64,000 bases of DNA from Candidatus Hadarchaeota archaeon (GTDB lineage: Archaea > Hadarchaeota > Hadarchaeia > Hadarchaeales > JAGGTB01), in the NCBI GenBank assembly GCA_964554215.1, contig CAZKND010000001.1, positions 9,158 through 73,157 on the forward strand, given 5' to 3'. The position numbers and the translations under genes are program-made. Under the pieces are notes generated by a model. That model was not told where the DNA came from. It searched no databases and saw nothing but the letters and a program-made list of their open reading frames with translations. Each line of letters starts with the position of its first letter. Positions within the stretch are counted from its first letter, which is position 1. Below, in pieces: positions 1 through 64,000 of this stretch.

Positions 1-6
1 TACCTA

Positions 7-1683
7 CTATGAATACGCGTTCAATATATATTCTCTAACCATTCTATGAGTGTTGAAATAAGAAGCATTAAACGCTATAGCATTTTTCATTACACGAGTC
101 CATCCCTTCCTATTAGTATAGAATTTAGGAAGTATCTCTTCTTCAAGACTTTTATAAATATCAGAGGAGTCCAATTCATCCATATCTTCTTCAGAATCTT
201 CATCCGCATTCGAACCAATCTTCCAACCTGTAACATCTTCCAAATGACCCTCTATCCACCATCCATCTAAAGTACTAAGCTGAGGAACTCCATTACACGC
301 CGCTTTCATTCCCGACGTTCCACAAGCCTCTCTACCTCTCTTAGGATTATTCAGCCAAAGGTCCACACCGGAAGTAAGCAAATCACCCCATCTCATATCG
401 TAATCTTCGATATATGTAATTTTTATATCCTCTTTCACATCTTTCATGTGATCATAAACACTCCTTATCATATCTTTACTGGCTCCAGCCTGAGGATGAG
501 CTTTTCCTGCAAAAATAATCTGAAAATCTCCAATATTTTGTGAGATATCTATAAGTTTTTCCTTATTATGGAAGATGAGATCCGCTCTTTTGTAAGGTGC
601 AGCTCTACGAGCAAACCCAATAGTGAAAACACGACTATTCATATCAACTTCTGAAACATTATTAACCTCTTCAATGAGCCTCTCCTTCTCTTTTAGATGA
701 CTATTCCAAATTTCTTCGCCAGGAATTCCTACACAATGCTTCAACTTATACGGATCTTTCCTCCAACCTGGAACATTCTCATCATACAACTCTTCAAAAC
801 TATCTGAAACCCAAGTAGGAATATGAATACCATTTGTAATTGAATCTATAGAATAATCAGAAAAAACGGACTTTGTAACATCTTCATGACGCTTCGATAC
901 AGCATTTATATAGCTACTCAGATTCATAGCGAGTAAAGTCATGTGCAAACTCTCTTCCTGACTAAGTTCTTTAAGCTCCGAAATCGGTAAATAATCATCT
1001 CTTATGACCTCTTCTACAATATCATAAGAAAACTCATCATGACCTGCTTTAACAGGCGTATGAGTAGTAAAAACACACTTTTCCCTAACCTTCTCACGAT
1101 CCCCCTCAAACCTATCAAGAAGTTCCAAAGTAAGTAGACTCGAATGACTTTCATTCATATGGTATTTCCCTATTTCATATCCCATTTCATCAAGAATCCG
1201 AGCTCCCCCAATACCCAAAACAATTTCCTGATATAATCTATATTTATAGTCACTGCTCTTATAAAGAGAATTAGTTATATCTCGATATTCCTCGTCATTT
1301 TCTTCAATATCCGTATCCAGAAAAATAACAGGTACAGAACTATCCTTATACCCTTGAACCTCTTTCTTCCAAGCCCCCACCTTAACCTCATCGCCATTTA
1401 TCTTCACAGAGGTCTTCACAGGTAACTTTTCCAAAAACTGATCGGGATCCCAAGGCTCCGGTCCATCAACCTGATTTCCTTCCTCATCCAACTCTTGTTT
1501 GCAATATCCCATCTTGTTAAGCTGTGTCACACCTACCGCAGGAATATTCGAATCTGCAAAAGTCTTAATGGTGTCACCGGCCAAAACACCCAATCCACCA
1601 CTATAGGTATTCATATCTGATTCTATTCCAATCTCCATAGTGAAATAAGCAACTCGTGCATCTTCTAATTCTGGTGAAAACAT
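7..1683 (-). CDS. alpha-glucan (glycogen/maltodextrin) phosphorylase, GT35 family; ORF runs to the window edge so the C-terminus may be cut off
   Basis: 558-aa ORF. Contains the PLP-lysine motif EACGTSGMKAACNG (compare the glycogen phosphorylase signature EASGTSNMK). N-terminus has the GGLGVLAGD glucan-phosphorylase motif. Confidence 0.85.
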   Translation of the reverse strand: MFSPELEDARVAYFTMEIGIESDMNTYSGGLGVLAGDTIKTFADSNIPAVGVTQLNKMGYCKQELDEEGNQVDGPEPWDPDQFLEKLPVKTSVKINGDEVKVGAWKKEVQGYKDSSVPVIFLDTDIEENDEEYRDITNSLYKSSDYKYRLYQEIVLGIGGARILDEMGYEIGKYHMNESHSSLLTLELLDRFEGDREKVREKCVFTTHTPVKAGHDEFSYDIVEEVIRDDYLPISELKELSQEESLHMTLLAMNLSSYINAVSKRHEDVTKSVFSDYSIDSITNGIHIPTWVSDSFEELYDENVPGWRKDPYKLKHCVGIPGEEIWNSHLKEKERLIEEVNNVSEVDMNSRVFTIGFARRAAPYKRADLIFHNKEKLIDISQNIGDFQIIFAGKAHPQAGASKDMIRSVYDHMKDVKEDIKITYIEDYDMRWGDLLTSGVDLWLNNPKRGREACGTSGMKAACNGVPQLSTLDGWWIEGHLEDVTGWKIGSNADEDSEEDMDELDSSDIYKSLEEEILPKFYTNRKGWTRVMKNAIAFNASYFNTHRMVREYILNAYS

Positions 1684-1818
1684 GGAACCTACCTTAGGCC
1701 TTCTAAAATTCTATATTCTTAAGGCTTTCCCAAAGAAATAATTTGAAAAATATTCCTAAACAAGACCCAAGACTGAAATAATTCAAAAAAAGCTAATGGA
1801 CCAATAAGAACAATTTGA

Positions 1819-3993
1819 TTAGCTCTCTCTATCTAATTGACCCTTAATTCTCTTAGCAGTGCCTTTCCCTATACTTTTTACATTACTCAATTCTTCCAAA
1901 CTAGCCTTTCTCAAATCTGACTTATCGTAACCGCTATCGTACAAACTCCTTGCTCTTACTCGACCTACGCCTTTGATATCTATCAAATCTAACAATTCTT
2001 TTTTTATTCCATATTTAACACGATCACGAAGCTTTTGGAGGGAACTCATAGCTTCTCTAACATTAAAAAGCTTAGCCAGCTCGTAACCTGCATATAACAA
2101 CCATTCAGCCGTGCTCACCTTCCTCCTGATATCTCCAGCGCCAACACCATATTTGTCATGGATGGTCTCCTCCGGCACCTCATTTATCCAGTCTATCAGC
2201 ATTTCAGCCGTTTTCACTTGGGTTAGGAAATATTCAAACTTTTCAGGATATCGCCACTCTTCCGGTGGTTCCAACAGTAATTTGTCTTCTTTCTGATAAT
2301 CTGAAACAATCGATTCTAGTTCTCTCTTATCCCCTTTCTTCAGATACAAAGTGTCCATATCCGGAGTAGCACAAATCATCTGCAAAAATCCTATATCGGA
2401 TGGATTTTTCGATTCAACATTCTCAATGCCTTCCCGTAACTTTACTCCAGATAGAGGATCTATATAAAGTTGGGAAACTCTCTCACCATACTTTGTAGCA
2501 CTCAACCACTTACCTTCAGAAGAAACCATATCTTCAGTTCCAAGAAAATCTAATACTTTTTCAATAGTCCCCTCAACCATGCTAGTTGAACTCTGATAAG
2601 CGAAAAAAGTCCCGTCAATGAAATCCATCATGGACTCAAAACTATTGACATATCCAGCCGCAATAGAACCTAAAACATGAGTTCTAATAGCTGGTTCGGA
2701 AGACAGCTTCGACTCTATTCTCTCAGGCTCAGCACTTACATATTTATCCAACAAGGCTTCTCTCTCCTCTTCTGAACTACCAACCATTATCGCTTCCCCA
2801 TAATCATCATATTCAGGACGTCCTGCCCGACCTGCCATCTGCTTATATTCCAAAACCGGAATTGGTTTCATCCCCTCCGGAGGAGAATATCTTTTATAAT
2901 CTCTAATTATTGACCTCTGAGAAGGTAAACTAACACCAGCCGCAAGCGTAGGTGTAGCACAAATCACCTTGACCAAATCTTTCCGAAAAGCTTCCTCCAC
3001 AGCACTTCTCTGATCATGATGTAAACCAGCATGATGAAAAGCGGCGCCATTCCTTACATACTCGGCAAGGTTCTCACAAGTTTCAGTTGATTCGCCTAAT
3101 GCATTTTCAATTGTTTCAGCATACTCCTCAAGTTTCTCCTTTTCCTCCGAATCCAATAACTTACCTACCTCTTTTGAAACTCTTCTAGCTTCTGCTTGAG
3201 TAGACCGCCTAGTATTGACGAAAACAAGAGACTGTCCATCTTCGTTCTTAATAGTGTCTACAACTAATTTAGAAACCTTGTTATTAGAAGAAACAGAAAT
3301 CTCTCTTTCCGAACGATCGCTAAAAACTATCCTATCGTTATGATAAACACCCTCCTTTAAGGGCACAGGACGCCATTCGCTTTTTAGATGCTTAGCATCT
3401 AACCAGTCCGCCATCGCACCAGAATTACTAATGGTAGCACTGAGGCCTAAAATCTGAATATCAGGATTTAACTGCCGCAGCCTTGCAGCCAAAATCTCTT
3501 GGGTGGGGCCTCTGCCTTGGTCATCTATCAAGTGGATTTCATCAAAAACTGCAACAGTACTAATGTCTGCTAACCATTTCGCTTCATTCCGCAATAAAGA
3601 ATCTACTTTCTCTGAAGTCGCTATCAAAATATCGTGCTTGGAAACGTTTGATCCATCTATCTCGTAATCCCCAGTAGCTATACCAACGTCGACACCTAAG
3701 GGTTCATATTTTTCCTTAAAATCCTCATATTTTTCACTAGCAAGAGCTCGTAATGGAACAATGTAGACACACATCCCCCCTTCTTCAAATATAGATTTCA
3801 ACATGGCTAGCTCGGAGACTAAAGTCTTCCCCGCAGCCGTAGGGATAGCCAGAACCAAATTTTCACCATCCAAAACACCCTCCTCTAAAGCTTCAACCTG
3901 TGGAGGATAAAGCTCATCGATTCCCTGATCCTTCAAAACTTCCAAAACATCTTCAGAAATATTGTACTTTTCTTGTAAATCTGAAAGTTTCAA
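1819..3993 (-). CDS. hel308: Hel308/Hjm-type Ski2-like DNA helicase
   Basis: 724 aa. Motif I AIPTAAGKT, motif II DEIH, motif III SAT. C-terminal winged-helix/HhH region typical of archaeal Hel308. Confidence 0.85.
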   Translation of the reverse strand: MKLSDLQEKYNISEDVLEVLKDQGIDELYPPQVEALEEGVLDGENLVLAIPTAAGKTLVSELAMLKSIFEEGGMCVYIVPLRALASEKYEDFKEKYEPLGVDVGIATGDYEIDGSNVSKHDILIATSEKVDSLLRNEAKWLADISTVAVFDEIHLIDDQGRGPTQEILAARLRQLNPDIQILGLSATISNSGAMADWLDAKHLKSEWRPVPLKEGVYHNDRIVFSDRSEREISVSSNNKVSKLVVDTIKNEDGQSLVFVNTRRSTQAEARRVSKEVGKLLDSEEKEKLEEYAETIENALGESTETCENLAEYVRNGAAFHHAGLHHDQRSAVEEAFRKDLVKVICATPTLAAGVSLPSQRSIIRDYKRYSPPEGMKPIPVLEYKQMAGRAGRPEYDDYGEAIMVGSSEEEREALLDKYVSAEPERIESKLSSEPAIRTHVLGSIAAGYVNSFESMMDFIDGTFFAYQSSTSMVEGTIEKVLDFLGTEDMVSSEGKWLSATKYGERVSQLYIDPLSGVKLREGIENVESKNPSDIGFLQMICATPDMDTLYLKKGDKRELESIVSDYQKEDKLLLEPPEEWRYPEKFEYFLTQVKTAEMLIDWINEVPEETIHDKYGVGAGDIRRKVSTAEWLLYAGYELAKLFNVREAMSSLQKLRDRVKYGIKKELLDLIDIKGVGRVRARSLYDSGYDKSDLRKASLEELSNVKSIGKGTAKRIKGQLDRES

Positions 3994-4045
3994 ACTAACA
4001 CCATCTCTAATGGTTAAAAATCAAACCCAATAAACATTCCCCGAA

Positions 4046-4858
4046 CTACAGCTCCTCCAATCCCAAAACCTCAACGTCTTCCTTACCTTCAACACCATTT
4101 TCCAAATCCACGATAGCTATATTCCTTTCATAAGCCCGATTATTGTCTACGTAAGCCTGAGACGTAAAAATAGTAAGAGCATAATCAGAGAAAGACCATC
4201 CCTGCATCTTAGGTTGATGAGCTCTAATCAACAAATTACAATTATGCTTTTGCAGATATTCCATAACCTTCTCTTTCCCGAACTGTGGCCTACCAGTAAG
4301 ACCATCAACCTGAGCCCCCGTAATCCTAGAGTTCAAATCACCCCAAGTAACAGACCTCCAAATAGGGATTTCCAAATCGTTTTCCTGATTAAAAGGATCA
4401 TCCAACCCCTCTAGACGTTCCAAATCAGATACGAAAGGGAGAGAACCGTGAGAAGCAATAAGTCCATCGGCTTTTACAACCCATGGCAAATGCATCAATT
4501 CTTTGTAATACTCATACTCTTCTTCTGAAAGATTGGGCCAAAAGTTAACGGGCCTCAGTTTTTTCTTATGGTACGCATCGTGGTTACCTAATAATAGTAT
4601 CAGGCCGGACGGGTTCTCCTTCTTCTTAGAGAGTAAAAAATCAATATTTTCTTTGGATTTTTTTCCACGATCAACATAATCACCTAAAAAAACGAGATAA
4701 GCATCTCCATTAACCACATCAGATCCATACTTTTTCCAAATTAATCGAGAGGCCTCTAAGTCCCCATGTGTATCTCCAACAAAAATAGCAGACGATCTCT
4801 CATCAAGTTCTACAAGTTTATCATTTTCAACTATTTTCGGAATGGAGACTGTTATCAA
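4046..4858 (-). CDS. PPP-family serine/threonine protein phosphatase (calcineurin-like metallophosphoesterase)
   Basis: GDTHGD ... GDYVDRG ... GNHD metal-binding motifs in the canonical PPP order. Confidence 0.7.
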   Translation of the reverse strand: MITVSIPKIVENDKLVELDERSSAIFVGDTHGDLEASRLIWKKYGSDVVNGDAYLVFLGDYVDRGKKSKENIDFLLSKKKENPSGLILLLGNHDAYHKKKLRPVNFWPNLSEEEYEYYKELMHLPWVVKADGLIASHGSLPFVSDLERLEGLDDPFNQENDLEIPIWRSVTWGDLNSRITGAQVDGLTGRPQFGKEKVMEYLQKHNCNLLIRAHQPKMQGWSFSDYALTIFTSQAYVDNNRAYERNIAIVDLENGVEGKEDVEVLGLEEL

Positions 4859-4879
4859 ATCACCCGAAAAAGATTAGGT

Positions 4880-6124
4880 TTACATCTCGTTACTCTTCAC
4901 TTCTAACCAAACATCCATCCAATCTTCGATATGACGTGTTATCAAAAACTTATTCTTAACTCTCTCTCTTCCTTTCTTACCCATCTCATCTTTCATTTGC
5001 TCATCAGACAATATATCCATCACTTTCTTAGCCACTTCCTCGTAATCATTCGGATTAACTAAATAACCATTTTCTCCGTCCACAATCTGAGTAGGAATTC
5101 CACCAATATTGGATCCAACAACAGGAGTTTCCTTCCACAAAGCCTCAGAAACCGTTAAAGCAAATCCTTCCTTCAACGACTTTTGAAGAACAACATCAGC
5201 CGCCCTTTGGATAGAATTAACCATTATATCCGGAGCATCTACAATAAGGTGAATATCATCGTCTCCATTTACCTTCTTATGAATCCGGTCATAGACCTCC
5301 TGCCCTTCAGGATCATCAGTCGCCATTGACCCACATAGAACTAATTGACAATCAATTTCCTCATTCACTCTCCTATAAACATCTATTACACCAGAAGGGT
5401 CTTTCCACTTGTCAAATCTTGATATCTGAGCAATAATCGGCTTATCCCGATTAACACCGGCATCCTCAAGGTACTTATCCATAGTTGACTGACCTATATC
5501 CGTATTTTTGGTCGTCAAAGGATCTATAGACGGCCTTATAATTTTATGACCATTAGAGAAACCCTTAGCTGCAAAATCCTGCATTTGGAAAACATACTTG
5601 TCGTAAGCCAGAGCAAAGGATTTCAAATAGTCCCATACCTCTTCATAAGGATCTGATAAGTCGATATGGCAACGCCAAATCCATGGCTTACGCTTAGGAT
5701 AACAATTTATTAAAGGCAAAGGTTGAGGATCATGAACCACAACGATATCATGATCCAGATGGGTGAAAGAAGCAAAATCTTTACTAGTTTGCTCAAAAAC
5801 ATCCTTCTTCATTTCTGTAAGATTAATTTCATCCCCTTGCAAAGCGTTATGAAACTTCTTAGTTATCTTGAAAAAGTCAGGATTCCCGATCATAGCCCTC
5901 CAGCCAACGTCTATACCTATTTCGTTCATTAACAAAGTCATATTACGCATAATTTCAGCCACACCGCCACCATAATATGTAGAATTTATGTTTACAATAT
6001 GCGTATCAGATAAGTGAGTTGCTTTTCTATAAAGTTCAGAAACTTTCGCATCCCCTACGAACTTCCTATAATCCATCAATCTCTTCATCATTTTAACCTC
6101 AAATTCGTTCTCACTCTTTTCCAA
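4880..6124 (-). CDS. treT: GT4 glycosyltransferase, most likely trehalose glycosyltransferring synthase (TreT)
   Basis: 414 aa. Motifs KFHNALQG, VHDPQP, PWIWRCHIDLS and C-terminal GGIPTQIVDGENGYLV match what I remember of Thermococcales TreT. The family call is firm; the TreT assignment is less certain. Confidence 0.55.
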   Translation of the reverse strand: MEKSENEFEVKMMKRLMDYRKFVGDAKVSELYRKATHLSDTHIVNINSTYYGGGVAEIMRNMTLLMNEIGIDVGWRAMIGNPDFFKITKKFHNALQGDEINLTEMKKDVFEQTSKDFASFTHLDHDIVVVHDPQPLPLINCYPKRKPWIWRCHIDLSDPYEEVWDYLKSFALAYDKYVFQMQDFAAKGFSNGHKIIRPSIDPLTTKNTDIGQSTMDKYLEDAGVNRDKPIIAQISRFDKWKDPSGVIDVYRRVNEEIDCQLVLCGSMATDDPEGQEVYDRIHKKVNGDDDIHLIVDAPDIMVNSIQRAADVVLQKSLKEGFALTVSEALWKETPVVGSNIGGIPTQIVDGENGYLVNPNDYEEVAKKVMDILSDEQMKDEMGKKGRERVKNKFLITRHIEDWMDVWLEVKSNEM

Positions 6125-6300
6125 AGACCTAATAACATAATTTGCTTAAAAAGTTTCCTTTTAATCACGCTAAAAATCGTAAAAATTTACCAAGAAAAAA
6201 TGAATTCCAAATACTTACATGCAAAAAGATTAGTTCAAATAATTTGTCTGCCCCGGCAAATTTGAAAATCGTATTAAACAATCATCGAGAAAATGAAAAC

Positions 6301-7896
6301 ATGTCAACGGAAAATAAGAGAGCTCAAAAAGAGATTATAGAAAGAATAGTAAAGGGCGAGATCTCAGACAAAAAAAATCTAGAAAAGAAAAAAAGAGAAA
6401 TAAGCAAAAAATTCGGACTTTCCGGAGTACCAAGCAACGCCGAAATATTGAAAACCGCAGGGAAAGAGAAAAGAGACGAACTAATTCCTTTACTAAGAAA
6501 AAAACCAGTCCGTTCTATTTCTGGAGTTACTGTCATAACAGTTATGCCGGAACCAAAAGGATGCCCGAAGGACGATCCATGTATTTACTGCCCCGGAGGT
6601 CCTGAAGAGGACACCCCTCAGAGCTATACCGGTAAAGAACCTGCTTCTGCCAGAGCAAAACAGGCCTCTTACGATCCAGTAAAACAGATAAATCGTAGAA
6701 AAAAACAGCTCAAAGCAATCGGGCATGTAGTAGACAAAGTGGAGCTAATTATATTTGGAGGAACATTCTTATCTCAACCAATCAATTATCAGAAAGAATT
6801 CGTCCGCAATTGTATAGATACTATTTCTGAAAATGATTCTTCAGACCTAAAAACTGCAAAAAAAAGAGCCGAAACTTCCGATACCAGAGTAATAGGAATA
6901 ACTTTCGAAACCAGACCGGATTATTGCCGAAAAGAACAAATAGATAATATTCTGAATTTTGGAGGTACCAGAGTAGAAATAGGAGTACAAACTTTAGATA
7001 ACGAAATTTATCGGAAGACGAATCGTGAACATACATTACAAGATGTGATTAATTCTACTCAAGAAGCTAAAGATGCCGGGCTAGCCGTAGTCCACCATAT
7101 CATGCCTGGTCTACCGGGTTCAACTCCAGAGAAGGACTTGGAAAACTTTGAGAAGCTTTTTGACAATCCGAAATTCAGACCCGACATGTTGAAAATTTAT
7201 CCGTGCTTAGTGATTGAAGACACTGAACTCCACGAGATGTGGAAAAAAGATAATTATCAACCTCTCACAGAAGAAGAAGCTTACGATCTAATCGCAGACA
7301 TGAAAGAGAAAACCCCTGAGTGGGTTAGGATCCAACGTATACAAAGAGACATACCTTCCGGAGAAATCGAAGCTGGCGTTCAGAAAGGAAATTTACGAGC
7401 TATTGTTCAAAGGAAAATGAAGAGGGAAGGAAGAAAATGCAACTGTATAAGATGTCGAGAAGTAGGTCATAAAACAAAAAATGAAAATATTAATCCAAAA
7501 GTAGAAAATGGAGAAATATTAGTCAGAGAATACGAAGCTTCAAAGGGAAATGAAATATTTATCTCCTACGAGGATACAAAAAAGGACATTATTTTCGGCC
7601 ATCTTAGAGTGAGAATACCCTCAGAAAACGCACATAGAAAAGAAATCAATAACAAAACCGGCCTAGTCCGTTTGCTTCACGTTTTTGGAAAGCTAGTATC
7701 CGTAGGAAATGAAAACAAATCAAACAGTTGGCAACACTCGGGAATAGGAAAAAAGATGTTGAAAAGAGGAGAGAAAATAGCCCAAGAAGAATATGATGTT
7801 AACAAGATGTCTATCCTGGCCGGAATCGGAGCAAGAGAATATTATAGAAAACTAGATTACGAACTAGAAAGTCCCTACATGGTTAAAAATATTTAA
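6301..7896 (+). CDS. elp3: Elp3-type tRNA uridine(34) acetyltransferase (radical SAM plus GNAT)
   Basis: Radical-SAM cysteine cluster (CPKDDPCIYCPGG). Central region RPDMLKIYPCLVIEDTELHEMWKKDNYQPL. C-terminal GNAT motif QHSGIGKKMLKRGE. I moved the start to the ATG at 6301 (MSTENKRAQ); the track ORF begins at 6142. Confidence 0.85.
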   Translation: MSTENKRAQKEIIERIVKGEISDKKNLEKKKREISKKFGLSGVPSNAEILKTAGKEKRDELIPLLRKKPVRSISGVTVITVMPEPKGCPKDDPCIYCPGGPEEDTPQSYTGKEPASARAKQASYDPVKQINRRKKQLKAIGHVVDKVELIIFGGTFLSQPINYQKEFVRNCIDTISENDSSDLKTAKKRAETSDTRVIGITFETRPDYCRKEQIDNILNFGGTRVEIGVQTLDNEIYRKTNREHTLQDVINSTQEAKDAGLAVVHHIMPGLPGSTPEKDLENFEKLFDNPKFRPDMLKIYPCLVIEDTELHEMWKKDNYQPLTEEEAYDLIADMKEKTPEWVRIQRIQRDIPSGEIEAGVQKGNLRAIVQRKMKREGRKCNCIRCREVGHKTKNENINPKVENGEILVREYEASKGNEIFISYEDTKKDIIFGHLRVRIPSENAHRKEINNKTGLVRLLHVFGKLVSVGNENKSNSWQHSGIGKKMLKRGEKIAQEEYDVNKMSILAGIGAREYYRKLDYELESPYMVKNI

Positions 7897-8378
7897 GATT
7901 CTATATCTTCTTTCAAGATATTAATAAAGGGTTCTTCCATTTTGTCCTTAACTTTACTATGAACTATGAAGGTTTCAGTTTCCTTAATTCCATCTAAATC
8001 GTGAATCTTCTTAACAAAATCAGTTAATTCATCTCTACTTTCAGTCCACACTTCTAATAAGCCACTATATCGACCGAAAAGACGGAAAAAATTAGATACT
8101 TGTGGATAATTATTTATCTCTTCTTCATCTTTTTCTCTAATCTCAATCTCGGGATCTTCTTGAAGAAAGACAAAAGCCCTGACTGATAAACCTATTCTTT
8201 CAGGATCTAGGACATTTATTGAGTCGTCTATCAAATTGTCCTCTTTAAAATTCTTTATTTTTTTAGAAACAGTCTGTCTCGTGGCGCCTACTTCTTCAGC
8301 TATGTCCACAACCGGTCTATCCGCATCTTTCAAAAGTTGAAGAAGTATCTTCTTATCTAACTCTTTCATGAATCTCAC
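7893..8378 (-). CDS. Lrp/AsnC family transcriptional regulator
   Basis: N-terminal HTH (VDIAEEVGATRQTVSKKIKNF) plus a C-terminal RAM domain. 161 aa. Confidence 0.8.
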   Translation of the reverse strand: MRFMKELDKKILLQLLKDADRPVVDIAEEVGATRQTVSKKIKNFKEDNLIDDSINVLDPERIGLSVRAFVFLQEDPEIEIREKDEEEINNYPQVSNFFRLFGRYSGLLEVWTESRDELTDFVKKIHDLDGIKETETFIVHSKVKDKMEEPFINILKEDIES

Positions 8379-8426
8379 TTAACATAATGTTAATAGTAAA
8401 GTTTAAAAACTTTACTAAAAAGTGAA

Positions 8427-10376
8427 ATGAGGAAACTATTAGGTGACGGAGTTAAAATGGTCGAAAACGAAATAAAAATGAGAGATTTTCTACCAGAAGT
8501 TGAGGACAAGGAAAAGACTCTGAAAGAAAAATGCGGCGAAGAAGGATACGAAAAGATAGCAGCGCTTGATAACCCAAAAGTAACTGACTTTTTAGCCAGA
8601 TATCTTAATCATTGCAATCCAAAATCAGCTTTCGTAAGAGGAGCTAGTGAAGAAGACGAAAACTACATCAAAGAAAGATCTATAGAAAAGGGGGAAGAAA
8701 AAGAGTTGAAGGTCAGAGGGCATACAGTTCACTACGATGGTATAGAAGACCAAGCTCGAGATAAAGAAAAAACAAAATTTTTGCTAAACCCTGAAGAAGA
8801 CTTGGGACCACAATTTAACTCTATGGATAAAGAGAAAGGGCTGAAAGAAGTCCAAGAATATTTAGAAAATATTATGGAAGGAAAAGAAGCCTATATCATC
8901 TTCTTATGCCTCGGGCCAAAAAATTCCAAATTTTCTGTTCCCGCACTTCAAATAACTGATTCAACTTACGTAAGTCATTCAGAAGATATACTCTACAGAA
9001 ATGGTTACGACCTTTTCAAGAATGAGGACTTTGAGAGTGAAAATGATTTCTTTAAATTTGTCCATTCCGCTGGGAAACTAGAAGATGGGATATCCAAAAA
9101 CATTGACGAAAGAAGAGTTTACACCGATTTAAACTCCAACATAGTTTTCTCTACAAATACCCAATACGGAGGAAACACCCTAGGTGCAAAAAAACTGGCA
9201 ATGAGACTGGCAATAAAAGAAGCCTCAGAAGAAGGTTGGCTCACAGAACACATGTTTATAATGGGTGTAGATGGACCTGGTGATAGAAAATCATATTTCA
9301 CTGGTGCTTTCCCATCAGGTTGTGGAAAAACTTCCACAGCAATGATAGAAAGGGAGAGCTTAGTAGGAGATGACATCGCATATCTAAGAAATATCGACGG
9401 AGAGATAAGGGCAGCAAACCCCGAAAACGGAATATTTGGGATAATCCGTGATGTGAACCCACAAGATGACCCATTGATATGGAAAGCGATAACCACTCCC
9501 GGCGAAGTAATATTCTCAAACGTTCTCGTACATGAGGGTTATTCCTACTGGATGGGGATGGGAAGAGTACTGCCAGACGAAGGAATTAATTACTCAGGAG
9601 AATGGTGGGAAGGAAAAACCGACGAAGAAGGAAATGAACTAACACCTTCTCATCGAAATGCTAGATACACTTTAAGAATATCAGATCTGGAAAATGAAGA
9701 TTCGAAACTAGAAGACCCTGAAGGAGCAAAAATAGAAGGGATAATTTATGGTGGTAGAGATTCTGACACATGTGTACCGGTTGAAGAATCCTATAATTGG
9801 AATCACGGAATATTAACAAAAGGAGCTACTCTAGAGTCCGAAACTACCGCTGCCACGCTTGGAAAATCGGGTGAGAGAAGGTTCAACCCAATGTCAAACT
9901 TAGACTTTCTATCGATACCAATCGGTCAATATATCAAAAATCAACTAGATTTTGGCAAAAAAGCAGAGAATACACCTTCAATATTCTCAGTAAACTACTT
10001 CCTCAGAAACGAAGAAGGAGAATACCTGAACGACATGCATGACAAAGGAGTATGGTTGAAGTGGATGGAATTAAGAGCAAATGGAGATGTCGACGCAATA
10101 GAAACACCTACCGGTTATATTCCAAAGTATGAAGATCTGAAGAGATTATTTGAAGAAGTACTCGACAAAGAGTACTCCAAAGAGGAATACAAAGAACAAT
10201 TCAAAATAAGAATACCCAAACATCTTAACAAAATCGAAAGGATGAAAAATATCTACGAAGAGGACATTCAAAACACACCAGAGAAACTCTTCGAAGAACT
10301 TGAAGCCCAAAGAAAGAGATTGAAAGAAACACAAGAAGAATACGGAGATTATGTTTCTCCTTTTGAACTAGAATAA
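8427..10376 (+). CDS. pckG: phosphoenolpyruvate carboxykinase (GTP)
   Basis: Kinase-1a motif FPSGCGKTSTAM (compare FPSACGKTNLAM of GTP-PEPCK). Length 649 aa. Confidence 0.85.
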   Translation: MRKLLGDGVKMVENEIKMRDFLPEVEDKEKTLKEKCGEEGYEKIAALDNPKVTDFLARYLNHCNPKSAFVRGASEEDENYIKERSIEKGEEKELKVRGHTVHYDGIEDQARDKEKTKFLLNPEEDLGPQFNSMDKEKGLKEVQEYLENIMEGKEAYIIFLCLGPKNSKFSVPALQITDSTYVSHSEDILYRNGYDLFKNEDFESENDFFKFVHSAGKLEDGISKNIDERRVYTDLNSNIVFSTNTQYGGNTLGAKKLAMRLAIKEASEEGWLTEHMFIMGVDGPGDRKSYFTGAFPSGCGKTSTAMIERESLVGDDIAYLRNIDGEIRAANPENGIFGIIRDVNPQDDPLIWKAITTPGEVIFSNVLVHEGYSYWMGMGRVLPDEGINYSGEWWEGKTDEEGNELTPSHRNARYTLRISDLENEDSKLEDPEGAKIEGIIYGGRDSDTCVPVEESYNWNHGILTKGATLESETTAATLGKSGERRFNPMSNLDFLSIPIGQYIKNQLDFGKKAENTPSIFSVNYFLRNEEGEYLNDMHDKGVWLKWMELRANGDVDAIETPTGYIPKYEDLKRLFEEVLDKEYSKEEYKEQFKIRIPKHLNKIERMKNIYEEDIQNTPEKLFEELEAQRKRLKETQEEYGDYVSPFELE

Positions 10377-10455
10377 AATCCTAAACTTTTCAGTTTACCT
10401 TACCAAAATATGAAATTTTAAACCAGATTAGTGCTATTTCCATTGTGGTAATAAA

Positions 10456-11796
10456 ATGGGAGATTATACCAGGAAAGCTAAAAAACTAATAAAATCCACT
10501 GAGGCCAGTATAGGGGATGAAGTAAAGGTAAAAAAAGAGGGGAAGACGTTCAAGGGTTTATTGATGCCTCAAACAGGCAAAGAAAAAGATAAGCACATTA
10601 TCTTAAAGTTAGAAAATGGTTACAATACTGGAATAAAAATAACAGAAGATTTAGAATTCGAAAAAATAAATGAAGGAAGAGAACCCGAAATAGACAGAAA
10701 AAATGATAATATAGAACCCGATGAAAACAATCCTAATATCTCTATTCTGGGAACTGGAGGAACTGTTGCTTCAAGAGTTGATTATAAAACAGGAGCAGTT
10801 AAACCTACTTTTTCAGCAAGTGAGATATATAGCGCAGCTCCGGAGATTGCAAATATTGCCGATATAAAAGCGAAAACAATCTGTAACGTGCTAAGTGAAA
10901 ATATGTCTCCTGAACTCTGGGAAGAGATAGCTCAAGAAGTAGCAAATGAACTTAATTCCGGGGCCGATGGAGTCGTAATAGCTCATGGTACAGACACTAT
11001 GGGATATACTGCCTCAGCGCTAAGCTTCATCTTGAAAAATCTCTCAAATCCAGTCATATTAGTTGGTTCACAAAGGTCCTCGGACCGTCCCAGTAGCGAC
11101 GCTCCGTTAAATCTGGCGAGCGCTGTTTCAGTGGCCACAACTAACTTTCCAAAAGTAGGGGTCGTAATGCACGGAAGTACTGAGGATGATTTTTGCCTTG
11201 TTCACAAGGGTTCAAAAGTTAGAAAATGTCATACGAGTCGAAGAGATGCATTCCAGACCATAAACGAAAAACCTATCGGAGTAGTGAAAGATCAAAATGT
11301 GGAATTTTTCCAAGATGTTGAGAAGGAAACGTCTGAAAAGGAGGTGGAGGTGGAAGGAGGTTTTGAAGAAAAGGTAGCAATGGTAAAAATACATCCTGGA
11401 ATAGAACCTACTCAAATTAGCCATCTTATAGAAGAAGATTACAAAGGAATTATTTTAGAGGGAACAGGGCTGGGACATGTCCCTGAAGCACTCAATTCGG
11501 AGATAGATAGAGCAATAGAAAACGGCATCTCAGTGGGAATGAGCTCCCAATGTATCTGGGGGAGAACAAATATGAAAGTATATTCCACGGGAAGAAATCT
11601 TTTAGACCTCGGCGTTTATTCGCTCGAAGACATGTTGCCCGAAACTGCTTATGTTAAACTGATGTGGGTATTGAATAAAACTCAAGATAAAGAGAAGGTT
11701 GAAGAGCTCATGAAGACGAATATAGCGGGAGAGATATCTTCCAGAACTTTGCCTGAAGATTTCCTAAAACCCGATCTTCCCTTCGAGGACAGATAA
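10456..11796 (+). CDS. gatD: Glu-tRNA(Gln) amidotransferase subunit D (asparaginase-like)
   Basis: ILGTGGTVASR and GTDTM asparaginase motifs. Sits immediately upstream of gatE. Confidence 0.9.
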   Translation: MGDYTRKAKKLIKSTEASIGDEVKVKKEGKTFKGLLMPQTGKEKDKHIILKLENGYNTGIKITEDLEFEKINEGREPEIDRKNDNIEPDENNPNISILGTGGTVASRVDYKTGAVKPTFSASEIYSAAPEIANIADIKAKTICNVLSENMSPELWEEIAQEVANELNSGADGVVIAHGTDTMGYTASALSFILKNLSNPVILVGSQRSSDRPSSDAPLNLASAVSVATTNFPKVGVVMHGSTEDDFCLVHKGSKVRKCHTSRRDAFQTINEKPIGVVKDQNVEFFQDVEKETSEKEVEVEGGFEEKVAMVKIHPGIEPTQISHLIEEDYKGIILEGTGLGHVPEALNSEIDRAIENGISVGMSSQCIWGRTNMKVYSTGRNLLDLGVYSLEDMLPETAYVKLMWVLNKTQDKEKVEELMKTNIAGEISSRTLPEDFLKPDLPFEDR

Positions 11797-11797
11797 A

Positions 11798-13684
11798 ATG
11801 GAATTGGATTATGAAGAGCTCGGACTCATGGTAGGATTTGAAATTCATCAAGAATTAGATACACACAAACTCTTCTGCGAATGCCCTTCAAAGTTGAGAG
11901 ATGAAGACCCAGACATAATTATAAAACGTGAACTACGGCCCACAGAAAGTGAGATGGGTGAAATTGACCCTGCAGCCCTAGCCGAAGCAGCGAAAAGTAA
12001 AAAATTCAAATATGAAGTCCATCCGGAATCGACCTGTCTGGTGGAACTCGATGAAGAACCTCCTCATCCTCTAAACGAAGACGCAACGGAGATAGCTCTA
12101 GAAGCAGCTCTATTATTAAATGCAGATCCAGCTGACGAAGCTCACGTAATGAGAAAAACTGTAATTGACGGAAGTAACACCACAGGATTTCAGAGAACAG
12201 TTTTACTAGCTACAGACGGCACTATAGAAATTGAAGGCTCAGAAATCGGACTGGATACTCTCTGTCTTGAGGAGGATGCAGCTAGAAAGGTTGAGGAAGA
12301 AGACGAATACGTGAAATTTAGACTGGACCGGTTAGGAATACCCTTACTGGAGATAGCAACGGCACCCGATTTCAGCGATCCTAAAACACCTGCAAAAGCT
12401 GCAGAGAAAATCGGAAAGATCCTAAGAGCTACCGGAAAAATGAAGAGGGGTATTGGAACGATAAGGCAAGATGTTAACGTATCTATTGAAGATGGATCCA
12501 GACAGGAGATTAAAGGCGTGCAAGAACTTTCTCTGATAGAGACTGTAATCGAAAGAGAGGTTCAAAGACAGGTAAGATTGTTGGAGATAAAAGAGGAGTT
12601 GGAGAAAAGAAGCCCTCCAAAACCAGAAGAAAACATTCGCGAAGTCACAAGGGTTTTTGAAGATACTGATTCTAAAATAATCAAAAAGAGTATTTCGGGC
12701 AAAAAAGGTGTTTATGCGATAAAATTAGAAGGATTCAATGGATTATTGGGTAAAGAACTGATTCCCGACCACAGATTCGGAACCGAACTCTCCCAATACG
12801 CTAAGACTTTTGGAAAGGTCAACGGGATTTTTCATACTGACGAACTTCCAAAATTTGGAATAACTGAAGAAGAGGTTCAAGATTTAGAAAATGAAATGGA
12901 CGGGGGCAAAGAAGACGCCATAGTCATCATAGCTGATGAGGAAAATAAGGCCAGAAAGGGATTAGAAGCAGTTATAGATAGAGCTAAAAAAGCCTTTGAG
13001 GGAGTGCCTGAGGAAACAAGGCGTGCCCTTTCCGACGGAAACACTGAATACATGCGCCCGCTTCCAGGATCAGCTAGAATGTATGTAGAAACAGACGTCC
13101 CACCTGTTAAGATAACTGAAGAGAAAATATCAAAAATAGAAAATAATCTACCGGAAAAACCATCTCAGAAAAAAGAGAGATACGAAGATGAAATCGGGTT
13201 GAGCAAGGAACTGGCTAGACAACTAAGCACCTCTAATAAATCTCCTTTCTTTGATGAAATGATAGAAAAATACGATATAGACCCGACTCTCGCCGCTTCA
13301 GTACTCGTCGAAAAGTTGACCAAGCTAGAGGGGGAAGGTGTACAAGTTGAAAACATCACAGAGAAAAACTTGGAGAAAATTTTCGAACTAGTAGATAAAG
13401 ATAAGATTTCCAAAGACGCAATATCATCTCTTCTAGAAGAGACCAGTAAGGGTATCTCTGTAGAAGAAGCTGTAGACTCTCTCGGAATAAGTAAGATGGG
13501 TGAAGAAGAAGTATCAGAGATTATTGAAAATGTAGTGGACGAGAAACAAGAGTTAATCAAGGAAAAAGGTGAAAAAGCGGCTAACGCTTTAATGGGTGTC
13601 GCAATGGGTCGAGTGAAAGGCAAAGCAGATGGAGAAACAGTTCACAAATTGCTAGAAGAGAAAATTGAAAGCAAACTTGAATAA
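11798..13684 (+). CDS. gatE: Glu-tRNA(Gln) amidotransferase subunit E
   Basis: N-terminus MELDYEELGLMVGFEIHQEL typical of GatE. 628 aa. Its start is 2 nt after the gatD stop. Confidence 0.9.
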   Translation: MELDYEELGLMVGFEIHQELDTHKLFCECPSKLRDEDPDIIIKRELRPTESEMGEIDPAALAEAAKSKKFKYEVHPESTCLVELDEEPPHPLNEDATEIALEAALLLNADPADEAHVMRKTVIDGSNTTGFQRTVLLATDGTIEIEGSEIGLDTLCLEEDAARKVEEEDEYVKFRLDRLGIPLLEIATAPDFSDPKTPAKAAEKIGKILRATGKMKRGIGTIRQDVNVSIEDGSRQEIKGVQELSLIETVIEREVQRQVRLLEIKEELEKRSPPKPEENIREVTRVFEDTDSKIIKKSISGKKGVYAIKLEGFNGLLGKELIPDHRFGTELSQYAKTFGKVNGIFHTDELPKFGITEEEVQDLENEMDGGKEDAIVIIADEENKARKGLEAVIDRAKKAFEGVPEETRRALSDGNTEYMRPLPGSARMYVETDVPPVKITEEKISKIENNLPEKPSQKKERYEDEIGLSKELARQLSTSNKSPFFDEMIEKYDIDPTLAASVLVEKLTKLEGEGVQVENITEKNLEKIFELVDKDKISKDAISSLLEETSKGISVEEAVDSLGISKMGEEEVSEIIENVVDEKQELIKEKGEKAANALMGVAMGRVKGKADGETVHKLLEEKIESKLE

Positions 13685-13741
13685 GTCAATAGTAGAACTA
13701 TTCTCAAATCAAACTAAGTTAGAACTATCTCAAAGGCAAAT

Positions 13742-14059
13742 TTAAGTTATCAATCCCATGTCAAACAAAGAATCTCTAAAAGATCTCAAAACTTCTCTAA
13801 TTTCATCTTCACTAGGAGCATAAATTTGAACATAGCCAGAGGGGAATAAAAGAAGATATTTTCCCTTGCCTTCCTCGAATTTCACTACTTCTTTTCCCGA
13901 TGTCCTAACGTTCCGAGCATTATCTACTTTACCTACAATCTCGTCATGATCAACCTCTTGTCTGAGAGAAGAGACCCCACGTACAGATTTTATCTCAGGC
14001 ATATCAAAAACATTGAACAGTCGAGGTATACCCATCGAATTAGAATTGTTCTCTTCCAT
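13742..14059 (-). CDS. small hypothetical protein (about 97-105 aa)
   Basis: ORF with no motif I recognise. An internal ATG (MGIPRLF) could be the real start. Confidence 0.35.
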   Translation of the reverse strand: MEENNSNSMGIPRLFNVFDMPEIKSVRGVSSLRQEVDHDEIVGKVDNARNVRTSGKEVVKFEEGKGKYLLLFPSGYVQIYAPSEDEIREVLRSFRDSLFDMGLIT

Positions 14060-14253
14060 ACTTCCATCTAAACAATTGATGAAAACCGACTAAAAATATT
14101 AACTGTAACATTCCAAATCGATTTACAAAATAACTAAAATGGTCCAACAGAAAAAAGATTCACAACCCAATTTCATAAAAAATTCTAAAGCCCTTGAGTA
14201 AAACTTGGTAAAAAGTTATAAACTTTCTAAACTTACGACCATGTGCAGATACA

Positions 14254-15273
14254 ATGACTTGTAGAATAGTCACCGGTGGACAATGGGGCGATGAGGGAAA
14301 AGGCAAAATAGCTTCTTATTTAGCTCTAGAAGATGAACCTTCTGTAGTGGGACGAAGTGGAGTAGGACCAAACGCAGGACATTCCCTTGAATGGGATGGT
14401 AAAGAATTTGGTCTAAGAGAAATCTCATGTGGATTTATCCAAGAGAAAAGTGAAGTTCTAATTGGACCTGGAGTTTTGGTAAATCCTGAAGTATTTCTCG
14501 ATGAAGTGGAAAAAACGGGTATCGAAGACAGAATTGGTGTAGACCCTAAATGTCCTATTATCGAAGAAAAACATATTGAAGAAGATAAAAGTTCTGATCA
14601 TTTGAATGACGAAATCGGAAGCACTGGTACCGGATGTGGACCAGCTAATTCGGAAAGAGCTAACCGATCCATCAAATTAGCGGAAGAGGTAGATGAACTA
14701 GATGAGTTCATAACTGATGTTCCTAAAAGAATGAATGAAGCAATAGAATCAGGAGAAGATGTTCTTATAGAAGGATCACAAGGATTTGGACTTTCCCTTT
14801 ACTTCGGAACCTATCCATATGTCACCAGTAAAGACATTACCGCTAGTTCGCTAGCTGCGGATGTTGGAGTAGGACCAACAAATGTTGATGAAGTAATCCT
14901 TGTTCTAAAAGCGTTTATTAGTAGAGTTGGAGAGGGACCTTTCCCAACTGAAATATCCACAGAAGAGGCTGAAGAGATGGGCTTAACAGAATATGCCACC
15001 GTTACGGGCAGAAAACGTCGTATAGGAAAGTTCGACTTCGATTTCGCAAAAAGGTCCGCTATGATCAATAGTGCGACGCAGATAGCTTTGACAAATATAG
15101 ATAGACTATTTGATGGAAATGAAGGAGTTACAGATTATGAAGAACTCACTTCAGAAGCCAAAGAGTTCATTGGAGAAGTTGAGGAAAAACTCGATATCCC
15201 TGTCACACTGATTTCTACAGGCCCAGAAACGGAAGACACGATAGATTTGAGATCTGAAAAAGTGTCTGAATGA
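14254..15273 (+). CDS. purA: adenylosuccinate synthetase (short archaeal form)
   Basis: [12 protein letters not shown]-loop signature at the N-terminus. 339 aa. Confidence 0.9.
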
Positions 15274-15305
15274 GTGTAAAGACGGGCATAGTTTAAAACG
15301 ACTTA

Positions 15306-16469
15306 GTGTTTAACATTTTACTAGGTGAATATAGATTGACGGTTTACATCGGAGAATGTCCATTAGGCGTATTTGCTTTCGATAATCAGCTCAATTTGAT
15401 AGAATCTGAACCATTCTCAAATGATACTAGGGAAATCGCCAATAAGATGTACAAAATACAGGAGGACGAACCTACTAAAGAACATTTTCAGCTTTTTGAA
15501 AAACTGATGGAAGAAAACGGTGAAAGCTTTTCGCTGGAATCGAAACAAATCGCGTCTGAAATACAGAAAAAGTTTGAAAATGTCGAAATTGAGATAGAAG
15601 TCCCAAATCCGGCGAATGAAAAATTAAGATCTTCGATGAGAGAAATTGGTAAAGATTTAGAGTTTGACGACGTACATCAGCTAATTCGAGATGTTAACAT
15701 CCTAATGACTAGGAAAGCTCTAAAAAGAGAAGCATCCGAGCGAGATAAGATAATAATAGAAACCATAGACATCATAGACGAGCTAGATGAAACAATAAAC
15801 TCTCTATACGGACGGATAGAAGAATGGTATGGAATACACTTCCCTGAATTAGAAAGACATATTTCTGAAAACTCAAAATACCTTCAATTAATATCAGAGC
15901 TAGGAAATAGAGAAAAATTCACTAAAGAAGAACTAATAGATTTAGATTTACCTGAAAAAAAAGCAGAAAGGATAGAAAACGATTCTAATAACTCTATAGG
16001 AGCTGAATTTGACGAAAAAGATATCGGAGCAATACAAGAAAATGTGCAAAAGGTCCGAGGACTCGAAGAATCCAGAAAAGAAACAGTTGAGTATCTAGAC
16101 GGTTTGATGGAACAAGTAGCTCCAAATATCAAAACACTCGTTGGGGGGCCTCTAGGCGCTAGACTGATTTCTCTTGCAGGAGGGTTGAAAGAACTAGCAA
16201 AAAAACCGTCAAGCACTATTCAAGTCCTAGGTGCCGAAAAAGCTCTCTTCAGATCTCTTAACGAAGGTGCCAAACCACCTAAACACGGGATAATTTTCCA
16301 ATACCCGGATATTAGAGGAGCTCCTGAGAGAAAAAGAGGAAAAATAGCCAGAGCCTTAGCCGGGAAAATCACGATAGCTGCCAGAGTGGACTCAATGTCC
16401 GGAAAATTTGTAGGGGACAAACTCAATAAAGAGTTGAAAGACAGGATAGAATCAATCAAGGAGGAATAG
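15306..16469 (+). CDS. nop5: Nop5/Nop56/58 C/D-box snoRNP protein
   Basis: Nop domain GAEKALFRSL ... GKIARALAGKITIAARVD. GTG start in the track; a TTG 10 codons downstream is also possible. Followed directly by fibrillarin. Confidence 0.85.
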   Translation: MFNILLGEYRLTVYIGECPLGVFAFDNQLNLIESEPFSNDTREIANKMYKIQEDEPTKEHFQLFEKLMEENGESFSLESKQIASEIQKKFENVEIEIEVPNPANEKLRSSMREIGKDLEFDDVHQLIRDVNILMTRKALKREASERDKIIIETIDIIDELDETINSLYGRIEEWYGIHFPELERHISENSKYLQLISELGNREKFTKEELIDLDLPEKKAERIENDSNNSIGAEFDEKDIGAIQENVQKVRGLEESRKETVEYLDGLMEQVAPNIKTLVGGPLGARLISLAGGLKELAKKPSSTIQVLGAEKALFRSLNEGAKPPKHGIIFQYPDIRGAPERKRGKIARALAGKITIAARVDSMSGKFVGDKLNKELKDRIESIKEE

Positions 16470-17159
16470 GTGTTTCAAATGATAGTTGAAGAACATAAAG
16501 ATTTTGAAGGTGTATATTGGATAGAATTCGAAGAAGGGAAAAAGAACCTTGCAACAAAAAACCTCTCTCCAGGAAATCAAGTTTATGAAGAAAAATTAGT
16601 CGAGTATCGAGGGGACGAATACAGAGTTTGGAACCCATATCGTAGCAAATTAGGAGCCGGGATACTGAGAGATATAGAAAATCTGCCCATTTCTGAAGGG
16701 GACAAAGTACTATATCTAGGTGCAGCCAACGGAACAACCGCCAGCCATATCTCAGACATTGTAGGCGAAAGCGGGATGGTTTACTGCGTAGAAATATCAT
16801 CAAGACCCCTGAGAGACTTGCTAGTAACTTCAGAACAGAGGCCTAATATGGCTCCAATACTTTCTGATGCTCAAAAAACAGAGAAATATAGAGCTACTAT
16901 TGAAGAAGTGGACCTGGTTTACCAAGATGTGGCTCATCCTGAACAGACCAATATAGCTCTTGAGAATACGAGAACTTTCCTCAAAGATAATGGAAAAGCG
17001 ATTATTGCCCTCAAAGCTAGAAGCATAGATGTTACAAAAGATCCTAGAGAGATATTCAGAAACGAAATGGAAAAAATAGAAGAAAAGATGGAAATAATCG
17101 AATCAAAGCTCTTGGATCCGTATGAAGAGGACCATGCGCTAGTAATTTCGGAAAAATAA
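16470..17159 (+). CDS. flpA: fibrillarin rRNA/tRNA 2'-O-methyltransferase
   Basis: YRVWNPYRSKLGAGIL ... VLYLGAANGTTASHISDIVG SAM-binding region. Classic nop5-flpA pair. Confidence 0.9.
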   Translation: MFQMIVEEHKDFEGVYWIEFEEGKKNLATKNLSPGNQVYEEKLVEYRGDEYRVWNPYRSKLGAGILRDIENLPISEGDKVLYLGAANGTTASHISDIVGESGMVYCVEISSRPLRDLLVTSEQRPNMAPILSDAQKTEKYRATIEEVDLVYQDVAHPEQTNIALENTRTFLKDNGKAIIALKARSIDVTKDPREIFRNEMEKIEEKMEIIESKLLDPYEEDHALVISEK

Positions 17160-17176
17160 TTTTTTTAGAAAAAAAT

Positions 17177-18223
17177 TTATCTTGTTGTTACTTCAACGCC
17201 GTCTTCAGTAACTATCATAGTGTGTTCTGCTTGGGCTACTATTCCGTCATCAACTTCTTTCAAAACGTAATAAGGTTTAATTGCTTCTGAAGCCACCATC
17301 TCTCTCAGTGTCATTTGTAGTCGAATTCTTGAAAGATCCTGAGTCAACCATCTCTCTGCAAATGGCAAGCCCTTATATTTACCTTTAATTTTCCTAAGGG
17401 TTTGTTGAGCCATCCTTCCAGATACAGATCCTCCGCCTACTGTCTTGAAAATGTAAATCTCTTGCATATCCTCCACCTCTCCTTCACCATCTGTTATGAA
17501 AGGTTCTACAGCAATAACTTCTCCTTCCTCCAACTCCACATCCGTATCTTTCTCAACGTTAGGTATTGAAATACCGCCGTGAAGTGAATACTGCTTCAAA
17601 TTATGGCCGGTCAAGTTTTCAATAGAATTATACCCATTCTCTTCGGCTTTTTCTTCTACAATTCTTCCTATCTCTCCTATGTTGACACCGGGTTCAATAA
17701 AGTCAATCAATTCCTCCAAAATTTCATCAATCGTTTCAATCATATCCTCTTTCTTTCTCAACAATTTTTCTTCCTCGCTCAACTCCTCTTCCTCGTCTTC
17801 CTGTTCTTCCTGATTTTCCTCTTCCTGCTCATCTTCACTTGCTTCATCTTCTTCTGAGATTTCTTCATCTTCTTCCTCTTCATCCTCTTCTTCATCTTTT
17901 GTCGCTAGAGTAGTCGTAGCCATATCAGCTATATATCCATTAACATGGACACCTAAATCGACTTTAACGACATCTCCATCTTCTATAACCGTATCATCTT
18001 CTTCGGAAGGAGTGTAATGAGCAGCTTTTTCATTTATCGATATATTGCAAGGGAAAGCCGGTTTTGCATCTTCCTCTTCTATTCGCTCTTCAACAGTCTC
18101 CGCTATATCGAGAAGTTTTACGCCGGGTTCTACCATTTCTTTAGCTTCTTCCATAACTTCTGAAGCTATTTCCCCAGCTTCACGATACTTACCGATTTCA
18201 TCCTCATCTAGTTCTTTTGACAT
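17177..18223 (-). CDS. map: type 2 methionine aminopeptidase with an internal poly-acidic insertion
   Basis: VDLGVHVNGYIADMA and LTGHNLKQYSLHGGISIPN match the archaeal MetAP2 core. A roughly 55-residue D/E-only stretch lies between them. Confidence 0.85.
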   Translation of the reverse strand: MSKELDEDEIGKYREAGEIASEVMEEAKEMVEPGVKLLDIAETVEERIEEEDAKPAFPCNISINEKAAHYTPSEEDDTVIEDGDVVKVDLGVHVNGYIADMATTTLATKDEEEDEEEEDEEISEEDEASEDEQEEENQEEQEDEEEELSEEEKLLRKKEDMIETIDEILEELIDFIEPGVNIGEIGRIVEEKAEENGYNSIENLTGHNLKQYSLHGGISIPNVEKDTDVELEEGEVIAVEPFITDGEGEVEDMQEIYIFKTVGGGSVSGRMAQQTLRKIKGKYKGLPFAERWLTQDLSRIRLQMTLREMVASEAIKPYYVLKEVDDGIVAQAEHTMIVTEDGVEVTTR

Positions 18224-18314
18224 CGATGAGTGTTTAAACCCAATTTGATAAAAAAGATACGGTTCGCATTAGGAAATCATGACCCTAATTATTACCTAAC
18301 AGGAGAACTAAATA

Positions 18315-18737
18315 TTGAAACAATACATGGATATAGAAAAATCATTTCTGACGGAAAAACAAATCGAAGTACTGAAGCTACGAGCAAGGGGAAAGACCCA
18401 AGCTGAGATAGCTAGAGAACTTCAAACATCCAGATCAAACATCCACTCTATCGAAAAAAGAGCTAAAGAAAATATAGAAAAAGCAGAAAACACATTGAAG
18501 ATTTCCAAGAAGATAAAATCACCAGTAATGGTGAAAATCAAAATTAATGAAGACATTATGGAAGGGTCAAAAAAGCTCCTTTCAAAAGCCGACGAAAAAG
18601 AAATACATGTTTCTTCAGACATGCCAGAACTGATCTCTAAAATTAGAAACGAAGCAGAAGGCAAACTGGAAGGTAGAAGAGCCATCAAAGAAATCGAACT
18701 ATACTTATCTCCAAACGGCAAAGTACTAGTTTCGTAA
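18315..18737 (+). CDS. tfx: Tfx-family DNA-binding protein
   Basis: SFLTEKQIEVLKLRARGKTQAEIARELQTSRSNIHSIEKRAKENIEKAENTL closely matches the Methanothermobacter Tfx N-terminal HTH. Confidence 0.75.
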   Translation: MKQYMDIEKSFLTEKQIEVLKLRARGKTQAEIARELQTSRSNIHSIEKRAKENIEKAENTLKISKKIKSPVMVKIKINEDIMEGSKKLLSKADEKEIHVSSDMPELISKIRNEAEGKLEGRRAIKEIELYLSPNGKVLVS

Positions 18738-18738
18738 A

Positions 18739-21168
18739 TCAGTTCCCGAAAGAACTCAAAGAAGTCTGCCTAGTATCCTCATATCTCAACTCTTCTTCCG
18801 AATAACCCAAAACCTCCATCACCCTCATAACCGCAGGTAAAATCTGATTCTCAATATAGTAGTCCGGGTCGTATTCTCTATCCCCAAAAAGAGAGACAGG
18901 TATAGACTTATCACCCACATTACCTGAGCCTTTCTCCACAATATACCTAATAGTCATCTCAGGCTCAATCTCTTCACCGGCATCACGTAACCTCTTAGCC
19001 GCAACCACATGAGGGCCCTCAGATTCATACTCCTCTATAGGCTTTTTCAAACGAGTGTGGATCACCAACCTCTCCGGGTCCACATCTCCTTTCTCAACCT
19101 TCTTAGTCACCTCTTGAACTATCTCAGCAGCCTTTTCTGGAGAACCCTCATCTAATACAGCTTTCAGCACCCTTTCTTGAGTATCTTTCGCGAGCTCGGC
19201 CCAGTCTCGTCTGACGAACTCGAGGCCCTTAACCTCCATCTTACCATCTTCGTCGACCATAGCGTATCTTTTCTTAGAAACAAAGACCCCACGCTTGTAG
19301 AAACCTTCAAACTCCAGCTCCATTATGCCCGGCATGTCATCATTGATCTTTTTCAAGAAGTCTTGGACTTGACCCTCGTCCTTATCTCCCACCTTACACA
19401 ACAAACTGTCCGTATCACCATACACCACATCGAAACCGTCCTCTTCCGCCTGTTCTATGGTTTCCTTTATATAGTGGCGGCCGAAACTAGTGACACTTTC
19501 CGCACACTCCTTAGAATACCACCTGGCTCGAGAATAACCCAACATGCCGTAAAAAGAGTTCGCTATTATCTTCAAAGCCCACTGCCTATTGTTTATAGAT
19601 TGATAATCTCCACTATCCTCATCCATATCCGCCATTTCTTCCTTCAAATCTGCTCTTTCACTTATTATCGACCTCAAGGCTTCAGGGATAAAACCGGTCT
19701 TGTTCTGACAGAACTCGTAATCCAGATTGGGTGCCTGAACAGCATCTTCCGAATCGCAACAATCACAGTCTATAGTCGCGGGATCTATGTTATGGGTGAC
19801 AATTATGGTAGGATATAGAGAACGAAAATCGAAGACAGCTAAATCCTCATGCAATCCTGTATCCGGTTCCTTAACATATCCTCCAACGTAACTATTCCCT
19901 CTCCTACGCTTGTATTCATCACCTATAGGACGGGCCGGAACAAGTTCTCCATCTTCGTGGGCCCTGAAAACCAACAACCATTCCACTAACTGTCCTGGAG
20001 TCATCCGGCTGACATCGAACAGAGACTGTTTAACAGTCCTACTTAGTTCAGAAACAAGTGGGAATATTTCCATCCCTATGTCTAAGGAAGCTTGAGAATC
20101 CGACAAAGAATACTTTAGTAATTTCCTACCTTTCTCACCTTCCTCATCCCATGCCAAAGAAATATCGTCTTTCTTTATATCGGGTTTCGTTTTATCCAAC
20201 ATGTGTTCGTAAACATTTTCAAGATCATAATCTATCAGACGAATTGCACCTATCCTTGAGAGAAAATCAACCATAGCATAAACATCTATATGGGGACGTC
20301 CCGGAACTCGAGTTACGGTCTCAAACCTTCTCCTTCTCGAAGATATCTCCCCGCCATTGCGGCCTAAGGTTAGCTTCACGCCCAACTCTTCGGCCCTATC
20401 TTCCAAATAAGGAAAATCAAAAAGGTCCGTATTGTACCCTGTTATAACGTCAAAATTCTGATCCTCCACGATTTGCACAAATCTTTCTAAAAGTTTCCTC
20501 TCGTCTCTAACTACCTCTACAAAATCTTCATCAGAATCGAAATCTTTCCATGTCAAAACTTTTTCATAACCCTGATTGCTCACTATGCTTAACATTATCA
20601 CAGGGTCTTCTTCCGATCTAGGTTCACCTTCAGGATTGTAGGCTTCGATATCGAAACTCATAATGTTTAAGTCTTCATCGACTTTTTCTACAGATTCCGG
20701 AGGTTTTGTAGCAATGAGTTTCCGGTCATCTTCATCACCCTTAAACTCCCCTTCGACCTCTACCCCACTCATAGAAGTCAAACCATGGTCGATAAGATAT
20801 CTTCGAGCCGGAGGTATGTCATGTTCAAACACATCCTCGACATCAGGACGATTCCAAATCTCCTTTCTCAGAGGTGTGATATGTAGAGGATTATTCACAG
20901 TGATTTTAACTACTTCTTCCAACTCTCCTAAATGCTTCTTCTCAACAACTTCAGTAGAACGGGGTTTAACATCCTCACCCCTCCAATCACCTTCAACATC
21001 TTCCAAAGATTCCGCTAATTCATGAGGATTCTGAGAAGAAGCGAAAAAATAATGACGAAAATTAGGATCTAAAACGGTGAAAATTTCCCCCTCACTCTTT
21101 ATAAATAGCCTCATACAAGGGGGGCTTCTATATTTCAAATAATCACTATCTAGTAGTAACCCACGCAT
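18739..21168 (-). CDS. polB: family B DNA polymerase
   Basis: Exo motif FDIEAYN. Motif A DFRSLYPTIIVTHNI. Motif C YGDTDS. I chose the ATG start (MRGLLLDSDY); the track ORF begins at a TTG at 21216. Confidence 0.85.
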   Translation of the reverse strand: MRGLLLDSDYLKYRSPPCMRLFIKSEGEIFTVLDPNFRHYFFASSQNPHELAESLEDVEGDWRGEDVKPRSTEVVEKKHLGELEEVVKITVNNPLHITPLRKEIWNRPDVEDVFEHDIPPARRYLIDHGLTSMSGVEVEGEFKGDEDDRKLIATKPPESVEKVDEDLNIMSFDIEAYNPEGEPRSEEDPVIMLSIVSNQGYEKVLTWKDFDSDEDFVEVVRDERKLLERFVQIVEDQNFDVITGYNTDLFDFPYLEDRAEELGVKLTLGRNGGEISSRRRRFETVTRVPGRPHIDVYAMVDFLSRIGAIRLIDYDLENVYEHMLDKTKPDIKKDDISLAWDEEGEKGRKLLKYSLSDSQASLDIGMEIFPLVSELSRTVKQSLFDVSRMTPGQLVEWLLVFRAHEDGELVPARPIGDEYKRRRGNSYVGGYVKEPDTGLHEDLAVFDFRSLYPTIIVTHNIDPATIDCDCCDSEDAVQAPNLDYEFCQNKTGFIPEALRSIISERADLKEEMADMDEDSGDYQSINNRQWALKIIANSFYGMLGYSRARWYSKECAESVTSFGRHYIKETIEQAEEDGFDVVYGDTDSLLCKVGDKDEGQVQDFLKKINDDMPGIMELEFEGFYKRGVFVSKKRYAMVDEDGKMEVKGLEFVRRDWAELAKDTQERVLKAVLDEGSPEKAAEIVQEVTKKVEKGDVDPERLVIHTRLKKPIEEYESEGPHVVAAKRLRDAGEEIEPEMTIRYIVEKGSGNVGDKSIPVSLFGDREYDPDYYIENQILPAVMRVMEVLGYSEEELRYEDTRQTSLSSFGN

Positions 21169-21258
21169 TTTGCCAACCAAGTAAATATCAGAGGGATGCA
21201 AGTTAAAATCTTTCAAATTTGCAAAATTATTTACCTATTCATAAGGAGAATTAAAAAC

Positions 21259-22029
21259 ATGGTCACTGAAGAAAACAAGATTAAAGCAAAGGAAATTGCA
21301 GCATTCATAATCCCAATCTTATTAATAGCCGGTGTAGGAGGAGCTGTCACCTATCAAAGAATGAGAGATAAACCCCAAATCGGCGTAATAAATGTCGCCG
21401 GGCCAATTAATGGATTTGAATATGCCAATCTAATCAACGAAGCACGAGAAGACCCTCAAATTAAAGCTGTGGTTTTAAGAATAAACAGTCCAGGAGGCGG
21501 AGTATATAGCAGCTTCCAAACAGAAGAGGCAATAAGAAAATTTTCAGAAGAGAAACCTATAATAACTAGACTTGAGGAATATGCTGCTTCAGGCGCCTAT
21601 ATAATCGCATCAGCTTCAGACAAGATCTATGCACATGAATATACCACAACAGGCGGCCTCGGAGTAAGAGCAGAGTGGATCAGTTACAAGGACTATTACG
21701 AAAATTTAGGCATTCATATTTATCGATGGGAATCAAGAGATCAAAAAACACTTTTTGACCCGCTAAGTAAGCCGACCGAGAACGACAAAGAATACATACA
21801 AAATCTAATTGAACAACTAGACAACGAACTCTACAGAAGAATAGAATGGAACAGACCAGAAGCAAAACTTGAAGATAACGACATCCAAAATGGACTAACT
21901 ATTAGAGGATACGAAGCCCTCGAATTAAATCTAATCGACAATTACGTAAGCCAAAAAGACTCTATAGAATCTGCAAGAAAAGCAGCAGGTTTAGAAGAAG
22001 ACGAATACGAAGTAGTAAACCTTAATTAA
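21259..22029 (+). CDS. sppA: signal peptide peptidase SppA (S49, 36K type)
   Basis: N-terminal TM helix, then VVLRINSPGG of the ClpP/SppA fold. RBS AAGGAGA lies 9 nt upstream of the ATG at 21259. Confidence 0.7.
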   Translation: MVTEENKIKAKEIAAFIIPILLIAGVGGAVTYQRMRDKPQIGVINVAGPINGFEYANLINEAREDPQIKAVVLRINSPGGGVYSSFQTEEAIRKFSEEKPIITRLEEYAASGAYIIASASDKIYAHEYTTTGGLGVRAEWISYKDYYENLGIHIYRWESRDQKTLFDPLSKPTENDKEYIQNLIEQLDNELYRRIEWNRPEAKLEDNDIQNGLTIRGYEALELNLIDNYVSQKDSIESARKAAGLEEDEYEVVNLN

Positions 22030-22033
22030 TAAT

Positions 22034-23005
22034 TTAAGAATTCAATCTCTTTCCCAATCTAGCGAAATGAGCCAAAGCTGCCTCTAGTTGTATCCTCTCA
22101 TTAGCACCTTCAACCATTCGAAAATCGTACTCACCTATTTTGTCTACTAACTTAACTTTCATAGCATCCGGAATGTCTAAATCATAAATCTCTCTATGAA
22201 TCTGTTGCAAAATATCATCACCTGCCAAACCTTGATTTATAGTCAAATCTCTGAGTTTTTTCCGAGCTTCTTCAAACTCTCCATCGAAAGCAACTTTTAT
22301 CATATCTTTAACTTCTCCCGGACTAGCCGTTGCACTCACTTGATAGACAATATCTTTCGTAATCTCCTCCCCTAATGCTGAAGCTGCTTGGAGAATATTT
22401 ATTGCTCTTCTCATATCTCCTTCGGAAGCATAAATTATTGCCTCTATACCACCATCAGTCAAATTCAGATCCTCCTCTTCGCTTATACCCTTCAAAACTT
22501 CTCTAATTCCATCTTCAGAAAGTCTTTTGAAACGGAAGACCGCACACCTCGACTGTATAGGTTCTATAATCTTACTTGAATAATTGCAAGCTAGAACAAA
22601 TCTACAAGTATCGGAATACATCTCCATGGTCCTTCTAAGAGCATGTTGGGCTTCAGAAGTCAAAGCGTCAGCCTCGTCCAGATATATAATCTTGTATGAG
22701 GCATCGCCTACCGGTCTAGTTCTGGCGTAGTCCTTCACTCTATTTCTAATGGTGTCTATACCTCTCTCGTCCGAAGCATTGAGTTCAAGAAAGTTTTGAT
22801 TCCACTGATCTCCGAAAAGTTCTTTGGCAATAGCCAGAGCAGCTGTCGTCTTTCCATTTCCGGGAGGGCCAGCAAAAAGCAAGTGGGGAAGTGAATCCTT
22901 TTCTACAAATTTCTGAAGACGTTCCGTTATTTCTTCCTGACCCACGATTTCTTCAAGGCTTTGTGGACGATATTTTTCCACCCATACACTATGTTGATCG
23001 GTCAA
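22034..23005 (-). CDS. rfcS: replication factor C small subunit
   Basis: WVEKYRPQSLEEIVGQ ... LLFAGPPGNGKTT ... DEAD ... SRC motifs. 323 aa, no intein. Confidence 0.9.
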   Translation of the reverse strand: MTDQHSVWVEKYRPQSLEEIVGQEEITERLQKFVEKDSLPHLLFAGPPGNGKTTAALAIAKELFGDQWNQNFLELNASDERGIDTIRNRVKDYARTRPVGDASYKIIYLDEADALTSEAQHALRRTMEMYSDTCRFVLACNYSSKIIEPIQSRCAVFRFKRLSEDGIREVLKGISEEEDLNLTDGGIEAIIYASEGDMRRAINILQAASALGEEITKDIVYQVSATASPGEVKDMIKVAFDGEFEEARKKLRDLTINQGLAGDDILQQIHREIYDLDIPDAMKVKLVDKIGEYDFRMVEGANERIQLEAALAHFARLGKRLNS

Positions 23006-23266
23006 GTTTCCACCACTTTCTATTTTTTTGATTGGGTTGTTATGTTTTTAGTCTTTAGATTTTCCAAACTTCACAACAGAGATTTTCCAGACAATGAGAA
23101 AACTTCAAACACTGATAGAATATTTTAAATCCCTCATTTTAGCTATTGAAAACTTAATAAAACTCCATAATTCAAGAATCACTCTGAAAGTAAACAATAG
23201 CTACAATCAAGTGAAATCCTTACAAAACATGTTTAAAGAAAAAACACAGAGTATAATTGGTCAAAA

Positions 23267-24082
23267 ATGTCTCAGTTTTTAATCGGTCTGATTGTTCTGA
23301 TAGTAATTCTTTTGTTAGCCATAATACCTCAATCGGTGAACATGGTCGAAGAGTACAAACGAGTAGCCCACTTTAGATTCGGAAGATTTATCGGGATAAA
23401 AGGTCCGGGTATAGTGCTGATAATTCCTTTCGTGGACTCTTTACAGTGGAAAGATCTTCGAGTTAGAGATATGGACGTTTCCAAGCAGAACGTAATAACC
23501 AAGGACAACGTTAGCGCGAACGTGGACGCCGTAGCATATATGAAAGTTTTCGATCCGGAAAAAGCAACTCTCGAAGTGGAGAACCACTACAGAGCCACAA
23601 GTCGACTCGCACAAACAACCCTTAGAGACGTACTGGGTAAAGTAGAACTCGACGAACTTCTGAGCAGAAGAGAAGAGTTAGCGGAGGATATAAGGCAGAT
23701 AATAGACGAGGAGACAGACCCTTGGGGTGTCAAAGTGACGAACGTCACAATAAGAAATGTAAACTTACCTAAAGATATGGTGAGAGCCATAGCCAGCCAG
23801 GCTGAAGCAGAAAGAAATCGCAGAGCTCGAGTGAAAAAAGCCCAAGGAGAAGAAGAAGCTGCAGAGAGAATGGCAGATGCAGCTGAAAAATACGGAGAGA
23901 GCAAAGAAGCAATGCGTCTAAGAGAGCTACAAACACTCGTAGAGATAGCCACAGAGAGAAATCTGATAGTAGTCACACCTTCTCAGATGGGATCCGATAT
24001 CGGTGAGATCACAGGTATTTCGGCCGCCCTGAACAACTCCGAGGACTTAGATCTAGAGGAAATAGAAGAAGAAAAAGATTAG
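23267..24082 (+). CDS. SPFH/band-7 (stomatin/prohibitin-like) membrane protein
   Basis: N-terminal TM helix followed by an SPFH domain (VDAVAYMKVFDPEKA ... NVTIRNVNLP) and a C-terminal coiled coil. Confidence 0.8.
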   Translation: MSQFLIGLIVLIVILLLAIIPQSVNMVEEYKRVAHFRFGRFIGIKGPGIVLIIPFVDSLQWKDLRVRDMDVSKQNVITKDNVSANVDAVAYMKVFDPEKATLEVENHYRATSRLAQTTLRDVLGKVELDELLSRREELAEDIRQIIDEETDPWGVKVTNVTIRNVNLPKDMVRAIASQAEAERNRRARVKKAQGEEEAAERMADAAEKYGESKEAMRLRELQTLVEIATERNLIVVTPSQMGSDIGEITGISAALNNSEDLDLEEIEEEKD

Positions 24083-25371
24083 TCTTCTGAAAGCGTGCTC
24101 ACAAGAAGAGTAGTTTGGCCGTTTTTCTCGATGATGTCTTCGACAATCACTTCTTCTCCCTTCTCTATTTTTTCCTCCGAAAAAGCAGACCATCTCTCAC
24201 CTTTTACTCGAACAACGCCATCTGGATCAATTTCCTTAACAACTGCCCCTTTTGCATCTATGAAGGTCTCCATACCGGTCGCCGGTTCTTTCTTCATAGA
24301 ACCTCGAACTGCCTTAATGAGAAGGAGGACAATCACTACCAGAACTGCCGTGCCACCCCATAAAACACCTCTCGGGACACTCATCCAAGGCTCTCCACCA
24401 GGACCAATGATAAAAAGTCCCAAAATGATGGAAGTGATTCCACCTATTCCAAAAATTCCAAATCCCGGCTCATATATTTCAGCCGCAATTAAAACAGCGC
24501 CTAAAGAAGTCAGAGCTAATCCCAATAGGCTTATCTCCAAAATCTGCAATCCGAAAAATCCCAATAATAAAAATATAGCTCCCACCACCCCAGGCCCTCC
24601 AACTCCACCTGTCGTTATCTCAGTCGCTACACCCAACAAACCAAGCAAGAACAATATGCTAGCTAACTGAGGATTGCTTAAAATACCAAGGAATTTGCTC
24701 GTAAAATCTACACTCAAAGTATCATAACTGGCTCCACTCATCCCCAAATAATTTTCAATATCTTCCCTATCATCTGTAACCAAGTCCACCATATTCTCTT
24801 TTTTCGCATTCTCAGAGCCATACGTCTGATTGTTCTCCACAAACATTTTTGCCTTCTCTTTGGGACGGTTCTGATTTTCTGCAATTTGTCCCATCCACTC
24901 AGACATCGCATTTACCAATTTCTCTTCCTTAGGCCTCGGTTCTGCCGCCCCTATTGTCGAATTTGGATACATAACGGCCACGTCAGAAGCCATCAAAATG
25001 AATGTGCCGGCCGAATAGGCATAAGCTCCTTCCGGTTTCACCCAGGTAACAACAGGCACTTCCGATCCAAGAATCTGGTCAACTATATCTTTTGTAGGCG
25101 CTATCAAACCACCTGGAGTATCAAGCTCAATTATCAATGGAGTTCCGTTCTTTTCAGAAATTTTTATCGCTCTTTCCAAATGATTAGCAGTCCCTGCATC
25201 TATTTCACCTTCAACTCGTGTTATGTGAATATCGGTTCCTGGAGAACCTTGGCTTTTAGGAGTCACTAGTCCGAAAAGAAGAAAAACTAAGATTCCGAGG
25301 CATATCAAAGAATAAACATAACTTTTCTGGGACATCATTTCATTTTTCCCTAACATAAGATAAAAATTCAT
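24079..25371 (-). CDS. NfeD-like membrane-bound ClpP-class serine protease (long form)
   Basis: N-terminal ClpP-like domain (IIELDTPGG ... AYSAGTFI), central multi-TM region and a C-terminal OB-fold. This is the usual partner of stomatin. Confidence 0.75.
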   Translation of the reverse strand: MNFYLMLGKNEMMSQKSYVYSLICLGILVFLLFGLVTPKSQGSPGTDIHITRVEGEIDAGTANHLERAIKISEKNGTPLIIELDTPGGLIAPTKDIVDQILGSEVPVVTWVKPEGAYAYSAGTFILMASDVAVMYPNSTIGAAEPRPKEEKLVNAMSEWMGQIAENQNRPKEKAKMFVENNQTYGSENAKKENMVDLVTDDREDIENYLGMSGASYDTLSVDFTSKFLGILSNPQLASILFLLGLLGVATEITTGGVGGPGVVGAIFLLLGFFGLQILEISLLGLALTSLGAVLIAAEIYEPGFGIFGIGGITSIILGLFIIGPGGEPWMSVPRGVLWGGTAVLVVIVLLLIKAVRGSMKKEPATGMETFIDAKGAVVKEIDPDGVVRVKGERWSAFSEEKIEKGEEVIVEDIIEKNGQTTLLVSTLSED

Positions 25372-25565
25372 TCAATACCTGATGAAAACCAAATAATCTG
25401 GAAATAGAGAATCAATTATCTAAGCTAACACGAAAAAATCACCGAAAAAAGATAATAATAAATTATCTAGAGCTCCAGGTAAAGTTTGAAATAAGATGTA
25501 ATACCCCTTACTAATGTCCTTAAATTATAAAGGCTCATAATTTAACCGTTAGTTCGGTGGATAAT

Positions 25566-28500
25566 ATGATTCAAGAAGCTCCTAAAAATTACGAAGCTCC
25601 GGAAAAAGAAGAAGAGATTCAGGAATGGTGGGATTCGGAGGGTATTTTCGAAAAGGTAAAAGAAGATCATGAAAATGACCCTGACTGGTACTTCCTGGAT
25701 GGACCACCCTATGCAAGTGGAAGAATACATCTAGGCACAGCTTGGAACAAATTAATCAAGGACACAGTTTTGCGTTTTCAGACAATGAAAGGCTATGATG
25801 TGAGGAGACAACCAGGATGGGATACTCATGGACTACCAATCGAGGTAAAGGTGGAGGAAGAACTAGGTGTAAATTCCAAAAAAGATATCGAGGAAGAATA
25901 TGGAATAGACAATTTCATCGACGAGTGCAAAAAGTGGGCAACTGAACACATCGACATGATGAGCGAACAGTTTCAACGATTAGGTATCTGGATGGATTGG
26001 GACGAACCTTACGTTACTTATGAAAATGACTACCTAGAATCAGCTTGGTGGACTCTGAAAAAAGCTGCAGAAAAGGATTTGATGGAGCAAAGACTCCAAG
26101 TCATACAATGGTGCCCCCGTTGCGAAACAGCTCTAGCAGAACACGAAGTTCGTGGCGAATATAAACAGGTTAAAGACCCCTCTATGTATGCTCGATTCAA
26201 ACTCACTTATTCCTCAGATGAATACTTACTTGTTTGGACTACCACCCCCTGGACAATTCCAGCGAATATGGCCGTAACAGTTGATCCCGATCTCTATTAT
26301 GCGAAAATCGAGATTGATGGAGATATTTACATAATGGCTGAGGCTCTCGTTTCTGACGTGATGAACAAACTTGGCGTCTATGATTACAAGCGGGTGGGAC
26401 TTGTAAAAGGTGAAGAGTTGGAAGGTCTGAGATATGAACATCCTCTACTGGATGAAGTTCCCAAACAAAATGAGTATAAAAATCATCACAAGGTCATCAC
26501 TGGAGAGCATGTTACAATTGAAGATGGTACAGGTTGTGTCCATACTGCCCCTGGTCATGGTGTAGAGGACTTTGAAATCGGGCAGGAATATGATTTGCCT
26601 GTATTCAGCCCGGTCGGAGGCGATGGAAAATTCACAGAGGAAGCTGGCAAATACGAAGGTATGGATGTAAAAGATGCTGATGAGGTAATCCTTGATGAAT
26701 TGGAAGAAAAAGATATCCTCATGAAAAGAGGTGTAATCCGACACTCTTATCCTCACTGTTGGCGTTGTGATTCTCCACTCATATTCCGAGCTACAGATCA
26801 ATTGTTCCTAGACATAAGCGAATTGAAACCTAAAATCATAGCAGAAAACACTGAAAAAGTCAAATGGACCCCAGAATGGGCTGAAGATAGATACAACGAT
26901 GGAGTTGAATCAGTTGGAGATTGGTGTATTTCTAGACAAAGGTATTGGGGTATACCGATTCCGATTTGGGAATGTGAAAATTGTGAAAACTCCGAGATGA
27001 TTGGAAGTAGAGAAGAACTATTTGAAAAGTCCATATACGAACTCGATGAAGATATCGACCTGCATAGACCTGGAGTTGACGATGTAAAATTCAATTGTCC
27101 CAATTGTAGCGGTGAGATGTCACGAGTTGAAGATGTTTTAGATGTCTGGTTCGACTCTGGAATCGCACCATGGGCAAGTCTAGGATTCCCTCAAGATGAA
27201 GAACTTTTAGACGAGATGTGGCCTGTGGACTTTGTCACCGAAGGTGAAGATCAAGTTACCAAATGGTTCTACAGTCAACAAGCAGCCTCAATGATTGCTT
27301 TCGACGATATACCTTACAGGGAAGCAGGTATGCATGGATTCACTCTCGACGACGAAGGTAGAAAGATGTCCAAATCTCTCGGAAATGTCGTCGAACCTTC
27401 CGAAGTTGTTGAAGAATACGGAGCCGATGCTTTAAGATTCTATATGCTACATACAAGCCCGATTTGGGAAGACTTGAAGTTTAGCTGGGACGAGTTAGAA
27501 GTCGCTGAAAGATTAATGAACGTGCTCTGGAACAGTTTTGTCTTCGGAACCACTTACATGAGTCTAGACGATTTCGACCCGAAAGAGATGAATGAAGAAG
27601 AAATAGAAGAAAACCTACAAATAGAGGATAAATGGATACTTTCCAGAATCAATCAAACCATAGCCCAAGTATCAGAACACTTAGAAAACAGAAAGTTTCA
27701 CAAAGCAACCAGAGCTTTAGAATCCTTCATCCTAGAAGACCTTAGCAGATGGTACATAAAACTGGTCAGAAAAAGGACCTGGATCGAAGAAGACGATCCT
27801 CGAAAGAAAGTTGCCTATCAAACTCTTTACCGCACATTCGACAAGCTTCTCAGAATAATATCCCCATTACTACCACACCTCTCAGAAGAAATGTATCAGA
27901 AAATGATAAGAGCCGGAGACGAAGAAATGCCGGAAAGTGTTCATCAGCTTTCATGGCCTAAAACCAGAGAAGAAAGAATAGACGAACAACTGGAAGAAAA
28001 AATGGAAAGAAAGACAGAAGAAATTCATAAAACATCAAAAAGAAAACTGGAAGAAAACATGGAAAAAGTGAGAGATATAGTTGAAACCGGAGCCAAAGCC
28101 AGACAAAGAGCCGGGATAAAAGGTAGATGGCCGGTTCAAAAAGTGATTGTCAGTGCTGAATCTGAAGACACTAAAGAAGCAATTAACGAACTAGAAAGCA
28201 TTCTTGTTGATCAGTTAAACTGTAAGGAATTGGAAGCTATGACCGAGGAAGAGTTCCAAGAAGAAGTAGATTTGATTTGCGATGTCAATACTGAATCTCT
28301 AAAAGATCGTTTCGGAGATTTAGCCTACAAAATCGAGAGAATCATCAAAGACATGGATTCAGACCAAGTGAAAAAACAAGGAGAATCTCAAGGGTTTATT
28401 GGACTTACTGTAGAAGGACAGAAAATCAAGGTTGGTCTAAATGAGCTCACCATGGATAAACTACCAGAAAACCTCACCAGTGCAGAATCCGAGTATGGAG

Positions 28501-28811
28501 AAGTAATAATCGACGAAAGTACTACACCCGAGCTAGAGGCTGAAAGGCTGACCCGGGACATAGTAAGAAGACTTCAAGAGATGAGAAAAGATATGGAGTT
28601 GGAAATGGAGGAGGAGATAAACGTTTCAATCGGAGTCCAAAACGAAAAGTTCAAGAACTATTTGAAGAAAGAGCAGGACTATATCGAAGAAGAGGTCAGA
28701 GTCCATACTCTTCTGATCGGAGCTCCAAAGAAAGTGAAAGAGCAAAGATACATGAAAGAATGGAATATAATGGACGAAAAATTCGAACTCTCAATGAGTC
28801 GTACAAAATAA
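25566..28811 (+). CDS. ileS: isoleucyl-tRNA synthetase
   Basis: HIGH-type motif PYASGRIHLGTA and KMSKS motif. About 1080 aa. I chose the ATG at 25566; the track GTG at 25557 is 3 codons upstream. Confidence 0.9.
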   Translation: MIQEAPKNYEAPEKEEEIQEWWDSEGIFEKVKEDHENDPDWYFLDGPPYASGRIHLGTAWNKLIKDTVLRFQTMKGYDVRRQPGWDTHGLPIEVKVEEELGVNSKKDIEEEYGIDNFIDECKKWATEHIDMMSEQFQRLGIWMDWDEPYVTYENDYLESAWWTLKKAAEKDLMEQRLQVIQWCPRCETALAEHEVRGEYKQVKDPSMYARFKLTYSSDEYLLVWTTTPWTIPANMAVTVDPDLYYAKIEIDGDIYIMAEALVSDVMNKLGVYDYKRVGLVKGEELEGLRYEHPLLDEVPKQNEYKNHHKVITGEHVTIEDGTGCVHTAPGHGVEDFEIGQEYDLPVFSPVGGDGKFTEEAGKYEGMDVKDADEVILDELEEKDILMKRGVIRHSYPHCWRCDSPLIFRATDQLFLDISELKPKIIAENTEKVKWTPEWAEDRYNDGVESVGDWCISRQRYWGIPIPIWECENCENSEMIGSREELFEKSIYELDEDIDLHRPGVDDVKFNCPNCSGEMSRVEDVLDVWFDSGIAPWASLGFPQDEELLDEMWPVDFVTEGEDQVTKWFYSQQAASMIAFDDIPYREAGMHGFTLDDEGRKMSKSLGNVVEPSEVVEEYGADALRFYMLHTSPIWEDLKFSWDELEVAERLMNVLWNSFVFGTTYMSLDDFDPKEMNEEEIEENLQIEDKWILSRINQTIAQVSEHLENRKFHKATRALESFILEDLSRWYIKLVRKRTWIEEDDPRKKVAYQTLYRTFDKLLRIISPLLPHLSEEMYQKMIRAGDEEMPESVHQLSWPKTREERIDEQLEEKMERKTEEIHKTSKRKLEENMEKVRDIVETGAKARQRAGIKGRWPVQKVIVSAESEDTKEAINELESILVDQLNCKELEAMTEEEFQEEVDLICDVNTESLKDRFGDLAYKIERIIKDMDSDQVKKQGESQGFIGLTVEGQKIKVGLNELTMDKLPENLTSAESEYGEVIIDESTTPELEAERLTRDIVRRLQEMRKDMELEMEEEINVSIGVQNEKFKNYLKKEQDYIEEEVRVHTLLIGAPKKVKEQRYMKEWNIMDEKFELSMSRTK

Positions 28812-28828
28812 TTTGAGCTGATTTTATT

Positions 28829-29518
28829 ATGAAAAAAATAGGGGTAATTTCAGACCCTCATGCAAATCTAGAAGCGCTTAGAACCGTTCTAGAGGATATG
28901 CCGGATGTCGATAAAATAATCTGTGCAGGGGATTTAGTAAATCTCGGACCACAACCAAACGAAGTAATAGATTTGATAAAAAACGAAGACATACTTACCG
29001 TCTTAGGAAACCACGACCATGCTGTAATAGAAAACGATGCTAGCTCATTCAACGAGGAAGTCGCGGAATCTCTAAAATGGACTCGAGAAGAACTCACTAA
29101 GGACAACCTCAATTTTCTAAAAGACTTATCAAAAACGGAAAGATTAGAGGAAGAGGATTACGAAATATTTATCGCTCACGGAACTCCCAGAAAACCTTTG
29201 AAAGAATATCTCTACCCTGGAACTTCTAACCGAGCGCTAATGAAAATGACAAAAAAAGTAGACACAGACGTAATAGTTCTAGGTCATACACACGTCCCAT
29301 TAAAACGAACTATTCAAAGCAAACGTATTCTAAATCCTGGATCCGTTGGTCAACCTAGAGACAGAAATCCAAAGGCAAGCTACAGCGTCATAGAACTAGG
29401 TGATGAAATAGAGGGAGAACAATACCGAGTATCTTACGATATAGAAAAAACTAAGAAAAAAATAGAGGACTTCGATCTTCCGGAAAAACTTGGTATCAGA
29501 CTTGAGTTCGGTTGGTAA
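28829..29518 (+). CDS. metallophosphoesterase (MJ0936/YfcE-like phosphodiesterase)
   Basis: DPHAN ... GDLVNLGP ... GNHD ... GHTHVP motifs. Confidence 0.75.
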   Translation: MKKIGVISDPHANLEALRTVLEDMPDVDKIICAGDLVNLGPQPNEVIDLIKNEDILTVLGNHDHAVIENDASSFNEEVAESLKWTREELTKDNLNFLKDLSKTERLEEEDYEIFIAHGTPRKPLKEYLYPGTSNRALMKMTKKVDTDVIVLGHTHVPLKRTIQSKRILNPGSVGQPRDRNPKASYSVIELGDEIEGEQYRVSYDIEKTKKKIEDFDLPEKLGIRLEFGW

Positions 29519-29791
29519 TTAGCGAGTCTTCAGTTGTTGTATTGCCAAACTGTTCTCGTTTACTACAATGTAATCCTTAACAGATGCTACTGCTCCGAAG
29601 GGCACCATAGCATAACCTTCTTCGTTCGTTGTAAGGCTTTGAGCTATTTCTTCAGATTCAGGTTTGATAACTAAAGTTTCTACGTCTCCTGTCTCCTCGT
29701 CAACTTCCAAATCATAAATATTTCCAACTCTGAGACCTTTGTCCGTTAGGACTCGCATGTCTCTTAGACTACTAGCCAAGATTCTTGACAT
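29519..29791 (-). CDS. PRC-barrel domain protein
   Basis: About 90 aa. V..KGLRVGNIYDLEVDEETGDVETLVI pattern typical of archaeal PRC barrels. Confidence 0.5.
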   Translation of the reverse strand: MSRILASSLRDMRVLTDKGLRVGNIYDLEVDEETGDVETLVIKPESEEIAQSLTTNEEGYAMVPFGAVASVKDYIVVNENSLAIQQLKTR

Positions 29792-29931
29792 CTTTTGTTC
29801 CTCCGTACTTTCTTCTGCGTCCGAGGTTTAAAAATATAACTCTCTGCAATACAAAAAGAAGTCTCTACTCAAGAATAACTAAATATAAATTAAACCAAAT
29901 CGAGCGTTAACAAAAAATTGAACATCTGAAA

Positions 29932-30771
29932 TTATTCTACCAACAAATCAAGAACCACATGGTACAAATTGGGAGCATATGACCGAACTATCGCCTTGTC
30001 TTTCAACTCAACAGACCTATCAATATCCAAATTTTTTATGAACTCAAAAGAAGGTCCAAACACTTCCGGCTCCTCTCCGTAATCATAAAAATGAATAATA
30101 CCCCCCTCGGGCTTAACCGTCTTGAAAGCGGGCTCAATGAAATCCCTCGCAAACTCAGGGAGTGGCATCAAAACACGGTCTGATTTTCCAACCAGGTACT
30201 CATCAATGACTTCACGAGCATCTCCTCTGACAGGAATCACTTTATCTCCCACCTTGTTCTTTCTGATATTCTTCTCCATATACTCAACCGCCTTTTCATT
30301 CTTATCTATAGAATAGACCTTTTCAGGATCTGAATTAACAGCGGCAAGAATAGAATAACAACCTACACCGGCAAACATGTTAGTGACAACTTCGCCATCC
30401 TCAATCTTCTCAGTTATCCTATTTCTCTCATGAGCCAACCGAGGAGAGAAATACATCTCTTCCAGATCAACATCGAAAGAACAGCCGTACTCTTTGTGGG
30501 TGGTCTCCGTCTTATCCTCACCGGCTATCACTTCCAGATCTCTAGTCCTGAACTCCCCGCTGACAGGACTCTTCTGTCGTAGAACTGTGTTGACATTTCC
30601 CTGCACTTCCAAAAGAGACTCTCCAATCAAATGTTTCTTGTCAACCAACGAATCGGGAATCTTGATAACAGCTATATCACCTACTACATCGAAAGAAGTG
30701 GGGATGTCCTCCTTCTCGTCATCGTCCAACTTACTCTTAAGAACCTCTTTCAAACTCTTCAGCTCTGCCAA
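29932..30771 (-). CDS. Met-10+ family tRNA methyltransferase (Trm5/Taw2-like); its 279-aa length favours Taw2
   Basis: FSPRLAHERNRI ... NMFAGVGCYSI ... class I SAM methyltransferase motifs of the Trm5/Tyw2 family. Confidence 0.75.
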   Translation of the reverse strand: MAELKSLKEVLKSKLDDDEKEDIPTSFDVVGDIAVIKIPDSLVDKKHLIGESLLEVQGNVNTVLRQKSPVSGEFRTRDLEVIAGEDKTETTHKEYGCSFDVDLEEMYFSPRLAHERNRITEKIEDGEVVTNMFAGVGCYSILAAVNSDPEKVYSIDKNEKAVEYMEKNIRKNKVGDKVIPVRGDAREVIDEYLVGKSDRVLMPLPEFARDFIEPAFKTVKPEGGIIHFYDYGEEPEVFGPSFEFIKNLDIDRSVELKDKAIVRSYAPNLYHVVLDLLVE

Positions 30772-30801
30772 AAAATCACCTACAAGAATAGTGTAGTTTC
30801 A

Positions 30802-31251
30802 CTATTCCGATATATTGTCTTCAACTTTGTCCAACAAAGCCGATTCGTAGTTATTCAAAAGATTATTTCGAAGATTCTCCAATTTATCACTTTTCTTCCT
30901 AAATCTCCTGATGAAAACTACGGAGACAAGTATAGGAGCCACACCTGCAATAATCAGTAAAAAGTAGATCATAGGAGAAGCTTCAAATATCACTTCTGGC
31001 CCCCAAAAAATCGCCATAGTGGCTGCAAAAGCTGCTATTCCAAATATCCAAGCCCCAATTCCGTATTTTAACAATCTCTTAGCATACACCCATTGTACAC
31101 TTGAAAGATTTTCCAATTCATCTTCAATAACGCTAAGTTTCCTTTTGATATCATCAGGACTGGCCTCCTCCGGCTCCATTTCCTCCTCATCAATATCTAC
31201 ATCAAAATCTTTAACATCATCCAAATCTTCAACATCAGCCAAATTATTCAC
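30802..31251 (-). CDS. hypothetical membrane protein (acidic N-terminus, two predicted TM helices)
   Basis: ORF only. No recognisable domain. Confidence 0.4.
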   Translation of the reverse strand: MNNLADVEDLDDVKDFDVDIDEEEMEPEEASPDDIKRKLSVIEDELENLSSVQWVYAKRLLKYGIGAWIFGIAAFAATMAIFWGPEVIFEASPMIYFLLIIAGVAPILVSVVFIRRFRKKSDKLENLRNNLLNNYESALLDKVEDNISE

Positions 31252-31318
31252 CTCAAATACTTAACACTCTAGTTTAACTATTTCTTTAATTACCTAAAAA
31301 TTAAACCCATACATCGAA

Positions 31319-31714
31319 TCAGGACTTTACTTTGGTTACTGAAATAGAATCTCTTTCCGCGACCTCTCGAAAGCTGTCAACACCGTCCTCTATCTTAGCG
31401 AAAGTGCTAACAGGGCTAACCGGCTGAGAATCTCCATAGAATACACAAAAAGCAGGGCCCTTGGGCCAATACGAAACGTCGCCTTTCTCTGTATTAGCAC
31501 TTCCTTCCTCCGGCTCAATATTCACAGGGATTGTGAAGTAGACCTCTTCCTTGAAGACAGAAGCTTTTCCTTCAAAGGGTAAAGACTCCCAAACGGCTTT
31601 GCAAGTCTCAGGCCTCTCGTCTTCGAGGAGTTTAGCTGTCGCTTCGAAATCGTCACCTGATATCTTAATTCTCTTAGTCATATTATCCTCAGTTAGTCTT
31701 GATTGATTTGCCAA
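31319..31714 (-). CDS. cyclophilin-like superfamily protein (DUF369/PF04126-like)
   Basis: Pattern IKISGDDFEA.L ... LPFEGKASVFKEEVYF ... GDVSYWPKGPAFCVFYG resembles the TM1367-type cyclophilin-like family. An internal ATG (MTKRIKI) is the probable start. Confidence 0.5.
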   Translation of the reverse strand: MANQSRLTEDNMTKRIKISGDDFEATAKLLEDERPETCKAVWESLPFEGKASVFKEEVYFTIPVNIEPEEGSANTEKGDVSYWPKGPAFCVFYGDSQPVSPVSTFAKIEDGVDSFREVAERDSISVTKVKS

Positions 31715-31782
31715 ATAAAACTGATGGACATGAAAATTTTCTCTTTAAAAAACACCGGCACAAAACCCCTAACAGGATTAGA

Positions 31783-32562
31783 ATGCCAATACAAGATTTC
31801 GGCGCGGTATGCGACATAAGTACGCTGACAGATAAGAACTCATTAGAAAAAGCACATCGTTACTTCAAAAACTCCGGTCTATACCTCCCTTCCCCCACAT
31901 ATTCCTGGCTTTCCAGATCTAAGCTTATAGAAGTCCGAAACCAACCAGTGAAATACAGCCTAATCCGAAAAGAAGTACAGAAAAGGAAAATATACCCTAT
32001 CCACTTCCCGGAGATATATGACGAACTCAGCAGACAAATCCTATTTGACACAGATCATAATATTCCCCTAACCGACATAAGAAGTCTATTACTGAGCACT
32101 CATCTTCAAATTCCCACTCTCACATTTGACCCGGAAATGTTGGAACGCATTTCAAAAGAAATAGGGATGATAACAATGAAAGAGATTAAAGTGAACTCTC
32201 ACTGGAAAAAACTCAAAGAGATACTCAGACTATACAGAGAAATGCTCTTCAAAGCAGGAGCAGAATTTCACAAAAATATTGAAAAAAATCAAACTTTTCC
32301 TCAAATAACTCAAGAAATTGAAGAATCACAAAAAGAAGAGATTAAGAGAACGTTAAACGCAATAAATGGAATTCAGGAAAATCAAAAAGCTGGTAAAAAA
32401 ATAAAGTTTCACTTTCTGACCTGGGATATATTACCCAGTCTCAGAGAATACCATGCTCAAAAAATACTACCATCTCAGATGATAGAAAGAATATGTGAAA
32501 GAACAACTCTTCTTATAGCTACCCCTGAAAATTTCGAAAAAACGAAAAATATAGGTAAATAG
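31783..32562 (+). CDS. hypothetical protein (259 aa from the ATG at 31783)
   Basis: ORF with no recognisable domain. Lies in a lower-GC block. Confidence 0.4.
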   Translation: MPIQDFGAVCDISTLTDKNSLEKAHRYFKNSGLYLPSPTYSWLSRSKLIEVRNQPVKYSLIRKEVQKRKIYPIHFPEIYDELSRQILFDTDHNIPLTDIRSLLLSTHLQIPTLTFDPEMLERISKEIGMITMKEIKVNSHWKKLKEILRLYREMLFKAGAEFHKNIEKNQTFPQITQEIEESQKEEIKRTLNAINGIQENQKAGKKIKFHFLTWDILPSLREYHAQKILPSQMIERICERTTLLIATPENFEKTKNIGK

Positions 32563-32638
32563 TTCGAATACACGGAGAAAATTAATAAAATAAACGGAAA
32601 AACAAAAACTCTGAAAATGATTAAAACGGCGGATCAAA

Positions 32639-33976
32639 ATGAAAAAGAAGATTACAGCTGTACTTCTAATACTTTCATTCCTAATCCTACTACCTAGTAG
32701 CAATTTTGTAGTACAGAACTACGCCGAAAGAGATTACGTTCAATACAAAACCGAACCAGAAAATTATAATCCTCCAATCATCAAAATGTCGGAAAACTCA
32801 GGTCTATCGACAAAGATATGGTCAGAAAACAAATACACATACGAAGAAGTTGAAAACTTTCAAGATACTAGAAAAGTTGTTGACCATTATGAAGAAAAAC
32901 CAAAGTACGGAGTGTGGTCCGCAGACTCCTATACCTCAAGAATCCAAGTAGAAGCGGATCTTTCCGAAATGGACGAAGACACTCTAAGTTATCTGGAATC
33001 TACAAAAGACGAGGATTGGTGGTTAAACTATTTTGAATCAGTTTCTTACGGTAGACCTCGAAATTTTAGTTTAGAACCTAATGAAAAGCAAAAATTCGAA
33101 TATGGATTCCAAAATTTTCAAGGATTCATAAATTGGAGAGATTTTAGAATCAGAGGAAGGTTCGGAACCTACTATCATATCCCCATTCCTAGAACTTATA
33201 GATACTTAAAAGAGGAAGGAAAATACCAAGTTCCAATTTATAAAGATGAAAAATACACCCGTTGGCGTACTAAAACTTTCGAAAACATAGAATACGAAGC
33301 AGAAGGATGGAAAAAAGCGGAAATAGAAGTGGAACTTTCAGAATATACCCCTCCCAGCTATATCGAAGACAATATTTATTTGAAATCTAAAGTCAAGCCT
33401 AACGGACTAAACGTAAAACTAGATAATAATATCTTAGACTCAAAATCTTCTGTAATACACCTTAGTATTCAACCTACAAATAAAATGAAAAAAGGGAAGT
33501 ATCCCATCTTTTTAGAAGCATACACCTCTGAAAATGAGAAAATTGACACATCAAAATACAAATTAAACCTCAAAAAAGGAAGTGTCCCTGAAAACAAACA
33601 TAGAAAAATAAACGAAGAAGTATCCGATAAAAAACCGGATGAGAAAGGAGATTCTAAGGAGGGTGAACAAAAAGAATGGGTTGGAGTAGGAGGAACAGTT
33701 TACTCCAGTAAAACAGGTGACAAACTAATAGAATACTCAGATGGAGTAAAAGTCCACATCGAAAGAGATGGTTTTTCCGGAACAGCCTCATGGACCACAT
33801 CAACACAATATATTCACAAAAATCACACATATCAAGACAAAACCTGGGAAATGAAACTAAGAGCTACCGCAGATGGTTACTATAGAGAAACTGCTCAAGT
33901 AACGGATTCTACCGATGACCATGGATGGGCTAACCAGGACTTCGAATTAAAACCCAATTCTAATTTTATAAACTAA
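32639..33976 (+). CDS. hypothetical secreted protein (445 aa), rich in Tyr/Trp/Lys/Glu
   Basis: N-terminal signal peptide MKKKITAVLLILSFLILLPSS. No known domain. Lower GC by eye. Confidence 0.5.
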   Translation: MKKKITAVLLILSFLILLPSSNFVVQNYAERDYVQYKTEPENYNPPIIKMSENSGLSTKIWSENKYTYEEVENFQDTRKVVDHYEEKPKYGVWSADSYTSRIQVEADLSEMDEDTLSYLESTKDEDWWLNYFESVSYGRPRNFSLEPNEKQKFEYGFQNFQGFINWRDFRIRGRFGTYYHIPIPRTYRYLKEEGKYQVPIYKDEKYTRWRTKTFENIEYEAEGWKKAEIEVELSEYTPPSYIEDNIYLKSKVKPNGLNVKLDNNILDSKSSVIHLSIQPTNKMKKGKYPIFLEAYTSENEKIDTSKYKLNLKKGSVPENKHRKINEEVSDKKPDEKGDSKEGEQKEWVGVGGTVYSSKTGDKLIEYSDGVKVHIERDGFSGTASWTTSTQYIHKNHTYQDKTWEMKLRATADGYYRETAQVTDSTDDHGWANQDFELKPNSNFIN

Positions 33977-34005
33977 ATCTAGAAAAAGGAAAGGAATGTG
34001 AAACC

Positions 34006-34884
34006 ATGGGAGAAAACAAAAAAGGTACTAATCAGGATAATAGTTCCGCTTTCACCTACCTAATAGCTTTACTCGTAGTAATATTCATAATCGGAACTTC
34101 TTTAGCAATAACGCCTTTAGGAGATATACTATCCGAAGAATTAGCTGACAGTAAATTTGTCGAAAGTTATGATAACAAAAACTTGAGCAAAAAAGACAAC
34201 TCAAACATACAAGACGAGAACAAAAAAGTGACCTTCACGTATACTGCAAAATACAATCACCTTGGAACAGAAAACGATATATTATTAGACGGTACTGTTT
34301 TCTTCTCCTTTCCAACACCAATGATAGAGAATAATCCTGCAGTGAACCTAGGTCCATATAATCACAAAATTGAAAATAGTACCGTTCAGCTCTTGGCCAA
34401 TTATAAAGAAAACGATGAGAATATAACACAAGTTCAAATAGAAAATGGAAATTATGGAAAATTAATTGACCCACGACAAGACGCAATATTCTCCAAAAAA
34501 CCCTTCCTCTCTAATCCGGAAAATCATGGTAAAAAAATTACAGTTCAATCATCGGGGGGTGGTTTCACTGAAGCTTTTAGAAAAAAAGGACCTGGAGGAG
34601 CAATTTATGAACACGAAAGTATACTAATTGAAGTAAAATTTTCAGTTCAAAAAGAAAAAACAGACGAGGTAACCCTTGAGGATCAAAAAGGCAATATTTC
34701 ATCAAAAATTATTGGAACTACCGATGGACCCAATACAAATCATACTGTTATCCCAATCCAATACTCTGTCTCAGTAACACTTTCTCGAGAAATCGAAAAC
34801 AAACAAAAAGTCGATAAATTTAGATTCAAGGCAGAAAAACCCATACCCAAAGATAAATCTGTTGAACTGAAAAAGATTGCTTAA
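34006..34884 (+). CDS. hypothetical membrane-anchored extracellular protein (292 aa), Asn/Lys-rich
   Basis: Single N-terminal TM helix (FTYLIALLVVIFIIGTSLAI). No known domain. Immediately downstream of the secreted ORF. Confidence 0.45.
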   Translation: MGENKKGTNQDNSSAFTYLIALLVVIFIIGTSLAITPLGDILSEELADSKFVESYDNKNLSKKDNSNIQDENKKVTFTYTAKYNHLGTENDILLDGTVFFSFPTPMIENNPAVNLGPYNHKIENSTVQLLANYKENDENITQVQIENGNYGKLIDPRQDAIFSKKPFLSNPENHGKKITVQSSGGGFTEAFRKKGPGGAIYEHESILIEVKFSVQKEKTDEVTLEDQKGNISSKIIGTTDGPNTNHTVIPIQYSVSVTLSREIENKQKVDKFRFKAEKPIPKDKSVELKKIA

Positions 34885-34886
34885 TA

Positions 34887-36422
34887 TCACATGAAGGCTT
34901 TTACGTCTTGTTTGTCCTGTGCTCTATCATCTTCGTAGTCTTTGGCTATTTCCTCCAGACCAACATCGTGATTTGCTTCTTTTGATTTTCTTTCTCTTAC
35001 ATTTACAAAAACTGGATGATTCACAGCCTCACCTACAACAAGAGCCTGTCCAACAGGGAGGGAAGATATAATGCTTGAAGTGTCCTTCGTAATCTTTTCG
35101 GAAGATTTCTTTATATGGTCCAAATCGTACGGATTCGTCACTCTGAGAATTATATTCGTGTTTGCCTGGGAGAGTACGGTGGTAGACAGCCTCTTAGGTC
35201 TTTGACTTATGAGGATTAATGAGGCGTAAAATTTCCTACCCTCTCGAGCCACCTTTTTCAAAATCCCTGATGAAATCGAAGAATTCTGCGAGGGAGCAAA
35301 CTGGTGAGCTTCCTCCACCAACATAGCGAAAGGAGGAGCTTTTCCCGATTTTCTCTTGTTGAACAATTTTCTAGCAAAATATGTGAGAATCACCCTCTTC
35401 TCTCTGAGACTGAATACCCTACTCAGATCTAAAATCGCTGCTTTTCCCGGTTTCACAAGTTCTTTCCATGTCGGATAGTCATTCTTTCCAAATATTCCAA
35501 GTTTTTTGAGATCGTACAACCTGTCAAGCAATGCTTTACGGAGCTGTTTATTGGACTTACCGTTGTCCTCCACTCGAGCTATAACATCATCAAGATCATA
35601 TCTTCCCTTACCATTCCTCATCTCGGATCTCAAGTTACTTATCACTCTACTGAGCTCTCTCGCTTGACTACTGCTCATGTCAGGAGCAAACTCCTTGAAC
35701 TGATAGGCCGACATGCTTGGAACTCCAATTTTCACATTTTCACCGCCTATCAAAGACACCTGATCGGAATAATCGACTCCTTCCGACCCATTAGACTCCG
35801 CTAAGGAAGTGTATTCTCCATGGACATCGACAATAACCGAAGCAATCCTACCATCATCTCTATCCCGTTCTAACAGTTCTTCGATGAGGACGGAGGCCGT
35901 GTAGCTCTTACCGGCACCGCTCATAGCAAGAATGGCGGCATGTTTGCGCAAAAGTTTAGTTAGGTCAAATTTGGCCCTAAGATCGTGATAACGAATCTCT
36001 CCTAAATCCACACCGCCATCCTTATCAATCCCTAAAAAATCGCAAAGCGAATCTTCATCGATTTTGAAAACCTTATCTCCCGGGGAAACTGGAAAACTTA
36101 CCTGTTTCAACCCATCATCGGATTTTATCCCTGAGGACTTCGCTTCTGCAACGATATATTCCCACCTGCCAGCCGGAAAAATCGAAGTCAGAGACTCCTC
36201 CCCTTTTTCGTATTCTTTCACCGACTCAGGTCGCATAAAATAACGGTTGGTCTTCTTAACGTTCTGAACCTGGGCAATCACCTTACCCTCTTTCGATTCC
36301 AACTCTACAAATTGACTCCTACGAACTGGAATCCCCCCATTCTTGTTTGTAACTACGAAAGAGAAATCTCCTGAAGATGGTCCGTCAGGAGTGCAAATTA
36401 CTGTGCCTAACTCTTCTGTCAT
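34887..36422 (-). CDS. herA: HerA DNA helicase/translocase (FtsK-HerA superfamily ATPase)
   Basis: N-terminal HAS-barrel. Walker A AILAMSGAGKS. Walker B MLVEEAHQFAP. The gene is translationally coupled to upstream nurA. Confidence 0.8.
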   Translation of the reverse strand: MTEELGTVICTPDGPSSGDFSFVVTNKNGGIPVRRSQFVELESKEGKVIAQVQNVKKTNRYFMRPESVKEYEKGEESLTSIFPAGRWEYIVAEAKSSGIKSDDGLKQVSFPVSPGDKVFKIDEDSLCDFLGIDKDGGVDLGEIRYHDLRAKFDLTKLLRKHAAILAMSGAGKSYTASVLIEELLERDRDDGRIASVIVDVHGEYTSLAESNGSEGVDYSDQVSLIGGENVKIGVPSMSAYQFKEFAPDMSSSQARELSRVISNLRSEMRNGKGRYDLDDVIARVEDNGKSNKQLRKALLDRLYDLKKLGIFGKNDYPTWKELVKPGKAAILDLSRVFSLREKRVILTYFARKLFNKRKSGKAPPFAMLVEEAHQFAPSQNSSISSGILKKVAREGRKFYASLILISQRPKRLSTTVLSQANTNIILRVTNPYDLDHIKKSSEKITKDTSSIISSLPVGQALVVGEAVNHPVFVNVRERKSKEANHDVGLEEIAKDYEDDRAQDKQDVKAFM

Positions 36423-37606
36423 TTGAACGGCCTCCTCTCTCTTCTGAGGTCCATCATAGTTGACGGTTCTAACTGGTCAGCGATATTGTCCCTCAGGATT
36501 GTGATTTCTTCCTGGGAGAGCGATGCTCTGGCATCGGCTTCTATAAGTACTGATGGGAGGGCACAAGCATCGTGAGAAGCCGATAGGGAATTGATAAGCG
36601 ATGCAGTTTTTTCAATTGTTTTCTTCGGGCGTTTAGGATTTGTCAAAAATTCCACTCTAGTAGGTCTATCATATTCAACTGGTTTCATATAGAAAGCTCG
36701 AACCCTCTTGCTCCAGGGACGAAGCTCTGATAATAGACTTGAGGGTGTTTTGGAATATTTGAATGTGAAGCTTCTCTCCCCCGCTCCAAGAAGGTAATCT
36801 AGAAATGCTGTATCTCTGGATTTCATAACTATGTTTTTATTATCGTTGAACCGTGCACGATTTTTCTCAGACATATCAGCGTTTTCCAAAATTTCAGGAA
36901 ATATCTTCTCTTCGAAAATACTTGTTAATCTTGTACTCCTGCTGTCCTCCACAGCCCCTATCAACAGAACATCATTTCTCGTAGCGGTTTTGTATATTTT
37001 GCTATAAGTTTCAATTACTTCTTCGTAAAGTTCTTCCGTCCTTTCCTCTGAGGACTTATGGATATATTGTGGAACTATCGACCCATCTAAAACCATTACA
37101 TCAAGATCAACCCCTTTCAAAACTTCGTAAGCTCTTTGAAGCTCTGTAAGCTGCCTTTTCAGTCCTGTCAACAAGTCCAGCTCCTTAGCGTCCAGAGGTT
37201 CGTGAACATTAACCAGTTGAGGAGCGGGTACTTCGCTAGGATGATAATCCACATTCTTTAAATCACCCTCCTTATATTGAAACATCGAAACAACTGCTCT
37301 GACGAGAATAAGATCTAAACCATGTAGTGGTTTCGTAAGAACACCGCCGTCTACTCCAGCGACCTTCAAATCTTCCAAGGATTTTTCTTCTACAGGATAG
37401 ACAAGTTTTGGTTCTACAGGGCAATCGTTTTCCCCGTGAGGGATTTCTACATCGGTCTTTACATCCCTAATCAAGTCTGATAGAACCTTTCTCTTCTCAC
37501 CTTGTGTCTTTATTTTATCGGCTATCGTACCAATTTTATTTTCCAAATTCTTATGATTCGATAAGTTAATGGAATCATCTACCGGTATCATCGGATCAGG
37601 CACCAT
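36419..37606 (-). CDS. nurA: NurA 5'-3' nuclease
   Basis: VAGVDGG and VMVLDGS motifs. Overlaps the herA start by 4 nt. Confidence 0.75.
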   Translation of the reverse strand: MVPDPMIPVDDSINLSNHKNLENKIGTIADKIKTQGEKRKVLSDLIRDVKTDVEIPHGENDCPVEPKLVYPVEEKSLEDLKVAGVDGGVLTKPLHGLDLILVRAVVSMFQYKEGDLKNVDYHPSEVPAPQLVNVHEPLDAKELDLLTGLKRQLTELQRAYEVLKGVDLDVMVLDGSIVPQYIHKSSEERTEELYEEVIETYSKIYKTATRNDVLLIGAVEDSRSTRLTSIFEEKIFPEILENADMSEKNRARFNDNKNIVMKSRDTAFLDYLLGAGERSFTFKYSKTPSSLLSELRPWSKRVRAFYMKPVEYDRPTRVEFLTNPKRPKKTIEKTASLINSLSASHDACALPSVLIEADARASLSQEEITILRDNIADQLEPSTMMDLRRERRPFK

Positions 37607-37719
37607 TTCGTAAAGAGGGCTCAGTCTTTTTAAGGAGGAAGTAGAGGGGTAGGTGAAAGTAAAACTGGTTAAGACGACTTCACAAAAAGCGTAAAATAGT
37701 TACAAAACAAATTGGAAAC

Positions 37720-38253
37720 GTGAACAAAATGTTTAGAGCATATAGATGTGAAATTTGTGGAGAAACCTATCTAGGTAAAGGAAAACCTGAAAACTGTCCA
37801 TATTGCGGAGCACAAGAAGAATACCTGAAGAAGATAGAAAATTACGAAAGACTGATGCCGGAAAAAATAACGGAAAAATCTCGAGAAAACATCAAAGAGG
37901 CAATAAAGCTCGAAATAGACAACGCTAAATTCTACAATTGCGCCTACGAAAAAACGGAGAACGAGGATGACGCTGCAATATTCAAAAGGTTGAGAAAGAT
38001 AGAAGCAGAACACGCAGAACTTTTAGCAGAGATAATAGACGTTCCAGAAAAAGAAATACCTGACTACGAAGAATGTTCAGAAGATGCAGAAGAAAACTAC
38101 AAGGATGCTCACGATAGAGAAGACCGAGCGATAAAGTCCTATTCGAAATTCGCCAAAGAAGCAGAAAATCCAAAGGTCAAAGAAGTATTCGAAGCTATTG
38201 TCGAAATAGAATCAGACCATCTGGATCTTTCAGAAGAAAAAATCTCGGATTGA
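37720..38253 (+). CDS. reverse rubrerythrin-like protein (N-terminal rubredoxin-type zinc ribbon plus ferritin-like diiron domain)
   Basis: CEICG ... CPYCG zinc ribbon at the N-terminus. Two E..H pairs (IEAEHAEL; EIESDHLD) and further glutamates in a four-helix-bundle-like C-terminal part. Confidence 0.6.
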   Translation: MNKMFRAYRCEICGETYLGKGKPENCPYCGAQEEYLKKIENYERLMPEKITEKSRENIKEAIKLEIDNAKFYNCAYEKTENEDDAAIFKRLRKIEAEHAELLAEIIDVPEKEIPDYEECSEDAEENYKDAHDREDRAIKSYSKFAKEAENPKVKEVFEAIVEIESDHLDLSEEKISD

Positions 38254-38338
38254 GTTCTGAATAGAGAGCACTTTTCAAAAGAGCCTTCGGACCAAACAGA
38301 ATATACACTCAACAGATAATATCTAAGAGGAGATTAAA

Positions 38339-38752
38339 TTGGATATGGAATATGAAGGAATAGGAATTAGAGCTCTATCTATAATCTTGGATTCCATAAT
38401 TCTATCAATATTCTTCTTTCCATTAGGATACACCCACACCGGGTACTTCCCATATGAAGTGTATGGAAGAGGCGCATTTCTAATATTCAATAGTACTGCT
38501 ATAATCTCTCTAGCTTACTTCATCATCCTAGAAGGTTTAATGGGTCAAACAATAGGTAAACTCATAACCGGAATAAAAGTAGTGAAAACAAACGGTGACC
38601 CTTGCGATTTCGAAGCATCCTTCGTCAGGAATATACTTAGGATTGTAGATATAATCTTTGCCTACATAGTTGGCGCAGTATTAATAGCTCGTTCTGACAA
38701 AAATCAGAGATTCGGAGATAGAGTAGCGGATACAGTGGTGATAAACGCTTAA
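38339..38752 (+). CDS. RDD family membrane protein
   Basis: GIRALSIILDSII ... GQTIGKLITGIKVV ... RFGDRVADTVV with three TM segments. Confidence 0.75.
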   Translation: MDMEYEGIGIRALSIILDSIILSIFFFPLGYTHTGYFPYEVYGRGAFLIFNSTAIISLAYFIILEGLMGQTIGKLITGIKVVKTNGDPCDFEASFVRNILRIVDIIFAYIVGAVLIARSDKNQRFGDRVADTVVINA

Positions 38753-38818
38753 ATTTACTCATTCCATTTATAAAAAAATATAAAAGCGTCTGTTAGTAAA
38801 ATAAAGTGGACGAATTCT

Positions 38819-39577
38819 ATGTTTGATGACGATAAATTCAGAAATCTGAGAATATTTAATCTTTCGATGGGATTTTTCCATCTGATTCAGTCCATGTTAA
38901 TGATATTTCTTAGCACAGACTTCGCGATATCAGTGACGAGTACCTACATGCAGGGACCACCAGGTACTGTAGAAGTAGCAAGAGAGGTTCTATTCGATAT
39001 AAAATTAGGACCTGCAATCGCATTGTTCCTATTGCTCTCAGCGGTGGCCCATTTCTATCTCTCATCTGTAGGTTTTGATTGGTACAAAGAAAATCTAAAA
39101 AATCATATAAATAAGGCTCGATGGATAGAGTATTTCTTCAGCAGTTCTCTCATGATCGTTATCATAGCTATGCTGGTTGGAATCACCGATTTAGCAGCTT
39201 TGGTAGCCTTGTTTGTTGTAAACGGATCCATGATCTTGTTCGGTTGGCTAATGGAATCATATAATCAAAACACTGAAGATGTTGCTTGGTCACCTTTCGT
39301 ATTCGGATGCATCGCCGGGATTGCTCCCTGGATTGCAATAGCCATCCGGCTAGCAACAGCTTTCTCCTTCACTTCCGTTCCTATTCCAAGTTTCGTTATC
39401 TGGATATTTGTATCGATAGCTATCTTTTTCAATATCTTTGCAGTTAACCAAGCCTTACAATACAAAGAAGTAGGGCCGTGGGAGAACTATCTTTTCGGAG
39501 AAAAGGTCTACATAGCCCTCAGCCTCATCGCGAAATCATTGCTAGCTTGGCAGGTCTTTGCAGGCACACTGGTCTAA
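38819..39577 (+). CDS. heliorhodopsin (7-TM retinal protein, inverted topology)
   Basis: FNLSMGFFHLIQ ... TYMQGPPGT ... WIEYFFSSS ... NGSMILFGWLMESYNQ ... FGCIAGIAPWIAIAI ... QALQYKEVGPWENYLFGEKVYIALSLIAKSLLAWQVFAGTL align block-for-block with heliorhodopsin 48C12 as I recall it. The Schiff-base lysine is in SLIAKS (codon 39533-39535) and the counterion Glu is in WIEYF. Confidence 0.85.
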   Translation: MFDDDKFRNLRIFNLSMGFFHLIQSMLMIFLSTDFAISVTSTYMQGPPGTVEVAREVLFDIKLGPAIALFLLLSAVAHFYLSSVGFDWYKENLKNHINKARWIEYFFSSSLMIVIIAMLVGITDLAALVALFVVNGSMILFGWLMESYNQNTEDVAWSPFVFGCIAGIAPWIAIAIRLATAFSFTSVPIPSFVIWIFVSIAIFFNIFAVNQALQYKEVGPWENYLFGEKVYIALSLIAKSLLAWQVFAGTLV

Positions 39578-39608
39578 ATCATATCTGAAAACGGACGCCG
39601 ATCAAATC

Positions 39609-40331
39609 TTAACTTTCATCTTTTCTAACTTCATCTTTGCAGTCTTCATCATCTAAAAACTCGTCTACTTCAAACTCTACGTCTTCCTTTTCCCTTATTT
39701 TGCCTTTAGCCTCTCTTTCAGGGGCCTTTGCAAAGAAGTATATAGTGGAACCGAGAATCAATCCCATTACAAAAGTGAATACCCCTACACCACCCCATAC
39801 TCCCAAACTGCCTCCTACATTGCTAAAGAATTCAGTTACAGTAGTAGCTCTACTAGGATGGATAAGTATTTTCCCTATCCATGCTAGCGTGAAAATGAAG
39901 ATTATCCATATATACATCCTCTTCAGTCTTCTCTTTACTGCTTCTGGCCAAGTTACTTTAAACTCTGGTTCTCGAAAGTCTCGTGAAATTAAATCTTGCC
40001 ATCCCTCATCCACCTCTACATTCGAATCAAAAAATCTTGACAGGAACATTTCCTCTAAGGCTCTAACTCTTCCTCGCCAAGCATCGTAATATCTATATCT
40101 TCTAGCCTCAGCGAAAAGTAGAACATATGTCAAAAACAAACCTGGTAACATCGTCCAATGCGGAGCGGTCTTGGTACCAAGAGCAAAGGTCAAAACACCT
40201 ACTGTCATGACGATAGCCCAATTCGTAGTCCTATCCATACGGGTTCTCCAAGTATTAATACGTTGAAGCTCTCCACGGTAAACGTGCATAATGACGTTCG
40301 TGTCTCCACGACTTATCTCATCCCAATCCAT
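39609..40331 (-). CDS. conserved membrane protein (possibly DUF2270-like)
   Basis: Four predicted TM helices, a YRGELQRINTWRTRMDRTTNW N-terminal motif and an acidic C-terminal tail. The family assignment is tentative. Confidence 0.45.
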   Translation of the reverse strand: MDWDEISRGDTNVIMHVYRGELQRINTWRTRMDRTTNWAIVMTVGVLTFALGTKTAPHWTMLPGLFLTYVLLFAEARRYRYYDAWRGRVRALEEMFLSRFFDSNVEVDEGWQDLISRDFREPEFKVTWPEAVKRRLKRMYIWIIFIFTLAWIGKILIHPSRATTVTEFFSNVGGSLGVWGGVGVFTFVMGLILGSTIYFFAKAPEREAKGKIREKEDVEFEVDEFLDDEDCKDEVRKDES

Positions 40332-40455
40332 AATCTCCCCTAAGTCCTTTTTAAACTATACTTATACGCTCTCAAAAAAGTAATGGAACAATTAAACCCT
40401 CTCAAATATCGATTAAATAACAAAAACGAAGAAAAATCCCATTCTCCAATAAAAA

Positions 40456-40863
40456 CTAATAAGTGGTATACTCTTCTTTGATTTCTCTTCTTTCAATCGA
40501 CTTATTCTCTTTTTTTAGTTTCTTTATAACTTCTTCAGGGTGCTCCATTCCAATTTCCGCTAGAATCTTCTTCAACTCACTAATCTTAATATTTTCCAGT
40601 TCAGGGTGGTTCTCGGAGATTCCTACAATTTCGTTGAAGAAATCCTTAGCTTCAGCTTCCATCTCTTTCGAAGAGACCTCAGAAGTATCCAACGGTTCCT
40701 CCGACGTATCCTCTTCCCTCTTCAAAAACCTCTCTCCAAGTCTACTCACATCCTCCCCCTCTTCTTTCTTCTTTTCAAAACGCTCGCCTAACCTTTGGGC
40801 AAGTACTTCGGACTCCTCACTCTCACTTTTCTCATTTTCTTCACTCATCATTATCCCCCTCAC
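40456..40863 (-). CDS. acidic coiled-coil protein encoded directly downstream of parA (candidate ParA partner/adaptor)
   Basis: 135 aa. Overlaps the parA 3' end by 23 nt on the same strand. Duplicated RLGERF motif and no obvious HTH. Confidence 0.4.
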   Translation of the reverse strand: MRGIMMSEENEKSESEESEVLAQRLGERFEKKKEEGEDVSRLGERFLKREEDTSEEPLDTSEVSSKEMEAEAKDFFNEIVGISENHPELENIKISELKKILAEIGMEHPEEVIKKLKKENKSIERREIKEEYTTY

Positions 40864-41635
40864 ATTTTGATATAACTAAATCAGCAAGGCTCATGAAATT
40901 TTCCACCTGATCACAAGAAGGATCATGATTATAAAGAGTAGTCCTCTTCTTCATAGCTCTCCTAATCGCAACCCTTTGACGAAGCTCGAAAGGCGTCAAA
41001 TATTCTTTCAAACCATCCATCTCTCGCAACTTATCCAGCGTAGAGGAAGCCACATTGTCCGGCCTCACCAGATTAGGTACGATTGCAAGTATCTCCACAT
41101 TTATCCCAAAAGCGTTCTCTATCTCCTCAATCTCATCGAGAGCTCTGTGAACGGACACAACACTCATGTCTTCATCTTTTATCGGAACAACCACTCTCCC
41201 CGCAGCAAGTATGGCATTATCGTAAAGTATACCTACGGTCGGAGGCGAGTCTACCACTACATAATCGTAAGGGTCTTCAACCTCTTCCAAAAACATTTTT
41301 AATCTCATTTCTCGATTCCTCTCAGAACTTAGCCTCTCCTCCACCCCTCTCATATCATAATTAGAAGGAACCAAATCAACTCCTTCCTCTGTAGTAATGA
41401 TTGTATCTTCTGGATCGCCTTTAGTTCCTTTAATCAAGTGATATGCTAAACTGTCCTTATTTTCATCATAATACTCCCGATCAAAACCTAAATGGGCCGA
41501 AAGGTAAGCGGAAGGATCAAGATCCACTATCAATACGTCCTTGTCTTTCTTAGCCAAAGCCACTGCAAGATGCAGCGCTATAGTGGTCTTTCCAACACCA
41601 CCCTTCTGATTTGAAACGGTTACACGATAAGTCAT
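40841..41635 (-). CDS. ParA/MinD/Soj-family P-loop ATPase
   Basis: Deviant Walker A KGGVGKTT. 264 aa. Confidence 0.85.
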   Translation of the reverse strand: MTYRVTVSNQKGGVGKTTIALHLAVALAKKDKDVLIVDLDPSAYLSAHLGFDREYYDENKDSLAYHLIKGTKGDPEDTIITTEEGVDLVPSNYDMRGVEERLSSERNREMRLKMFLEEVEDPYDYVVVDSPPTVGILYDNAILAAGRVVVPIKDEDMSVVSVHRALDEIEEIENAFGINVEILAIVPNLVRPDNVASSTLDKLREMDGLKEYLTPFELRQRVAIRRAMKKRTTLYNHDPSCDQVENFMSLADLVISKCEGDNDE

Positions 41636-41792
41636 CTTAGCTCCATAATAAAAATGAGTTCTAACGTTAAATTATTTGACCCAAATTCCACCGGAAGAAC
41701 CTCAAATAATCTGTTATGAATTTATTACCAATTCAATGCTTAACAATCTTCAACCAAAAATATACTCAAAAATCAAAATAGTTCTACTTCAG

Positions 41793-42842
41793 TCAAATCT
41801 CTACTAACTCGTAATCCCTCTCACCCATACCCAGTTTCTCAGCATATCTCACCTGGATCTCCGGATCGGTATCACCATCAAACTTATCGGTGTCGGACAA
41901 GTCCAATCCAGCCTGATCTATCGACACTATATCATCAGACAAAAGTATACCGACATCTTCCATCACAGGCTCCTGTTTCTCGTTCATACAATCACAATCA
42001 GGCGTCACATCCATCAAAACTGTCATGAAGTAGGATCTTCTATCCTTGAGGGCAGCGTAAGCGTATTCCACGATTCTCTCATCCAACTTCTGAGCAGACC
42101 CATCTTCCCAAGGAATCTCAACCGCGTCTTCTGGACAAACAGCTATGCACATACCGCACCCAATACATTTATCCTGATCAATGCTCGCAGCCCCTCCGTT
42201 AATGCTAATCGCATCGACTGGACATTCCTGTACACACTTTCCACAAGCTATACAGTCGGAAGAAGCTATCTCTAAGTTGAAGACCTGATGCATCGCCATT
42301 TTTCCCTCCCTAGTTCCCAATCCCATACCTATATTCTTCAACGCTCCACCGAAACCCGCAGGGTTGTGACCCGTGAGATGGGAGAGAGCAAACAGAACGT
42401 TATAATTTCCCAAAGCCTCACCGAGTTTCGCCTTGTCAAAGTGATTCAAATCGACCGGAACGACCATCTCTTCTCCACTTTTCTCCCCATCCGCAATCTC
42501 AATAGGAGCGAAATCAAACCCATTATCTTTAGCAAGTTTTCTATGGGAAGATCCAAGAGACCTCTCACTGTTATATAGAACATTACAATCCATAAGAACC
42601 GTTTTTTTAACCTCATCATTCACTTCACCATAAATCGACTCCACCAAGTCTGGACTCAAATGAGTTTCACTCTTCCTTTCCCCAAAGTGAAGTTTTATGG
42701 CTACCTCGTCTTCAGGGTCCAAATAATCTAAAAAAACATCCGATAATTTCTTCAAGTCTTCTTTAAAATCAAAAGATTCCTTATCCGTCCTTAAAAGATA
42801 AACCTTGCTCATCTTTCCACCATTACAATAAAAATAACTCAT
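41793..42842 (-). CDS. DUF362 domain protein with a C-terminal 2x[4Fe-4S] ferredoxin domain
   Basis: CIACGKCVQECP and CIGCGMCIAVCP cluster motifs. The DUF362-like N-terminal part contains VAIKLHFGE. The probable start is the internal ATG (MSKVYLL, 42812). Confidence 0.7.
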   Translation of the reverse strand: MSYFYCNGGKMSKVYLLRTDKESFDFKEDLKKLSDVFLDYLDPEDEVAIKLHFGERKSETHLSPDLVESIYGEVNDEVKKTVLMDCNVLYNSERSLGSSHRKLAKDNGFDFAPIEIADGEKSGEEMVVPVDLNHFDKAKLGEALGNYNVLFALSHLTGHNPAGFGGALKNIGMGLGTREGKMAMHQVFNLEIASSDCIACGKCVQECPVDAISINGGAASIDQDKCIGCGMCIAVCPEDAVEIPWEDGSAQKLDERIVEYAYAALKDRRSYFMTVLMDVTPDCDCMNEKQEPVMEDVGILLSDDIVSIDQAGLDLSDTDKFDGDTDPEIQVRYAEKLGMGERDYELVEI

Positions 42843-42967
42843 AACTTATGATTATTTTTGAGCCATTACCTACTCAAATCTATAGATTATTCAAAAGCAT
42901 TAATGGAATACATAATACAAAGTTATCCGTAGACATTATGCACATCTCAACGAAGTCAAATCGAAAA

Positions 42968-43396
42968 CTATTCGTCCTTTTTCATCTCTTCTTCTACTTC
43001 TTCAAGACCATCTGAAATTTCTGTATCAAGCTCAATCTCTTCATCTTCCGCAGCCTCACCTGTCATAGAATCTATCATCTCTTCAACCTTCTCACCACTG
43101 AACTCCTCGTTCGTCAAAATTCCTTCACTGGTTATATCAACTGCCGTAGACAATGCTTCGTCCATAGATTCAGCTTTAAGCATGGCCTTTTCCATCTCCT
43201 TCTGGGTTGAAGCTATATCTTCAATCTCCGCACCCTCACCGATGGATTCCGCAACATCTTGAGCGAATTCTACAAAATTTCCGGAAAGTTTTACTAATTC
43301 TCTCTGTATCTGAGCTTCTTCCATTACCATCAAAAGCTTCTTACCTCTCTGAATTCTTTCCTGAAGAGTGAGATACTTTTTCGCCTGTCTTTTCAA
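42968..43396 (-). CDS. Snf7/ESCRT-III-like coiled-coil protein, apparently lacking an N-terminal start (possible pseudogene or 5'-truncated gene)
   Basis: The only start codon is the TTG at 43396. The reading frame stays open a further 43 codons upstream (KQRTIRYRKAKSKINKYISNLKELQNKVFEQGKEAASLNDKKF) with ESCRT-III-like composition (GKEAA...L.KRQAKKY) up to a TAG at 43526-43528. The C-terminal half is acidic, as in ESCRT-III. Confidence 0.35.
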   Translation of the reverse strand: MKRQAKKYLTLQERIQRGKKLLMVMEEAQIQRELVKLSGNFVEFAQDVAESIGEGAEIEDIASTQKEMEKAMLKAESMDEALSTAVDITSEGILTNEEFSGEKVEEMIDSMTGEAAEDEEIELDTEISDGLEEVEEEMKKDE

Positions 43397-43695
43397 AAAT
43401 TTCTTATCATTCAGACTCGCGGCCTCTTTACCCTGTTCAAAAACCTTATTTTGAAGTTCTTTAAGATTAGAGATATACTTGTTAATCTTGCTTTTCGCTT
43501 TCCTATAACGGATTGTTCTCTGCTTCTATCGAGACCTGATTCCGTAAAATCTAAAATGCTTGTCCTACCCTACTTTTGAATGTGCAGGAAATACACCTCC
43601 TCTCGATCCACCCTCCGGAAGAGGTGTACTCCTTTTCAACCACATCACTTGCAATACAAACTCAGCAAAAAAAGGATTTCAGAAGAGCCAAAAAA

Positions 43696-43710
43696 ATTTA
43701 AATAATTTGT
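43696..43710 (+). promoter_or_regulatory. BRE/TATA-like promoter element TTTAAATAATTTGT preceded by an A-run
   Basis: Lies 57 nt upstream of the GTG of the 170-aa gene. The identical 14-mer occurs at 51721-51734, upstream of the 508-aa gene. Confidence 0.5.
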
Positions 43711-43766
43711 CATCCGAACAAGAGAACTAAGAAATAACCTCTAAAATAACAAAGGAGGTGAGATTT

Positions 43767-44270
43767 GTGGCAGCAGGATTTAATTCAATGAGAGCAATGG
43801 CGGAACTCATGAGTCAAATGGACAAAGATGAAACCGTTACGTTGATTGAGTCTTCCAGAGATATTCTTGACGCTCTTGCAGAAAACCCTGAAGTATTGAA
43901 AACATTCAGTTCTATCCTGAAAGAATTAGCAGAAGATGAAGAAATCGCTAAAGGTTTATCCAATTTAGTTTCCTTAGCCGGACCATCTATCGATGCTCTG
44001 AACAACACAATGACTCCCGAAGCAGTAGACATGATGCACGAACTAGCACAGAACGATGATGTGAAGGAAGGCATAGGTTCTTTCCTATCAATTATAGACC
44101 CCGAAATGTTAGGGGCTCTACTACCAGTGATCGGATCAATTATAGGAGCAGTCCTATCTGAAATATCCAAAAATGAAGAAGCAAAAGAACACTTGATTGG
44201 TTTAATCTCTCATAGTGGTCCATTGGCTAAGAAAGCCAACACCGCTTTTATGGGTGAATCAGTCGACTAA
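43767..44270 (+). CDS. all-alpha helical-repeat protein (DUF1641-like?), copy A
   Basis: GTG start 7 nt after the AAGGAGGTG RBS. Differs from copy B (53366-53869) at 27 of about 167 aligned residues (roughly 84% identity), by my manual count. Confidence 0.6.
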   Translation: MAAGFNSMRAMAELMSQMDKDETVTLIESSRDILDALAENPEVLKTFSSILKELAEDEEIAKGLSNLVSLAGPSIDALNNTMTPEAVDMMHELAQNDDVKEGIGSFLSIIDPEMLGALLPVIGSIIGAVLSEISKNEEAKEHLIGLISHSGPLAKKANTAFMGESVD

Positions 44271-44302
44271 TGATTTCTAAAGACTTTTTAGAGGAATAAA
44301 AA

Positions 44303-44398
44303 ATGCCAGTGAAAAAGAAAGCTCTGGTCACAGGTGCGTGTGACTTTGTAGGTCCGCACATTATAGATTTTTTAGTAGCGCAGTATTCACGTAGGTAA
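44303..44398 (+). pseudogene. 5' remnant (31 codons) of an NAD-dependent epimerase/dehydratase gene
   Basis: MPVKKKALVTGACDFVGPHIIDFLV matches the N-terminus of the intact paralog at 53902 (MSGKKKALVTGACGFVGSHIIDLLV). Homology then breaks at about 44379 and a stop follows. Confidence 0.6.
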
Positions 44399-44420
44399 AA
44401 ATCCCTTTGTCTTTTTTGGT

Positions 44421-44457
44421 AAAATCTTCCCCGAGTTTTGAGGGATGGGGAGATTTT
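44421..44457. repeat. inverted repeat AAAATCTTCCCC / GGGGAGATTTT with a 14-nt spacer, just inside the insertion boundary
   Basis: Read directly from the sequence. The ATG of ORF 44445 lies in the spacer, immediately before the right arm (44447-44457). Confidence 0.5.
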
Positions 44458-44831
44458 GCCTATATCTTTTTAGATTCCCATTCGTGCCCGTGTTAGTTAG
44501 AGATTCGGTGTACGGAAAATTTTTGGAGGAGGATATTTACCTCTACCAGAAATTATTGAAAGTTTTCAGACTAGGACTGGAATCGACAAAGGTCGAGACT
44601 TCCCACTCCCAAATACTTGAAGCACTTTCAAAAAACATTTCAACCGTTCTTGAACCCGTGAGCTCTCGGACGCTCACCCCACATCACGAATTAATCGAAG
44701 CATACTCTATAAAGCTCACAAACGAAGTAAAAACATTCTACGAAACCGAAATCAAATCGCACGGAAATTCAGCCCGTACAAGCATGCAAAAAGCATTAGT
44801 CATCGTGCTCGAAGAAGGCGAAAAAGAATGA
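44445..44831 (+). CDS. hypothetical protein (128 aa) inside the higher-GC insertion
   Basis: ORF only. No recognisable motif. Confidence 0.35.
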   Translation: MGRFCLYLFRFPFVPVLVRDSVYGKFLEEDIYLYQKLLKVFRLGLESTKVETSHSQILEALSKNISTVLEPVSSRTLTPHHELIEAYSIKLTNEVKTFYETEIKSHGNSARTSMQKALVIVLEEGEKE

Positions 44832-44936
44832 GTTAATTTTGTAACAATGCCGAATCAAGGGAAGAATTTATTAAGATTTGTTAAATCATAAATATTTGTT
44901 GGAGCATAAAGAGACGAAAAATAAGAGTGGTTCAAG

Positions 44937-45098
44937 ATGAAATGTTGGATATGTCGAGAAGAGAAGGAAGACCTTAAGGAGATAGAAGCCATGGGGTCGG
45001 AGCATCACGTGTGTTCTGACTGCCTCTGGAGGGTATTAGACGAGCACGGTAAGCCAAAGTACGAGACAAAGCCTAAGTGGGAGAATATCTATGAGTAA
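44937..45098 (+). CDS. small zinc-ribbon protein (53 aa; CWIC ... CSDC); not in the supplied ORF track
   Basis: My own translation: MKCWICREEKEDLKEIEAMGSEHHVCSDCLWRVLDEHGKPKYETKPKWENIYE. Overlaps the start of the downstream epimerase gene by 8 nt. Confidence 0.35.
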   Translation: MKCWICREEKEDLKEIEAMGSEHHVCSDCLWRVLDEHGKPKYETKPKWENIYE

Positions 45099-46284
45099 TT
45101 CTGATAAAGTCCTAGTCATGGGAGCGTGTGGTAACGTCGGCTCGAAGTTAGTGAGGATTCTGCTGGATAACGGATACGATGTAAGGGCTAGCGACCTGGA
45201 GGATGCGAGTAAGGAGCTTTTAGGGGACCTTGATGTGGAGTTCGTTCCCGGGGACATCACGAAACCAGAAACTTTACAAGACGTTGTCGAGGACGTGGAC
45301 GCGGTTTTTAACACGGTATCATTCCTGGCCTACTCGAACCTTATCTCTTACGACCAGATGTACAAGGTCAATGTAGAGGGGGAAAGGAACTTACTTGAGG
45401 CCACCATGGAAAACAATGACGATCTTAAGGCCTTCATACACTGGGCTTCGGGAGAAACTTACGGTCTGGGCGGTTTGTTTGAAGAGCGGTTCCTCCATGA
45501 AAATGGAGAAAGTAGAGAGGATCATCCTCAAACTGCATCTGATGCTCCCTATCCGAAGACGAAATTGCTAGGTGAGCGAGAGTGTTGGCAGTACTACGAG
45601 GAGGAGGATTTACCATTGATAGTAATGCGACCATCCATGATTTATGGACCGGAGCCATCATTCGAGGACAGAAGGTGGCTCAGATACTCCAAGTATTTCA
45701 TGGTAATGCGGGATTTAGTAGAGATGATGGGAGGATGGCCAGGGCTTCTGAACTTTAAAAACCCGCTTGTCCACGCGGAGGATTCAGCCAGAGCGGCAGC
45801 ATTCCTTTACGAGAACAAAGAGGATGCCATAGGTGAGGCATTCAATATCGTGGACGACCAAAATTACACCATGGAAGACATCGTTCGTTTCATGTTTGAC
45901 TATTTCGGCTGGGATATTCAAGAAAATCCTTCTGCACATCTCAAGCCCCTGTTGAAGGGACTTCCACTGCCAAAACCCACCATCAGGGTGTTCAAGAAGG
46001 CGTACAGGGCCTGGATGGACGAAGTAAGGGAACAGGGACCAATCTGGTGGGACTCGAACTACCAGGATCACTATCTTGAAGAGATGCTGAGCATGGAGAA
46101 TTACTGTGAGGACTTCAAATATTCCAACAGAAAGATAAAGGATCTCGGCTTTGAATTCAAGTATCCGGACGTGAGGGACGCCTTACCAGACATATTCGAG
46201 AACTGGAAGGAAAAAGACCTGGTGCCAGAGAGCTCCGGATTCAAGCACTTCTTTCTCAAGGCATTCCTGCTGGATGAACGCTAA
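45091..46284 (+). CDS. NAD-dependent epimerase/dehydratase (extended SDR) family protein, divergent homolog of 53902-55089
   Basis: Rossmann motif VMGACGNVGSKL and catalytic YxxxK (APYPKTK). Noticeably higher GC than its surroundings. Roughly 35-40% identity to the other copy by eye. Confidence 0.8.
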   Translation: MSNSDKVLVMGACGNVGSKLVRILLDNGYDVRASDLEDASKELLGDLDVEFVPGDITKPETLQDVVEDVDAVFNTVSFLAYSNLISYDQMYKVNVEGERNLLEATMENNDDLKAFIHWASGETYGLGGLFEERFLHENGESREDHPQTASDAPYPKTKLLGERECWQYYEEEDLPLIVMRPSMIYGPEPSFEDRRWLRYSKYFMVMRDLVEMMGGWPGLLNFKNPLVHAEDSARAAAFLYENKEDAIGEAFNIVDDQNYTMEDIVRFMFDYFGWDIQENPSAHLKPLLKGLPLPKPTIRVFKKAYRAWMDEVREQGPIWWDSNYQDHYLEEMLSMENYCEDFKYSNRKIKDLGFEFKYPDVRDALPDIFENWKEKDLVPESSGFKHFFLKAFLLDER

Positions 46285-46430
46285 ACAGGGTATTAATTTA
46301 CCCCGGAAATAGGAGAGCAGGAAGCAGTAACTCAGTCTGTACCGTTGGAAGTACCTGGGCAACCCGAGTTATTCTATTAATCAATGGGGTCAAAATAACA
46401 ACTTCATAAAAAGTAAAAATCTTATATTTT

Positions 46431-46448
46431 TTGTTATATATACAACAA
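46431..46448. repeat. near-perfect 18-bp palindrome TTGTTATATATACAACAA, 8 nt upstream of the ATG at 46457
   Basis: Read directly. Partner palindrome at 46736-46753. Confidence 0.7.
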
Positions 46449-46456
46449 TATAGACC

Positions 46457-46732
46457 ATGGTAAAAATACTCATACTCTGGGACATCAAATCGAAAGGATC
46501 CAAAGCCACATGCTTCTATCGAGACTTGAAAGGTTATGATTACAAAACAAAATCAGGGAAAAAACATAGCGATGGAATATTAGATGAACTTCCCCAAGAC
46601 GTCTGGGACTTTGTCAGCCGTAGTGCACTATTGATAGAGAAGAAGCACGCAAACGAGATAGAACAAGTCTTCAAAAAGTATGATTCTCATCTAAAGTGGA
46701 AAAAGTTCAAGGTTGAAGAAAATGAAAAATGA
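46457..46732 (+). CDS. hypothetical small basic protein (91 aa) bracketed by palindromes
   Basis: ORF MVKILILWDIKSKGSKATCFYRDLKGY.... Weak resemblance to the Cas2/VapD-like beta-alpha fold start, too weak to claim. Confidence 0.45.
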   Translation: MVKILILWDIKSKGSKATCFYRDLKGYDYKTKSGKKHSDGILDELPQDVWDFVSRSALLIEKKHANEIEQVFKKYDSHLKWKKFKVEENEK

Positions 46733-46735
46733 GAG

Positions 46736-46753
46736 TTGTTGTATATACAACAA
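46736..46753. repeat. perfect 18-bp palindrome TTGTTGTATATACAACAA, 3 nt after the stop of the 91-aa gene
   Basis: Read directly. Its reverse complement is identical. Confidence 0.7.
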
Positions 46754-46799
46754 AAGGTTTAATAGAGTATATAAACAATTCAAGATTGAGGAATAGAAC

Positions 46800-49070
46800 A
46801 TGTCAGAAGGGAAAAAAGAATTAGAACTTACAGTAGCAGAAGCACGTAGGCAAAAAGATGTAGGCAAAAATGTCGCGAGGATAAGCAAAAAAGCGATGAA
46901 AGAACTCGGAGTCAAACAAGGCGACATCATAGAGATCGAAGGTAACAAAAAATCCGGCGCCATAGTAAGGACAAGTTATAGAGAAGACGAAGGATTGGAC
47001 ATCATAAGACTAGACGGTCTCGAACGGAAAAACACTGGTACTTCAATTGGAGAAAAAGTGAAAGTACGGGAAGCAGAAGTGAAAGAAGCCGACAAGATCA
47101 CTATAGCCCCTGCAGATCAAAACATACAGATACAAGGAGGAGGTAGAGCACTAAAACAGAGCCTCCTAGGACGACCGGCAACCAAAGGCGACCTCATTAC
47201 ACCAACAGGACAACCAGGAGATATATTCTCCCAAATATTTGGAGGAATGTTCCAAGGTACATCTCCATCTTCATCTTTTGGACTGGGAGAACTTAGATTC
47301 ATGGTGACAAACGTAAATCCGGACGACCTAGTGCTGATCACAAAAAATACGACAGTAAACCTATCTTCAAAAACAGCAGATATAGAAGAAGCATCCACCC
47401 CGTCTATAACCTATGAAGATATCGGTGGACTAGACAAAGAAATCCAGAGAGTTCGAGAGATGGTCGAACTACCATTAAGACATCCAGAACTCTTTGACCA
47501 ACTAGGGATAGAACCACCGAAAGGAGTACTCCTACACGGACCTCCAGGAACTGGAAAAACGCTAACCGCAAAAGCAGTGGCAAACGAATCTGACGCCCAC
47601 TTCCAATCAATAGCAGGGCCAGAGATAATGTCAAAATTCTACGGAGAATCAGAAAAGAAGCTAAGAAACATTTTTGAAGAAGCAGAGAAAAACGCACCTT
47701 CCATAATATTCATCGACGAAATAGACGCCATAGCTTCAAAAAGAGAAGAGGTAAGCGGAGATGTGGAAAAAAGAGTTGTATCACAACTCCTATCCTTGCT
47801 GGATGGATTAGAATCTCGAGGAAAAGTCATAGTAATAGCAGCTACCAACCGAGTGGACGCCGTCGACCCCGCACTAAGAAGACCAGGTCGTTTCGACAGG
47901 GAGATAGAAATCGGAGTTCCAGACCGAGAGGGACGTAAAGAGATCATGCAAATACACACTCGAGGAATGCCCCTTTCAGAAGACGTCGACTTAGATAGGT
48001 TGGCCGACAATACTCACGGTTACGTCGGTGCAGACCTAGCTTCCTTGTCAAGAGAATCGGCGATGAACGCTTTGAGAGAGATATTGCCTGAGATCGACTT
48101 AGAAGATAAGAGAATTCCATCCGAAACTCTCGAAGGATTAGAGGTATCCGGAGAAAACTTCAGAAAAGCAAGACAACAAATAGAACCTTCCGCAATGAGA
48201 GAAGTGCTGGTCCAAGTTCCCGACACTCCATGGGAAGATGTAGGAGGGTTAGAAGAATCCAAACAACAACTTAGAGAAGCAGTTGAATGGCCGCTGAAGA
48301 AAGACGAAGCGTTCGAAAGAGTCGGTATAGAAGCCCCACACGGTATACTCCTATACGGACCACCAGGAACCGGTAAGACAATGCTCGCAAAAGCCGTAGC
48401 CACCGAAAGCGATTCTAATTTCATCTCTGTAAAAGGACCCGAACTCCTATCTAAATGGGTCGGAGAATCCGAAAAAGCGGTAAGAGAAACATTTAAAAAA
48501 GCAAGACAAGCTGCACCAACCGTAATATTTTTCGACGAAATCGACGCAATGGTGCCAAAAAGAGGCCGGAGACAAAGTAGTTCACAAGTAGGAGAAAGAG
48601 TGATCAGTCAACTATTAACAGAGATGGACGGTCTAGAGGAACTAGAAAACGTAGTAGTTATCGGTGCAACAAACAGGCCTGATCTCGTAGATCCAGCTCT
48701 ATTGAGACCAGGAAGATTCGACAGAGTCATGATGGTTCCAGGACCAGACAAAGAAGCGAGAGAAGAAATCTTCAAGATACACACCAGAGAGATGCCAATA
48801 GCAGAAGATGTCGACCTAGAAGAACTTGCTGAAGAAACTGCTGGATACAGCGGAGCAGATATCGCAGCTGTTTGCAAAGAAGCAGGGATGCTCGCTCTAA
48901 GAGAAGATATAGAAACAGAAACCGTCTCCAAAGAAGAATTCGAAGAAGCTTTGAAATCGGTCGGTCCATCGATTACAGATGAGATAACTGATACCTACAA
49001 AGAGTTCAAAAGTAAACACGGGAAAGAAATCGCTGAAGAAGCTAAAAAGGAAATGAAAGCCTACTACTAA
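46800..49070 (+). CDS. cdc48: CDC48/VCP-like AAA+ ATPase (N-domain plus two AAA modules)
   Basis: Two Walker A motifs (GPPGTGKT twice), two Walker B DEID/DEIDA motifs and second-region-of-homology arginines. 756 aa. Confidence 0.9.
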
Positions 49071-49155
49071 AGCCTACACTTCTTTATTTTTTTTATTTAT
49101 TCTAACTACTAGAATAACTAGAAAAAAGAAAAAAAGAGAATTAAGATTTTCGTTC

Positions 49156-49539
49156 TCACTCCAATCTTATTTCTTTAGAAGATTCCCAAACGCCGTGCAG
49201 ATTGCATTTGGCCTTAGCTCTCAAAGGATGGGAATGGTCCAATTTAACCGTAGTCTTCATAACATAGTCACTCTTCTCAGGAGTTAGAGATAGTCGTGCC
49301 AAAAAAGTATCACCAGAATAAAGTTCCATCCATTCAATGAAATGCCCGGGTTCATTAGGATGCTCTTTATACTCCCCGACTCTAACCTCTACTTCAAAAG
49401 GCTCATTTTCCTCTACTGAATCCGGAGCATCTATAATTACTGTATGCTTCTTCTCTAAAGCATTCATATCTTCAGGGTCGTCAGTAGAAGGTTTGTTCAC
49501 CCCACAAAACAAGTCATCTTCACAAGATTCTTCAGACAT
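49156..49539 (-). CDS. sor: superoxide reductase (neelaredoxin/desulfoferrodoxin-type)
   Basis: Iron ligands in EKKHTV ... EHPNEPGHFIEWMEL ... CNLHGVW, in the order typical of SOR. 127 aa. Confidence 0.7.
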   Translation of the reverse strand: MSEESCEDDLFCGVNKPSTDDPEDMNALEKKHTVIIDAPDSVEENEPFEVEVRVGEYKEHPNEPGHFIEWMELYSGDTFLARLSLTPEKSDYVMKTTVKLDHSHPLRAKAKCNLHGVWESSKEIRLE

Positions 49540-49653
49540 AAAAAAATTTCACCTCCATAAAAAACTTAGTAACAATTAAACATACGGCAGAAAGAAAAAT
49601 AAACCTTTGCTTACCGCTATTTAGAAAATATTCTAAAACCTCAATTCAGATAA

Positions 49654-50181
49654 CTAATCAATTTTTGAGATAAAGCGGGGGGGAATCTCATCCGCAACGT
49701 AAACCCTATCGCTAGCTCTTTCTATCTGAACCCCTTCCTCCTTAGCCCCGCTAACATCTATCTTCAAGATAACGGGCGAAGAAGACCTTCTCTTACCTAC
49801 ACTTCGAGCACCTTCAATGCTGGAGGAAAGATGCACCTTTTGTCGACCTTTCGATTTCAATCCTTCTTTCAAAATCTTATCCGCCGATTCTGAAGTGGTC
49901 CCATGATACAAAGTCTCAACGCTTACGGGCTCCAAAGTAGGATCGACATCAATAGAATGACCATACCTAGCTCTAATCCTATCATCCTTTATCTCGTATC
50001 TCCCCTTAGGGTCTTCATCAACTATCTCCTCGACATCATCTCTATCTATTTCAGACCATCGGTCATGCAACTCTTCCAATAAACCGTCCAAACCAACCCA
50101 CCCCTCATCTGAAATCTCCAAACCTGACGGATCATGTCTCAAAATATAAGCCAAAGTCTTACTGACCTTTTTCCGATTCAA
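49654..50181 (-). CDS. kptA: RNA 2'-phosphotransferase KptA/Tpt1
   Basis: VSKTLAYILRHDP and HGT ... motifs. 175 aa. Confidence 0.75.
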   Translation of the reverse strand: MNRKKVSKTLAYILRHDPSGLEISDEGWVGLDGLLEELHDRWSEIDRDDVEEIVDEDPKGRYEIKDDRIRARYGHSIDVDPTLEPVSVETLYHGTTSESADKILKEGLKSKGRQKVHLSSSIEGARSVGKRRSSSPVILKIDVSGAKEEGVQIERASDRVYVADEIPPRFISKID

Positions 50182-50286
50182 AACTATACACCAACCAAAT
50201 CTTTACCACAAATCGAGCTTGAAAAATCTTACCCGGTTTTAGCCAAGACTGAAATACCGAGCAAAAAATATCAATAAATAGAGATC

Positions 50287-51507
50287 ATGATCAAATCCTG
50301 GACAGAAAAATACCGGCCAAAAAAACTAGAAAACGTCGCAGCACAAGGACGAGCCCTAAAAGACGTAAGAAAATGGGCCAAAAAATGGGAAAAAGGAAAC
50401 CCGGAAAATAAAGCCTTACTGTTTTACGGCCCTCCGGGAACTGGGAAGAGCGCTACGGCCCATGCTCTGGCCGAAAAAATGGATTGGGACCTTATTGAGA
50501 TGAATGCAAGCAATAAACGGACAAAAAAGGAAATCGAAAAAATCGGCGGGTCGGCGGCAAAAATGGGAACTCTAACAGGTGGAGGAAGAAAAAGATTAAT
50601 CGTTCTAGACGAGGCCGATAATGTCCATGGGAACGCCGACAGGGGAGGAAATAGAGCTATTTCCAGTCTATTGAAAGAAACCAACAATCCTGTAATACTG
50701 ATAGGTAACGACCGATATGAGATGCCAAAAAGCATACGAAACAAAGTCAAGGAGGTAAACTTCCGAAGACTGAGACAGAGCTCTATAGCCAAAGCATTAC
50801 GACAAATCGCAAAAAACGAAGGTATAGATGCCGATGAAGAAGTTTTGCAAGAACTAGGGGACAGAGCAAATGGTGATCTGCGTTCCGCTATAAACGATTT
50901 TCAAGCTATAGCTGAAGGAAGAGAGAAAGTCGAAAAAGAAGACATTGCCACAAAAGATAGAGATAGGTCCTATGACATTTTCAAAGTCCTGGGCAAGATT
51001 AAGAAAACAAGAGATGCCGAAGAGGCCAGACAAGTACTAATGGATTTCGACGAGACTCCAGAAGAAGCTATAGATTGGATAGAAGAGAATCTTCCAAAAA
51101 TGATGGGTAACATCCCTGATTTAGCAGACGCTTACGAAAAACTTGCTAGAGCAGATATTTTCTTAGGAAGAACTCGAAGAAAACAAGACTACCATTATTG
51201 GAAATACGCAGCAGATTTGATGAGTGCCGGCGTAGCTCTAGCGCAAAAGGGGAAAGGAGGAAAAGGAAGATTCAGTTATCCTGGTTCCAGAAAAACATAT
51301 GGTAGAACCAAGAAGAAGAGAAAAATAAGAGACAATCTAGCCAATAAAATCTCTGAAAATTATCACGTTTCAGAACAGAAAGCAATAAACGATTTCTTTC
51401 CATATCTCTCATTAGTATTCAGCAATGACAAAGAAAAATCAGAACAAATCGTAAAGGAACTAGAACTGAAGGATGAAGAAACTAACTACCTCACAAACTT
51501 TAGATAA
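50287..51507 (+). CDS. rfcL: replication factor C large subunit
   Basis: WTEKYRPKKLENVAAQ ... [13 protein letters not shown] ... LDEADN. 406 aa. Confidence 0.85.
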   Translation: MIKSWTEKYRPKKLENVAAQGRALKDVRKWAKKWEKGNPENKALLFYGPPGTGKSATAHALAEKMDWDLIEMNASNKRTKKEIEKIGGSAAKMGTLTGGGRKRLIVLDEADNVHGNADRGGNRAISSLLKETNNPVILIGNDRYEMPKSIRNKVKEVNFRRLRQSSIAKALRQIAKNEGIDADEEVLQELGDRANGDLRSAINDFQAIAEGREKVEKEDIATKDRDRSYDIFKVLGKIKKTRDAEEARQVLMDFDETPEEAIDWIEENLPKMMGNIPDLADAYEKLARADIFLGRTRRKQDYHYWKYAADLMSAGVALAQKGKGGKGRFSYPGSRKTYGRTKKKRKIRDNLANKISENYHVSEQKAINDFFPYLSLVFSNDKEKSEQIVKELELKDEETNYLTNFR

Positions 51508-51720
51508 GATTCTATTTCCAAAATATTACTTTTCTATTTTTGACGAACCAACCTATTCGTGGATGTATTCTAATGAGTTTAGAGAGTGAAAAGAATAATA
51601 CTTTCACATTATCTCAGAAGAGAACTTCCTAGACAATGCAAAAATATAACCTCCAAACAATTCCCAACGATGCAAAATCCAAAAGCAAAAAAAGGAACTA
51701 TCCAGAAAAAAAGAAAAAAG

Positions 51721-51734
51721 TTTAAATAATTTGT
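51721..51734 (+). promoter_or_regulatory. BRE/TATA-like element TTTAAATAATTTGT upstream of the 508-aa gene
   Basis: 39 nt upstream of the ATG at 51773. A GGTGA RBS lies in between. Same 14-mer as at 43696. Confidence 0.5.
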
Positions 51735-51772
51735 GAGTGCATGGATAGAATTGCAAAGAAGTGGTGAAGTAA

Positions 51773-53299
51773 ATGCCAAAATTCGAGCTTTCGGAAATCG
51801 ATAAGGAAGGATTGGAAAAAGGTGCAGACAGGGTACAACCAGAATGGTGGCAGATAGTTGAAGTCTCCGGAGCTCTTGAAAAGGGAGAAGTTCCATCAGC
51901 TGAAGAAAGATTCGGAGGAGTTGCATTAGCTCCCATTGAACTTGACCATGGTATTCTTCCAAACTTGATGAAAGATTTTCTACCTCAAATCTTCATAGAC
52001 AACCCAACGATGACAACTCTAATTACAGACGAAGAAGGCGACCATATCATATGGGCAGGTGTAGAGCATGCCGAAGGCGGAGTTTACAAATGGGTTGAAA
52101 GAGTTGACCCTAAAGGCGAATGGGCAGAACCAGTGAATGAAAAATTATCAGAGGGAGATTATGAAGGTGCCTACGAAGAAACCAAAAAGATGGTTGAAGA
52201 AGAATTTGGAGTTGATTTAGGACTAATAAAAATAGCTAAACCTCAATTCTTTATAGAATTAGAAAAAACCTTTGAAGCTGCAGAAGAAGGGGAAGACTTA
52301 ATCGGATGGATTCCTCAAGTAATGGATTTCGGAGTCACTATTTTTGAAGAAGATTATATCAATTTTTATCCTGAACCCTATTTTTACCAATTTTTAAACG
52401 AAGTACTTGAACCCATGATAAAGGAATTAGATGGAGACGAGCTTGAACCTATTCTCAGGAAGTTCATCGACGAACCTCCACTCGACATAATCATACCACT
52501 CAAGAGCAGAGGGAAATCCTCCGCACTCAGAATAAAGCAAGATAGCGATAACATAGTGATAACTTCAGTCGATTTAGAAGTCAATGAGGAATTGTATTCA
52601 GACGATGTGAAAAAACTAGCTCAAAATTACAGGGACAAGTTCCCCGAAGCGGACTTAGTTCTTTCCCTAAACGTCAATGAAGACTTAAAGAATCTACTAA
52701 GTCAGCTAATGACAGACATTCCGATGAGTGAAGAAACATACGCTAAAATAGGGACCTATGTGGGCAATCTGTTAAACTCACTTGGAGAAGATGTTTGGAT
52801 TGAAATGAATGATAACTGGCTTAATCTAAACAACATCTTGGAGTGGGCGGAAGAATTGTTGGATTATGACATCAGAGAGCTTAATCTACCTCTAGATATG
52901 GTGATGGTGGGAATGGAAAAAACGCTATCCCAACATCCTATGGGAATATTCGTCACGGACGAAAACAGAGAATTGGTAACATCAATAGTAGCAGACTTCA
53001 CGGAAGATGTCCCTAAACTTGAAACAGTAAACAAAAGTGAACTAGAGGAAATATTTAAAATAGAAGGTTCAAATGCAGTGAGCGAAGCTGTTTCCGAACT
53101 TCCTGAGGAATATGGAACTGTCCACCCATGTATCGAGGTTAAGATAGACGAGATAGTACCTATAGTCGCCGAACTAAAGAAATCAATGAAAGAGCCTAGA
53201 AGATCTCCGCTATACCTCATGAGAATTCTAACTTACCTAGGGGACATTTTAGAAAAAGGGATAAACTTCTCAGATTCTCCTTATCAGTTAACAGAATAA
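51773..53299 (+). CDS. hypothetical acidic protein (508 aa), no recognisable domain
   Basis: Long ORF with normal codon usage, its own promoter and RBS. Sits upstream of the 170-aa helical protein (copy B). Confidence 0.5.
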   Translation: MPKFELSEIDKEGLEKGADRVQPEWWQIVEVSGALEKGEVPSAEERFGGVALAPIELDHGILPNLMKDFLPQIFIDNPTMTTLITDEEGDHIIWAGVEHAEGGVYKWVERVDPKGEWAEPVNEKLSEGDYEGAYEETKKMVEEEFGVDLGLIKIAKPQFFIELEKTFEAAEEGEDLIGWIPQVMDFGVTIFEEDYINFYPEPYFYQFLNEVLEPMIKELDGDELEPILRKFIDEPPLDIIIPLKSRGKSSALRIKQDSDNIVITSVDLEVNEELYSDDVKKLAQNYRDKFPEADLVLSLNVNEDLKNLLSQLMTDIPMSEETYAKIGTYVGNLLNSLGEDVWIEMNDNWLNLNNILEWAEELLDYDIRELNLPLDMVMVGMEKTLSQHPMGIFVTDENRELVTSIVADFTEDVPKLETVNKSELEEIFKIEGSNAVSEAVSELPEEYGTVHPCIEVKIDEIVPIVAELKKSMKEPRRSPLYLMRILTYLGDILEKGINFSDSPYQLTE

Positions 53300-53365
53300 T
53301 TTGTATTACCCTCCTAGCAGGAGAACTAAGAAATAACTTCCAAAATAATAAAGGAGGTGAAATTT

Positions 53366-53869
53366 GTGGCAACAGGATTTAATTCAATGAGAGCAATGGC
53401 GGAACTTATGAGTCAAATGGACCAAGACGAAGCCGTTACGTTAATCGAATCTTCCAGAGATATTCTTGACGCTCTTGCAAACAACCCAGAAGTACTGAAA
53501 ACCTTCAGTTCAATTTTGAAAGAATTGTCGGAGGACGATGAAATAGCTAAAGGTTTCTCCAATTTAGTTGCCTTGGCCGGACCATCTATCAGTGCTCTGA
53601 ACAACGCAATGACTCCAGAAGTAGTAGACATGATGCACGAACTCGTGCAAGACGATGATGTAAAGGAAGGTATAGGTTCATTCCTATCGATCATAGACCC
53701 AGAAGTATTGGGAACTCTACTACCAGTGATCGGATCGGTTGTAGGAGCAATTCTATCTGACATATCTGAAGATGAAGAAGCAAAAGAACATCTAATGGCT
53801 TTAATCTCTCATAGTGGTGCCTTGGCAGAGAAGGCCAACACCGCTCTTATGGGTGAACCAGTCGACTAA
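53366..53869 (+). CDS. all-alpha helical-repeat protein (DUF1641-like?), copy B
   Basis: GTG start 7 nt after the AAGGAGGTG RBS. Paralog of 43767-44270. Confidence 0.6.
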   Translation: MATGFNSMRAMAELMSQMDQDEAVTLIESSRDILDALANNPEVLKTFSSILKELSEDDEIAKGFSNLVALAGPSISALNNAMTPEVVDMMHELVQDDDVKEGIGSFLSIIDPEVLGTLLPVIGSVVGAILSDISEDEEAKEHLMALISHSGALAEKANTALMGEPVD

Positions 53870-53901
53870 TGATTTCTAAAGACTTTTTAGAGGAATAAAA
53901 A

Positions 53902-55089
53902 ATGTCAGGAAAAAAGAAAGCTCTGGTCACAGGTGCGTGTGGCTTCGTAGGCTCGCATATTATTGACCTTTTAGTAGAGGACGATGACTACGAAGATGTG
54001 ATTGCAACAGATCTCGAGTCAGCTGATACTAGTCATCTGGAAGACAAAGACGTAGACTTCAGACCGGCTGACTTTACAAAACCGGAGACCATCGATGAGA
54101 TACTGGATGAAGACATAGACGTTATTTTCAACCCAGCTGCGGCATTTAATTACGAGATGCCCATGCAGGTGATGAAGAAAATAAACGTTGAAGGAGGACG
54201 AAACTTTGCAGAAGCTGTGGTTGAAAACGTCGAGGACCTAGATATATTCGTCCATGTTAGCACCGGAGAAATCTATGGATACAACATGTTTGGAAAGAGC
54301 GAAGAACTAGATGAAGACGGTCATTTCAAGGAAGTAGAATCTAAAACACCTGGTGAAGCTCCCTATGCAAAAACCAAAAAACTACAAGAAGAAGAGATTT
54401 GGGAACTACACGAGGAAGAAGATCTACCAGTTGTAGACATGAGACTTGGAACTGTTTATGGACCAGGATTGTTCTTTGCAAGACTGGTGAATCTTTTCAT
54501 TGACCTTGCGTCTCTCGGAAGATTCCCAGACAATATCAACTTTAGATGGCCGCTGGTCCATGTCGAAGATGTAGCTTCAGCAGCTAAATTCCTCGCAGAA
54601 AAAGGAGACGAAGTTATAGGCGAGGCCTATAATATAGTGGACGAACAGGAATACATCCTATCGGACATGGTTTACAAAGTAGCTGACTACATGGACATGG
54701 AAGTAGAGAACCTACCTAATATTCCTTCTATGGGTGAACTTTGGAAATTAATTCCAAAGGGAGAACTGGTAGAAGATATTCTAGACGAAGCTTACCCAGA
54801 ATACCAAAACCAAGTGGAAGACCGATATGACGATGATGTCTGGATGAAATACAACCATGCAGGACCATACGCAAAACTCTTGCTAAATAACATGCCTGAA
54901 TGGGACGATGATTTCACATATTCCAACAAAAGTTTGAAAGAAATTGGTTGGGAACCGAAGTACGAAAGTTTCCTCGATGCTATTCCAGAGATTATAGAAT
55001 GGAGTAAAGAAAACGGTTATCTCGTAGAGAATCCAGGTCTAAAGCATCTAGTAACAAAGGCTCTAATCTCCGACCCTTCAGAAGCCTAA
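53902..55089 (+). CDS. NAD-dependent epimerase/dehydratase (extended SDR) family protein, intact copy
   Basis: LVTGACGFVGSHI Rossmann motif and catalytic APYAKTK. 395 aa with a C-terminal extension. Confidence 0.8.
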   Translation: MSGKKKALVTGACGFVGSHIIDLLVEDDDYEDVIATDLESADTSHLEDKDVDFRPADFTKPETIDEILDEDIDVIFNPAAAFNYEMPMQVMKKINVEGGRNFAEAVVENVEDLDIFVHVSTGEIYGYNMFGKSEELDEDGHFKEVESKTPGEAPYAKTKKLQEEEIWELHEEEDLPVVDMRLGTVYGPGLFFARLVNLFIDLASLGRFPDNINFRWPLVHVEDVASAAKFLAEKGDEVIGEAYNIVDEQEYILSDMVYKVADYMDMEVENLPNIPSMGELWKLIPKGELVEDILDEAYPEYQNQVEDRYDDDVWMKYNHAGPYAKLLLNNMPEWDDDFTYSNKSLKEIGWEPKYESFLDAIPEIIEWSKENGYLVENPGLKHLVTKALISDPSEA

Positions 55090-55148
55090 TACCGCCATCT
55101 TTTCTTTTTTTCTTTTTTATTATTAGAAAAAATCTTTTTTCGAAAAAT

Positions 55149-56087
55149 TTACGAAATTTTCATCTTTTCTTTTTTGAAATAAGGTTCCCTTCTGCTTATA
55201 GCCTCTTTGTAAGCCTTCCGAACTTTTTCATGATCCTTTTCTCTTACTGGAGTGAGAGCATCCACAAGATTATCATTTCTCATCAAACAAGGCTTCAAAA
55301 ACCCTCCAGATGTCATCCTTAACCTAGTACAATATTCGCAAAATTCAGAGTTATGCATCGGATTTACGACCTCTACTTCCCCTCCATCAATTTTATACTT
55401 TCGTCTAGCTTGCATCATCCATCGTGTGTCGACATCTTCCGCTCTCTCTCTGATTCTCTCTTCTATAGTATCTAAATCCTTATGATACTCTTGATAAGAT
55501 TGTTTGTTTTCTGGCAAGACTTCTTCAAACTCTATCAATTGCAGGATAGCTTCCGTGTCAACGGAGTAATCTATTAAACTTTCGATGTTTTCCCCATCGT
55601 TAACCCCATCTAAAACTATCGTATTCAGCTTCACAGGATAGAGATTCGACTCTACTGAGGCCTCAATACCAGCAAGGACATCATCCAGAACGTCCTTGCC
55701 TGTTATCTCCTCATAGATAGAATGATCGAGGGTATCCAAACTAATATTGACCCTATCCAAACCTGCATCCACCAATTCATCCACCTTTTCATCTAAAAGT
55801 ACTCCATTTGTAGTCAAAGAAACATCTTTAATTTTAGGATTGGAAACGGCTTTTATTATCTCAACTATGTCATCTCTTACTAGCGGTTCTCCTCCTGTAA
55901 TCTTTATCTTTTCTATACCGAACTCCGTGCCAATATCCACTAATTTTTCTATTTCTGAAGGGGTCATCTTTCTTTCAGGAATCTCGCAACCTTCTTTGTG
56001 ACAGTAAAAGCAATCAAGATTACAATCTTGAGTTACGGAAATCCTTAAACTTGTCAACGGCCTACCATAATCATCCTTCATCCTCAT
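55149..56087 (-). CDS. moaA: GTP 3',8-cyclase MoaA (radical SAM)
   Basis: CNLDCFYC radical-SAM motif and C-terminal cysteine cluster. 312 aa. Confidence 0.85.
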   Translation of the reverse strand: MRMKDDYGRPLTSLRISVTQDCNLDCFYCHKEGCEIPERKMTPSEIEKLVDIGTEFGIEKIKITGGEPLVRDDIVEIIKAVSNPKIKDVSLTTNGVLLDEKVDELVDAGLDRVNISLDTLDHSIYEEITGKDVLDDVLAGIEASVESNLYPVKLNTIVLDGVNDGENIESLIDYSVDTEAILQLIEFEEVLPENKQSYQEYHKDLDTIEERIRERAEDVDTRWMMQARRKYKIDGGEVEVVNPMHNSEFCEYCTRLRMTSGGFLKPCLMRNDNLVDALTPVREKDHEKVRKAYKEAISRREPYFKKEKMKIS

Positions 56088-56838
56088 TCAACTCCAGCAC
56101 AATTCTATCACCGTCCCCCTCTTTCAGAGACGAAACCATTCCAGAAACGGTGTTTTTGATCAAGTCCTTAACGAAAGGTTTGAGAGGTATCTCCCTACCA
56201 TCGACTTTCAGAGTAACTTGACCTTCAAAAGCCACACACTCGTCTTGAGAGACATTCTCTTCAGAGACAGCTTGAACAAATTCTCCACAAGTGTCAAAGC
56301 CACATTGTCCACAATCCAAATTCCCAACCGGTTGCATCGCTTTATCCTCTACTAATTCAACTATTGAATCCATATCATCGCAATCTAATACGGGCTTATC
56401 TCTAATTCCGTTTTTCAAAAATGCAACAGTAAACATATCATCTAACCTCTCCACCTCATCGTCATTATCCGCAATAGCCACTTTAGGAATAATTTCAGAA
56501 TCTCGAAAACCTTCTACTATAACGTAATCCAAACCCTCCATATTCCCAAGAAAGTTTTCTAAACTAAATCCCCCTTTTTTCATGGTAACCGTTTCATCAG
56601 GACTCAGCAAACAAACCTCTTCCGCACCCGCTTCAGCATGCCTCCAAGTATCCGTACCCTCTCGATCAATCGTAAAACCTTCCTGAGAAACATGTTTCAC
56701 TGTACCAACACTAAACCCTCTCTTTTTCAATCTTTCAACAACTCCTTCGACAACCTTCGTCTTCCCGCTTTCCTTAAAGCCTGTTATTGCTATGAACTTA
56801 ACCAAAACTTCCACCTCCAAACAAGTTAACTTCAACAA
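56071..56838 (-). CDS. mobB: MobB-like P-loop protein with a Cys-rich C-terminal extension
   Basis: AITGFKESGKTKVVEGVVERLKKRGFSVGTVKH matches the MobB N-terminus. The C-terminal part carries CGQCGFDTC plus further Cys residues. Confidence 0.7.
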   Translation of the reverse strand: MLKLTCLEVEVLVKFIAITGFKESGKTKVVEGVVERLKKRGFSVGTVKHVSQEGFTIDREGTDTWRHAEAGAEEVCLLSPDETVTMKKGGFSLENFLGNMEGLDYVIVEGFRDSEIIPKVAIADNDDEVERLDDMFTVAFLKNGIRDKPVLDCDDMDSIVELVEDKAMQPVGNLDCGQCGFDTCGEFVQAVSEENVSQDECVAFEGQVTLKVDGREIPLKPFVKDLIKNTVSGMVSSLKEGDGDRIVLELNEDEG

Positions 56839-58042
56839 TTTCTCCTTTTTCTAAAATTTCCGTCGCTACTGGAACCTCTGCATAACCATCCGATTTCACC
56901 AAAGCAGTAATAGCTCCGGAGCCTTTCTTCAAAGGCTCGGCCAAAAACTTATTCTCCAATTCATTGACCTCTACTGGAGCCAATTGTCTCCGACCTTTTG
57001 AAGATAAAATCTTCCTAGAGAGTTCTGCTTCCAAACTTTTCCTTTCAGGTTTGCTAAATCCCGCTAATTCCCGAATGTAGGGAGATACTAACTGATCGAA
57101 AACCATGAGCGCGGAAACGGGATATCCTGGAAGACCAAAGATAGATTTTCCCTTAACCATGGCCATGAGAGTCGGCTTCCCCGGTTTTTGAGCAAGTCCA
57201 TGAATTATTACTCCCGGGTCTCCTAGTTCATCAATCGCCTTTGGAATCAAATCCTTTGATCCGGCTGAAGAGCCTCCGGAGGTGATAACTATATCATTTT
57301 GAGAGAGGGCATCTCTAATATTACTCTTTACATCTGGGATGTTATCTCCCACAATTCCACAATAATTACTCCTTCCACCTGCTGATTCAACCGCATCGCA
57401 AACTGCAGGGCCATTTATGTCGTAAAGCTCTCCTCTTTCCAGATCTTTCTCTGGCTTCACAACTTCTTCCCCTGTGGATAGAACTGCAACTTTCGGTTTC
57501 CTAATCACTTGAACTTCTTTCACACCTGCTCCATAGAGGGCTCCTCTAACCTGTGGTGCGATTTTTTGGCCTTTCTCAGCTATTTTTTCTCCTTTTTTTA
57601 TCTCCGAACCTTTTTGAGATATATTCTCTTCGGGGGATACGGACCTCCGGATCTCAACTGTTTGGCCTTTCTCATCAGTGTCTTCGACCATTACTACGGC
57701 GTCTGCGCCTTCGGGTATTACAGCTCCGGTAGCTATTTCCACACAGCTTCCTTCGGACACTTTTATTTCGGGATTTTCACCTGCATGGACTTCACCTTTC
57801 CTCGTTAATTTTACGGGGTCGTTTTCTTCTGCGCCAAACGTGTCCTCTGCGCGGACTGCAAATCCATCGTATACCGCTCTATCAAAAGGAGGTAAATCTA
57901 TTTTTGATTGAACATTTTCGGCAAGTATCTGACCTTTTACATCCTCTAAACTTTTTCCTTCGGTCTGAATCTTCGAATCCCAATTTTTATCTATCTCTTC
58001 CCGAGCTTCTTCTAAGGTCCTAACTGAAAGAGGTTCATGCAT
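56798..58042 (-). CDS. moeA: molybdopterin molybdotransferase MoeA (paralog 2)
   Basis: [13 protein letters not shown] ... GGSSAGSKD motifs. 414 aa. Confidence 0.85.
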
Positions 58043-58110
58043 GAAATCGAGTTATATATAATGAATATTAGTTAAAAAAGATGACATTGTTAATCGTTTT
58101 CAGTTAACAA

Positions 58111-59364
58111 CTACAGGTCAATAAGCTGAACATCGACATGCTCTCCTCGAGAATAACCCTCCTGATTCTCCGGAACCATAACAACGCCATCAGCTTCCGA
58201 AATAGACCTCAAAACACTCGAACCAGTAACCCTCAGAGGTTTAACAACATAGCCATCCTCCCGTTCTTCCAACTCAACTCTGACCACATCGACCCTACCC
58301 AAAGAAGAACTGATCTTCCTATCCAGAACCCCCTCCACATTCCAACCAAAGTCCAGAGGTTTCAATCCTAACATTTTTCTCAAAACGGGTTTTAACAGGG
58401 TTTCAAAAGCAACTAGCGCAGCCGCTGGGAATCCGGGAAGTGAAAATACTAAAGTCCCATCTACAACACCAAAAGCACATGGACTACCAGGGCGTATACC
58501 CACTCCATGGAAAAATAATTCTCCAACTTCGTCAATAGCAAGAGGAACTAAATCCTTCTCCCCGACCGAAGACCCACCTGTGAGAACCATCAAATCAAAA
58601 CCAGACGTGTTCTCTAAAACCTTTTTAATCTCATCTAGATCATCGGAAAATATACCCAATCTCTCAAAATCCCCACCTACTTTCTCAACTGAATGACCCA
58701 AAGTATACCCATTTACCTCCGTGATTTCCCCAGGGCTCAAAGAGCTGTCCACTTCCTTGAGCTCATCTCCTGTCATGACAATGGCAACTTTAGGTTTTTT
58801 TCTGACGCTGATTTTCAGATTTTTAGTGGAAGCTAAAATGCCTATATCGGAAGGTTTAATTTCCCTGCCTTCCTCCAATACCTTCTGGCCTTCTCTAAAA
58901 TCTTCCCCCTTAGGAGAAACATTCTCACCAGGAGACACAGGGGACAAAATATCTACTTTCGAACCCTCTCTGACCGTTTCCTCAAACTTCACCGTAGCAT
59001 CCGCTCCTTCAGGCATAGGAGCTCCAGTAGCAATTTCTGCAGTTTTTCCACTCTCTATATTTTTTTCCGGACTGGAACCAATTTTTACAGATTCCACGAT
59101 CTCCAACTCTTTAGGATCGTTCTCGTCTGCACCGAACGTATCTTCAGCCTTTACTGCAAATCCATCCATCGCAGATCGGTCAAAAGGAGGTACATTTACA
59201 TTTGAAACTACTTCTTCTGCCGTTATCCTTCCTAGAGAATCATCAAAACGAACAATTTCTTCATCCAAAACATGCGTTTTTGAAAGAGCTATCTGCTGTG
59301 CCTTCTCCAAAGCAGTATACTCGGAAAAACCTTTCTTTCTAACATCCATCTTATTCACGCGCAT
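58111..59364 (-). CDS. moeA: molybdopterin molybdotransferase MoeA (paralog 1)
   Basis: PPFDRSAMDGFAV ... GGSSVGEKD motifs. 417 aa. Confidence 0.85.
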   Translation of the reverse strand: MRVNKMDVRKKGFSEYTALEKAQQIALSKTHVLDEEIVRFDDSLGRITAEEVVSNVNVPPFDRSAMDGFAVKAEDTFGADENDPKELEIVESVKIGSSPEKNIESGKTAEIATGAPMPEGADATVKFEETVREGSKVDILSPVSPGENVSPKGEDFREGQKVLEEGREIKPSDIGILASTKNLKISVRKKPKVAIVMTGDELKEVDSSLSPGEITEVNGYTLGHSVEKVGGDFERLGIFSDDLDEIKKVLENTSGFDLMVLTGGSSVGEKDLVPLAIDEVGELFFHGVGIRPGSPCAFGVVDGTLVFSLPGFPAAALVAFETLLKPVLRKMLGLKPLDFGWNVEGVLDRKISSSLGRVDVVRVELEEREDGYVVKPLRVTGSSVLRSISEADGVVMVPENQEGYSRGEHVDVQLIDL

Positions 59365-59866
59365 GCTTTACGATATGACCCAAATCAGTTGAAATCAAAT
59401 TCATTCCTTCCTCAACAGAGTTGGGGGCTCCCGGCAAGCAAAAAACAGGTTTATCATCCGCAATACCTAATGTTGCCCTAGTTATTATCGCAGGGAAACC
59501 AACTGATTCAAAGCCTTTTCTTCTCAATGTTTCACCGAACCCAGGAAGTTCTTTATCAAAATATTCTCTAACGACCTCAATGGTTATGTCCCTTTCAGCA
59601 ATCCCAGTTCCCCCAGTAGTGATTATAGCATCAACCTCAGAATCCTCTAACCAATCTTCCAACAATTTGCTCAATTTTTTCTCATCGTCAGGAATTATCA
59701 CGCGATCAGAAGAATGGCCTGAATCATTTAATCTTTTTTCAATTAACTGTCCCGATTCATCTTTATCTTCACCGTTCTCCATAGCAGCTGATCTAGAATC
59801 ACTGACAGTGATAACGCCTACATGTAAAGTATCTGGAGCTTCTTTTCTGTGTTCTTCGGAGGTCAT
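59351..59866 (-). CDS. moaB: molybdopterin adenylyltransferase MoaB/MogA family
   Basis: ITTGGTGIAERD and LPGAP motifs. 171 aa. Confidence 0.8.
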   Translation of the reverse strand: MTSEEHRKEAPDTLHVGVITVSDSRSAAMENGEDKDESGQLIEKRLNDSGHSSDRVIIPDDEKKLSKLLEDWLEDSEVDAIITTGGTGIAERDITIEVVREYFDKELPGFGETLRRKGFESVGFPAIITRATLGIADDKPVFCLPGAPNSVEEGMNLISTDLGHIVKHARE

Positions 59867-60297
59867 TTTTTCACCTTTTCATCAACCGAAACATCCCTTA
59901 TTTTTGTATCCGGATATTGCCCTTCTTCATCTTTCTCGAAACCCTTAGTCATATCCCAAATTGTAAGGAGAGAAGCGTTAACTCCTGATAGCGCTTCCAT
60001 CTCTACACCAGTCTGACCTCTGCTCTTTACTTCAACCTCAACTCTTACCCCATCTTCTTGAAGATTGATATCAACATTTGCCCCTGTTATCGGAATTGGA
60101 TGTGTTAATGGAACTATCTGAGTTGTATTTTTTATAGCCATCACTCCCGCAGTTTTCGAAACAGATATTACATCGCCTTTAGGAACCTCATCATTTTCAA
60201 TTTTTTCTACCGTATCAGAATCTAGTTCTATAAATCCAGACGCTTTAGCCACCCTCTTCACGTGGTCCTTTCCTCCAATATCAACCATCTTGGTCAA
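59863..60297 (-). CDS. moaC: cyclic pyranopterin monophosphate synthase MoaC
   Basis: VDIGGKDHVKRVAKASG ... TGVEMEALSGVNASLLTIWDM conserved MoaC blocks. 144 aa. Confidence 0.85.
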   Translation of the reverse strand: MTKMVDIGGKDHVKRVAKASGFIELDSDTVEKIENDEVPKGDVISVSKTAGVMAIKNTTQIVPLTHPIPITGANVDINLQEDGVRVEVEVKSRGQTGVEMEALSGVNASLLTIWDMTKGFEKDEEGQYPDTKIRDVSVDEKVKK

Positions 60298-60393
60298 GTA
60301 ATCACCTGTTTAAGAATCAGTACTATGAACTAAAAATGTATTGCGTCTCAAAAAGTATTTTACCCTCTATAAACCATATTAAATGGTGAAAAA

Positions 60394-60786
60394 TTGAGTA
60401 TAAGACTGATCCTTAGTATACTTCTTATTCTCTCAATAATTGGATTTCTATTCTTTCTCTGGATTCGAAAAAGAAAGATTCGAAAGAAAAAAGAGGAGAT
60501 AGAAGAGCTGAAAGAGGATTTTCAAGGAGAAATTGACACAGAACCAGTAAATGAAGAAGACAAGAAGATTTTAGATGACATTGTAGAAAAAATAAAGAGC
60601 TCAACGGAGGAAGAAGGAAATACAGTAAAAATAGATATTAACGAAGATTGCGATATAAAAATAGTCACTCCTGACGTTATATCCATTGAAACGCCACAAA
60701 CGAGGCTACACAAATCGTTTAGCCAATTGAAATTCAAAAAAATAGAAGATTACAATCAAGGTAAGAAGATATACTTTAAGGAATAA
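60394..60786 (+). CDS. hypothetical small membrane-anchored protein (TTG start)
   Basis: N-terminal TM helix followed by a K/E-rich soluble part. Weak call. Confidence 0.3.
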   Translation: MSIRLILSILLILSIIGFLFFLWIRKRKIRKKKEEIEELKEDFQGEIDTEPVNEEDKKILDDIVEKIKSSTEEEGNTVKIDINEDCDIKIVTPDVISIETPQTRLHKSFSQLKFKKIEDYNQGKKIYFKE

Positions 60787-60817
60787 ATTAAGAAATCCAA
60801 ATCAAACTTCTAAGCTC

Positions 60818-61486
60818 TCAGGAAGGTTTTATCAAATGAAAACAGTTGCCATCGCTTTCTCCTATCCCTTTTCCCCCAGAAACTTCACAATTTGACATAA
60901 CGTTTTCTACTACCTCTTTATGCAAGTTACAAAGCTTATCAGAGATTTCGTCATCCAAAACATCATTATCTAGATTATTAAATACGCAATTTCTATATTC
61001 GACCTTAAAAAATCCATTTTCTTTCGATTTCTCAGGAAAGAAACCAAAATCATCTAGCGAATCTATAAATACTTCTAGTTTATCTTCTGTAGAAGAAAAT
61101 TCTCTATCTGGAGCCAAATTTTCCGCTAACCTAGAAGCAGCGCTCGTAAAGACCTTATCCAAAACTTCCTCATCTATTCTTTCCTGTAAATCATCAATCA
61201 TAAAGGAAAAAAGCTTACACGTCTTTTGAGGAAAAATATTGTTTCCCGATTCTGTCAAACTGTACATTTTCTTAGGTCGACCTTTAGAAGCTTTTTCAAA
61301 ATAGGGCTTAACTAAACCTTGATTCTGAAGTGTATCTAAATGGCGTCGAACAGCGCTTTCGTTTATTTCAAGTTTTTCTTCCAAATCAATGGCTGTTAAG
61401 TCTTTATTTAGCAAGTTACTCATTATTAGAGCCCGTGTATCGTTTAAAGGCACTCCTGTTATCTCTGAAAGGTCCATAGTTCTCAA
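60818..61486 (-). CDS. winged-helix (ArsR/TrmB-like) transcriptional regulator with a C-terminal Cys-containing domain
   Basis: LTAIDLEEKLEINESAVRRHLDTLQNQGLV wHTH. Located beside the cdh genes. Confidence 0.55.
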   Translation of the reverse strand: MRTMDLSEITGVPLNDTRALIMSNLLNKDLTAIDLEEKLEINESAVRRHLDTLQNQGLVKPYFEKASKGRPKKMYSLTESGNNIFPQKTCKLFSFMIDDLQERIDEEVLDKVFTSAASRLAENLAPDREFSSTEDKLEVFIDSLDDFGFFPEKSKENGFFKVEYRNCVFNNLDNDVLDDEISDKLCNLHKEVVENVMSNCEVSGGKGIGESDGNCFHLIKPS

Positions 61487-61612
61487 TTATTACTTTAAGC
61501 TGTTACCTTTATAATCCTTTACACACTATAACTACTGTAAAATTTACAAAACATTGCCAAGGCTTGCTATAAAACTTCAATAAATAAAATTCGATAGAAT
61601 ATTAAATCAAGC

Positions 61613-63013
61613 TCAATTAGAGCACCAATTCTCTTCTAGATACTCCTTGATTCCCGAAGAATCCTGAGAACCCACCATAGTCTCCCATTCTGATTTGTCT
61701 TCTATTTTTCCTGCTAATACTGCGGCAGGGCCGGGAAGAATAATTGTCCTATGGTCAATTTTTTCATCTAGATTCTCTTCCTCAATTGAATTAATAATCT
61801 TATCAGCAGTTAGTATATCCCCAGCAATTGAAGCCGTTACAGAAGTACCCCCAGTATCTACAGGATAGATATACACATCCAACCCCTCACAATCTCCTTC
61901 GACAGTATAATAAGTTAGAGCAAAATTAGTCGTGATTAATACTGGAGAATCTTTATCGGGCTCTCCCACCTCTTTTAACTCTGAATCAACATTGGCCGGA
62001 TTTCGAGGATCTTGATACAAATCCTGTCTCAAAACCAGAATCGGCATTAGAGACCATATCTCATCCGAATGGAAAATCAAAGCATCAGCCCCACTAGCCA
62101 TCATCGTTGCCCCAAGAGTGGCTTCCATGAAAGCGGCCTCATTTTCATCCTCTTCAATTAGCCATGAAGTAGCCGGTACTCCAAGAAGAGGATATCTTAA
62201 GAGATCAAACTTATCCTCTATCGCAGCTCTTCTCAACTCTATTATCCTATTTTGAGTTTCTCTAACATTTCTAGGATCCGTACCAAAATCCAACACAACC
62301 TTATCATCATCTAAACCTTCGGCTTTCGATTTTCTCGACAAATCTATCAAATCTTGAACTCTATCAGAACTTAGAACTAAAGGACAATCATTTTCAACTG
62401 CCAAATCCACTACTTTCTCCCAATTCTCAAGAGTCGCCCCATACAAAATGGGATTTTTATCTGCCAACCTATCGATACCCTCCTCAAGACTTTCACTATC
62501 AAAAGAACACAGAACTATCGGATAATCCGTATTCTTATTCACAACTTCTACCTTTTCTCCAAAAGTTTCAGGGTCACCGCTCTTAGCTCTGATAGCTATT
62601 GCATCAAAACTTAAACTCTCTCCTATTTTTTCTCTAGAATAATTAGAAACCAACTCCACTTTTCTTTTGATTTTTTCATCACTCATTTCATCATCAACGT
62701 CTACTATAATCGCAGTCTGATTGAACCAGGTTTTTTCATGTCTATACATGACGTCCTCACCACCAATCTCAAAGGAGTTTTCTCCACTACCAATCTCCAC
62801 AGTTTTCACAGGAGGAGTCAAAAGCTCTACCAACTTCCTCCTATCGCCCTTATACTCCTCTTCCTTAAGAACAGGGCAATCATCAACATCCGCTCTTCTC
62901 TCTAAAAGCTCAGTAGCAAAAGACATACAGTTATCAGATCCACAGTCTCCACAGTTCTCACCTGGCAAAAGTCTATAAATATCCATAGGTCCAACATCTG
63001 ACATTTTAACCAC
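61613..63013 (-). CDS. cdhE: CO dehydrogenase/acetyl-CoA synthase gamma subunit (corrinoid Fe-S protein large subunit)
   Basis: N-terminal LLPGENCGDCGSDNCMSFA [4Fe-4S] motif and a TIM-barrel pterin-binding-like body. 466 aa. Confidence 0.85.
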   Translation of the reverse strand: MVKMSDVGPMDIYRLLPGENCGDCGSDNCMSFATELLERRADVDDCPVLKEEEYKGDRRKLVELLTPPVKTVEIGSGENSFEIGGEDVMYRHEKTWFNQTAIIVDVDDEMSDEKIKRKVELVSNYSREKIGESLSFDAIAIRAKSGDPETFGEKVEVVNKNTDYPIVLCSFDSESLEEGIDRLADKNPILYGATLENWEKVVDLAVENDCPLVLSSDRVQDLIDLSRKSKAEGLDDDKVVLDFGTDPRNVRETQNRIIELRRAAIEDKFDLLRYPLLGVPATSWLIEEDENEAAFMEATLGATMMASGADALIFHSDEIWSLMPILVLRQDLYQDPRNPANVDSELKEVGEPDKDSPVLITTNFALTYYTVEGDCEGLDVYIYPVDTGGTSVTASIAGDILTADKIINSIEEENLDEKIDHRTIILPGPAAVLAGKIEDKSEWETMVGSQDSSGIKEYLEENWCSN

Positions 63014-63014
63014 C

Positions 63015-64000
63015 TCAAATCCCCTTTATCCAATTTTGATATCCAGAAACTTCTTCCCCACCTGACAAACGGTCAACCATCTTATTCAAAACATCTACAG
63101 CTCTAGGATGGAGGGCCATAAGAAGGTCTGAACCTGCCATAATCATTGATAATCCGGTAAGTGTCTCCCACAGTGGCCCCCTAAACTCTCTAGGGCCCCA
63201 ATCTTCATCATATTTCTCTTGAGGGACCTCATTGCCCATCCAAGATTCTCTAGCCCCCCACGCATTAGTCACCCCATTACTTATCGGTAAATCCAACTCA
63301 TTATCTCCTCCCAAACCAGCCAATCGAATCCTTTGAAGAACGGAAAAGGAATACTCTAAACCATAGCCCATAGCCGCCGTCGTCGGGTCCATCACTATCC
63401 TATTTTTATCCACCCCATAATTGATCAAACGTCTGTTAAGCTCCCTTTGAAGATTGATATCAAGAGTAGTCCAAGCCAAAATATTGTGTCCGTACTCCAT
63501 AGCTGCATCAGCTACAGTCCTCCAATCCAAATCCAATGTAGCAGAGGCCAGTAAACATTTCTCCCCTTCCGCTGCTTCGGCCGCCGCTTCTAAGACTTCA
63601 GGATCTTTTTTCGGGTTTCCACTCCCCCCTATTACCAGCGGAACATCAACAGCTTCGAGAACATCTTCCACAGTACTTGCCGCTTCTTTTGGGCTGGTGT
63701 CTTCCCCTTTCGGGTCAGTTGAAGTTAGGTGAAGAGTCACCATCTCAGCATCGTAGGTATTTACAGCTTTCTTTGCCCATTCTGCAGGATTTCCAATCAC
63801 GTCCTCATAATGTTTGCTTATCACACCCGGGAGAGGCTCTTCACGGTCAAAAATGTCAAAAGTAACTACCGGACTATGATCATTTTCTCCATCCGGATAA
63901 AATGGGAGTTGTTCCTCCCCTCCTAAAGTGAGAGTTGTTTTTCTAGTTCCCCCTTCCGAAGAAGTTGCACCCATCTGAACTTCTTCTATCTGATTGGACC
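63015..64000 (-). CDS. cdhD: CO dehydrogenase/acetyl-CoA synthase delta subunit (corrinoid Fe-S protein small subunit); N-terminus beyond the window
   Basis: Frame stays open to the window edge upstream of the track's ATG at 63974. Sequence matches CdhD/AcsD family proteins. Stop is 2 nt before the cdhE start. Confidence 0.8.
   Translation of the reverse strand, partial: SNQIEEVQMGATSSEGGTRKTTLTLGGEEQLPFYPDGENDHSPVVTFDIFDREEPLPGVISKHYEDVIGNPAEWAKKAVNTYDAEMVTLHLTSTDPKGEDTSPKEAASTVEDVLEAVDVPLVIGGSGNPKKDPEVLEAAAEAAEGEKCLLASATLDLDWRTVADAAMEYGHNILAWTTLDINLQRELNRRLINYGVDKNRIVMDPTTAAMGYGLEYSFSVLQRIRLAGLGGDNELDLPISNGVTNAWGARESWMGNEVPQEKYDEDWGPREFRGPLWETLTGLSMIMAGSDLLMALHPRAVDVLNKMVDRLSGGEEVSGYQNWIKGI

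What the first reader, a model, noticed from the sequence alone, without database searches (positions are those of the whole stretch)
46431..46753. A 91-aa gene cassette bracketed by two 18-bp palindromes
TTGTTATATATACAACAA sits 8 nt before the start codon and the perfect palindrome TTGTTGTATATACAACAA sits 3 nt after the stop. Each is self-complementary, so together they act as both direct and inverted repeats 305 bp apart. The enclosed protein is small, basic and unrecognised. Three readings are possible: operator sites for a dimeric regulator (autoregulation, or control of downstream cdc48); the termini of a tiny mobile or MITE-like cassette; or the right edge of the higher-GC insertion.
Basis: seen in the sequence. 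Interest (0 to 1): 0.5.

Follow-up and report, generated by a model that had tools for sequence, protein, structure and literature searches.

The report
Operator palindromes controlling an archaeal cdc48 module
The two 18-bp palindromes are conserved protein-binding sites on the promoters of a small uncharacterised gene and the adjacent cdc48 chaperone-ATPase gene in Hadarchaeia/MSBL1 archaea, and the small Cas2-like-fold protein is probably the regulator that binds them, which would make it a transcription-factor family not described before.

Summary
They are not transposon or MITE ends, and they are not an insertion edge.

In 9 distinct related loci (57-84% protein identity), the 91-aa gene always sits directly upstream of cdc48. 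A TTGTTRTATATAYAACAA site always lies between a TATA-like box and the start codon. A second copy follows the stop codon whenever cdc48 has its own promoter, and it abuts a conserved BRE/TATA element. Where the two genes form an operon, this copy is absent.

The protein has no Pfam, NCBIfam or PDB sequence match. AlphaFold gives a confident ferredoxin-like fold whose nearest solved relatives are Cas2 proteins, at weak significance.

Distant homologs (about 30% identity) keep the same layout but with different inverted repeats. These include a paralog in the same MSBL1 genome. A DPANN-like long-form clade is again fused to cdc48.

My best reading (confidence about 0.6) is an autoregulatory repressor of a novel fold that controls itself and cdc48. 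This is analogous to the wHTH regulators Phr and HSR1 but not homologous to them. The main rival is that the protein is a Cdc48 cofactor and another factor binds the sites. DNA binding has not been tested.

The parts
46422..46429 (+). Predicted TATA box (TTATATTT) of the small-gene promoter. The predicted transcription start is near 46452, so the mRNA would be essentially leaderless.
   Evidence: An AT-rich TATA-like element lies 0-6 nt upstream of the palindrome in all 9 distinct loci. No Shine-Dalgarno sequence precedes the ATG. The TSS position is inferred from the archaeal rule that the TATA box is centred near -26; it was not measured.
46431..46448 (.). Operator O1: TTGTTATATATACAACAA, an imperfect palindrome lying between the TATA box and the start codon (about -21 to -4 relative to the predicted TSS).
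   Evidence: It is conserved in all 9 distinct loci, ending 8-10 nt before the ATG in 8 of them, while the flanks are unalignable.
46457..46732 (+). Gene for a 91-aa basic protein with a ferredoxin-like, Cas2-like fold. It is the candidate operator-binding autoregulator.
   Evidence: ORF. (28 homologs, 60-100% identity, all MSBL1/Hadarchaeia hypotheticals). (AF2 pLDDT 88). (fold searches). (pI 9.26).
46736..46753 (.). Operator O2: TTGTTGTATATACAACAA, a perfect palindrome that abuts or overlaps the BRE of the cdc48 promoter.
   Evidence: It is present 1-7 nt after the stop in all 6 loci that have a 65-80 nt spacer, and absent where the spacer is 4-19 nt.
46754..46765 (+). Predicted BRE/TATA (AAGG TTTAATAG) of the cdc48 promoter.
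   Evidence: The conserved block AAnnTTTAAAAG sits at fixed spacing after O2 in 6 loci. cdc48 has an AGGTG/GAGG Shine-Dalgarno sequence upstream of its start.
46800..49070 (+). cdc48 (CDC48_N, CDC48_2 and two AAA domains), the regulated target gene.
   Evidence: Pfam. It is the conserved immediate downstream neighbour in all Hadarchaeal loci and in the DPANN-like clade.

Best explanation
The two palindromes are operators of a compact, autoregulated cdc48 control module.

O1 lies between the TATA box and the transcription start of the small gene. A dimer bound there would block RNA polymerase recruitment and so repress the small gene itself. O2 abuts the BRE/TATA of the separate cdc48 promoter, so the same factor would also set cdc48 transcription. 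Repression by occluding TFB/BRE is the most likely effect, but activation from a site upstream of the BRE cannot be excluded.

The factor is most probably the 91-aa protein itself. It is a basic protein with a ferredoxin-like, Cas2-like fold, and it is inferred to act as a homodimer on the symmetric 18-bp site.

Shown here: the sites, their conservation and geometry, the gene linkage, the fold, and the change of operator sequence with protein clade.

Inferred: DNA binding by this protein, the sign of regulation, the TSS positions, and the inducing signal (presumably proteotoxic or heat stress, by analogy with Phr/HSR1).
For: 1. Rarity. There are only two sites in 64 kb against 0.16 expected, with nothing at 1-4 mismatches. 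No further sites at 4 or fewer mismatches occur in 65 kb of related loci outside this gene pair.

2. Footprint. In 9 distinct loci with 57-84% protein identity, the 18-mer is near-invariant while the flanking intergenic DNA is unalignable.

3. Geometry. O1 follows a TATA-like box and ends 8-10 nt before an ATG that lacks a Shine-Dalgarno sequence in 8 of the 9 loci (1 nt in L011). O2 is followed at fixed spacing by a conserved AAnnTTTAAAAG. When cdc48 is 4-19 nt downstream (an operon), O2 is absent; in L007 and L009 a second site then flanks the TATA box on the upstream side, 33-34 bp centre to centre. In L011 the cdc48 promoter has the order site, TATA, site.

4. A DNA site rather than an RNA hairpin. 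Positions 6 and 13 occur as A/C, A/T, G/C and G/T without Watson-Crick covariation. The RNA hairpin energies are only -4.7 and -0.5 kcal/mol. Rfam gives no hit.

5. Operator and protein change together. Homologs at about 30% identity have different inverted repeats in the same places. L135 has TTTTCACACGTGTGAAAA, then TATA, then TTATCACACGTGTGATAA, then ATG, and a third copy right after the stop, and it is not next to cdc48. L138, a paralog in the same MSBL1 assembly as L008, has TACTGTAATATATTTCAGTA between TATA and ATG. The DPANN-like long-form clade has TTTAGG-N11-CCTAAA-[TATA]-TTTAGGG. The only element common to all these loci is the small gene.

6. The protein. The core is basic in most members, with pI 9.3-10.2. 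The AF2 model is confident. The best Foldseek matches are Cas2 proteins, several of them chains of Cas1-Cas2 complexes solved with bound DNA (and again). That Cas2 is a homodimer contacting duplex DNA rests on my own knowledge.

7. Precedent. Phr and HSR1 are autoregulated repressors, Phr's site overlaps the transcription start, and cdc48 is among their targets (PMC9133787, PMC5852551).

Against: No oligomer or DNA complex could be modelled. Some family members are acidic overall (P0026 pI 5.4, P0029 pI 4.3).

Tight linkage to cdc48 in two phyla, with overlapping reading frames in the DPANN-like clade, is also what a Cdc48 cofactor would show.

The regulon could not be surveyed genome-wide. 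The metagenome scan returned almost only chance hits. No TSS, expression or binding data exist.
Confidence: 0.6

Rival explanations
1. The palindromes are operators, but they are bound by a different transcription factor encoded elsewhere, for example a Phr/HSR1-type heat-shock regulator. The 91-aa protein would then be a Cdc48 cofactor, adaptor or substrate-like stress protein that is merely co-regulated and co-transcribed with cdc48.
For: The protein has no recognisable DNA-binding domain. The gene pair is conserved in Hadarchaeia and in a DPANN-like clade, with overlapping ORFs that suggest translational coupling. Long forms carry an acidic disordered linker and a conserved terminal helix, which could be a protein-interaction motif. 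Some members are acidic.
Against: Family members not linked to cdc48 (L135, L138) still carry their own, different palindromes at the same promoter position. Two paralogs in one genome have two different palindromes, which would require two additional unknown regulators. The operator is found only at this locus in about 130 kb sampled, which fits a local autoregulator better than a global stress regulator. The site resembles neither the Phr motif nor the HSR1 motif (PMC9133787).
Confidence: 0.27
2. The palindromes act at the RNA level as hairpins: a 3' hairpin acting as terminator or stabiliser after the small ORF, and a 5' hairpin affecting translation. A Cas2/VapD-like RNA-binding or RNase protein might recognise them.
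For: Cas2, VapD and GhoS-like folds include RNases, and GhoS appears among the weak matches. O2 lies directly after the stop codon.
Against: The hairpins are weak (-4.7 and -0.5 kcal/mol). Positions 6 and 13 show no compensatory pairing. No U-tract follows O2; a conserved BRE/TATA follows instead. O1 lies largely upstream of the predicted TSS. Rfam gives no match. The Asp at the end of beta-1 is not conserved across the wider family.
Confidence: 0.06
3. The palindromes are the terminal inverted repeats of a small mobile or MITE-like cassette, or they mark the edge of a horizontally acquired insertion.
For: Two near-identical 18-mers bracket a small ORF. A variable segment of about 8.8 kb with a higher-GC epimerase gene and a DUF2080 'transposon-encoded' ORF lies just upstream.
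Against: There are no extra copies and no target-site duplication. The cassette is fixed next to cdc48 in every relative and its divergence parallels that of cdc48. Operonic variants have sites on one side only. O2 is welded to a conserved promoter. Upstream neighbours differ, while the palindrome and promoter stay the same.
Confidence: 0.02

Closest known systems
Phr (Pyrococcus furiosus) and HSR1 (Archaeoglobus fulgidus) heat-shock regulators, arCOG01684
   Same: Both are small autoregulated regulators. Phr's operator overlaps the transcription start and blocks RNA polymerase recruitment. cdc48 (an AAA+ ATPase) is a target, and in M. thermophilum the arCOG01684 gene AMET1_0853 carries the locus number next to the CDC48 gene AMET1_0852 (PMC9133787, PMC5852551). 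That HSR1 lies in one operon with cdc48 rests on my own knowledge.
   Different: Phr and HSR1 are winged-helix proteins, whereas this protein has a ferredoxin-like, Cas2-like fold without an HTH. The operator sequence is unrelated: TTGTTRTATATAYAACAA here, against CTAAC-N5-GTTAG for HSR1 and TTTA..TGGTAA..AAAA for Phr. This looks like an analogue, possibly a non-orthologous displacement, and not a family member.
Cas2 (CRISPR adaptation protein) and the related VapD/GhoS ferredoxin-fold proteins
   Same: The beta-alpha-beta-beta-alpha-beta core is about 90 aa. Cas2 proteins give the best Foldseek PDB matches (probability 0.9-1.0, TM about 0.55). Several of those matches are Cas2 chains from Cas1-Cas2 complexes solved with bound DNA. 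That Cas2 is a homodimer lying on duplex DNA rests on my own knowledge.
   Different: There is no significant sequence match to Pfam Cas2. No cas1 gene or other cas domain was called in any locus examined. Extra beta-hairpins are present. The putative catalytic Asp is not family-wide. The proposed role is sequence-specific regulation, which is not known for Cas2.
Archaeal regulators whose effect depends on operator position relative to BRE/TATA (SurR, TrmBL1, Tgr; from my own knowledge)
   Same: A palindromic site downstream of TATA represses and a site upstream of BRE can activate. Here O1 lies downstream of TATA and O2 lies upstream of or overlapping the BRE.
   Different: Those regulators are wHTH proteins with broad regulons. 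Here the sites appear confined to one gene pair in the DNA sampled.

Membership tests
Phr/HSR1 heat-shock regulators (arCOG01684) | Winged helix-turn-helix DNA-binding domain homologous to Phr/HSR1 | tested here: not met
   There is no Pfam or NCBIfam hit. The AF2 model is an alpha+beta ferredoxin-like sandwich with no HTH.
Phr/HSR1 heat-shock regulators (arCOG01684) | Autoregulatory operator at its own promoter overlapping or adjacent to the TSS; cdc48 among the targets | tested here: inconclusive
   The positions of O1 and O2 and the cdc48 linkage fit. The TSS and binding are inferred, not measured.
Phr/HSR1 heat-shock regulators (arCOG01684) | Derepression on heat shock | not testable with these tools
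   No expression data exist for these uncultured archaea.
Cas2 (PF09827) | Significant sequence match to the Cas2 profile | tested here: not met
   The window protein gives no hit at E up to 1. One distant homolog scores E=0.13, below the cut-off.
Cas2 (PF09827) | Ferredoxin-like beta-alpha-beta-beta-alpha-beta fold | tested here: met
Cas2 (PF09827) | Genomic association with cas1 and a CRISPR array | tested here: not met
   No cas domains appear in the gene tables of any locus. CRISPR arrays were not specifically searched for.
MITE / small mobile cassette | Multiple dispersed copies, target-site duplication, presence/absence polymorphism | tested here: not met
   (no other copies, no TSD). 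(fixed position, divergence tracking cdc48).
Archaeal operator site (transcription-factor binding site) | Dyad symmetry, conservation above the flanks, and fixed position relative to BRE/TATA and the TSS across orthologous promoters | tested here: met
Archaeal operator site (transcription-factor binding site) | Demonstrated binding by a cognate protein | not testable with these tools
   This needs EMSA or footprinting. Dimer-DNA modelling was not available.

The most novel reading that the evidence does not exclude
The 91-aa protein founds an undescribed family of sequence-specific archaeal transcription factors built on a Cas2-like ferredoxin fold, with no HTH, RHH or zinc module. Each clade would have co-evolved its own 18-20 bp palindromic operator. 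The family would have taken over the role of dedicated cdc48 regulator (the Phr/HSR1 niche) in Hadarchaeia and in Aenigmatarchaeota-like DPANN archaea. An optional extension is that operators bracketing the regulator gene allow a repression loop of about 300 bp, or that Cdc48 itself feeds back on the regulator.
Probability: 0.45. Interest if true: 0.75.

Novelty: new variant of a known kind. Interest (0 to 1): 0.6.

Why it matters
Very few archaeal transcription factors outside the HTH, RHH and Lrp families are known, and the regulation of protein quality control in uncultured archaea is essentially unknown.

If the small protein binds these sites, it would define a new DNA-binding fold family related to Cas2. 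It would give a ready-made operator/regulator pair, with several orthogonal specificities, for study or for synthetic biology. It would also show non-orthologous replacement of the ancient Phr/HSR1-cdc48 circuit.

If the protein is instead a Cdc48 partner, it would be a new candidate archaeal Cdc48 cofactor. Either outcome can be tested directly with one recombinant protein and two oligonucleotides.

Tried and rejected
1. The sequence searches of the 91-aa protein against Pfam, NCBIfam and PDB found nothing. A family profile against PDB gave only noise with E above 0.4.

2. The exhaustive profile search of 1.8 billion representatives gave only 13 hits. A wider profile gave 60 proteins, none annotated.

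3. The metagenome-wide scan for the palindrome was meant to find regulon members. Only one (L112) was a true small-gene/cdc48 locus, and the rest are chance matches in unrelated contigs. The regulon is therefore still unknown.

4. The afdb50 fold library was unavailable.

5. The cluster look-up for organism names returned none. The taxonomy of the long-form clade was instead inferred from a neighbouring NreA gene.

6. The RNA readings are disfavoured, with weak folding and no covariation.

7. The MITE and insertion-edge readings are rejected.

8. Centre-to-centre spacing between O1 and O2 is 297-305 bp and follows gene length. A fixed helical phasing for looping is therefore not supported, though looping is not excluded.

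9. The sigma-70 promoter/terminator scanner was not used because it does not apply to archaeal promoters.

Full report
**Observation**

Reading the window confirms both sites. TTGTTATATATACAACAA lies at 46431-46448, 8 nt before the ATG at 46457. TTGTTGTATATACAACAA lies at 46736-46753, 3 nt after the TGA at 46730-46732. The starts are 305 bp apart. The second site is a perfect palindrome and the first has one asymmetric position (A6/C13).

With up to 3 mismatches these are the only sites in 64 kb. The chance expectation is 0.16, and none of 100 shuffles reached the observed count. My own mismatch spectrum shows two sites at 0 mismatches, none at 1-4 and seven at 5.

The enclosed ORF encodes 91 aa with pI 9.26. 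It has no Pfam, NCBIfam or PDB sequence match. The downstream gene, 46800-49070, is a canonical Cdc48 with CDC48_N, CDC48_2 and two AAA domains.

**Organism and family**

The protein has 28 close homologs at 60-100% identity. All are hypothetical proteins, and every one that carries a source name comes from 'candidate division MSBL1' or Hadarchaeia archaea. The alignment is highly conserved, with 31 invariant columns.

**Context in relatives**

I collected 13 Hadarchaeal loci besides the window. They represent 9 distinct sequences including the window.

- The small gene is always immediately upstream of cdc48.
- The upstream neighbours differ. They are an epimerase here, and elsewhere a divergent hypothetical plus NurA/HerA, UbiA, a methyltransferase, or ilvD.
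- The divergence of the small protein tracks that of Cdc48 (84/88, 77/82, 68/72, 65/65 and 57/64 % identity). This indicates vertical co-inheritance.

**Footprint and geometry**

*Site O1.* Every locus has the 18-mer, or a variant with 1-3 mismatches. In 8 of the 9 distinct loci it ends 8-10 nt before an ATG that lacks a Shine-Dalgarno sequence; in L011 the annotated ATG follows after 1 nt. The site is directly preceded by an AT-rich TATA-like box. The surrounding intergenic DNA is otherwise unalignable.

With the archaeal TATA box centred near -26 (established knowledge), the start site falls just past the palindrome. The mRNA is therefore essentially leaderless, and O1 occupies roughly -21 to -4. 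Characterised archaeal repressors bind at this position to block RNA polymerase recruitment.

*Site O2.* All six loci with a 65-80 nt spacer before cdc48 have a second copy 1-7 nt after the stop codon. It is followed at fixed spacing by a conserved AAnnTTTAAAAG block, a BRE/TATA-like element, and further downstream by an AGGTG Shine-Dalgarno sequence and the cdc48 start.

*Operonic variants.* Where the spacer is only 4-19 nt (L007/8, L009/10, L112), the downstream copy is absent. In L007 and L009 a second copy instead sits upstream of the small gene's TATA box, 33-34 bp centre to centre, so the two copies sandwich the TATA box. L112 has the single site only. In L011 the cdc48 promoter itself has the order site, TATA, site.

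*Consistent asymmetry.* O1 almost always reads TTGTTA (imperfect) and O2 reads TTGTTG in five of the six loci that have it. This hints at different affinities.

**DNA site or RNA hairpin**

- Positions 6 and 13 occur in all four R/Y combinations (A/C, A/T, G/C, G/T) without compensatory change.
- The RNA hairpins would be weak, at -4.7 and -0.5 kcal/mol.
- O2 is followed by a promoter and not by a U-tract.
- Rfam finds nothing.

These points favour recognition of double-stranded DNA.

**Mobile-element and insertion-edge readings**

- No other copies with 4 or fewer mismatches exist in the window or in 65 kb of relatives.
- There is no target-site duplication.
- The gene is never missing from its position in the loci recovered.

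The window does contain a segment of about 8.8 kb (37.7-46.3 kb) between NurA/HerA (34890-37606) and the small gene. In relatives NurA is only about 850 bp away, so this segment is absent there. The segment includes the epimerase, whose GC is somewhat higher at 0.45-0.49. The operator and promoter are the same whatever lies upstream, so the palindrome is not an insertion boundary.

**The protein**

AlphaFold2 on the 27-sequence alignment gives a confident model with pLDDT 88 and pTM 0.71. The elements are beta(2-10), alpha(15-25), a hairpin (27-38), a short helix, a hairpin (50-61), alpha(62-74) and beta(79-87). This is a ferredoxin-like sandwich.

- Foldseek puts Cas2 proteins on top (7f84, 8d3l_E, 4qr0, 5h1o, 2ivy, 3exc). 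Probabilities are 0.9-1.0 and TM is about 0.55, but E-values are 0.025-0.2.
- An independent model of the long-form clade has pLDDT 68 overall and 72-89 in the core, with the same element order. It again retrieves Cas2 chains among its few low-rmsd hits.

There is no HTH, RHH or zinc ribbon. The most conserved stretch is helix alpha-1 and the following hairpin (A17 T18 F20 Y21 R22 L24 G26 Y27 Y29 T31 K32 G34 H37).

**Wider family**

A profile search of 1.8 billion representatives finds only 13 proteins. A broader profile finds 60, none with a Pfam domain or an informative name. Their loci are informative.

| Member | Relation to window protein | Inverted repeat at its promoter | Next to cdc48? 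|
|---|---|---|---|
| P0042 (L135) | 33% identity, archaeon with GC 54% | TTTTCACACGTGTGAAAA, then TATA, then TTATCACACGTGTGATAA, then 2 nt, then ATG; TTATCACACGTGTGAAAA directly after the stop | No |
| P0040 (L138) | Paralog in the same MSBL1 assembly (GCA_001549225.1) that holds P0023/L008 | TACTGTAATATATTTCAGTA between a TATA box and the ATG | No |
| Long forms P0056, P0047, P0070, P0051 (123-187 aa) | 26-31% identity | TTTAGG-N11-CCTAAA-[TATA]-TTTAGGG | Yes: overlapping or abutting in three, one 55-codon ORF between in P0070 |

The long forms consist of the core, an acidic disordered linker and a conserved basic terminal helix. Named relatives of their flanking NreA gene are all Aenigmatarchaeota, so this clade is probably DPANN.

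Four clades therefore carry four different dyad-symmetric motifs in the same promoter position. The only element shared among all these loci is the small gene itself. This is the main argument that the protein binds its own operators.

**Comparison with what is known**

Phr (P. furiosus) and HSR1 (A. fulgidus) belong to arCOG01684. They are autoregulated repressors and cdc48 and hsp20 are among their targets. Phr's site overlaps the start site, and the HSR1 motif is CTAAC-N5-GTTAG (PMC9133787, PMC5852551).

The circuit logic here is the same. The protein fold and the operator sequence are unrelated, so this is an analogue and not a member. Literature searches found no description of a Cas2-like-fold transcription factor or of this gene pair.

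**Verdict**

I am confident, at about 0.85-0.9, that the palindromes are promoter operators of a small-gene/cdc48 module. I rate at about 0.6 the further claim that the 91-aa protein is the cognate regulator, which would make it a new DNA-binding family.

The chief rival, at about 0.27, is that the protein is a Cdc48 cofactor co-regulated by another factor. The sign of regulation at O2, the signal, the oligomeric state and the regulon are inferred or unknown.

Noticed in passing
window 37700-46300: A segment of about 8.8 kb lies between NurA/HerA (34890-37606, minus strand) and the small gene. It is absent from relatives, where NurA is about 850 bp away. It carries rubrerythrin, an RDD protein, a heliorhodopsin (38819-39577, Pfam E=9e-100), DUF2270, a ParA/MinD-like ATPase, a DUF362 Fe-S protein, a DUF2080 'transposon-encoded' ORF (44445-44831) and a higher-GC epimerase (45091-46284). 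It is possibly a laterally acquired island. A heliorhodopsin in a Hadarchaeon or MSBL1 archaeon may be notable in itself.
   Followed up: partly
window 44937-45098: A 53-aa ORF has a CxxC...HxxCxxC pattern and gives weak RING/zf-C3HC4 hits (E about 0.004, below the cut-offs), just upstream of the epimerase.
   Followed up: no
L135:3940-4300: A distant homolog (P0042) has three copies of a GC-rich perfect palindrome with core TCACACGTGTGA. Two copies flank its TATA box and one lies 1 nt after its stop, inside what looks like an operon with an SFM1-like methyltransferase gene. Bracketing of the regulator gene therefore recurs in an unrelated clade, which could point to a roadblock or a loop.
   Followed up: partly
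L138:1300-1330 (same assembly as L008, GCA_001549225.1): A second family member (P0040) in one MSBL1 genome has its own distinct palindrome, TACTGTAATATATTTCAGTA. It sits next to a DDE transposase and two AhbA/B-like (NirD/L-HTH plus AsnC_trans_reg2) genes.
   Followed up: partly
L139, L140, L142 (proteins P0056, P0047, P0070): Long-form members have an acidic low-complexity linker followed by a conserved basic terminal helix with consensus EEEAIVKRFKTWQKAKKK. Two of these genes (L139, L140) overlap the cdc48 start by about 25-30 nt; in L142 a 55-codon ORF lies in between. The helix could be a Cdc48-interaction motif or an auxiliary DNA-binding element.
   Followed up: partly
window 46431-46448 against 46736-46753, and the same sites in L001, L004, L012 and L014: The upstream operator consistently has A at position 6 and the downstream operator has G in five of six loci. 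The difference is conserved across loci and may encode differential affinity.
   Followed up: partly
window 46766-46776: A second TATA-like element (TATATAAA) lies between the conserved cdc48 TATA box and the start codon. It is specific to this window and is not conserved in relatives.
   Followed up: no

Follow-up and report, generated by a model that had tools for sequence, protein, structure and literature searches.

Background

Deletion and template switching between short direct repeats, by slipped-strand, illegitimate or microhomology-mediated recombination, are familiar from bacterial deletion spectra. In archaea, the core promoter consists of BRE and TATA box, with a TTTAWATA consensus some 26 nt before the start of transcription. 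Herein we describe an archaeal locus that can be compared with both, and with partial segmental duplications as well. It lies in a stretch of 64,000 nt from Candidatus Hadarchaeota archaeon, an uncultured halophile (hereafter the window, from whose first letter all positions are counted), where a three-gene operon, copy B, is accompanied by a shorter paralog without the first gene, copy A.

Like a deletion between short repeats, copy A misses a 1.57-kb segment, copy B of the window has a repeat at each end of this segment and one copy is left at the junction, and the left flank runs correctly into the repeat. Unlike such a deletion, its right flank is displaced by 5 nt, ATTAC being missing, the downstream repeat is matched at 9 of 10 positions in two relatives and absent in a third, and the event is ancient and fixed, so that no parental/product pair occurs within one population. 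With partial segmental duplications it shares about 0.68 kb of duplicated sequence, placed at a distance of 9.6 kb in the same orientation, one intact gene under relaxed purifying selection next to a truncated and decaying neighbour, and paralogs that fall into an A clade and a B clade when the lineages are compared; it differs from a simple segmental duplication in that no simple breakpoint forms its 5' end, which appears to be fused to a duplicate of the core promoter of the operon itself. As for archaeal promoters, the element TTTAAATA follows a purine-rich A-run, elements of this type are located 39-70 nt upstream of start codons, and they are conserved across orthologs with near-saturated synonymous sites, whereas the promoter activity here is read from sequence and conservation alone. 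Copy A is an ordinary evolutionary scar, namely an old partial operon duplication with promoter fusion, and represents no new mechanism or system. It would illustrate, as a natural case, how a gene further down an operon gains its own promoter via a partial duplication skipping the first gene, and for annotation it has the value that copy A is a real paralog with a pseudogene stub and no assembly error.

Operon structure and ancestral gene order

The operon of copy B spans 51721-55089 (Table 1). Its first product, the 508-aa protein, has no Pfam or NCBIfam match, and searches with both the 508-aa and the 170-aa protein against the PDB, Pfam and NCBIfam sequences gave nothing significant; a borderline match to Phage_TAC_15 in these searches (22.5 bits vs a cut-off of 22) was disregarded. 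In fact, the 508-aa protein has 4 close homologs only among 5.8 billion proteins, and its family comprises 35 representative clusters among 1.84 billion proteins. The AlphaFold models are of low confidence, with pLDDT values of 50 for the 170-aa protein, which is predicted to be all-helical, and 42 for the 508-aa protein. Moreover both proteins are strongly acidic, which fits the hypersaline source of one relative (L002), the sediment of a saltern pond of 33% salinity (PMC6048260). Exact-protein look-ups with the 170-aa and 508-aa open reading frames at their listed lengths returned no record, and an exact record was found for the 167-aa form starting from GTG 53366. As the relatives have an ATG at the position of GTG 43767 / 53366, the start giving 167 codons is the more likely one for the gene in both copies, although we keep the name 170-aa gene below.

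Table 1. Coordinates of the features of copy A and copy B in the window, and the sequences at their junctions
Feature	Position	Strand	Remark
Copy A core promoter-like element	43697-43710	+	TTTAAATAATTTGT, TATA-box consensus plus 6 nt; A-run in front
Copy A leader of the 170-aa gene	43711-43766	+	Shine-Dalgarno AAAGGAGGTG; homologous to 53310-53365, gapless offset 9599
Copy A 170-aa paralog	43767-44270	+	167 codons from GTG 43767; ATG here in relatives
Copy A 5' stub of the epimerase gene	44303-44378	+	76 nt; pseudogene; right end of copy A
Copy B core promoter-like element	51721-51734	+	TTTAAATAATTTGT; 39 nt upstream of the ATG of the 508-aa gene
Copy B 508-aa gene	51773-53299	+	First gene of the operon
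Downstream 10-mer	53295-53304	+	AATAATTTGT; across the TAA stop (53297-53299) of the 508-aa ORF 51773-53299
Pentanucleotide ATTAC	53305-53309	+	Between the downstream repeat and the onset of copy-A homology; missing in copy A
Copy B intercistronic leader of the 170-aa gene	53310-53365	+	Small CTCCT/AGGAG hairpin and Shine-Dalgarno
Copy B 170-aa gene	53366-53869	+	167 codons from GTG 53366; predicted all-helical acidic protein
Copy B epimerase gene	53902-55089	+	395-aa extended SDR (NAD-dependent epimerase/dehydratase family); third gene of the operon
Junction, B-left			Left of break ...GAAAAAAGTTTAAATAATTTGT; right GAGTGC
Junction, A			Left of break ...CCAAAAAAATTTAAATAATTTGT; right CATCCGAACAAGAGAACTAAG
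Junction, B-right			Left of break ...AACAGAATAATTTGTATTAC; right CCTCCTAGCAGGAGAACTAAG

The gene order 502 aa, 165 aa and 384-aa epimerase is found in a distant relative (L013/L015), in which the first protein shares 47% full-length identity with the 508-aa protein and the second 49% with the 170-aa protein. Since the same operon occurs at such a distance, the three-gene form is ancestral. More specifically, the ancestral unit is an operon composed of a promoter and the genes for a protein of about 505 aa, a helical protein of about 167 aa and an SDR epimerase, and copy A is supported as the derived form without the 508-aa gene, in agreement with the first-pass annotation of this locus. That annotation had also offered the opposite direction, an insertion of the 508-aa gene; in this reading a two-gene form of 170-aa gene and epimerase gene would have come first, and the 508-aa gene would have entered copy B between its repeats. 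The geometry of the junctions is symmetric, and by geometry alone a deletion and an insertion are indistinguishable; it is the gene order of the relative at 47-49% protein identity that contradicts the insertion, together with the truncation of copy A with its decaying epimerase stub, and the occurrence elsewhere of a 508-family domain fused to an epimerase domain. An insertion is therefore practically excluded. The fusion is seen in a remote homolog outside the window (P0042, 927 aa), where the SDR epimerase domain (about residues 93-357) precedes the 508-family domain (about 497-715), and such a fusion would be expected if the epimerase and the 508-aa protein work together as a functional module. 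Such an uncharacterised three-gene module (about 505 aa, about 167 aa and helical, SDR epimerase) is conserved in a small number of uncultured archaea, and a hypersaline pond is the source of at least one of these.

As a separate observation, a hairpin with the stem CTCCT-loop-AGGAG is located at 53311-53323, just past the stop codon of the 508-aa gene. Its stem is conserved in all B-type sequences, including L003 and L009, with a variable loop, and is destroyed in all copy-A sequences. A role of the leaders as a hairpin or anti-Shine-Dalgarno switch was dropped, as the folding energy is no better than that of shuffled sequences.

Junctions and extent of copy A

Copy A is not a full copy of the operon. 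From 43711 to 44378 it aligns to 53310-53977 of copy B, that is over 668 nt with about 88% identity and a constant offset of 9599, which takes in the 56-nt leader, the 170-aa gene and 76 nt at the 5' end of the epimerase gene, and the homology then ends abruptly at 44378. The proposal of the first-pass annotation that the sequence right of the copy-A repeat is homologous to the leader of the copy-B 170-aa gene thus holds at this offset, and the homology continues through the gene.

The flanks at the 5' end are less regular than had been supposed. On the left, the sequence before the junction repeat of copy A continues the outer flank of the upstream copy-B repeat at 20 of 21 nt, and weakly further out, so the expected match to the copy-B promoter stands over 21 nt only. 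On the right, the sequence following the junction repeat does not directly continue the outer flank of the downstream repeat; solid homology resumes at A 43711 = B 53310, and the match expected there is obtained only if an extra loss of the 5 nt ATTAC is allowed. These 5 nt have the counterpart ATTAC or ATCAC in all B-type relatives and are therefore ancestral in copy B, and their absence from copy A shifts the two 10-mers by 5 nt relative to the flanking homology. When the sequences are read directly, no similarity is seen between the left flank of copy A and the 3' end of the 508-aa gene.

Repeats that would point to a mobile element, whether direct or inverted, are not present around copy A, and the window contains neither tRNA genes nor Rfam matches, so that a tRNA-linked integration is unsupported. 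Moreover the interval between the two copies is occupied by a second epimerase paralog (38% identical), CDC48, a desulfoferrodoxin-family protein, RNA 2'-phosphotransferase and the RFC large subunit; these are ordinary archaeal housekeeping genes, and the interval is accordingly not a mobile element.

Promoter-like elements

The 14-mer TTTAAATAATTTGT shared by the two copies fits the archaeal TATA-box consensus. Its core TTTAAATA begins at 43697, 70 nt before GTG 43767, in copy A and at 51721, 52 nt before ATG 51773, in copy B, and an A-run precedes it in both cases. On both strands of the 64 kb, TTTAAATAA occurs solely at the copy-A element and at 51721. The copy-A element is identical in copy A of two further lineages, namely L003, which belongs to the relative of about 80% nucleotide identity, and L020; the copy-B element is kept in L003 and in L008 (an 89% relative), and reads TTTAAATAATTTAG in L009 (70%).

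Over AAAAAA[T/G]TTTAAATAATTTGT the left flanks of A and B are identical at 20 of 21 nt, and beyond this core there is an A-rich, gapped similarity which extends over about 47 nt only. For the pair in the window the upstream local score is 18, compared with 12 +/- 2.1 in dinucleotide shuffles, and it is reached by 37/2000 and 15/1000 shuffles; for the remaining A/B pairs that can be formed from the window, L003 and L008, 78-191 of 1000 shuffles reach the score, which is then not significant, and the comparison against L009 gives no signal. The p value of the upstream similarity thus ranges from about 0.015 to 0.19 by shuffling, depending on the lineage pair. When the 25 TATA-like sites of the window are compared with each other, A and B are mutually the best upstream match (18 vs at most 15). 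The left-flank homology is therefore robust for the 21-nt core promoter only, and a shared regulatory motif could mimic the homology of the two promoters. With respect to the earlier suggestion that the 170-aa gene came under the promoter of the 508-aa gene, a core promoter identical over 14 nt does stand directly in front of it; that this element descends from the copy-B promoter, and that it is an active promoter, we infer from the conservation and similarity just described.

Such a mimicry leads to another reading of copy A, in which only 53310-53977 of copy B was copied and landed behind a pre-existing promoter, so that the 14-mer would be a shared motif, the 10-mer at the stop codon would be coincidental, and the 508-aa gene would never have been part of copy A. 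The weak upstream similarity, not significant for most lineage pairs, speaks for it, as does the recurrence of AAATAATTT-type motifs before other genes; moreover the 170-aa family has been duplicated alone at least one more time, as seen from a paralog behind an Fe-dependent alcohol dehydrogenase (Fe-ADH) gene, and an indel hot spot lies just left of the copy-A promoter. This is countered by the match of 20/21 nt including TTTAAATAATTTGT, which is unique to the two sites in 64 kb, and by the mutual best upstream match of A and B among the TATA-like sites. The remaining evidence comes from the short repeat itself.

Short repeat and origin of copy A

The 10-mer AATAATTTGT has 4 exact copies on the plus strand of the window, starting at 6238, 43701, 51725 and 53295, where 0.39 are expected from shuffles and none of 100 shuffles reaches 4. 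The upstream copy of the operon (51725-51734) lies inside the promoter-like 14-mer at 51721-51734, and copy A has one at its junction (43701-43710), likewise inside TTTAAATAATTTGT (43697-43710); it is single also in copy A of L003 and L020. Two of the positions given in the first-pass annotation were hence correct, the third had to be shifted from 53293-53302 to 53295-53304, and the copy at 6238-6247 had not been listed. A motif related to the promoter-like element, AAATAATTTGT, is located at 6238 in front of an unrelated Elp3-like gene.

In its context TTCAAATAATTTGT, the copy at 6238-6247 lies 56 nt upstream of the ATG of this Elp3-like radical-SAM gene. Motifs of the AAATAATTT type have 11 sites in the window, at least 4 of which lie a short distance before a start codon. 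The motif represented by AATAATTTGT and AAATAATTT is probably part of a common TATA-box variant of this genome.

The downstream repeat varies among the relatives. In the window and in L001, an NCBI assembly of about 96% identity, it is AATAATTTGT with 10 of 10 positions and the stop codon TAA, and a full match is found in these two only; in L008 (89%) and L003 (80%) it is AATGATTTGT, with 9 of 10 positions and the stop codon TGA; and in L009 (70%) the site reads GAGTAGAACCT, with no match to the 10-mer and the stop codon TAG. When this TAG is included in the reconstruction of the stop codon, a TAA ancestor and a TGA ancestor cost an equal number of changes. The 10-mers of the 40-nt promoter segment have 28 occurrences elsewhere in the 64 kb, from which the chance of a match within about 30 nt of the break is about 1%, as calculated for the window of today. 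A match so near the junction suggests that microhomology took part in the break, which we consider rather likely.

The two readings meet at the same junction. The displacement by 5 nt from the downstream repeat, together with the imperfection or absence of this repeat in the relatives, would be natural if copy A had landed behind a pre-existing promoter, whereas a 10-mer match beside the break would then have to be a coincidence of about 1%. All things considered, such a capture is the main alternative but rather unlikely. With moderate confidence we favour copy A as an old partial paralog of the operon, in which the core promoter was joined to the leader of the second gene, the first gene being left out, with a break at or near the short repeat. 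More specifically, in copy A (43697-44378) the A-run and TTTAAATAATTTGT would have been fused straight onto the leader of the 170-aa gene, the 508-aa gene being either deleted from a duplicate that was initially larger or skipped by a template switch in the course of copying. The break would have taken place at or beside AAT(A/G)ATTTGT, common to the promoter and to the stop-codon region of the first gene, and 5 further nt (ATTAC) would have been lost at the junction. The outcome would be a 170-aa paralog under its own TATA box, kept by selection with relaxed constraint, and an epimerase stub left to decay. That the short repeat guided the break is suggested by the one repeat left at the junction and by the low chance of such a match. 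The more specific claim of the first-pass annotation, that the 508-aa gene was lost by recombination between the two 10-bp repeats, can be kept as a plausible though unproven route: it agrees with the same two points, and is weakened by the register of the junction and by the state of the repeat in the relatives.

Age and selection

A relative of about 80% nucleotide identity (L002-L007) carries both copies in unchanged order, its copy A being bounded by identical junctions on the left and on the right, and both junctions are present as well in a third lineage, L020, which is 94% identical to copy A. As these junctions are identical in three lineages, one of them only about 80% identical, the event is old and fixed and is not a population variant. 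For the quartet of both copies in the window and in the relative, 21 sites support the pattern ((wA,rA),(wB,rB)) against 4 and 4 for the alternatives, the pattern being unrooted as to the lineage split, which indicates an old copy and no ongoing gene conversion. The first-pass annotation had proposed to look for the two arrangements as variants in a population; such variants were not found, and instead the two arrangements stand next to each other in all the assemblies covering the region. A full-length copy A, or a genome without copy A, was found in none of the assemblies examined, so the intermediate is hypothetical. A scan of a species-representative genome collection by protein patterns and by a conserved 26-mer gave no match, and a metagenome scan returned the already known relative only.

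It might also be asked whether copy A is an artefact of assembly, in which strain variants were joined wrongly or into a chimeric contig. In the gene-position collection, the exact 167-aa protein of copy B is found only on a short contig of 1.8 kb from L001, about 96% identical to the window, and short contigs of low coverage (L008, L020) do occur. However, A and B are found together on single long contigs of 67.7, 169 and 32 kb in independent JGI and ENA assemblies, and they differ from each other by about 12% and have distinct selection regimes. The separate A and B clades across lineages argue in the same direction, against an artefact as well as a mixture of strains, and the probability of this reading is next to negligible.

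The 170-aa open reading frame of copy A is intact in three lineages. Between the window and L003, the copy-A orthologs have a dS of 0.20 and a dN/dS of 0.36, which is significantly below 1 (Fisher p = 0.0014), compared with a dS of 0.51 and a dN/dS of 0.05 for the copy-B orthologs, and the nonsynonymous divergence of the copy-A gene exceeds that of copy B (p = 0.006). The copy-A gene is thus a paralog that has been retained, with its constraint relaxed. Decay is seen in the epimerase stub: in the window it has a G->D change in the GxxGxxG motif, which now reads GxxDxxG, and in L003 and L020 it has 1-nt deletions. These lesions are independent across the three lineages, and the end point of the stub is the same in all three.

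Surroundings of copy A and further paralogs

Copy A lies in a block (43550-46300) which also holds a 53-aa zinc-ribbon open reading frame (44937-45098) and a 397-aa epimerase paralog (45091-46284). Compared with L003, the block is 90-98% identical, and the flanking genes are about 80% identical. In the same way, copy A and the 397-aa epimerase have a dS of 0.20-0.21 vs 0.85-1.9 for the flanking genes, and such a low dS relative to the neighbours points to a later exchange of the block between lineages; the 2.8-kb block thus looks like the product of a recent recombinational or lateral exchange.

Within this block, the segment 44527-44845 is unalignable to L003, which has 131 unrelated nt there instead. 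The C-terminal part of an open reading frame at 44445-44831 matches the Pfam family DUF2080, 'putative transposon-encoded protein', with 22.5 bits at a cut-off of 21.5, and a small mobile element may have left this segment as a remnant beside the end of copy A. Immediately to the left of the copy-A promoter, the segment 42862-43667 holds a minus-strand acidic open reading frame of 142 aa (42968-43396). It is absent in L020, where 128 nt only lie between the DUF362 gene and copy A, and is mostly different in L003. This indel hot spot ends 33 nt before the 10-mer of copy A.

A different gene order is seen on the low-coverage contig L008 (positions 1-1785), where a PfkB-family kinase gene lies upstream of the C-terminal part of the RFC large subunit, unlike the order in the window; this reflects either a rearrangement or a chimeric contig.

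Besides the two copies, a third paralog of the 170-aa family is present in L010 (8001-8573), L011 and L012. It has 186-190 aa with a C-terminal extension, is about 65% identical, and is located directly behind the Fe-ADH gene; its likeness to the leaders of copies A and B is limited to a leader of about 50 nt. Two of the samples in which it occurs also hold the relative of the L003 type, and it occurs in one more sample. From such observations one might go further and regard the leader with the 170-aa gene as a repeatedly re-used cassette, the block 43550-46300 as a laterally exchanged island of halophilic archaea, and AATAATTTGT as a preferred site of breaking and rejoining, although we find this quite unlikely. 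Altogether the 170-aa family comprises at least three paralogs, placed behind the operon's own promoter, the 508-aa gene or the Fe-ADH gene.
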